Positions 1-14,159 of a stretch of DNA of 14,159 nt are shown in pieces. Each line of letters starts with the position of its first letter. Positions within the stretch are counted from its first letter, which is position 1. The translations under genes were made by a program, and so were the position numbers. The notes under the pieces are model-generated. The model was given only the letters and a program-made list of their open reading frames with translations, ran no database searches and was not told the origin of the DNA. Origin of the DNA: Nitrosospira multiformis ATCC 25196. Lineage in GTDB: Bacteria; Pseudomonadota; Gammaproteobacteria; Burkholderiales; Nitrosomonadaceae. The stretch covers positions 1 through 14,159 of the forward strand of contig NC_007617.1 of assembly GCF_000196355.1 (NCBI RefSeq), in the 5' to 3' direction.

Positions 1-653
1 CATCCTTCGACAGTAATTTTTATATTCGATGGATCAACACCAAATGTCATTGCGAGGCGACGCTTCGCTTCGCTGATGGTAAGAGTCTCATCATCAGCGT
101 TCAATTCGTTGATCTTGCTAGCAGTCAACTGCTTATCTGATACCTGGACCTGCTCTAAAGGTACTCTTGCGATTTCGGTGCCTATTCCTGCACCTCCGCC
201 GACATGAGTTACAGGATTCTCTGCATCAGGCTCATAAAGAGGCAGCCATATCCCTTGTCCCATCGGAAGAGAATAACCTGCTGCACGACGCGCGGCGAAA
301 GCCCGATCAAAACGCTCCCGCAAATCATCACCTTCAATCATATGAACTCGCGCGAGTTCTGAATTATCAGGATCAACAGAAATCACGATTACCTTGTCAA
401 CATCAGAAAGAGTGGTCCACTGTTTGTTACCCTCCGGAGGAAAGGCAATCCAAGTGTCTTGGGTTGTCCGAATGCTAGTGATGTAGCTTTTCTTGCCTTT
501 CGTGATACGCCTGACACTACCCTTTCCAATTTTTGGAATTCGCTCAACGGTCCAGCCATCACCCTCTAGTGTTTCAACGCCAATCTGGAACAGACGTCTC
601 CTTATTAAAGTTCTTTTTGTATTATCGAAAGTATCCTCTGAAGTATTTTCCAT
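1..653 (-). CDS. Hypothetical protein, 3' end cut by the window edge
   Basis: Absent from the ORF track because it runs off the window. The reverse strand reads ATG(653-651) GAA AAT ACT... and gives MENTSEDTFDNTKRTLIRRRLFQIGVETLEGDGWTVERIPKIGKGSVRR...TISEAKRRLAMTFGVDPSNIKITVEG. It is open for 217 codons down to position 1. An in-frame stop lies upstream at 725-723 with no alternative start between, so ATG 653 is the start. No family recognised. Confidence 0.65.
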   Translation of the reverse strand, partial: MENTSEDTFDNTKRTLIRRRLFQIGVETLEGDGWTVERIPKIGKGSVRRITKGKKSYITSIRTTQDTWIAFPPEGNKQWTTLSDVDKVIVISVDPDNSELARVHMIEGDDLRERFDRAFAARRAAGYSLPMGQGIWLPLYEPDAENPVTHVGGGAGIGTEIARVPLEQVQVSDKQLTASKINELNADDETLTISEAKRRLAMTFGVDPSNIKITVEG

Positions 654-732
654 TTTGTTTAAAACAATTAAGTAATAACGTAGTAAATATATTTTATTCC
701 TATAATAAACGCAATAGTTTTTTTAATTTTTT

Positions 733-751
733 AGTATTTACTATAAATACT
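733..751. promoter_or_regulatory. Perfect inverted repeat AGTATTTA-cta-TAAATACT in the AT-rich divergent intergenic region; candidate res subsite or operator
   Basis: The 8-bp arms are exact reverse complements. The site lies between the divergent gene starting at 653 and the resolvase gene starting at 890. The functional assignment is inference only. Confidence 0.3.
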
Positions 752-889
752 GATTACTGGTAGCTAACTTATCGTTAGTGAGGCAAAATGGGTCCCTTTT
801 GCTACACTCAAACACACAATGCAAGGCATTGTTTTTTTTGGCCTCTGCTGTTGCATAAGGGTTGTGCGAAATAAAGGGGGAAGAAATTC

Positions 890-1444
890 ATGAAAATCGG
901 CTATGCGCGGGTTTCCACCGATGACCAGAATCTTGACCTGCAGCTGGACGCTTTAACCAAGGCGGGATGCGAGCAGGTATTTACCGATCACGGCGTCAGC
1001 GGAGCCACCATCGAGCGTGAAGGACTGTCCCAGGCAATTGCCGCAGTCGGGAAAGGCGATGTGCTGGTTGTGTGGAAGCTGGACCGTCTGGGCCGGTCTT
1101 TGAGTTTTCTGATTGAGCTGATAGAGAAGCTGCGAAACGAAGGCGCCGGCTTCGAGAGCCTGTCGGATGGGATCGACACCACGACTGCTGGGGGTAAGCT
1201 GGTATTTCACATCATGGGTGCGTTGGCGGAATTTGAGCGCTCATTGATATCTGAGCGCTCGAAGGCCGGGATGCAGGCAGCCAGGCGGCGAGGAAAGCAT
1301 ATAGGCCGTCCACACAAGTTGAGCCGGGAGCAGATCAGCCATGCAGCTCAGATGATCCAGGAGGGACGGGAAACCGTATCCGGCATGGCCGGGCTGCTGA
1401 GTGTGGATCGAGCTACTTTATACCGTGCATTGAATCGAAAGTAA
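890..1444 (+). CDS. Small serine recombinase (resolvase/invertase family)
   Basis: 184 aa. The N-terminus MKIGYARVSTDDQNLDLQ carries the catalytic-serine YARVST motif. It also has VVWKLDRLGRS and a C-terminal HTH (SVDRATLYRAL). SD GGGGGAAG lies 6 nt upstream of the ATG. Confidence 0.95.
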   Translation: MKIGYARVSTDDQNLDLQLDALTKAGCEQVFTDHGVSGATIEREGLSQAIAAVGKGDVLVVWKLDRLGRSLSFLIELIEKLRNEGAGFESLSDGIDTTTAGGKLVFHIMGALAEFERSLISERSKAGMQAARRRGKHIGRPHKLSREQISHAAQMIQEGRETVSGMAGLLSVDRATLYRALNRK

Positions 1445-1516
1445 GTTATTTGATAACCGTGATCATCGCACCGGATTGCTGCAACGCAAGGCCAGCAGCA
1501 GAGGTGGTCCTCGTCC

Positions 1517-1858
1517 TTAAGCGATAGCCAGCGTCAAGTGCCCGACTGGCTCGGTTGTTGGCTTTACCTTGATTTCGATGTCATACCCCAGGCGATTCAA
1601 GCAGTCCATCAGCTTACGCTCGGACAAACCGGTGAAGTCGCCACGCAGTAGCGCAGATACTTTAGGTTGCGGAATGCCCATCCGACGGCTGGCCTCTTCT
1701 TGAGTCAGACCACGTTTACGCACAGCTCGGGTGATTTCGATCACCAGGGCAGACTTGATCTTGAGTTTTTCGGCATTCGGCAAGCCCAGATCGGCAAAAA
1801 TGTTGCCGGAACTGGTCTCAGCCTCAATGCCTTCAACGATGCGCTTTTGCTTTTTCAT
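1517..1858 (-). CDS. XRE-family HTH antitoxin (HigA-like)
   Basis: The HTH segment is GLTQEEASRRMGIPQPKVSALLRG. The ORF-track start at 1876 is a TTG. The ATG at 1858 (MKKQKRIVEG...) is preceded by AAGGAG 7 nt upstream and is the more likely start. The gene lies downstream of, and overlaps, the toxin gene, which is the reversed HigBA order. Confidence 0.85.
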   Translation of the reverse strand: MKKQKRIVEGIEAETSSGNIFADLGLPNAEKLKIKSALVIEITRAVRKRGLTQEEASRRMGIPQPKVSALLRGDFTGLSERKLMDCLNRLGYDIEIKVKPTTEPVGHLTLAIA

Positions 1859-2219
1859 GTCGTAGCTCCTTTGCAAGTGCCTCGGCCACCTTCAGTCTGG
1901 CGCGGATAATATCTATGTCCTCCTTCGGCGTTGTGATTCCGCTCTTGCTCTTCTTCTGGAAGCAGTGCAGGACGAACACGGCTTCCTCGAATTTCACGGT
2001 ATAGACAGCGCGATAAGTCCCACCCGCATCATCTTCGACTACTTCCAAGACACCAGCGCCACTGAAGCCCTTGAGCACTTTGGCCGCGCCGTGTCGATCA
2101 CCGTGCTGTGCGAAATCCAGGGCGTGACCGAAAAATTTGCGTACCTTGGTCGGAAACACCATCAGATCTTTCTTACTGCTCCCGATCCAGACGAGTGATT
2201 TTTCTTCTTCATCAGTCAT
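1833..2219 (-). CDS. RelE/ParE-superfamily toxin of the phage Gp49-like (HigB-like) type
   Basis: 128 aa. The sequence SLVWIGSSKKDLMVFPTKVRKFFGHALDFAQHG...YRAVYTVKFEEAVFVLHCFQKKSKSGITTPKEDIDIIRARLK is typical of Gp49-like/HigB toxins. It is encoded immediately upstream of an XRE antitoxin. Confidence 0.85.
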   Translation of the reverse strand: MTDEEEKSLVWIGSSKKDLMVFPTKVRKFFGHALDFAQHGDRHGAAKVLKGFSGAGVLEVVEDDAGGTYRAVYTVKFEEAVFVLHCFQKKSKSGITTPKEDIDIIRARLKVAEALAKELRHEKAKAHR

Positions 2220-2224
2220 AGCAT

Positions 2225-2244
2225 ATTATACCAAAATAGGTATA
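2225..2244 (-). promoter_or_regulatory. Candidate TA promoter -10 (TATAAT on the minus strand, 2230-2225) overlapping the palindrome TATACC-aaaata-GGTATA (2227-2244)
   Basis: The minus strand reads TTACTT-N16-TATAAT-atgct-ATG(2219). The 6-bp perfect inverted repeat overlaps the -10, as expected for an autoregulated TA operator. Confidence 0.45.
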
Positions 2245-2306
2245 AAAAGTAATCGTAGTGTAGGGCCTTACAATCGAATGCTTGGTTCATTTGTAATGAA
2301 TTAAAT

Positions 2307-2364
2307 TCTAGCAGCTAGACTATATCTAGCAGCTAGAATAAAATATTTATTTCTAGCTGCTAGA
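2307..2364. repeat. Three copies of the 13-bp palindromic motif TCTAGC(A/T)GCTAGA upstream of parA; candidate centromere/operator
   Basis: Exact copies at 2307-2319, 2325-2337 and 2352-2364; the third has the complementary central base. They sit directly upstream of the parA SD (AGGAG). Confidence 0.65.
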
Positions 2365-2375
2365 TAGGAGTTTTT

Positions 2376-3008
2376 ATGGCCGCAATTGTTGCATTCGTTT
2401 CCCAAAAAGGTGGGGTTGGGAAAAGTACTCTCTCCCGCGCGTTAGCGCGTGAAGTCGCGGTAGGTGGTTTACGGGTAAAAGTTGCAGACTTGGATACTCA
2501 GCAAGGAACATCAGTTGATTGGCATCGTCTACGATTATCCCAAGGGATTGAGCCAATCGTATCAGTAGAGGCATTTGCCACCGCTGCACAAGCGCTTGAA
2601 GCTGCAAAAGGTTTTGATTTACTTATCATTGATGGGCCAGCCCGCACTAGTCAAGCCACACTTGATATTGCCAAGGCGGCCGATTTGATTGTGCAGCCAT
2701 CAGGCCCGTCGCGGGATGATCTAATCCCGGCAGTACGTGAATTCCACGCATTGACGAAAGCTGGCATCCCGAATGAGCGCCTTGCGTTCGCCTTGAATCG
2801 AGTTGGTACTTCCGCTGAGGAAGTGGCGGCACGAGCCTACTTGGAACAAGCTGGATATACGGTCTTAGCCGGTACCTTGCGTGATAGACCAGCTTACCGG
2901 CAAGCACAAAACACAGGTCACAGCATTACCGAAACCAGATTTGCAGGACTGAATGAACGCGCCGATACTCTGATTCAATCGCTTATTGACCGGGTGACTA
3001 ATGGCTGA
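2376..3008 (+). CDS. parA: Partition ATPase ParA (small, type Ib, deviant Walker A)
   Basis: 210 aa. The N-terminus is IVAFVSQKGGVGKSTLSRALA (KGGxGKST deviant Walker A). It also has LLIIDGPAR, and SD AGGAG lies upstream. Confidence 0.95.
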   Translation: MAAIVAFVSQKGGVGKSTLSRALAREVAVGGLRVKVADLDTQQGTSVDWHRLRLSQGIEPIVSVEAFATAAQALEAAKGFDLLIIDGPARTSQATLDIAKAADLIVQPSGPSRDDLIPAVREFHALTKAGIPNERLAFALNRVGTSAEEVAARAYLEQAGYTVLAGTLRDRPAYRQAQNTGHSITETRFAGLNERADTLIQSLIDRVTNG

Positions 3009-3315
3009 TGTATCGAAACTCAAGACGCTAAAAGGACGTCGCTCAAACTTAGGCGACCCCCCATCTTTGGATGAAGCCAGCAATAATCTGAACGCACCAG
3101 AGATTGCACCGGCGCCTTCCCTGTCTTCAAAAGCACTAGGGGGAAAGATTGACGGTCGTACTGCTCGCCGTACGAACAGAACCGTCCAATTTGCTACCCG
3201 TGTTACCCCAGACTGGGATGCGCGTATCAGGGCTATAGCTGACCGCGAAGGGATAAAACTGGTTGAAGTTTTGGAAAGGGCGCTAGATTACTATGAATTA
3301 AAATCTAGCCGATAG
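3001..3315 (+). CDS. Small centromere-binding partition partner, ribbon-helix-helix (ParG-like) C-terminus
   Basis: 104 aa, overlapping the parA stop by 8 nt. The N-terminal half looks disordered. The C-terminal RTVQFATRVTPDWDARIRAIADREGIKLVEVLERALDYY fits a beta-strand plus two helices (RHH). Confidence 0.7.
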   Translation: MADVSKLKTLKGRRSNLGDPPSLDEASNNLNAPEIAPAPSLSSKALGGKIDGRTARRTNRTVQFATRVTPDWDARIRAIADREGIKLVEVLERALDYYELKSSR

Positions 3316-3345
3316 ATAGCAGCTAGATAAAAACTAGCAGCTAGA
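3304..3345. repeat. Further copies of the TAGCAGCTAGA motif immediately downstream of the partition operon
   Basis: TAGCAGCTAGA at 3317-3327 and CTAGCAGCTAGA at 3334-3345. A degenerate copy TCTAGCCGATAGA lies at 3304-3316. Confidence 0.55.
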
Positions 3346-3426
3346 TTGGTAATTTGCATCATCTATGATTGAGAAGAACATTCCACTCAAGCATGAGCAA
3401 TCATATTAATCACTAACTGAGTAACT

Positions 3427-4659
3427 ATGGTATCTGACAAGAACGATGGGCCAAAATCCAAAGTAACTATGGCTTATGCCTTGGAATTGGTAGAGATCGA
3501 GGAGCAATTGGCAGCGCTGGAGCGTACGAATCAACGTCTCCAAGCAATGGCCGAGCGATCCTCGAACAATCCTGATCTTGAGCGCCGCAGAAATGAAATT
3601 ATCGACAAAGCAGCTCCGTTAGAACGACGTAGACAAGCAATCATTGCTGCGGAAGAGGCTGCCGCGGAAGTTTATGTCATGCACGGAGAAACTAGATCTA
3701 CTCCTAACTTATTTAGCGACATTCAGCCTGAATTAGGTTTCTTGGCCGATATTCAGAGCGAGGTCAAAAAAGTCGAAGAGGATAGGAGCAAAAAGCGGGA
3801 ACGATCCAAGCTACTGCCAGCTCGTTACACAAATCAGGATTTCTTTGTTGCAGATATCCTCGGCTATTCGCTCAAGGACGACCACGCCACAATGGAGGCC
3901 CCCGTTTTTTCACTTAAGACTCAGAAAGATCTCACTCCTTGGGAATGGACAAGTAAAGACGGTACAAAGCACATCGAGGTATCGCCTTCGGTCAAATATG
4001 GGCGAGCTACCCAGCATGACAAGGATATTTTGATCTTTGTTACCTCGCAAATGACGGAAGCCCTGAATCGTGAGCGGCCAGACACCCAAAGTCGGGCCGT
4101 GCGTTTTACCGTACATAATTATCTCGTGGCAACCAACAAACCTACAGGGGGGGTGGAATATCAACGACTTGAACGAGCACTGGATAGACTCAAGGGAACA
4201 ACGATTAAAACCGACATCAAGACTGGTAACAAGCGCGTTAAAGAAGCATTTGGCATTCTCGATTCTTGGGCAATCATTGAGCGTTCGTCAAGTGATGAAC
4301 GCATGATTGCTGTTGAAATCACCTTATCCAAGTGGCTTTATAACGCAATCCACGCACACGAAGTGCTAACGATCCATCCTGACTATTTTCGGTTACGCAA
4401 ACCCTTGGAGAGGCGTTTATACGAGTTAGCCAGAAAGCACTGTGGCAGCAAGCAGTCAAGCTGGAAAATCGGACTTGAATTACTACGGGAGAAGTGTGGG
4501 GCGCAGAGTCACATCCGCGCCTTCCGAAATCAGGTACAGGAGATCAGTAATGCTCATACACTGCCTGAATACCACTTGATCTACGAGCGGGAAGCAGATC
4601 AAGTTACTTTCTACGTTAAAAATCAACAGAAGCTCATCTCTTCTTATTTATGTCGCTGA
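3427..4659 (+). CDS. repA: Plasmid replication initiator (RepA/TrfA-like, replication initiator protein A family)
   Basis: 410 aa. The block NQDFFVADILGYSLKDDHATMEAPVFSLKTQKD...RFTVHNYLVATN...WLYNAI...YFRLRKPLERRLYELARKHCG resembles iteron-binding initiators. Iterons follow directly. The start is uncertain: ATG 3427 or ATG 3469, neither with a clear SD. Confidence 0.85.
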   Translation: MVSDKNDGPKSKVTMAYALELVEIEEQLAALERTNQRLQAMAERSSNNPDLERRRNEIIDKAAPLERRRQAIIAAEEAAAEVYVMHGETRSTPNLFSDIQPELGFLADIQSEVKKVEEDRSKKRERSKLLPARYTNQDFFVADILGYSLKDDHATMEAPVFSLKTQKDLTPWEWTSKDGTKHIEVSPSVKYGRATQHDKDILIFVTSQMTEALNRERPDTQSRAVRFTVHNYLVATNKPTGGVEYQRLERALDRLKGTTIKTDIKTGNKRVKEAFGILDSWAIIERSSSDERMIAVEITLSKWLYNAIHAHEVLTIHPDYFRLRKPLERRLYELARKHCGSKQSSWKIGLELLREKCGAQSHIRAFRNQVQEISNAHTLPEYHLIYEREADQVTFYVKNQQKLISSYLCR

Positions 4660-4769
4660 CGCTTAATTCGTTATATCGCTGACATTGTGGATTGACTCGT
4701 TATATCGCTGACACTTTCCTGTGGATTGACTCGTTATATCGCTGACGCGTGACTCGTTATATCGCTGAC
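4645..4769 (+). repeat. oriV iterons: four exact direct copies of TCGTTATATCGCTGAC plus one degenerate copy
   Basis: Exact copies at 4668-4683, 4697-4712, 4731-4746 and 4754-4769. Copies 2 and 3 extend to an identical 27-mer TGTGGATTGACTCGTTATATCGCTGAC (4686-4712 and 4720-4746). A 13/16 copy overlaps the repA stop (4645-4660). An AT-rich tract follows at about 4790-4860. Confidence 0.85.
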
Positions 4770-4883
4770 ACTCTATTCGCAAAGCACTATACTTTACAGT
4801 CACTTAATAGGTATATTTCCTACCGTAACACGCGCGCGTTTTTTAACTTATAAAATCTTTAACACCTCGCCCCCCACTCCAGC

Positions 4884-4892
4884 TGTGGATAA
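4884..4892 (-). promoter_or_regulatory. DnaA box, perfect consensus TTATCCACA
   Basis: The plus strand reads TGTGGATAA at 4884-4892. It lies just beyond the iterons and the AT-rich tract, the canonical position in theta-type plasmid origins. Confidence 0.6.
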
Positions 4893-5516
4893 CACATCTC
4901 CAGCAATTAAATTCCCAATTTAAAGGAATTTATCGACGCCCCCTGAAGGGGGCCAAAAGACCCCCTTCCAGTTTCACCTTTTGTACTTTGCCCGCTTGTG
5001 TTTCTCATCTTTTTCAAAAGATACAAAAGCCATCTTCCGAACCTTAAGCAGAGCATGAGGGCAATCCAGGTGGCTCAGCTGCCATAGTTCCTTAGCAGCT
5101 GACCTGAGCCTTACGGCTCACCCTCATGGGCACCAGGACCCGGACAAATCAGCCCCAGCCTGCAAGCAGGCTGGGAGCTTCAGCCGGGTTTCTGTGGAAA
5201 TTGCCCTTTGTCCATTCAGCTATCCCTTGCACGTCCTCAAAACCTGTCTTCAGGAGGAAGGGGCAAGGTGGAGCTGGGATTCATGCAGAAATACCCTTCA
5301 GATGCGTTCTCAAGGCTGTGGAGCGCATTTCTACCTCAAGCTGAAGGAAATCTATCTCTTTTCCTATTAAACGCTCCAAAGGGCTTTAAAAGCCTTTTTG
5401 TGAAAGACACTTTCCTGGAACAGCTGTTTTCGCCTTCAAGGCAGGGTCAAGGCGGGTGCCAAGCCCCCCGAGAGGGCATGGCCTTGAGGCTGCCTGAAGC
5501 GACACACGCTAAGACC

Positions 5517-5559
5517 AGGGGTGCAGGGAGGGTTTGACCGCAGGTCTCCCTGCACCCCT
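5517..5559. repeat. Perfect 13-bp stem hairpin AGGGGTGCAGGGA-N17-TCCCTGCACCCCT within a GC-rich structured block
   Basis: The arms at 5517-5529 and 5547-5559 are exact reverse complements. Two more GC hairpins follow: GCCCCGtggcgaaCGCGGGGC and TGGGGCagcGCCCCA, up to about 5597. Confidence 0.6.
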
Positions 5560-5660
5560 GCCCCGTGGCGAACGCGGGGCGTGGGGCAGCGCCCCAGGTA
5601 CTTGCGCAGCAATTGCAACAAACCAGAAAATTCCTGCATGAACCCTGTATTTATTTGCAG

Positions 5661-5746
5661 CACCCGATATTCTTTTTGGAATGTTTCGATATTTTTTTGA
5701 AGTAACCGATATTTTTCAGAAGTGCTCGATATATTTCTGTTAAAAA
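5661..5746 (+). repeat. Four direct repeats with 20-22 bp periodicity, core yCGATATtTTTtnGAAG; a second iteron-like array
   Basis: CGATAT cores lie at 5665, 5687, 5707 and 5727 (spacing 22, 20, 20). Repeats 2 and 3 match 15/20. A DnaA-like box TTATCCAGC (7/9) lies at 5756-5764. Confidence 0.55.
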
Positions 5747-5820
5747 GTTGACGGGTTATCCAGCACCCTCCCTTGATCAGGAATTTGGCGCTGACAGGGC
5801 TTGAGCACTCCTGCTGACCG

Positions 5821-6252
5821 TCAACCCTTCATTTTTTCTGCCAGCAGGGCATCGCCCTTGCGCTTCCACTGTGCTTTGCGCTCATCCTCAGGGGCTACCC
5901 TGGAGAGTTCCATGAGCGCGCCCAGGAGCTCTCCCCGATCCAGGAGCGGCATACCGGTTTTTGAATCCACCAGGCCTGCCAGGATCATCAGGCCTGCGGC
6001 GTTATAGAGCTCGCGGTCGCGTGCTTTTCGTGTTGCGAGCTTTTCCGCATTCACGATCCTGGCGGCATTGGCCCGTGCCTTCTGTGCACGTTCCGCTGCT
6101 TTTTCCGCGCGCACGAGTGCCAGAAGTTTGCGTTCATCCTCTGGCGTCCTGTCCGGCTTGTCTGCCAGCAGCAGCAATAGCCGCTGGTGGTCAGTGGGGT
6201 GTTTGAGTCCCCGCAAGTAAGCCAGCCGTCCCTTGAGCCATTCGTCCTGCAT
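5821..6252 (-). CDS. Mobilisation accessory protein (TraD/MobC-like relaxosome component)
   Basis: 143 aa, charged and helical. The segment RKARDRELYNAAGLMILAGLVD resembles the conserved core of TraD-type transfer accessory proteins. A strong SD, GAGGAGG, lies 4 nt upstream. The gene is divergent from mobA, with oriT in between. Confidence 0.6.
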   Translation of the reverse strand: MQDEWLKGRLAYLRGLKHPTDHQRLLLLLADKPDRTPEDERKLLALVRAEKAAERAQKARANAARIVNAEKLATRKARDRELYNAAGLMILAGLVDSKTGMPLLDRGELLGALMELSRVAPEDERKAQWKRKGDALLAEKMKG

Positions 6253-6335
6253 GGGGCCTCCTCATTGTTGAGAACCAGTCGATTGTAGCGGAAAACTTGG
6301 CAGCAGGCACAGACTGAAGTATCCTTGTAATACAC

Positions 6336-6386
6336 AAGGCGCGCTTAGTTGTTTCTTTGGATGGTAAGACCCTCATCCATAGAAAC
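6336..6386 (-). other. oriT (IncQ/RSF1010-like): 13-bp imperfect inverted repeat followed by a TAAGCGCGCC nick-region motif
   Basis: The minus strand reads GTTTCTATGGATG-agggtcttac-CATCCAAAGAAAC-aaC-TAAGCGCGCCTT. As I recall it, RSF1010 oriT is GTTTCTC-gaa-GAGAAAC-cgg-TAAGTGCG^CCCT. The site lies in the 199-bp gap between the divergent mob genes. Confidence 0.65.
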
Positions 6387-6451
6387 ACGCGAACAAGAAA
6401 AGCAAAGATCAGGCCGCTTCGCGGCCAAACAAACAATGGAGAACACCCGGC

Positions 6452-8053
6452 ATGGCAATCGCGCGCCTGAGCATGAAAGTGGGGAAAGCGGGCCGAGCGT
6501 GCCCGCATGCTGCCTACATCGTGCGCGCGGGGCAGCATGCCCGGCATCTTTCCCGGGGCGAGAGGCTCGAAGCGGTTGAAGCGGGCAACCTGCCGGCCTG
6601 GGCGCAACATGATCCGCTGCTTTTCTGGCAGATGGCGGATGCTTATGAGCGCAGCAACGGTACCACCTACCGGGAGATGGAGATTGCCCTGCCAAGGGAA
6701 CTCGATGCCGGGCAGCGGGCAGCGCTGGTGCGGGCATTCGTCGCCCAGGAGATCGGAGGCCGTCACGCGTACCAGTGGGCCATCCACACCCCTATCGCAG
6801 CGGATGGCCAAGCGCAGCCGCACGTCCACCTCATGTTCTCCGAGCGACAGGTGGATGGCATTGAGCGCGACCCGGAACAGTACTTCAAGCGCTACAACGC
6901 CAGGAATCCGGAGAAGGGCGGGGCGCGCAAGGGCTATGGGCCGCGTGCGGGCCAGACCCTGAGCCGGGCCGAGCGCGCAGCGGATCTGAAGGAATTGAGG
7001 GCCCGCTGGCAGGAGATGGCCAATACCCATCTTGAGCAGCTGGGGCACAGCGCGCGCATCGACATGCGCAGCCATGCAGAGCGCGGTACAGGTCTTCTTC
7101 CTGAGAAGAAGCAGCTGCCGAGCCAGTGGCGGGGGGAAGGGCGAGGGAACATCATCGAATTCCGCCAGGCGCGGGCGGCGCTCGTGCAAGCCCATGAGCA
7201 TATGCAGCAGGCGGTACCCGATGCGAAGGCCGAAGTCATCAGCCTGGAAGCTGAGCGGGAGCGACGGATACGGGATCGGGAGGAGCGGAGCCAGGCGGAG
7301 AGGCTGCGCATCGAGCGCATGACGAGCCGCGAGCTCAAAGCCGAGATCGAGCGGCTGCGGCCGCTATCAATCAAAGCCGCGGTTGATCGTCACCCGGAGG
7401 TGATGGCTGCGCGAAAGATCCATGCCTCCCTGTCGTATCAGATGCGGCAGGCGCAGGAAAAGATGCAGCGGGCCACGCTGCAAATGCACGACTGGCGCAG
7501 AGCCCATCCGCTACGGGCCAGGACGCACGACCTGGGACTGATCCCATCCAGTTACCTCATCGAGCGCGAGCAGACCAGGGAAGAAGCCCGGTTGCGGGCT
7601 GAGGATCTTAAGCCCGGGGTCGACGATGCGAGAAGGCGGGCCGAGGATATTGCCGCCGACATCGGACAGCGCATGGAGATCGAACAGAAGCCAGTGCGCG
7701 AGCAGGTGGCCAAGCTTGAGCGCATCTGGCAGCAGAAGGCTAACCAGGAGTTGGAGGTGCTGCGGCAAGCAAAGAAACTAGACTGGGCCATATCAGAGTT
7801 CAAGAGCCACGCCATCAGCCGTGCACTGAAAGTTCCCAGTTACAGCGACACCGGCACACAGTGGAAAGCGCTGCCGGAGAGCGCACGTGAAGCGATAGAC
7901 CGGTTCAATACCCTTCCAAAGGACGAACGGGCGCGGGAGCTGGAAAGGATGCGGGAGTATTTCAGGCAGCAGGGGCCGAAAGCTGTGGAGGGACTGGTGC
8001 AGGAAATGAGTCAGGGGAAAAGCAGGAATAGGGGTCAGGGATGGGAGCTTTGA
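6452..8053 (+). CDS. mobA: MobA/MobL-family (MOBQ) relaxase
   Basis: 533 aa. The N-terminus MAIARLSMKVGKAGRACPHAAYIVRAG carries the catalytic-Tyr context. The histidine triad region is HTPIAADGQAQPHVHLMFSE. The C-terminal half is a long charged coiled coil, and no primase-like segment is evident. Confidence 0.9.
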   Translation: MAIARLSMKVGKAGRACPHAAYIVRAGQHARHLSRGERLEAVEAGNLPAWAQHDPLLFWQMADAYERSNGTTYREMEIALPRELDAGQRAALVRAFVAQEIGGRHAYQWAIHTPIAADGQAQPHVHLMFSERQVDGIERDPEQYFKRYNARNPEKGGARKGYGPRAGQTLSRAERAADLKELRARWQEMANTHLEQLGHSARIDMRSHAERGTGLLPEKKQLPSQWRGEGRGNIIEFRQARAALVQAHEHMQQAVPDAKAEVISLEAERERRIRDREERSQAERLRIERMTSRELKAEIERLRPLSIKAAVDRHPEVMAARKIHASLSYQMRQAQEKMQRATLQMHDWRRAHPLRARTHDLGLIPSSYLIEREQTREEARLRAEDLKPGVDDARRRAEDIAADIGQRMEIEQKPVREQVAKLERIWQQKANQELEVLRQAKKLDWAISEFKSHAISRALKVPSYSDTGTQWKALPESAREAIDRFNTLPKDERARELERMREYFRQQGPKAVEGLVQEMSQGKSRNRGQGWEL

Positions 8054-8116
8054 GCATGATAAAATCATGGAAGTTGCTGAACGACTACAGCGCGTTAAAC
8101 TGGGGGAGATTCAGTA

Positions 8117-9049
8117 TCAGTTAAGAGAAATGCTGTAAGAACCAGCAACATGACTAATAAAATCGAGCTCTACATCTGTGCGGGTATAAATCCCACCATC
8201 TCCACATGGCTTACTAGCACCACGAAACGCCCTAGAGGTGAGGGCAGCAACTTTCCTTTGAGGGCCTAGGTCTATATAGGCGGGACCGCCACTATCCCCA
8301 TTACAACTATCGAAACCAAGGCCTCCAGCAAGGATTTCAACATCAGATTCAAATCCATACTTGATTTCGAGAGCGTCTAAATCATCATTAGGATCTTTTC
8401 TAATGCCAATTATGTCTACTTGCACATGCCTTTTTTCCCCAAATCCTCTCGTGCTATAGACATCTGAGTTTCCAAAACCTACTAGTGAAAGTTGTTGAGA
8501 GGATTTCAATTCATTGGTAGTAGCTAAAGGACAGGGGGGAGTTGTGGCAGGTTTTTTTAGGATTATTACTGATATATCATGAAGCCCTGTTTGAAGATAC
8601 TTTGGATGGGCAACACTAATTTTTGCAGGGATTACTTCTGCATCTTTTAAATGGTTCATGCTTTCGCATGACAAAGCAACAACTGAAGCCGTAACTCTTG
8701 GTGGTTGATGACAATGGGCAGCTGTAAGAACGATTTGGGGATGTACGAGTACCCCGGTACAGTTCCATTGAACTATTCCGTTTGGCAGTGACTCTCCTAT
8801 AAGACAACAATCTTTATATTCTCCTTTGCTTACAGGTGTACCACCGATAATACGTGCAGTTGCCAGAGCCAGCTGAATAGCATGATTATTTCTAAGGGCT
8901 CGATCTAAGGGGGCTTCGTTCATATAGGAAGTCAAAAGGCTTCCTAGAGCATTAAATTTATCAGCCAATCTTCTGTGAGCTTCCATTGGATCAAAAGACT
9001 CCTCTTTTCCAGTACAACCTGCACTGGTGCAGCCAAAACGCTGGTTCAT
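8117..9049 (-). CDS. Trypsin-fold (S1 family) serine protease zymogen, no signal peptide
   Basis: Catalytic triad contexts are LTAAHC, HDISVIIL and GDSGGP. An Asp occupies the S1-pocket position (GFDSCNGDSGGP). A canonical activation junction, ATAR-IIGGTPV, follows a hydrophilic pro-region of about 65 aa. The ORF-track start at 9061 is a TTG. The ATG at 9049 has GGAG 7 nt upstream and is preferred. Confidence 0.9.
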   Translation of the reverse strand: MNQRFGCTSAGCTGKEESFDPMEAHRRLADKFNALGSLLTSYMNEAPLDRALRNNHAIQLALATARIIGGTPVSKGEYKDCCLIGESLPNGIVQWNCTGVLVHPQIVLTAAHCHQPPRVTASVVALSCESMNHLKDAEVIPAKISVAHPKYLQTGLHDISVIILKKPATTPPCPLATTNELKSSQQLSLVGFGNSDVYSTRGFGEKRHVQVDIIGIRKDPNDDLDALEIKYGFESDVEILAGGLGFDSCNGDSGGPAYIDLGPQRKVAALTSRAFRGASKPCGDGGIYTRTDVELDFISHVAGSYSISLN

Positions 9050-9064
9050 CTTATTCTCCAATTG

Positions 9065-9358
9065 TTATTGTCTTCCAGGGGATGGTGCTAATAAGCCCAC
9101 TAGACCGCCGACAGCTGCTGTTGATAGGGGAAGCAGAAGCTTTATGAATTCTTCTGAAGCAAACATTGCGAGAGGAAAAATGAGGATTATGGCAGCGCTC
9201 AATGCGCTTACGACTATCCTATATATCCATTTATCGGTTTCTAGAGGGGATTTAAGCTCCTCAATCTTCTCAAGAATTGGCTTTTTTTCTTGAGCGTCAA
9301 TAGGAGATTCCTCTACGAGTGCTCGGATTCTATCAAGTTGTTGAATATCCCTGTTCAT
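9065..9358 (-). CDS. Small membrane protein: hydrophilic helical N-terminus plus two C-terminal TM helices
   Basis: 97 aa. The N-terminal 43 residues are charged (MNRDIQQLDRIRALVEESPIDAQEKKPILEKIEELK). Two hydrophobic spans follow, WIYRIVVSALSAAIILIFPLAMFA and FIKLLLPLSTAAVGGLVGLLAP. GGGAG lies upstream. The stop is 15 nt before the protease ATG. No family recognised. Confidence 0.7.
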   Translation of the reverse strand: MNRDIQQLDRIRALVEESPIDAQEKKPILEKIEELKSPLETDKWIYRIVVSALSAAIILIFPLAMFASEEFIKLLLPLSTAAVGGLVGLLAPSPGRQ

Positions 9359-9504
9359 TTGGCATTAACTCCCGTTAATTCAATGGTTTTATTTTTATTT
9401 ATAGATGAAAGAATAGGCAAAGTAAGAAAAATGCATGTCCGACAGCAAAATTTTCCATTTTAGAGCGGCACTGATTCTGATTCGGGTCGCTACTATGGGA
9501 CACA

Positions 9505-10182
9505 TCACTTTAATTCCTTCGAAACACAAACCATATACTTGTCTATCCGCACAAGTTTGTCTTCAATATCTTTCGTTGACTCAAAGCAATTTCTTAAAAG
9601 AGTCTGCTTAGTTAGAAGCTTAGCTCTCATAATGCGGCCATGCAATTTATGCTCCTGCAGCTTTAATAGAAAGTTGTTTTGGAGATCGTCATTTTTGAGC
9701 ATAGATGCACATATACTCCCCAAAGAAGGGGGTTGTAAGCTTACCAAGTACTCAAGCTGTTTCTTGGCCGATGCAAGCTCGGTTTGATTACTGGTTTGAT
9801 TACTGCGCTGGTTCCTATTCCTTTCTACTTCAGCTATCTGGTCGAGTACCTTAGCGCGGGTTTTGCTTATTAGCTTAGCGAGCTCCTCATCTGGAGCTCC
9901 ACCCGTTCTGTTCCGATCTAGCGCTACAACGCAGGCATCAATAAGGGTTCCCGAGGCGTCATCGTCAAGAAAATTAGCATGAATTTGAGCTACCACTTCC
10001 GGGGAGAGGGTGGAATCTCCATTCTGAATTAAGCCAAGTGAGTCACCTGCAACCGGCCCAGACTGAGCTGTCGTAACTGAAGATTGGAACTCAAGCAATA
10101 CTAGATTAGTTACAACTTCATCGAGCTTTTTGCCAGCAGTTGAAATAGCTTTCTTTTTTTTCTCCTTTGATGTGCTCCCCAT
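9505..10182 (-). CDS. Hypothetical protein (225 aa from the native ATG), predicted soluble and helical
   Basis: A long ORF in low-GC DNA. The ORF-track start (10194) lies inside the IS inverted repeat. The first host-derived ATG is at 10182 (MGSTSKEKKKK...). The gene contains a 12-bp tandem duplication at 9781-9804 encoding NQTSNQT. No family recognised. Confidence 0.6.
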   Translation of the reverse strand: MGSTSKEKKKKAISTAGKKLDEVVTNLVLLEFQSSVTTAQSGPVAGDSLGLIQNGDSTLSPEVVAQIHANFLDDDASGTLIDACVVALDRNRTGGAPDEELAKLISKTRAKVLDQIAEVERNRNQRSNQTSNQTELASAKKQLEYLVSLQPPSLGSICASMLKNDDLQNNFLLKLQEHKLHGRIMRAKLLTKQTLLRNCFESTKDIEDKLVRIDKYMVCVSKELK

Positions 10183-10235
10183 AAAACGTGCCATCTGGAA
10201 TCTAGTAAAGTTCGTTTTTCGAGAGGAGAACGGAC

Positions 10236-10499
10236 GTGAAGAAGCGATTTACGGATGAACAAATTATTGGATTTCTGAAGCAGGCAGATGGAGGCATTCC
10301 GGTCAGGGAATTGTGCCGCCAGCATGGTTTTTCCGATGCGTCGTTTTACACCTGGCGTGCCAGGTTTGGTGGGATGACAGTATCGGATGCCAGGCGGTTG
10401 CGAGATCTTGAAGCAGAGAATGCTCAGCTCAAGAAGCTTTTAGCCGAGTCGCTTCTTGATGCTCAAGCCTTGAAGGTTGCTTTGGGCCGAAAGCATTAA
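10236..10499 (+). CDS. IS3-family transposase OrfA (HTH/leucine zipper)
   Basis: GTG start. MKKRFTDEQIIGFLKQADGGIPVRELCRQHGFSDASFYTWRARFGGM...LEAENAQLKKLLAE is the characteristic IS3/IS407-group OrfA sequence. Confidence 0.9.
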   Translation: MKKRFTDEQIIGFLKQADGGIPVRELCRQHGFSDASFYTWRARFGGMTVSDARRLRDLEAENAQLKKLLAESLLDAQALKVALGRKH

Positions 10500-10525
10500 C
10501 TCCACAGGCCAGGCGTGAGGCAGTA

Positions 10526-11356
10526 ATGGCGATGCTTGAGCAGACGAACGTTTCCGAACGCCGTGCCTGCCTGCTTGTGGATATATCACGTACGGTATTG
10601 CACTACATGTCCAAGGTGCGGCTGGAGAATGAGCAACTGCAAGGTCGAATGGTTGAGTTGGCCTCTGAACGCCGTCGTTTTGGTTATCGACGCATTCATG
10701 CCCTGCTGCGGCGTGAGGGTGTTGAAGCCAATCACAAACGCATCTTTCGCCTTTACCAGGCTGCCGGGTTGGCAGTAAAGCGCCGACGCAGGCGAGGGGG
10801 CGTAGCAGTTGAACGTGAGCAATTGGCATTGCCAAGCCAGCCCAACGAGGTATGGTCAATGGATTTCATCTGTGATGCACTGGCGAATGGCAGACGCATC
10901 AAGGTATTGACCATCGTTGATGACTTCACCAAGGAATCCATTGATCTGGTAGCTGAACATGGCATTTCGGGACAACATGTCGTGCGCGTATTGGAGCAAG
11001 CTTCACAGTTTCGTGGGTTGCCCTTGGCCATTCGCACCGATCAGGGACCGGAGTTCACCAGCAAGGCACTGGATCAGTGGGCTTATAAGCATGGTGTCCA
11101 GCTCAAATTGATTGAGGCGGGCAAGCCGACGCAAAATGCATATATTGAGAGCTTCAACGGTCGGTTTCGGGATGAGTGCCTGAACGATCACTGGTTTACC
11201 AGCCTGGCTGAGGCACGGATTCGGATATCAGCCTGGCGGCGCGACTACAACGAGCATCGACCGCACAGTGCACTAAATTACCTAACCCCGGCAGAATTTG
11301 CAGCCAACTGCCGCAGGCAAGAAGAAATAAACGGCTGTGAAAGAAATGGAAGCTAA
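10526..11356 (+). CDS. IS3-family transposase OrfB (DDE catalytic domain), probably expressed as an OrfAB fusion by -1 frameshift
   Basis: The frame is -1 relative to orfA and is open from 10460, so the frameshift window is 10460-10499. DDE contexts are VWSMDF, IRTDQGPEFTS and YIESFNGRFRDECLN. Confidence 0.9.
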   Translation: MAMLEQTNVSERRACLLVDISRTVLHYMSKVRLENEQLQGRMVELASERRRFGYRRIHALLRREGVEANHKRIFRLYQAAGLAVKRRRRRGGVAVEREQLALPSQPNEVWSMDFICDALANGRRIKVLTIVDDFTKESIDLVAEHGISGQHVVRVLEQASQFRGLPLAIRTDQGPEFTSKALDQWAYKHGVQLKLIEAGKPTQNAYIESFNGRFRDECLNDHWFTSLAEARIRISAWRRDYNEHRPHSALNYLTPAEFAANCRRQEEINGCERNGS

Positions 11357-11393
11357 TTTATAACTGAACTTTGCTAGAACGCCCCTGGCACTA

Positions 11394-12149
11394 CTACCGG
11401 GGGCACATCACCTTAGCTTGATCATCGGTTTCTGGTAGCTCGACCGCCTCTTGCAGTTGCTGTGATGCGTCCTTAACTGCAACACGTGCTTCATCTAGTT
11501 TCTTTGGATCCGTGCCTTTTGTGGAGGCGCTGCTACCTAGAGCAGCAAGTTTTTGCCCAAATGCTCCAGCAGCAATTTCAGAGGCCAACATGCTAGCCAT
11601 TGTCTTGTCGAAACGCGCTAGCATGAGCGTATAGCTCGTGTCACTAATGGCACCGTTTTGGAAGGCTTCGCAAGCGCGATACATTTTGTCCCGCAGCAAT
11701 TGCACCGTCGATAGTCGCGCTCCCAATTGGGCGATGCTTGATGCGTAGGACGATCCAACTGATCCCGATCCGCTAATGTTCTTTATTTCCGAGGCCTTTA
11801 TGTCAACCTTTGCAGCAGCAGTGAAGGCAGCTGATATTGCTTGAGCAACGTCAGGACTAGGTTCGGCACAAATGATACGGGTAGGGTGATTTTTAATTAC
11901 ATGATCGGTGTTGGCTGAAGAGGTATCACTTGAACCATCACTTTTACCGCTAGATCTCCTAATGCCGACATCTGCTTTTGTGTTAATGATGGCACGTTGT
12001 TTAGCATCTGTGATTAGAGATGGATTACCGCCCGGCGTATTGTTAGAATCGAGGGCTTCCGTATAGTTAATGCGTCGTTCTTGTCGATCCAAAAATGCGC
12101 ATCCTGTAGACAAAAGCGGAACTAAGCAGATAATTAGACCTATTTTCAT
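11394..12149 (-). CDS. Putative lipoprotein of unknown function
   Basis: 251 aa. The N-terminus MKIGLIICLVPLLSTGC looks like a signal peptide with a lipobox-like Cys17. An S/G/T-rich linker and an alanine-rich helical C-terminal half follow. SD GAGG lies 8 nt upstream. The TAG stop is doubled (TAGTAG) and abuts the IS right end. Confidence 0.7.
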   Translation of the reverse strand: MKIGLIICLVPLLSTGCAFLDRQERRINYTEALDSNNTPGGNPSLITDAKQRAIINTKADVGIRRSSGKSDGSSDTSSANTDHVIKNHPTRIICAEPSPDVAQAISAAFTAAAKVDIKASEIKNISGSGSVGSSYASSIAQLGARLSTVQLLRDKMYRACEAFQNGAISDTSYTLMLARFDKTMASMLASEIAAGAFGQKLAALGSSASTKGTDPKKLDEARVAVKDASQQLQEAVELPETDDQAKVMCPR

Positions 12150-12559
12150 TATTAGAACCTCAATTATAGAGAGAGGGATTAATCAGTCTTCTTGGAATTA
12201 GCAACAGTGCAGATTGTGAATTCCGATCCATCATCGACCCGCATCACTTTTTTCGTAAAAATTCTTTCTTGCGACCCCCATTAAAATTAAATTAGCAATA
12301 TCCTTCTGAAGGATTCAATTCTTATATTTCCTTTTAAATTCATACCCTGATAGTCTTATTTATAGGTTTTTTGGCTTTATTTTGCTTGTTATTTATCGTT
12401 TCGTTTATAGTAACGGGCATTGCAAAAAGTCTTCCCTTCACTACACAAATCTAGAGCATGTGCAAAGCAGGGATATAAGACTACCGTTTGTAAAGACCGC
12501 GCCCTACCTCCTGCTGGTGCTGGTTGTGTCAGCCCCGCTTTCGAACTCTGCTACTCAAA

Positions 12560-12597
12560 TTGACGAAAGTGTCTATAGTGGTATACGCTAATAAGCG
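12560..12597 (+). promoter_or_regulatory. Candidate promoter/operator of the xre-immA operon: TTGACG-N17-ATACGCTAATAAGCG
   Basis: The -35-like TTGACG is at 12560-12565. The 15-mer ATACGCTAATAAGCG (12583-12597) recurs exactly at 13717-13731. It lies immediately upstream of the SD GGAGGA. Confidence 0.5.
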
Positions 12598-12614
12598 GAG
12601 GAGCGGAAATTATT

Positions 12615-12950
12615 ATGACTACGATACGACAAGACCATGTTACTTTTGGTAGCTACATTGCGGAAGCGCGCAAGAAGCTATCGATGAGCCAGAAGGAGCT
12701 GGCGGCCCGTATCCTACGGGAAGAAGATGGACAGCCCATCTCTCCCCAATATCTCAATGATATCGAACGCGACCGCCGGAGCCCCACATCCGATCATTTA
12801 ATCCAGCAGTTCGCAAAGGTTCTCCAGATAGATGCGGATTACCTGCACTACCTCTCTGGTAAATTACCCGAGGAAATCAGGCAGCGGAATCTTTCCCAAG
12901 ATGATGTGAAAGCCGCTTTCATGGCCTTCCGTAAACCCAATAAAAAATAA
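12615..12950 (+). CDS. XRE-family HTH transcriptional regulator
   Basis: 111 aa. FGSYIAEARKKLSMSQKELAARI...PISPQYLNDIERDRRSPTSDHLIQQFAKVL matches the Cro/CI-type HTH_3 pattern. Confidence 0.85.
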   Translation: MTTIRQDHVTFGSYIAEARKKLSMSQKELAARILREEDGQPISPQYLNDIERDRRSPTSDHLIQQFAKVLQIDADYLHYLSGKLPEEIRQRNLSQDDVKAAFMAFRKPNKK

Positions 12951-12957
12951 TAATTTC

Positions 12958-13674
12958 ATGGTTGCTTACATACGCGACCTGACTGGTCGTTTTCAGCAGC
13001 GTCCCCACTATAAACCCGAGGAACTGGATCGCGAATGCGAATCCATCATCACGGGCTTTCTCAAAAGTCTCTACGGTAATGTTCGCTATCCGGTCGAAAC
13101 AGAAGATCTGAAAAAATTGATCGAGCGGGATGCGGATGATCTTGATGTATACGCCGACCTTTCAATTTACGGTGCGGAAGTGGAGGGAGTTACAGAGTTC
13201 TATCCTGGCCGTAAACCAATAGTCCGGATCGCGGCAGAGCTGACTGAGGATGAGCGCCGGGAGAACCGATTGCGAACAACCTTGACCCATGAATATGGCC
13301 ATGTCCACTTTCATGCTTACCTCTGGGAAATGGAGCCTCTGCAGGCGGACTTGCTTCGGCGGCAACCTAATCGCGATAAGATCATCTGCAAGCGCGACAC
13401 GATGATCGACGCGACCCATACGGACTGGATGGAGTGGCAGGCCGGTTATGTTTGCGGAGCGATTCTGATGCCTAAAACGGCCGTAGTAGGGCTATGCCGT
13501 TCGTTTGTCGAACAGCGTGGTTTATATAGTGCGGTTTCAACCCGAACGTATCACGGTCAGGACCTGATTGCTAGCGTTATCAGTTCTTTCCAGGTATCGG
13601 AAGACGCAGCCCGCGTACGCCTTATAAAGCTCGGTCTATTGACTGAGTCTGTTTCTACGCCATCCCTGTTTTAA
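12958..13674 (+). CDS. ImmA/IrrE-family zinc metallopeptidase (COG2856-type)
   Basis: 238 aa with the HEXXH motif in TLTHEYGHVHFH. It starts 7 nt after the xre stop, the classical XRE-COG2856 gene pair. Confidence 0.85.
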   Translation: MVAYIRDLTGRFQQRPHYKPEELDRECESIITGFLKSLYGNVRYPVETEDLKKLIERDADDLDVYADLSIYGAEVEGVTEFYPGRKPIVRIAAELTEDERRENRLRTTLTHEYGHVHFHAYLWEMEPLQADLLRRQPNRDKIICKRDTMIDATHTDWMEWQAGYVCGAILMPKTAVVGLCRSFVEQRGLYSAVSTRTYHGQDLIASVISSFQVSEDAARVRLIKLGLLTESVSTPSLF

Positions 13675-13693
13675 TTAATTGCTCGCAAATCTA

Positions 13694-13734
13694 TTGCAGA
13701 GCTTACACGTACTGTGATACGCTAATAAGCGTAT
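13694..13734 (+). promoter_or_regulatory. Second copy of the promoter/operator: TTGCAG-N17-ATACGCTAATAAGCGTAT
   Basis: The architecture matches 12560-12597. Here the motif is a perfect palindrome, ATACGCT-aata-AGCGTAT (13717-13734). It lies 65 nt upstream of the DUF3892-like ATG. Confidence 0.5.
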
Positions 13735-13798
13735 CGGCGGATTAGCGGTTTTGCGATGGTCGCACCTCTACCCCGGTCATTCATATAGGAGATATAAA

Positions 13799-14086
13799 AT
13801 GGCAACTAAGCATGAAGTGAAGTGCATTAATAAAACTGACCGTCCTAATCCTCACGAACGTATTCGAGCGATTGGGGGAGTGAATGCAGATGGGACAAAT
13901 TGGAAATTAAGCCAGCAAGATGCAATTCGGGGGATTGAGGATGGAAAATGGAGCTTTTACGTATCAGTACGTGGCCAGATCGTGAATGTAATTATTGGCA
14001 TTAGCCGATATGGTAATAAGTATCTAAAAACAGAAGCTGATGGAGAGCAGCCGAACAATCTTCTTTCCCTGTATGAGTGTGCTTAA
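13799..14086 (+). CDS. Small conserved protein resembling the DUF3892 family
   Basis: 95 aa from the ATG at 13799, with AGGAGA 7 nt upstream; the ORF-track start at 13751 is a TTG. From memory, the pattern VKCINKTDRPNPHERIRAIGG...WKLSQQDAIRGIEDGKWSFYV...YLKTEADGEQPNNLLSLYEC matches DUF3892. This was not checked by any search. Confidence 0.7.
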   Translation: MATKHEVKCINKTDRPNPHERIRAIGGVNADGTNWKLSQQDAIRGIEDGKWSFYVSVRGQIVNVIIGISRYGNKYLKTEADGEQPNNLLSLYECA

Positions 14087-14159
14087 CCCAACTCAATAAC
14101 GTGCTACCGCTGCTGATCGGGTAGCGGTAGCTGCTCTAGAACCTCTACCAAAAACGTCT

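Follow-up and report, generated by a model that had tools for sequence, protein, structure and literature searches.

A leaderless trypsin-type zymogen next to a small two-helix membrane protein on a Nitrosospira plasmid: a possible protease-plus-effector module

The 14,159-bp plasmid of Nitrosospira multiformis ATCC 25196, which as a whole constitutes the window analysed here, carries a cassette of about 1.3 kb in which a gene for a 97-aa protein with two transmembrane (TM) helices is followed by a gene for a 310-aa S1A protease, both on the minus strand. Do the two products form a functional unit, and if so, of what kind?

The protease is the better defined of the two. A start at the ATG at position 9049 yields 310 aa; an alternative in-frame TTG 12 nt upstream is the less likely start, because a GGAGA ribosome-binding site lies 6 nt before the ATG. 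The Pfam Trypsin profile (PF00089) matches residues 67-296 over profile positions 1-218 of 220, scoring 74.2 bits where the cut-off is 20.6 (E=1.7e-20). The catalytic triad consists of H112 (TAAHC), D158 (HDIS) and S253 (GDSGGP), each kept in 116 or 117 of 117 homologues. Asp247, within DSCNGDSGGP, is the Asp189 equivalent in the S1 pocket, and Asp252, likewise kept in 117 of 117, is the equivalent of Asp194, the partner of the new N-terminus in zymogen activation. The His-loop positions hold C97 and C113, and the Ser-loop positions C249 and C282. Among the same homologues R66 is kept in 115 and I67 in 116, while G69, G70, D158, S253, D247, C81, C97, C113, C249 and C282 are kept in every one. 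Because the zymogen, triad and cysteine features are near-invariant, they are family traits and not chance. The hallmarks of an S1 zymogen listed by the first-pass annotation of this DNA (triad, S1 Asp, Arg-IIGG junction and cysteine pairs) were thus all found where it had placed them.

The AlphaFold2 (AF2) model of the protease (mean pLDDT 89.5) shows the double beta-barrel S1A fold. A Foldseek search of the PDB gave 1,055 matches at E<=0.001; the best 50 of these 1,055 are all S1A proteases, with urokinase, kallikrein, plasmin and tryptase at the top, and nearly all of the best 50 have target-normalised TM-scores of 0.69-0.82. The closest solved sequences are VesC and VesB of Vibrio cholerae, likewise bacterial trypsin-type S1A proteases, which align over residues 64-299 including the activation junction. 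VesB and VesC are type II-secreted zymogens that carry signal peptides and additional C-terminal domains, whereas the Nitrosospira protease family is leaderless and has a pro-region that is much longer and structured.

The pro-region contains two confidently modelled helices (residues 21-43 and 50-67, pLDDT 87-95) and is conserved family-wide, its median length being 69 residues; two Cys occur there in 97 of 109 members. A hydrophobic N-terminus was found in no family member (n=117), the highest 10-residue hydropathy within the first 40 residues having a median of 0.44; the start of the lone outlier is probably over-extended. Signal peptides, and any other recognisable signal for export, were likewise absent from the family. 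The earlier description of a pro-region of about 65 aa that lacks a signal sequence therefore stands, at 66 aa, and Sec or Tat signals among homologues, which the same annotation had named as evidence against its reading, were not encountered. Together these features support a leaderless, zymogen-type S1A enzyme of predicted Arg/Lys specificity. It may be able to activate itself, in that the Arg66 junction fits its own S1 Asp. With C81 invariant, the count of invariant Cys in the protease body is odd; the Cys81-Cys82 pair, a feature specific to this family, is together with the pro-region Cys pair a candidate tether or metal site, a pairing proposed from the alignment. Conservation of both canonical disulfide pairs and of one further Cys is the pattern expected of an extracytoplasmic enzyme, which counts against a cytoplasmic reading. 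Coordinates are collected in Table 1.

Table 1. Positions of the cassette features in the 14,159-bp window.
Feature	Position	Strand	Basis
97-aa small membrane protein gene	9065..9358	-	ORF 9358 to 9065, TAA stop at 9067-9065
Spacer CAATTGGAGAATAAG, 15 nt, contains protease ribosome-binding site GGAGA	9050..9064	-	Sequence
310-aa leaderless S1A protease precursor gene	8117..9049	-	ORF, PF00089, AF2, Foldseek
Pro-region, residues 1-66: Cys pair C7/C12, two helices, P1 Arg66 at end	8852..9049	-	AF2, family alignment
Predicted activation junction R66/I67-I68-G69-G70	8840..8854	-	Codons checked, alignment of 117
Catalytic His112 (TAAHC)	8714..8716	-	Kept in 116/117 homologues
Catalytic Asp158 (HDIS)	8576..8578	-	Kept in 117/117 homologues
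DSCNGDS block: S1 Asp247, C249, Asp252, catalytic Ser253	8291..8311	-	All 117/117
Vicinal Cys81-Cys82, protease body	8804..8809	-	C81 117/117, C82 83/117
AT-rich 146-nt stretch 5' of 97-aa gene, GGGAG ribosome-binding site	9359..9504	-	Sequence

The company that the protease keeps elsewhere bears on its role. The family is large (roughly 800 homologues), widespread and leaderless, with members in Acidobacteriota, Bacteroidota, Actinomycetota, Planctomycetota and other phyla, and no experimental study of it was found in the literature searched. A leaderless serpin lies directly downstream of the protease homologue at 10 loci. A NucA-type Endonuclease_NS domain is fused to the homologue or adjacent to it at 18 loci (BLAST with the Endonuclease_NS domain), among which the Nitrosospira plasmid does not figure; caspase genes occur at at least six loci and CHAT genes at eight. 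Serpin, Endonuclease_NS, caspase and CHAT were found at none of 87 control loci of the 2-TM family to which the 97-aa protein belongs. The partner serpins and the nuclease fusions, too, start without a leader. Family HMM and tblastn matches fall in Endonuclease_NS-trypsin(-LTD) fusions with 35-50% identity to the Nitrosospira trypsin, and the Endonuclease_NS-trypsin-LTD fusions share with it a Cys-plus-helix linker and an R/IVGG junction; this homology accounts for the 'endonuclease G' labels on stand-alone homologues. The only two protease homologues on PLSDB plasmids are both nuclease fusions, and a PLSDB search gave no DNA match and no match to the 97-aa protein. These neighbours fit conflict logic. 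On the Nitrosospira plasmid itself mobA, and not a serpin gene, lies downstream of the protease, and Pfam detected no Endonuclease_NS in the cassette or in window genes 9505-14086, a set that does not include the backbone genes. A phage origin was rejected: neither gene has close relatives on viral contigs or a PHROG match, the viral-contig matches to the protease being distant (27% identity).

The 97-aa protein combines a charged helical head of about 45 residues with two hydrophobic helices and carries the motifs TDKWIYRIVV and AAVGGLVGLLAPSP. Its AF2 model is all-helical (residues 2-17, 22-65 and 69-90) with two hydrophobic spans; the head, with 9 Lys/Arg in 47 residues, is predicted to be helical and exposed, and TM2 is rich in Gly, Ala and Ser. 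Invariant in the family alignment are D42, Y46, R47, I48-V50, A81, A82, G84, L86, G88, L89, L90, P92 and P94. The family comprises 1,518 representative clusters at E<=0.001, of which the best 150 are short stand-alone proteins of 80-188 aa, mostly about 100-115 aa. Its members are mostly chromosomal and usually lie behind a secreted DUF2914-like protein, often flanked by a Zn-phospholipase C on the upstream side and by housekeeping genes on the downstream side, a context that is not conflict-type. The protein has no Pfam, PADLOC, NCBIfam, PHROG or PDB match (the best Pfam score, to DUF2721, is 13.9 bits and falls below the family threshold), no family member was found on viral contigs, and its model matched no BFVD viral structure at E<=0.001. 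The holin-like function once suggested for it accordingly finds no counterpart among phage proteins in sequence, structure or viral-contig membership, and no lysin gene lies near its own.

Its gene ends 15 nt upstream of the protease ATG, as first described along with the two TM helices and the charged helical head. A scan found no terminator beyond chance between the two genes, which very likely form an operon. The cassette may have its own promoter in the AT-rich stretch upstream, which is unproven because a consensus scan of 9359..9504 returned no sigma-70 match; an Rfam search gave nothing above chance. The G+C content of the cassette is 43%, against 63.5% for the adjacent mobA, the end of which lies 63 nt past the protease stop codon. 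ParA is the sole NTPase on the plasmid; in agreement with the first reading, the ORF list and Pfam revealed no STAND or other NTPase sensor on the 14-kb molecule. The idea that a 229-aa upstream gene (9505-10194) extends the system to three genes was rejected: its own partner is a 251-aa lipoprotein gene (11394-12149), from which an IS3-family insertion splits it on this plasmid. At another locus (L178) relatives of the two genes (68% and 47% identity) are adjacent, with a 4-nt overlap.

Do the two genes belong together beyond this plasmid? The 97-aa protein had been put forward as the only close partner of the protease, as expected of a conserved system. This does not hold across the families: an HMM search found a 2-TM relative at none of 84 protease-homologue loci, and a trypsin was found at none of 87 2-TM loci. 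Among the four protease relatives nearest to it, P0003 and P0004 have no 2-TM gene in the flanking DNA examined, and tblastn gave no 2-TM relative at the P0004 loci (L175-L177). Conserved pairing was therefore rejected save for one further plasmid, so that the lack of co-conservation, which the annotation itself had named as damaging to its proposal, largely obtains. The sole exception is an 8.7-kb TrfA/ParA/MobA plasmid (L172-L174, hereafter the L172 plasmid), which carries the same pair in the same order. Each of its two genes is the closest known homologue of its Nitrosospira counterpart (protease 65%, 2-TM protein 53% identity), and the protease genes share 69% DNA identity over 641 nt. 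The spacer there is 14 nt, AATAGGAGAATATT, versus 15 nt here, with an identical GGAGAAT ribosome-binding site. The plasmid backbones give only short matches at 35-42%; being far more divergent than the cassette, they make shared plasmid ancestry unlikely as the sole cause of the second pair. Since the nearest known relative of each gene sits in the other pair, co-movement and co-selection can be argued, and a real conserved unit is supported in this one further case. Downstream of the L172 pair are two genes for Cys-rich peptides (83 and 104 aa), absent from the Nitrosospira plasmid and from viral contigs, and so the Nitrosospira plasmid may carry only a portion of a bigger unit. On P0004 contigs, too, the protease is followed by a homologue (105 aa) of the 104-aa gene. 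Outside a backbone of replication, partition, mobilisation and integrase genes, the L172 plasmid has only the pair, the two Cys-rich genes and two unannotated ORFs of 89 and 207 aa.

These data define how far one can take the view that there is no functional coupling, in which unrelated cargo genes came to be adjacent by chance and are co-transcribed in a plasmid lineage. The protease would then need no partner and might, for instance, be a peptidase that activates itself and acts inside the cell or after release, and the 2-TM protein would do what its roughly 1,500 chromosomal relatives do. Either family is overwhelmingly found without the other, the protease family readily changes its partner (serpin, nuclease, S74-like protein, Cys-rich peptides), and a single assembly event could explain both known instances of the pair. 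Against this, both genes remain intact after divergence to 53-65% identity, and spacing and ribosome-binding site were kept while the backbones diverged far more or were exchanged. An absence of coupling is judged somewhat unlikely.

The explanation that we prefer, tentatively and at rather less than even chances, is that the pair represents a protease-plus-effector conflict module in a rare form found on plasmids. The 97-aa product would sit in the inner membrane as a two-helix hairpin, its helical head facing the cytoplasm. The protease would be synthesised inactive in the cytoplasm, with a two-helix, 66-residue pro-region that ends immediately before Ile-Ile-Gly-Gly. Elsewhere, family members may be restrained by the adjacent leaderless serpin, or embedded in 'protease cascade' loci with nuclease, caspase or CHAT genes; the serpin is missing on both pair plasmids, where the small membrane protein may have been recruited ahead of the protease instead. 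The protease would be the switch, activated in trans by a cut after Arg66 that matches its own S1 Asp. Two outcomes can then be envisaged: either the Lys/Arg-rich cytoplasmic head is clipped, which would release a membrane-damaging hairpin, or the 97-aa protein acts as a membrane anchor or sensor for the protease. The pair could thereby serve the plasmid as a suicide, addiction or competition module devoid of a sensor. The zymogen precursor, the leaderless family, the operon, the L172 copy, the family context, the exposed Lys/Arg-rich head and the published precedents (the predicted NucA-trypsin system, Pepco and EACC1, LypC) support the conflict-module reading, and from them we infer activation by cleavage, its substrate, the membrane effect and the biological role. 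Counting against it are the rarity of the pair, the non-conflict context of the 2-TM family, the lack of an encoded sensor or trigger, the lack of defence-model matches other than generic protease-domain ones, the conserved disulfide Cys, and the Cys-rich genes of L172 that are missing here. The membrane-effector idea of the first-pass annotation thus survives in part: a likely operon, conflict-type family neighbours and the L172 pair speak for it, and the wider pairing that it implied is not conserved. In its most specific form, a protease-plus-latent-pore death module in which an auto-activating trypsin clips the head and the two-TM hairpin permeabilises the membrane, the proposal is distinctly unlikely.

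The cysteines that weigh against a cytoplasmic enzyme lend themselves to a different account, that of an export or bacteriocin cassette, in which the protease acts outside the cytoplasm and the 2-TM protein provides a non-Sec exit, an anchor or immunity. In a fuller form, based on L172, the protease would mature Cys-rich peptides after Arg (…TGER/WNP…), and the window would keep only the first two genes. The invariant canonical disulfide Cys, along with Cys81 and the pro-region Cys pair, would suit such an enzyme, as would the likeness to VesC and VesB, which are secreted zymogens. Fusion relatives carry Endonuclease_NS and LTD, domains typical of extracellular enzymes in bacteria. Small mobilisable plasmids are frequent carriers of toxin, immunity and release genes, and the non-backbone gene content of L172, with the P0004 homologue that follows the protease, is in keeping with this. 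However, no family member has a signal peptide or recognisable export signal, the 2-TM protein lacks a holin match (PHROGs, Pfam) as well as viral-structure and viral-contig matches, and its family is mostly chromosomal, beside proteins that have signal peptides of their own. Moreover, the window lacks the Cys-rich genes though both cassette genes are intact, and the partner serpins are leaderless, with which a secreted enzyme having a cytoplasmic guard would still be compatible. On balance, export is rather unlikely.

Least probable, and given little credence, is that the 2-TM protein replaces the serpin as an inhibitor or sensor that sequesters the zymogen at the membrane and frees it on envelope stress: the plasmid clade (the window, P0002, P0003 and P0004) indeed has no serpin, the commonest partner elsewhere, in the DNA examined, and TM2 is Gly/Ala/Ser-rich like the EACC1 TM helix for which a membrane sensor was proposed (Kaur et al.), but P0003 and P0004 show neither serpin nor 2-TM gene in their flanking DNA examined, and the conserved 2-TM motifs predate any protease link.

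The conflict module, if it is one, would belong to a logic that is experimentally established in bacterial immunity, that of protease-licensed effectors (Pepco, EACC1, gasdermins, LypABC). The S1A family is of interest because its pro-region is structured, its Arg-Ile junction suits its own cleavage preference and its most frequent neighbour is a cytoplasmic serpin. With two genes, no sensor and a length of about 1.3 kb, the plasmid pair lends itself to testing self-cleavage, cytoplasmic disulfides and the 2-TM protein as substrate. Were the death module true, a family of some 1,500 small membrane proteins, so far uncharacterised, would consist of latent pore formers, and serpin-guarded leaderless trypsins would be a general bacterial executioner, acting as caspases do on gasdermins. 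Should the pair have no activity or its genes no relation, the family would still be better approached through the serpin-trypsin unit and the nuclease-trypsin-LTD fusions.

How does the pair compare with known systems? In the defence-model searches it matched no named system, only generic protease-domain models being hit, and assignment of the 97-aa protein to Trypco/Pepco, EACC1, SLATT or holins was rejected for want of a profile, structure or viral match. The trypsin-serpin two-gene unit is not present on the Nitrosospira plasmid. Class II phage holins and SLATT two-TM effectors resemble the 97-aa protein in their size and in pairing a two-TM hairpin with a charged soluble segment; unlike them, the 97-aa protein has no Pfam, PHROG, BFVD or viral-contig match, and neither an endolysin nor a nucleotide-signalling partner accompanies it.

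The closest parallel in logic is with Pepco (= Trypco1/Trypco2) and EACC1, small proteins that a neighbouring protease turns into pores; each is a latent membrane effector freed by one cleavage (Evans et al., bioRxiv 10.1101/2025.11.14.688446). The first-pass annotation had regarded the Trypco proteins as uncharacterised, a statement overtaken by this experimental work on protease-activated pore formers. The link to Trypco that it suggested is not borne out either: Pepco, at 117 aa, forms a beta-barrel, and EACC1 combines a single TM helix with alpha+beta extensions (10.1101/2025.11.14.688446), whereas the 97-aa protein is an all-alpha two-TM hairpin with no sequence match to them, and it fell outside Trypco1 and Trypco2 in Pfam, PADLOC, NCBIfam and PHROG searches, the Pfam copy of which may not include Trypco models. 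Pepco and EACC1 proteases are fused to sensors (Avs, STAND, FGE), while the Nitrosospira protease stands alone with a zymogen pro-region, and no VMAP, STAND/Avs or FGE gene is fused to it, adjacent to it or elsewhere on the plasmid. The gene downstream of the 97-aa gene encodes a trypsin rather than the caspase of EACC1 loci.

On the protease side, the relationship is one of homology. The fusion trypsins of System 3, a predicted NucA-trypsin system run by a proteolytic cascade in which some trypsins are TM-fused (Kaur, Burroughs, Iyer & Aravind 2020, eLife, PMC7159879), are homologous to the Nitrosospira protease, which falls in the same trypsin clade. System 3 was described as mostly alphaproteobacterial, and a membrane-sensor role was proposed for the small-residue-rich TM helix of EACC1 (PMC7159879); in contrast, the Nitrosospira protease family spans many phyla, and the plasmid encodes no nuclease domain in the same protein or operon, no EAD1 and no STAND, its TM element being a separate protein of an unrelated family. 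By description, the protease can also be likened to LypC of the Caulobacter LypABC system (CARD-NLR-like, Nat Microbiol 2026), an intracellular trypsin-like protease tied to a NucA-type endonuclease, in which the protease activity is needed for lysis and the nuclease is dispensable (PMC13236601). LypC has the trypsin-then-nuclease order, the reverse of the Endonuclease_NS-trypsin fusions, and works with an NLR-like ATPase pair.

The protease is, by its sequence and modelled fold, an S1A member with every feature of a trypsin-type zymogen. Its Pfam Trypsin match scores 74.2 bits against a cut-off of 20.6, and codon-by-codon reading confirms H112, D158, S253, the S1 Asp247, the Asp194-equivalent D252 and the R66/I67-I-G-G junction. 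In an alignment of 117 homologues R66 is kept in 115, I67 in 116 and the other catalytic or zymogen positions in 116-117, while two canonical disulfide positions (Cys97/113 and Cys249/282) and a further cysteine, Cys81, are invariant. Pro-regions across the family have a median of 69 residues and nearly always two cysteines, and they lack a hydrophobic signal-like stretch, bar one probable mis-start. In the AlphaFold2 model (pLDDT 89.5) the pro-region is predicted to form two helices, 21-43 and 50-67 (pLDDT 87-95). Urokinase, kallikrein, plasmin and other eukaryote-type S1A enzymes are the top structural matches; the nearest solved proteins by sequence are Vibrio VesC and VesB. The 97-aa gene ends in a TAA 15 nt before the protease ATG, and the spacer, CAATTGGAGAATAAG, contains a GGAGA ribosome-binding site. 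The features that the first-pass annotation had read from the two genes, a leaderless trypsin zymogen and a two-TM mini-protein, are all borne out by the codon check, Pfam, alignment and model.

As a conserved system the pairing is mostly absent, with one telling exception. The survey covered 84 loci of protease relatives, 80 of them taken as genomic loci and four reached through protein look-ups; searching them with a 97-aa-family profile gave no hit within 6 kb in any, and a trypsin occurred in 0/87 loci of 97-aa relatives. The exception is P0002, the closest protease homologue (65% identity), whose replicon, recovered three times, is a circular plasmid of ~8.7 kb with TrfA, ParA and MobA. 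Here the protease gene is preceded, across a 14-nt spacer with the same GGAGAAT ribosome-binding site, by a 98-aa gene whose product is the 97-aa protein's closest known relative (53% identity). Because the two backbones have only short protein segments in common (35-42%), whereas the protease genes share 69% DNA identity over 641 nt, the cassette is common to otherwise divergent replicons. The other two close homologues have different surroundings: the gene upstream of P0003 encodes a 142-aa protein with a chaperone-like Peptidase_S74 domain, and P0004 has no two-TM gene in the 310 nt of available upstream sequence. The earlier proposal of an effector pair or holin-like export is sustained in part, by the P0002 plasmid pair and by conflict-type neighbours of the protease family; the unpaired 84 and 87 loci do not support a conserved system.

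Genes for Cys-rich hydrophobic peptides of ~104 aa lie downstream of the protease on the P0002 plasmid (L172) and the P0004 contigs; the window has none, since mobA ends 63 nt past the protease stop codon. The small proteins of L172 and L175 (a P0004 locus) are Ala/Gly-rich and hydrophobic, and are encoded just 3' of the two nearest relatives of the window's protease gene. Six cysteines fall in the C-terminal half of the 104-105-aa members, an Arg directly precedes the conserved WNP…C-rich part, and no Pfam or PADLOC family matched. These proteins may be protease-processed toxins or bacteriocin-like peptides.

The 97-aa ORF is a genuine gene product. Its family comprises 1,518 representative clusters, and the 150 best matches listed are short stand-alone proteins, mostly of ~100-115 aa. 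The motifs TDKWIYRIVV and GSAAVGxLxGLLAPSP are strongly conserved, and the predicted model is all-helical. Membership tests placed the protein in neither the Trypco/Pepco nor the EACC1 group, nor among holins, and no holin signal was found in it. The usual upstream neighbour, present in 37/88 two-TM loci, is a ~171-aa signal-peptide protein that weakly matches DUF2914; ten loci have a Zn-dependent phospholipase C farther upstream, and housekeeping genes follow downstream. This usual operon suggests an envelope-related role. The secreted ~171-aa protein recurs upstream across L095-L171, loci of two-TM relatives (e.g. L095:4264-4794, L111:1714-2664), some of which also have a ~142-aa lipoprotein-like gene and the phospholipase C.

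The commonest immediate neighbour of stand-alone protease members is a serpin, likewise without a signal peptide, at ten distinct loci with differing flanks (Rhizobium, Pyrinomonadaceae, Geodermatophilaceae/Modestobacter and metagenomes). This unit of a leaderless trypsin precursor and a directly 3' leaderless serpin recurs in several phyla, and no description of it was found in the searched literature. An Endonuclease_NS domain is present in 18 protease loci. Mostly it is the N-terminal part of a fusion in which the same Cys-helix linker, the trypsin and, in many, a lamin-tail domain (LTD) come after it; such fused relatives account for the name 'endonuclease G' on 310-aa proteins. Signal peptides are absent from the 730-860-aa fusions. 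Of the sequences inspected, most begin with a conserved MA(R/Q/T)LPY…PYDP motif, lying 0-19 residues from the called start, and terminate in Cys; 9 of 10 finish with [AE]DPC (e.g. …ADPC). Other neighbours are caspase-like genes (six or more protease loci), CHAT or TPR-CHAT genes (eight), M14 carboxypeptidases (three) and an alpha/beta hydrolase (one), all of them absent from the two-TM control loci. Another unusual partner, in an uncultured Caulobacter MAG (L029:2576-5971), is a 1,131-aa LodA-like lysine-epsilon-oxidase protein with a haem-oxygenase-like domain, followed after 11 nt by a stand-alone protease.

The window is a complete small plasmid of 14,159 bp. Besides the cassette, it carries a resolvase, a RelE/ParE-HTH toxin-antitoxin pair, ParA with a small partner, a replication protein and MobA, together with a 229-aa gene, an IS3-family element, a lipoprotein gene, an XRE-HTH/M78 peptidase pair and a DUF3892 gene. 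The cassette genes have 43% G+C, against 63.5% for the adjoining mobA. The 229-aa and lipoprotein genes are a two-gene unit separate from the cassette. They are split by the IS3-family element, for which a search with the default seed gave no terminal inverted repeats; on L178, a 208-kb metagenomic contig, their homologues (68% and 47% identity) adjoin with a 4-nt overlap, and nothing in the homologue corresponds to the initial ~23 codons of the 229-aa ORF. The XRE-type HTH and M78 genes, with weak PADLOC matches to the CBASS regulators CapH and CapP, may together regulate a plasmid cargo gene in response to damage. The RelE/ParE-HTH pair, 75.6% identical in DNA to pairs on many Pseudomonas plasmids, is the only PLSDB nucleotide-level match within the first 8 kb.

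Features of the window and of related loci (L and P numbers)
Feature	Position	Strand	Remark
RelE/ParE-type toxin + HTH antitoxin pair	1517-2219	-	
Protease ORF	ATG at 9049 to stop codon at 8117	-	310 aa
229-aa gene	9505-10194	-	
IS3-family element	10236-11356	+	two overlapping transposase ORFs
Lipoprotein gene	11394-12149	-	251 aa
XRE-type HTH gene	12615-12950	+	
M78 (ImmA/IrrE-like) peptidase gene	12958-13674	+	7 nt after XRE-type HTH gene
DUF3892 gene	13751-14086	+	after M78 peptidase gene
Cys-rich small protein genes	L172:4343-4594 and L172:4604-4918; L175:1298-1615		83 and 104-105 aa
Trypsin then leaderless serpin	L003, L012, L015, L022, L024, L025, L026, L062, L184, P0014 contig		protease ~6001-6900 in most
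Endonuclease_NS / Cys-helix linker / trypsin / lamin-tail fusions	L036, L038, L042, L047 (example, 5092-7356), L048, L051, L055, L059, L060, L067		730-860 aa

Tentatively, and at somewhat less than an even chance, the cassette may be a protease-plus-effector conflict module in a variant carried by plasmids, wherein the protease is trans-activated after Arg66 and the 97-aa protein is a recruited partner. From the observed anatomy and comparative pattern we infer cleavage, target and phenotype: the protease would be synthesised in the cytoplasm in precursor form, and cleavage in trans after Arg66, a site that suits its own Asp247 pocket, would activate it. The 97-aa membrane protein would be recruited where a serpin or nuclease is the usual partner. 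Its most likely role would be that of substrate, removal of its Lys/Arg-rich head (9/47 residues) freeing a membrane-active hairpin; alternatively it would act as anchor or sensor. Weighing most against the conflict module are the scarcity of the pair, a two-TM family whose context is not of the conflict type, the lack of a trigger and the invariant disulfide-position cysteines. Plain adjacency of two genes with no functional coupling is somewhat unlikely. An export or bacteriocin-type cassette is unlikely, weakened as it is by the complete absence of leader and holin signal; it is retained because an extracytoplasmic enzyme would be in keeping with the cysteines, the kinship to VesB/VesC and the nuclease/LTD fusions, and it gains strength from the Cys-rich peptide genes of L172. 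That the two-TM protein is a regulator or sensor is improbable. The module joins a known protease clade to an uncharacterised two-TM family and is present on two plasmids. Arguably the leaderless, serpin-guarded zymogen family is of more interest than the rare two-TM pairing, and the cassette offers a compact system in which to test it.

Kaur et al. (2020) predicted a 'NucA-peptidase' conflict system in which a proteolytic cascade deploys a nuclease, and also pointed out fusions of trypsins to TM segments (PMC7159879). The neighbours of the protease family agree with that system, and the protease falls in the clade that NucA-trypsin systems use; the locus is not assigned to them because the plasmid carries no nuclease. 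The statement that Trypco proteins are experimentally uncharacterised is outdated, as Pepco (= Trypco1/2) and EACC1 have been shown experimentally to be small proteins made into pores by a neighbouring protease (10.1101/2025.11.14.688446). In Caulobacter, protease activity of the trypsin-nuclease fusion LypC is needed for lysis (PMC13236601). The neighbourhood pattern of the protease family also fits this experimental work on Pepco/EACC1 and LypC.

Follow-up and report, generated by a model that had tools for sequence, protein, structure and literature searches.

The locus analysed here lies at positions 12560-14086 of the window, by which we mean the whole stretch of 14,159 nt of Nitrosospira multiformis ATCC 25196 DNA that was examined, and it is probably a protease-repressor switch of the CapH/CapP type, a type which also includes IrrE/DdrO and ImmA/ImmR, arranged as a compact co-directional cassette in the order P1/O1-xre-m78-P2/O2-cargo. 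We infer that the cassette works through binding of XRE to DNA, cleavage of XRE and a signal that sets this off; that XRE acts on both its own promoter and the cargo promoter is predicted indirectly, from a conserved palindrome which overlaps the -10 element and is co-located with the cargo. The kind of switch, in which cleavage of a repressor by its partner protease turns on defence genes, is already known and the link with DUF3892 is already in print: CapH/CapP-like pairs adjoining DUF3892 operons were described by Lau et al. 2022, who cite Burroughs & Aravind 2020 for the connection of DUF3892 with an HTH protein and a metallopeptidase. New here are the operator consensus which overlaps the -10, the co-directional two-promoter cassette with alternative cargos, and the short protease which appears to have no GAF domain.

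The 15-mer ATACGCTAATAAGCG is exactly duplicated in the window, at 12583-12597 and 13717-13731, as an earlier note on this DNA had reported and a motif search confirmed, and the gap of 17 bp between the end of a -35-like hexamer and the 15-mer, also described there, was found at both copies. The hexamers, read from the sequence, are TTGACG (12560-12565) for P1 and TTGCAG (13694-13699) for P2; all parts of the cassette given here lie on the + strand. The gene calls of that note were likewise confirmed, one copy preceding xre (HTH_3) and m78 (PF06114) and the other the DUF3892 gene (77 bits). With up to three mismatches allowed, ATACGCTAATAAGCG has four matches in the window, one of which is the palindrome read in reverse, against 0.29 expected, and none of 200 shuffles reached four. 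The downstream copy had been described as a 7-4-7 palindrome; it is indeed palindromic, but it extends to a perfect 8-4-8 (GATACGCT-AATA-AGCGTATC), which constitutes operator O2 (GATACGCTAATAAGCGTATC, 13716-13735). Operator O1 (12582-12607) comprises TATACGCTAATAAGCGGAGG and an extra AGCGGA half-site 8 bp further on. Since the ribosome-binding site of xre overlaps it, with the Shine-Dalgarno sequence GGAGG (12597-12601) under the right arm (AGCGGAGG), its palindrome is only half kept. The PWM scores of O1 and O2 (26.1 and 30.9) are partly circular, since some of these loci also served to train the matrix; the positional enrichment given below is free of this. O2 is more palindromic than O1 only in the window and in some close relatives; a general difference was rejected, both operators averaging 5.48 of 8 pairs (Wilcoxon p = 0.98).

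The left arms TACGCT of O1 (12584-12589) and O2 (13718-13723) are presumed to be the -10 elements of P1 and P2. Judged by E. coli rules TACGCT is a weak -10, which stands 18 bp after the -35 and agrees with the consensus at no positions but T1, A2 and T6, and a strict sigma-70 scan called no promoter at either site. O2 is followed by a conserved leader extension (GGCGGATTAGCGGTT, 13736-13750) with more GCG half-site-like repeats in an 8-bp period, kept as gGCgGAT.aGCGG in P2 regions with differing cargos, and then by a short hairpin or palindrome, TGCGA-tgg-TCGCA (13752-13764). A stem of 4 bp or more occupies the same position in 12 of 17 leaders of the sub-clade, with 11 different arm sequences, versus a shuffle mean of 1.5. 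As a general feature of P2 leaders the hairpin was rejected (25 of 70 leaders vs 22 in shuffles), and it is real in one sub-clade only. RNA folding of the P2 leader is not unusual (fold z-score -0.5) and an Rfam search of the leaders gave no known RNA family. The terminator scan found none 3' of the protease stop codon and only a weak terminator-like hairpin within the 3' end of m78, so DUF3892 may be supplied by read-through from P1 as well.

Comparison with 80 genomes from many phyla that carry M78 protease homologues (606 kb scanned) supports the operator. In all 80 loci xre immediately precedes the protease gene, and the operator consensus across them is TACGCT-N4-AGCG(G/T)AT, with 131 matches at the two expected places versus four anywhere else in the 606 kb. 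Of 77 related loci, 63 have an operator 15-45 bp ahead of xre; of 79, 68 have one 30-67 bp beyond the stop codon of the protease gene; and 53 of 76 have operators at both places. It can also be seen that TTG stands 16-18 bp before TACGCT at 42 of 63 upstream operators, compared with 4% at random positions, and that TTG(C/A) is kept at the same distance at 53 of 68 downstream operators, compared with 4% in controls. Since about 70% of cases have a TTG -35 at 16-18 bp ahead of TACGCT, the operator would contain the -10. Cargo is divergent in four of the 80 loci (L008 with DUF3892, L056 and L076 with GIY-YIG-like genes, and L052) and co-directional in most others; in these four the second operator is found between the divergent genes, and the protease gene is not followed by one. 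The comparative data therefore argue that the motif is a true operator.

The xre gene (12615-12950) encodes a CapH-like HTH repressor of 111 aa (Pfam HTH_3, 6.6e-12; PADLOC matches capH 1e-5 and HTH_VI 9.5e-10), for which a sequence search against the PDB gave nothing meaningful. Conservation reaches at least 90% over its stretch ISPQYLNDIExDRRSP, which we take to be the likely DNA-reading part of XRE, in parallel with the conserved operator. F105-R106, within a conserved AFR motif near the C-terminus, is similar to the hydrophobic-Arg site at which CapH is cleaved (F82-R83), which is only a lead.

The m78 gene (12958-13674) encodes an ImmA/IrrE/CapP-like zinc metallopeptidase of 238 aa with HEYGH at residues 111-115. 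Its Pfam score (PF06114, 22.3 bits) is barely over the cut-off of 22 and its PADLOC profile match is capP (3e-7); there was no NCBIfam match, and no meaningful match in a sequence search against the PDB, profile included. The AlphaFold2 model (pLDDT 87.6) gave CapP as the top Foldseek match in the PDB (7T5T, E 9e-6, TMq 0.51), with 17% identity in the structural alignment, followed by the IrrE/PprI structures 3DTI, 8SLN, 3DTE and 8SLM (E 1e-3 to 3e-3), the rest having E >0.2. Residues H111, E112, H115, E159 and C144 are invariant among 44 homologues. By analogy with E129 of CapP, E159 would be the third zinc ligand, and C144, with D147 following, is a candidate cysteine-switch residue: in the model it sits in strand 141-145, after a low-confidence insertion, in a setting which resembles C114-x-x-D117 of CapP. 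The protein is shorter than CapP and IrrE (238 vs 278-288 aa), and it probably has no C-terminal GAF domain, since the model contains no beta-strand past residue 145 and only helices past residue 157. It is known that in CapP and IrrE a groove for ssDNA runs between the peptidase and GAF domains, half of it made up by GAF. Matches of this M78 family in phages were only partial, 25-33% identical, and came from 21 of 50,697 phage records; on this ground a reading as a phage lysogeny switch was rejected.

The cargo gene in the window (13799-14086) encodes a DUF3892 protein of 95 aa, with the ribosome-binding site AGGAG at 13787-13791 and a PF13031 score of 77.1 bits (cut-off 22.3) which covers profile positions 2-70 of 71. 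Its start was placed at ATG 13799, not at TTG 13751, because homologues have 95-96 aa and AGGAG is 7 nt upstream. At least 1740 close homologues are 68-99% identical, and thousands are spread across phyla at 70-90% identity. A sequence search against the PDB gave nothing meaningful, and a fold search with the AlphaFold2 model (pLDDT 86) in the PDB and BFVD gave no match under E 0.09, for which reason the role of DUF3892 is guesswork. Homology between DUF3892 and DUF2188, two alternative small cargos, was rejected (hhalign probability 1%). A role as an anti-defence factor has little support, since homologues are almost missing from sequenced phages, where one record was found. The gene is followed by a hairpin without a U-tract (GCTACCGCT ... 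AGCGGTAGC, 14103-14131, read from the sequence), possibly the end of the transcript, and a hairpin of like kind (ACCGCTGC...GCAGCGGT) lies 3' of DUF3892 in locus L081.

According to the mechanism we propose, an XRE dimer would bind the palindrome TACGCT-N4-AGCG(T/G)A, probably within a higher oligomer given the extra half-sites. At both promoters the left arm would be the -10 hexamer and the right arm would lie over the transcription start, so the bound repressor would block RNA polymerase and thereby repress its own operon (autoregulation) as well as the cargo promoter. Upon a stress signal the M78 zinc peptidase would cut XRE and both promoters would fire. In characterised relatives the signal is ssDNA from DNA damage or phage infection, which should not be assumed for this cassette because of the absent GAF domain. 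The cargo, here a single DUF3892 protein, would act on its own as a small effector in stress or defence; most likely, though this is speculative, it slows growth and has a conserved nucleic acid or ribosomal component as its binding target. The proposal of the earlier note that DUF3892 is the regulated output of a switch is thus upheld, and strengthened by comparative genomics, in that the palindrome and its -35 are conserved before xre and cargo in most of the 80 loci, the operator relocates with divergent cargo, and the protease is CapP/IrrE-like by fold and by PADLOC profile. It has to be qualified in that the cassette carries many different cargos, of which DUF3892 is just one, and that the idea was already put forward by Lau et al. 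2022.

Genes found behind the second operator include DUF2188, multi-ubiquitin/E1, patatin, HNH, TIR, an uncharacterised 390-aa protein and DUF3892, the last in 7 of 80 loci. Cargos such as DUF2188, Multi_ubiq with ThiF/DUF6791, patatin, HNH and ThsB-TIR are typical defence or stress genes. Cargo differs between close relatives, yet P2 and the leader of about 35 bp are conserved. The three-gene HTH-M78-DUF3892 unit was found alone amid housekeeping genes, in a Tn7-like element and adjoining a relaxase. In locus L166 P2/O2 and DUF3892 survive after an IS21 element, and a decayed operator survives in L165; both are relics of the cassette. The pair in the window sits on a small mobilisable plasmid, for which a PLSDB plasmid search gave no near-identical DNA; RepA relatives with 58-67% identity allow no more than a guess at a betaproteobacterial host. 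Seen from the side of DUF3892, most genes do not adjoin an XRE-M78 pair: two of 80 metagenome DUF3892 loci carry the module, and the majority of DUF3892 genes are standalone in varied contexts. A Pfam scan of immediate DUF3892 neighbours found Peptidase_M78 in two members and missed the protease of L081.

One alternative is that the XRE-COG2856 pair is self-contained, a toxin-antitoxin-like or plasmid-addiction module with DUF3892 as an unrelated neighbour and the second motif as a by-product of cassette insertion. Makarova et al. are said to have predicted in 2009 that Xre-COG2856 pairs are toxin-antitoxin-like modules, and the location of the pair on a small mobilisable plasmid would fit this. 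However, 68 of 79 loci keep a second operator, with its own -35, before the cargo, this operator relocates with divergent cargo, and the protease matches the regulators CapP and IrrE in fold and profile. Conservation of the second operator ahead of variable cargo argues that the peptidase is a regulator rather than a toxin, and we consider the addiction module very improbable. It is likewise very improbable, in our judgement, that the direct copies are recombination or cassette-boundary sites around xre-m78 which serve cargo exchange and are not repressor operators. The direct repeats do enclose a 1.1-kb unit, and past the second copy cargo varies in close relatives while P2 and about 35 bp of leader are conserved; but the palindrome stands at a fixed 16-18 bp from the -35 at both places, which is the geometry of an operator and promoter, and no recombinase accompanies the module, the serine recombinase of the window (890-1444) being 11 kb off. 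A function in recombination would be compatible with operator function.

We regard it as unlikely, though deserving attention, that DUF3892 is no effector and instead a small accessory, sensor or adaptor protein, encoded first after the regulated promoter, which works with separate effectors or in feedback on the switch, its partner being elsewhere or lost here. Typical effectors do follow DUF3892 in other loci, namely patatin (L053), TIR-like and caspase-like proteins (L019), HEPN_Swt1 (L161) and DUF2188 (L054), and DUF2188 takes the same first position before Multi_ubiq/E1 genes. Burroughs, Aravind and colleagues proposed that DUF3892 is a domain which senses RNA or ribosomes and is fused to Min-Wnt effectors; the dsRBD/HPF-like fold put forward in the Lipocone preprint was not confirmed by our fold search. 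Against an accessory role, the three-gene unit occurs on its own among housekeeping genes, both the window and L081 closing it with a hairpin, L019 has a hairpin between DUF3892 and the genes after it, and DUF3892 genes are mostly standalone. A tentative extension of our preferred reading, which we think possible but would not count on, is that P1/O1-xre-m78-P2/O2 and the leader of about 35 bp form a mobile plug-in inducible-promoter cassette, whose cargos are swapped across phyla, possibly by recombination in the leader, whose GAF-less protease senses a signal other than ssDNA, and in which DUF3892 is a complete one-protein effector. In that event no smaller protease-gated system for defence or dormancy than the three-gene island would be known, and the island would lead directly to the function of DUF3892. 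The locus is a convenient minimal system for studying DUF3892 function and the signal sensed by a GAF-less CapP relative, because a predictable switch controls one 95-aa DUF3892 gene as its sole cargo.

Among known systems, CapH/CapP (Lau et al. 2022; Calloji et al. 2026 preprint) shares with the window pair a small XRE-type HTH repressor with an HExxH M78 peptidase, a repressor site, here predicted, within the target promoter and the reported cargo repertoire of DUF3892, DUF2188 and ubiquitin-like 6a/6e systems; it is also the best match by PDB fold (7T5T) and PADLOC profile, and C144 with D147 after it would be a further likeness if it acts as a cysteine switch. In all examples of Lau et al. 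2022 the pair lies upstream of the regulated operon and is divergent from it, whereas in the window pair and cargo run in one direction, which calls for an internal promoter and operator besides the first. Furthermore, the window operator overlaps the -10 while that of CapH is upstream of the -35, and the window protease, with 238 aa and apparently no C-terminal GAF domain, is very low in sequence similarity. ImmR/ImmA (ICEBs1, phage phi105) resembles the window in that the protease gene follows the repressor gene in one operon, the protease is GAF-less and the genes lie on a mobile element, but it controls excision and transfer genes of its own element, whereas the M78 family of the window is virtually absent from sequenced phages and its cargo is of the defence or stress type. 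Deinococcus IrrE(PprI)/DdrO, the second-best fold match (3DTI, 8SLN), has a palindrome at the repressor's own promoter and at target promoters, and the inactivation of its repressor by C-terminal cleavage may, by analogy, be a further likeness. IrrE has a GAF domain and DdrO governs a chromosomal regulon of many DNA-repair genes, with irrE and ddrO not known to be adjacent, in contrast to a single local cargo gene on a mobile cassette.

The small mobilisable MOBQ plasmid of Sulfitobacter sp. W002 (NZ_CP081128.1; Lau et al. 2022, Fig. 6F) also carries an HTH gene and an ImmA/IrrE peptidase gene by DUF3892. There the layout is divergent, with two adjoining DUF3892 paralogues, and the XRE-M78 pair belongs to another family (21% identical), which suggests an independent recruitment of such a pair next to DUF3892. 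The intergenic region is without the TACGCT motif and apparently has palindromes of its own instead.

The locus of interest occupies the final 1.6 kb of the window and comprises xre (12615-12950; HTH_3, E 6.6e-12), the M78 peptidase gene m78 (12958-13674; PF06114, 22.3 bits with the cut-off at 22) and a DUF3892 gene (PF13031, 77 bits), which starts at the ATG at 13799 with AGGAG 7 nt 5' of it and whose homologues are 95-96 aa long. It is followed by a GC-rich hairpin of 9-11 bp without a U-tract (14103-14131); a similar hairpin, ACCGCTGC...GCAGCGGT, stands directly 3' of the DUF3892 stop in the closest metagenomic relative, L081. The window as a whole appears to be a small mobilisable plasmid, with genes for a serine recombinase (890-1444), ParA (2376-3008), an RPA-family replication initiator (RepA, 3427-4659) with best relatives among betaproteobacterial plasmid proteins (58-67% identity), a MobA/MobL relaxase (6452-8053) and an IS3-type transposase (10526-11356); the PLSDB plasmids contain no DNA near-identical to the window. 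On the minus strand a trypsin-like protease gene (8117-9061; PADLOC LmuA model match, E 1.7e-8) adjoins a gene (9505-10194) whose 229-aa product matches no family, and the two may be a second defence-type locus of the plasmid. An ORF of 251 aa (11394-12149, minus strand), matching no family significantly, is situated between the IS3 transposase gene and the promoter region of xre; AT-rich DNA of about 410 bp (12150-12560) lies between this ORF and P1, the predicted xre promoter.

The earlier note had reported a repeat in front of both xre and the DUF3892 gene, and it is present: the identical 15-mer ATACGCTAATAAGCG occurs at 12583-12597 and 13717-13731, each copy starting 17 bp after a -35-like hexamer (TTGACG and TTGCAG). 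The downstream copy, described as palindromic, is perfect and even extends to 8-4-8, GATACGCT-AATA-AGCGTATC (13716-13735), while the right arm of the upstream copy reads AGCGGAGG because the same bases serve as the xre ribosome-binding site. When as many as three mismatches to the 15-mer are allowed, the window has four matches where 0.29 are expected, a number reached in none of 200 shuffles. Taken alone, finding one 15-mer twice without mismatch in 14 kb is only mildly unlikely; the decisive evidence is comparative.

A scan in which each species was represented by one genome yielded 80 loci with protease homologues at 50-82% identity, from Alpha-, Beta-, Gamma- and Deltaproteobacteria, Nitrospira, Planctomycetes, Verrucomicrobia, one cyanobacterium and others, and in all 80 a xre homologue lies immediately 5' of the protease gene. 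The weight matrix, derived from 34 clear motif instances (consensus TACGCT-N4-AGCG(G/T)AT), has a training set that overlaps the scanned loci, which makes its scores partly circular but not the positional concentration of the motif: 15-45 bp 5' of the xre start in 63 of the 77 loci with this region present, 30-67 bp 3' of the protease stop in 68 of 79, at both positions in 53 of 76, and at only four other places in the 606 kb scanned. Four loci without the post-protease site have their second site 127-153 bp 5' of xre instead, in a divergent intergenic region, and in three of them the divergent gene encodes DUF3892 (L008) or a GIY-YIG-like protein (L056, L076), so the operator goes where the cargo goes.

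Motif-anchored alignment reveals a -35 element, cTTGAC 5' of xre and TTGCA 5' of the cargo, and TTG is found 16-18 bp 5' of TACGCT at 42 of the 63 sites before xre and 53 of the 68 after the protease gene, compared with 4% of random positions; P1 and P2, the latter being the predicted promoter before DUF3892, both have an 18-bp spacer in the window. From this spacing we read the left arm TACGCT as the likely -10 hexamer (T1, A2 and T6 of the -10 consensus), with the right operator arm overlying the predicted transcription start. A strict promoter scan called no promoter at either window site because it demanded 4/6 matches in the -10. The most conserved stretch of XRE, ISPQYLNDIExDRRSP (at least 90% identical), we take to be the DNA-reading part, in agreement with an operator unchanged across phyla. 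GCG half-site-like repeats with an 8-bp period lie 3' of both operators (12602-12607 and 13736-13750; consensus gGCgGAT.aGCGG) and suggest that more than one XRE dimer may be bound per site; according to Lau et al. 2022, DNA binding by CapH likewise needs oligomerisation. The P2 leader also carries a short hairpin or palindrome at 13752-13764 (TGCGA-tgg-TCGCA), in a fixed place 34-50 nt after the start of the P2 operator (O2) that is common to L001, L002, L004, L007, L032, L041, L081, L161, L166, L167 and L170, loci of one cassette sub-clade to which it is confined independently of cargo type. In 12 of 17 leaders this position has a stem 4 bp or longer (shuffle mean 1.5), and its 11 distinct arm sequences mean that both arms co-vary.

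Which gene comes first after the second operator varies among the 80 loci. DUF2188 and a protein of about 390 aa without a Pfam match are each found at about 21 of them, Multiubiquitin proteins with a ThiF/DUF6791 E1-like protein form two families (17 and 13 ORFs), DUF3892 is present at seven (one divergent) and a 91-107-aa protein of no assigned family at four (L001, L043, L044, L051), while patatin (L039), an HNH nuclease (L031) and a ThsB-type TIR protein (L042) were also found. This list is the same as the partner list of Lau et al. 2022, where CapH/CapP-like regulators pair with DUF2188, DUF3892 and ubiquitin-like 6a/6e systems. The cargo of about 390 aa (L038, L045, L047, L057-L067, L071, L072, L075, L077, L079, L080) is the cassette's commonest cargo in Rhodobacterales and relatives and lies about +110 bp 3' of the protease stop.

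Residues H111, E112, H115, H119, E159, C27 and C144 of the protease are invariant among 44 homologues. Its AlphaFold model (pLDDT 87.6) is closest in fold to Thauera CapP (7T5T, E 9e-6, TM 0.51 over 215 columns), followed by IrrE/PprI (3DTI, 8SLN) and none other below E 0.2; PADLOC profiles matched capP (3e-7) and capH (1e-5), and PDB sequence searches, profile included, gave no matches. Beyond residue 157 the model is entirely helical, and the protein is therefore judged to lack the C-terminal GAF domain. In CapP and IrrE this domain is one wall of the ssDNA-binding groove, so ssDNA as the activating signal would not be simply transferable to the window protease. The model places the invariant C144 in a strand that succeeds a low-confidence insertion, with D147 coming after it; this resembles the CapP cysteine-switch loop and makes C144 a candidate switch residue. 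The C-terminal end of XRE has a conserved AFR motif, in which F105-R106 is a candidate cleavage site by likeness to the hydrophobic-Arg site of CapH (between F82 and R83), as a lead only.

Gene pairing, catalytic motif, fold and palindrome at promoters are common to this locus and CapH/CapP, IrrE/DdrO and ImmR/ImmA, and it probably acts in their manner. Compared with the described CapP type its protease is without a GAF domain and its layout is co-directional, not divergent; the co-directional two-promoter cassette, the GAF-less protease and the operator within the -10 are its variant features. The link of DUF3892 to such regulators is already in print, in Lau et al. 2022, who cite Burroughs & Aravind 2020. 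In the proposed mechanism XRE on O1 and O2 would bar RNA polymerase from both promoters, and a signal would turn on the M78 peptidase, which would cleave XRE, so that xre-m78 and DUF3892 would both be expressed. As there is no terminator 3' of m78, transcripts running on from P1 would supplement the output of P2; since the two promoters share the repressor, the switch logic stays as before.

DUF3892 could be an accessory or sensor protein, as at other loci it precedes patatin, TIR and caspase-like, HEPN or DUF2188 genes. As the three-gene unit HTH-M78-DUF3892 is found by itself, we favour a stand-alone effector and consider the accessory or sensor role rather unlikely. The model of DUF3892 (pLDDT 86) shows a small domain rich in beta structure with a single helix, with no significant match in PDB and BFVD, and DUF3892 has no profile similarity to DUF2188. 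An Aravind-group preprint proposed it as an RNA- or ribosome-sensing domain. The chief value of the locus is as a minimal system for learning the function of DUF3892 and the signal to which a CapP relative lacking the GAF domain responds.

Close homologues of DUF3892 (68-99% identical) number at least 1740, and DUF3892 is nearly absent from sequenced phages (one record), from which the window's M78 family is absent save for weak partial matches. Among 80 metagenome DUF3892 loci, about 50 of which had upstream sequence sufficient to judge, the XRE-M78 module is present at two (L081, L095). A Pfam scan found Peptidase_M78 in two immediate neighbours and failed to recognise the L081 protease. The other loci have varied neighbours (type I R-M subunits, HTH_3, ParA, SocA/Panacea, AbiEi), of which R-M, ParA, SocA/Panacea and AbiEi fit defence-island or mobile-element settings; at L082-L160, HsdS and HsdM make up 7 and 5 of 132 immediate neighbours of stand-alone DUF3892 genes. 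By contrast, four of the seven nearest relatives of the window's DUF3892 protein that were inspected have the HTH-M78-DUF3892 unit, situated between housekeeping genes, in a Tn7-like element, beside a relaxase and 5' of a resolvase gene. On a Sulfitobacter MOBQ plasmid an unlike, divergent XRE-M78 pair (21% identical) adjoins two DUF3892 genes, the type of arrangement shown by Lau et al. 2022; its intergenic region is without the TACGCT motif and has apparent palindromes of its own kind. The co-occurrence raised in the earlier note is thus recurrent and arose with no fewer than two regulator families, yet it is not obligatory.

One of the remaining nearest relatives is without any trace of the cassette. 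Another (L166, contig of P0006, 2300-2790) keeps the P2 -35 and operator, with an IS21 element (rve and IstB) in the place of xre-m78, and the third (L165, contig of P0003, 2370-2500) has only a decayed operator, TACGTTAATAAGAATA. Such orphan cargo promoters should be expressed constitutively unless a repressor comes in trans. Directly 3' of the remnant in L165 lies a palindrome similar to that of the P2 leader, AGCGA-tgg-TCGCT.
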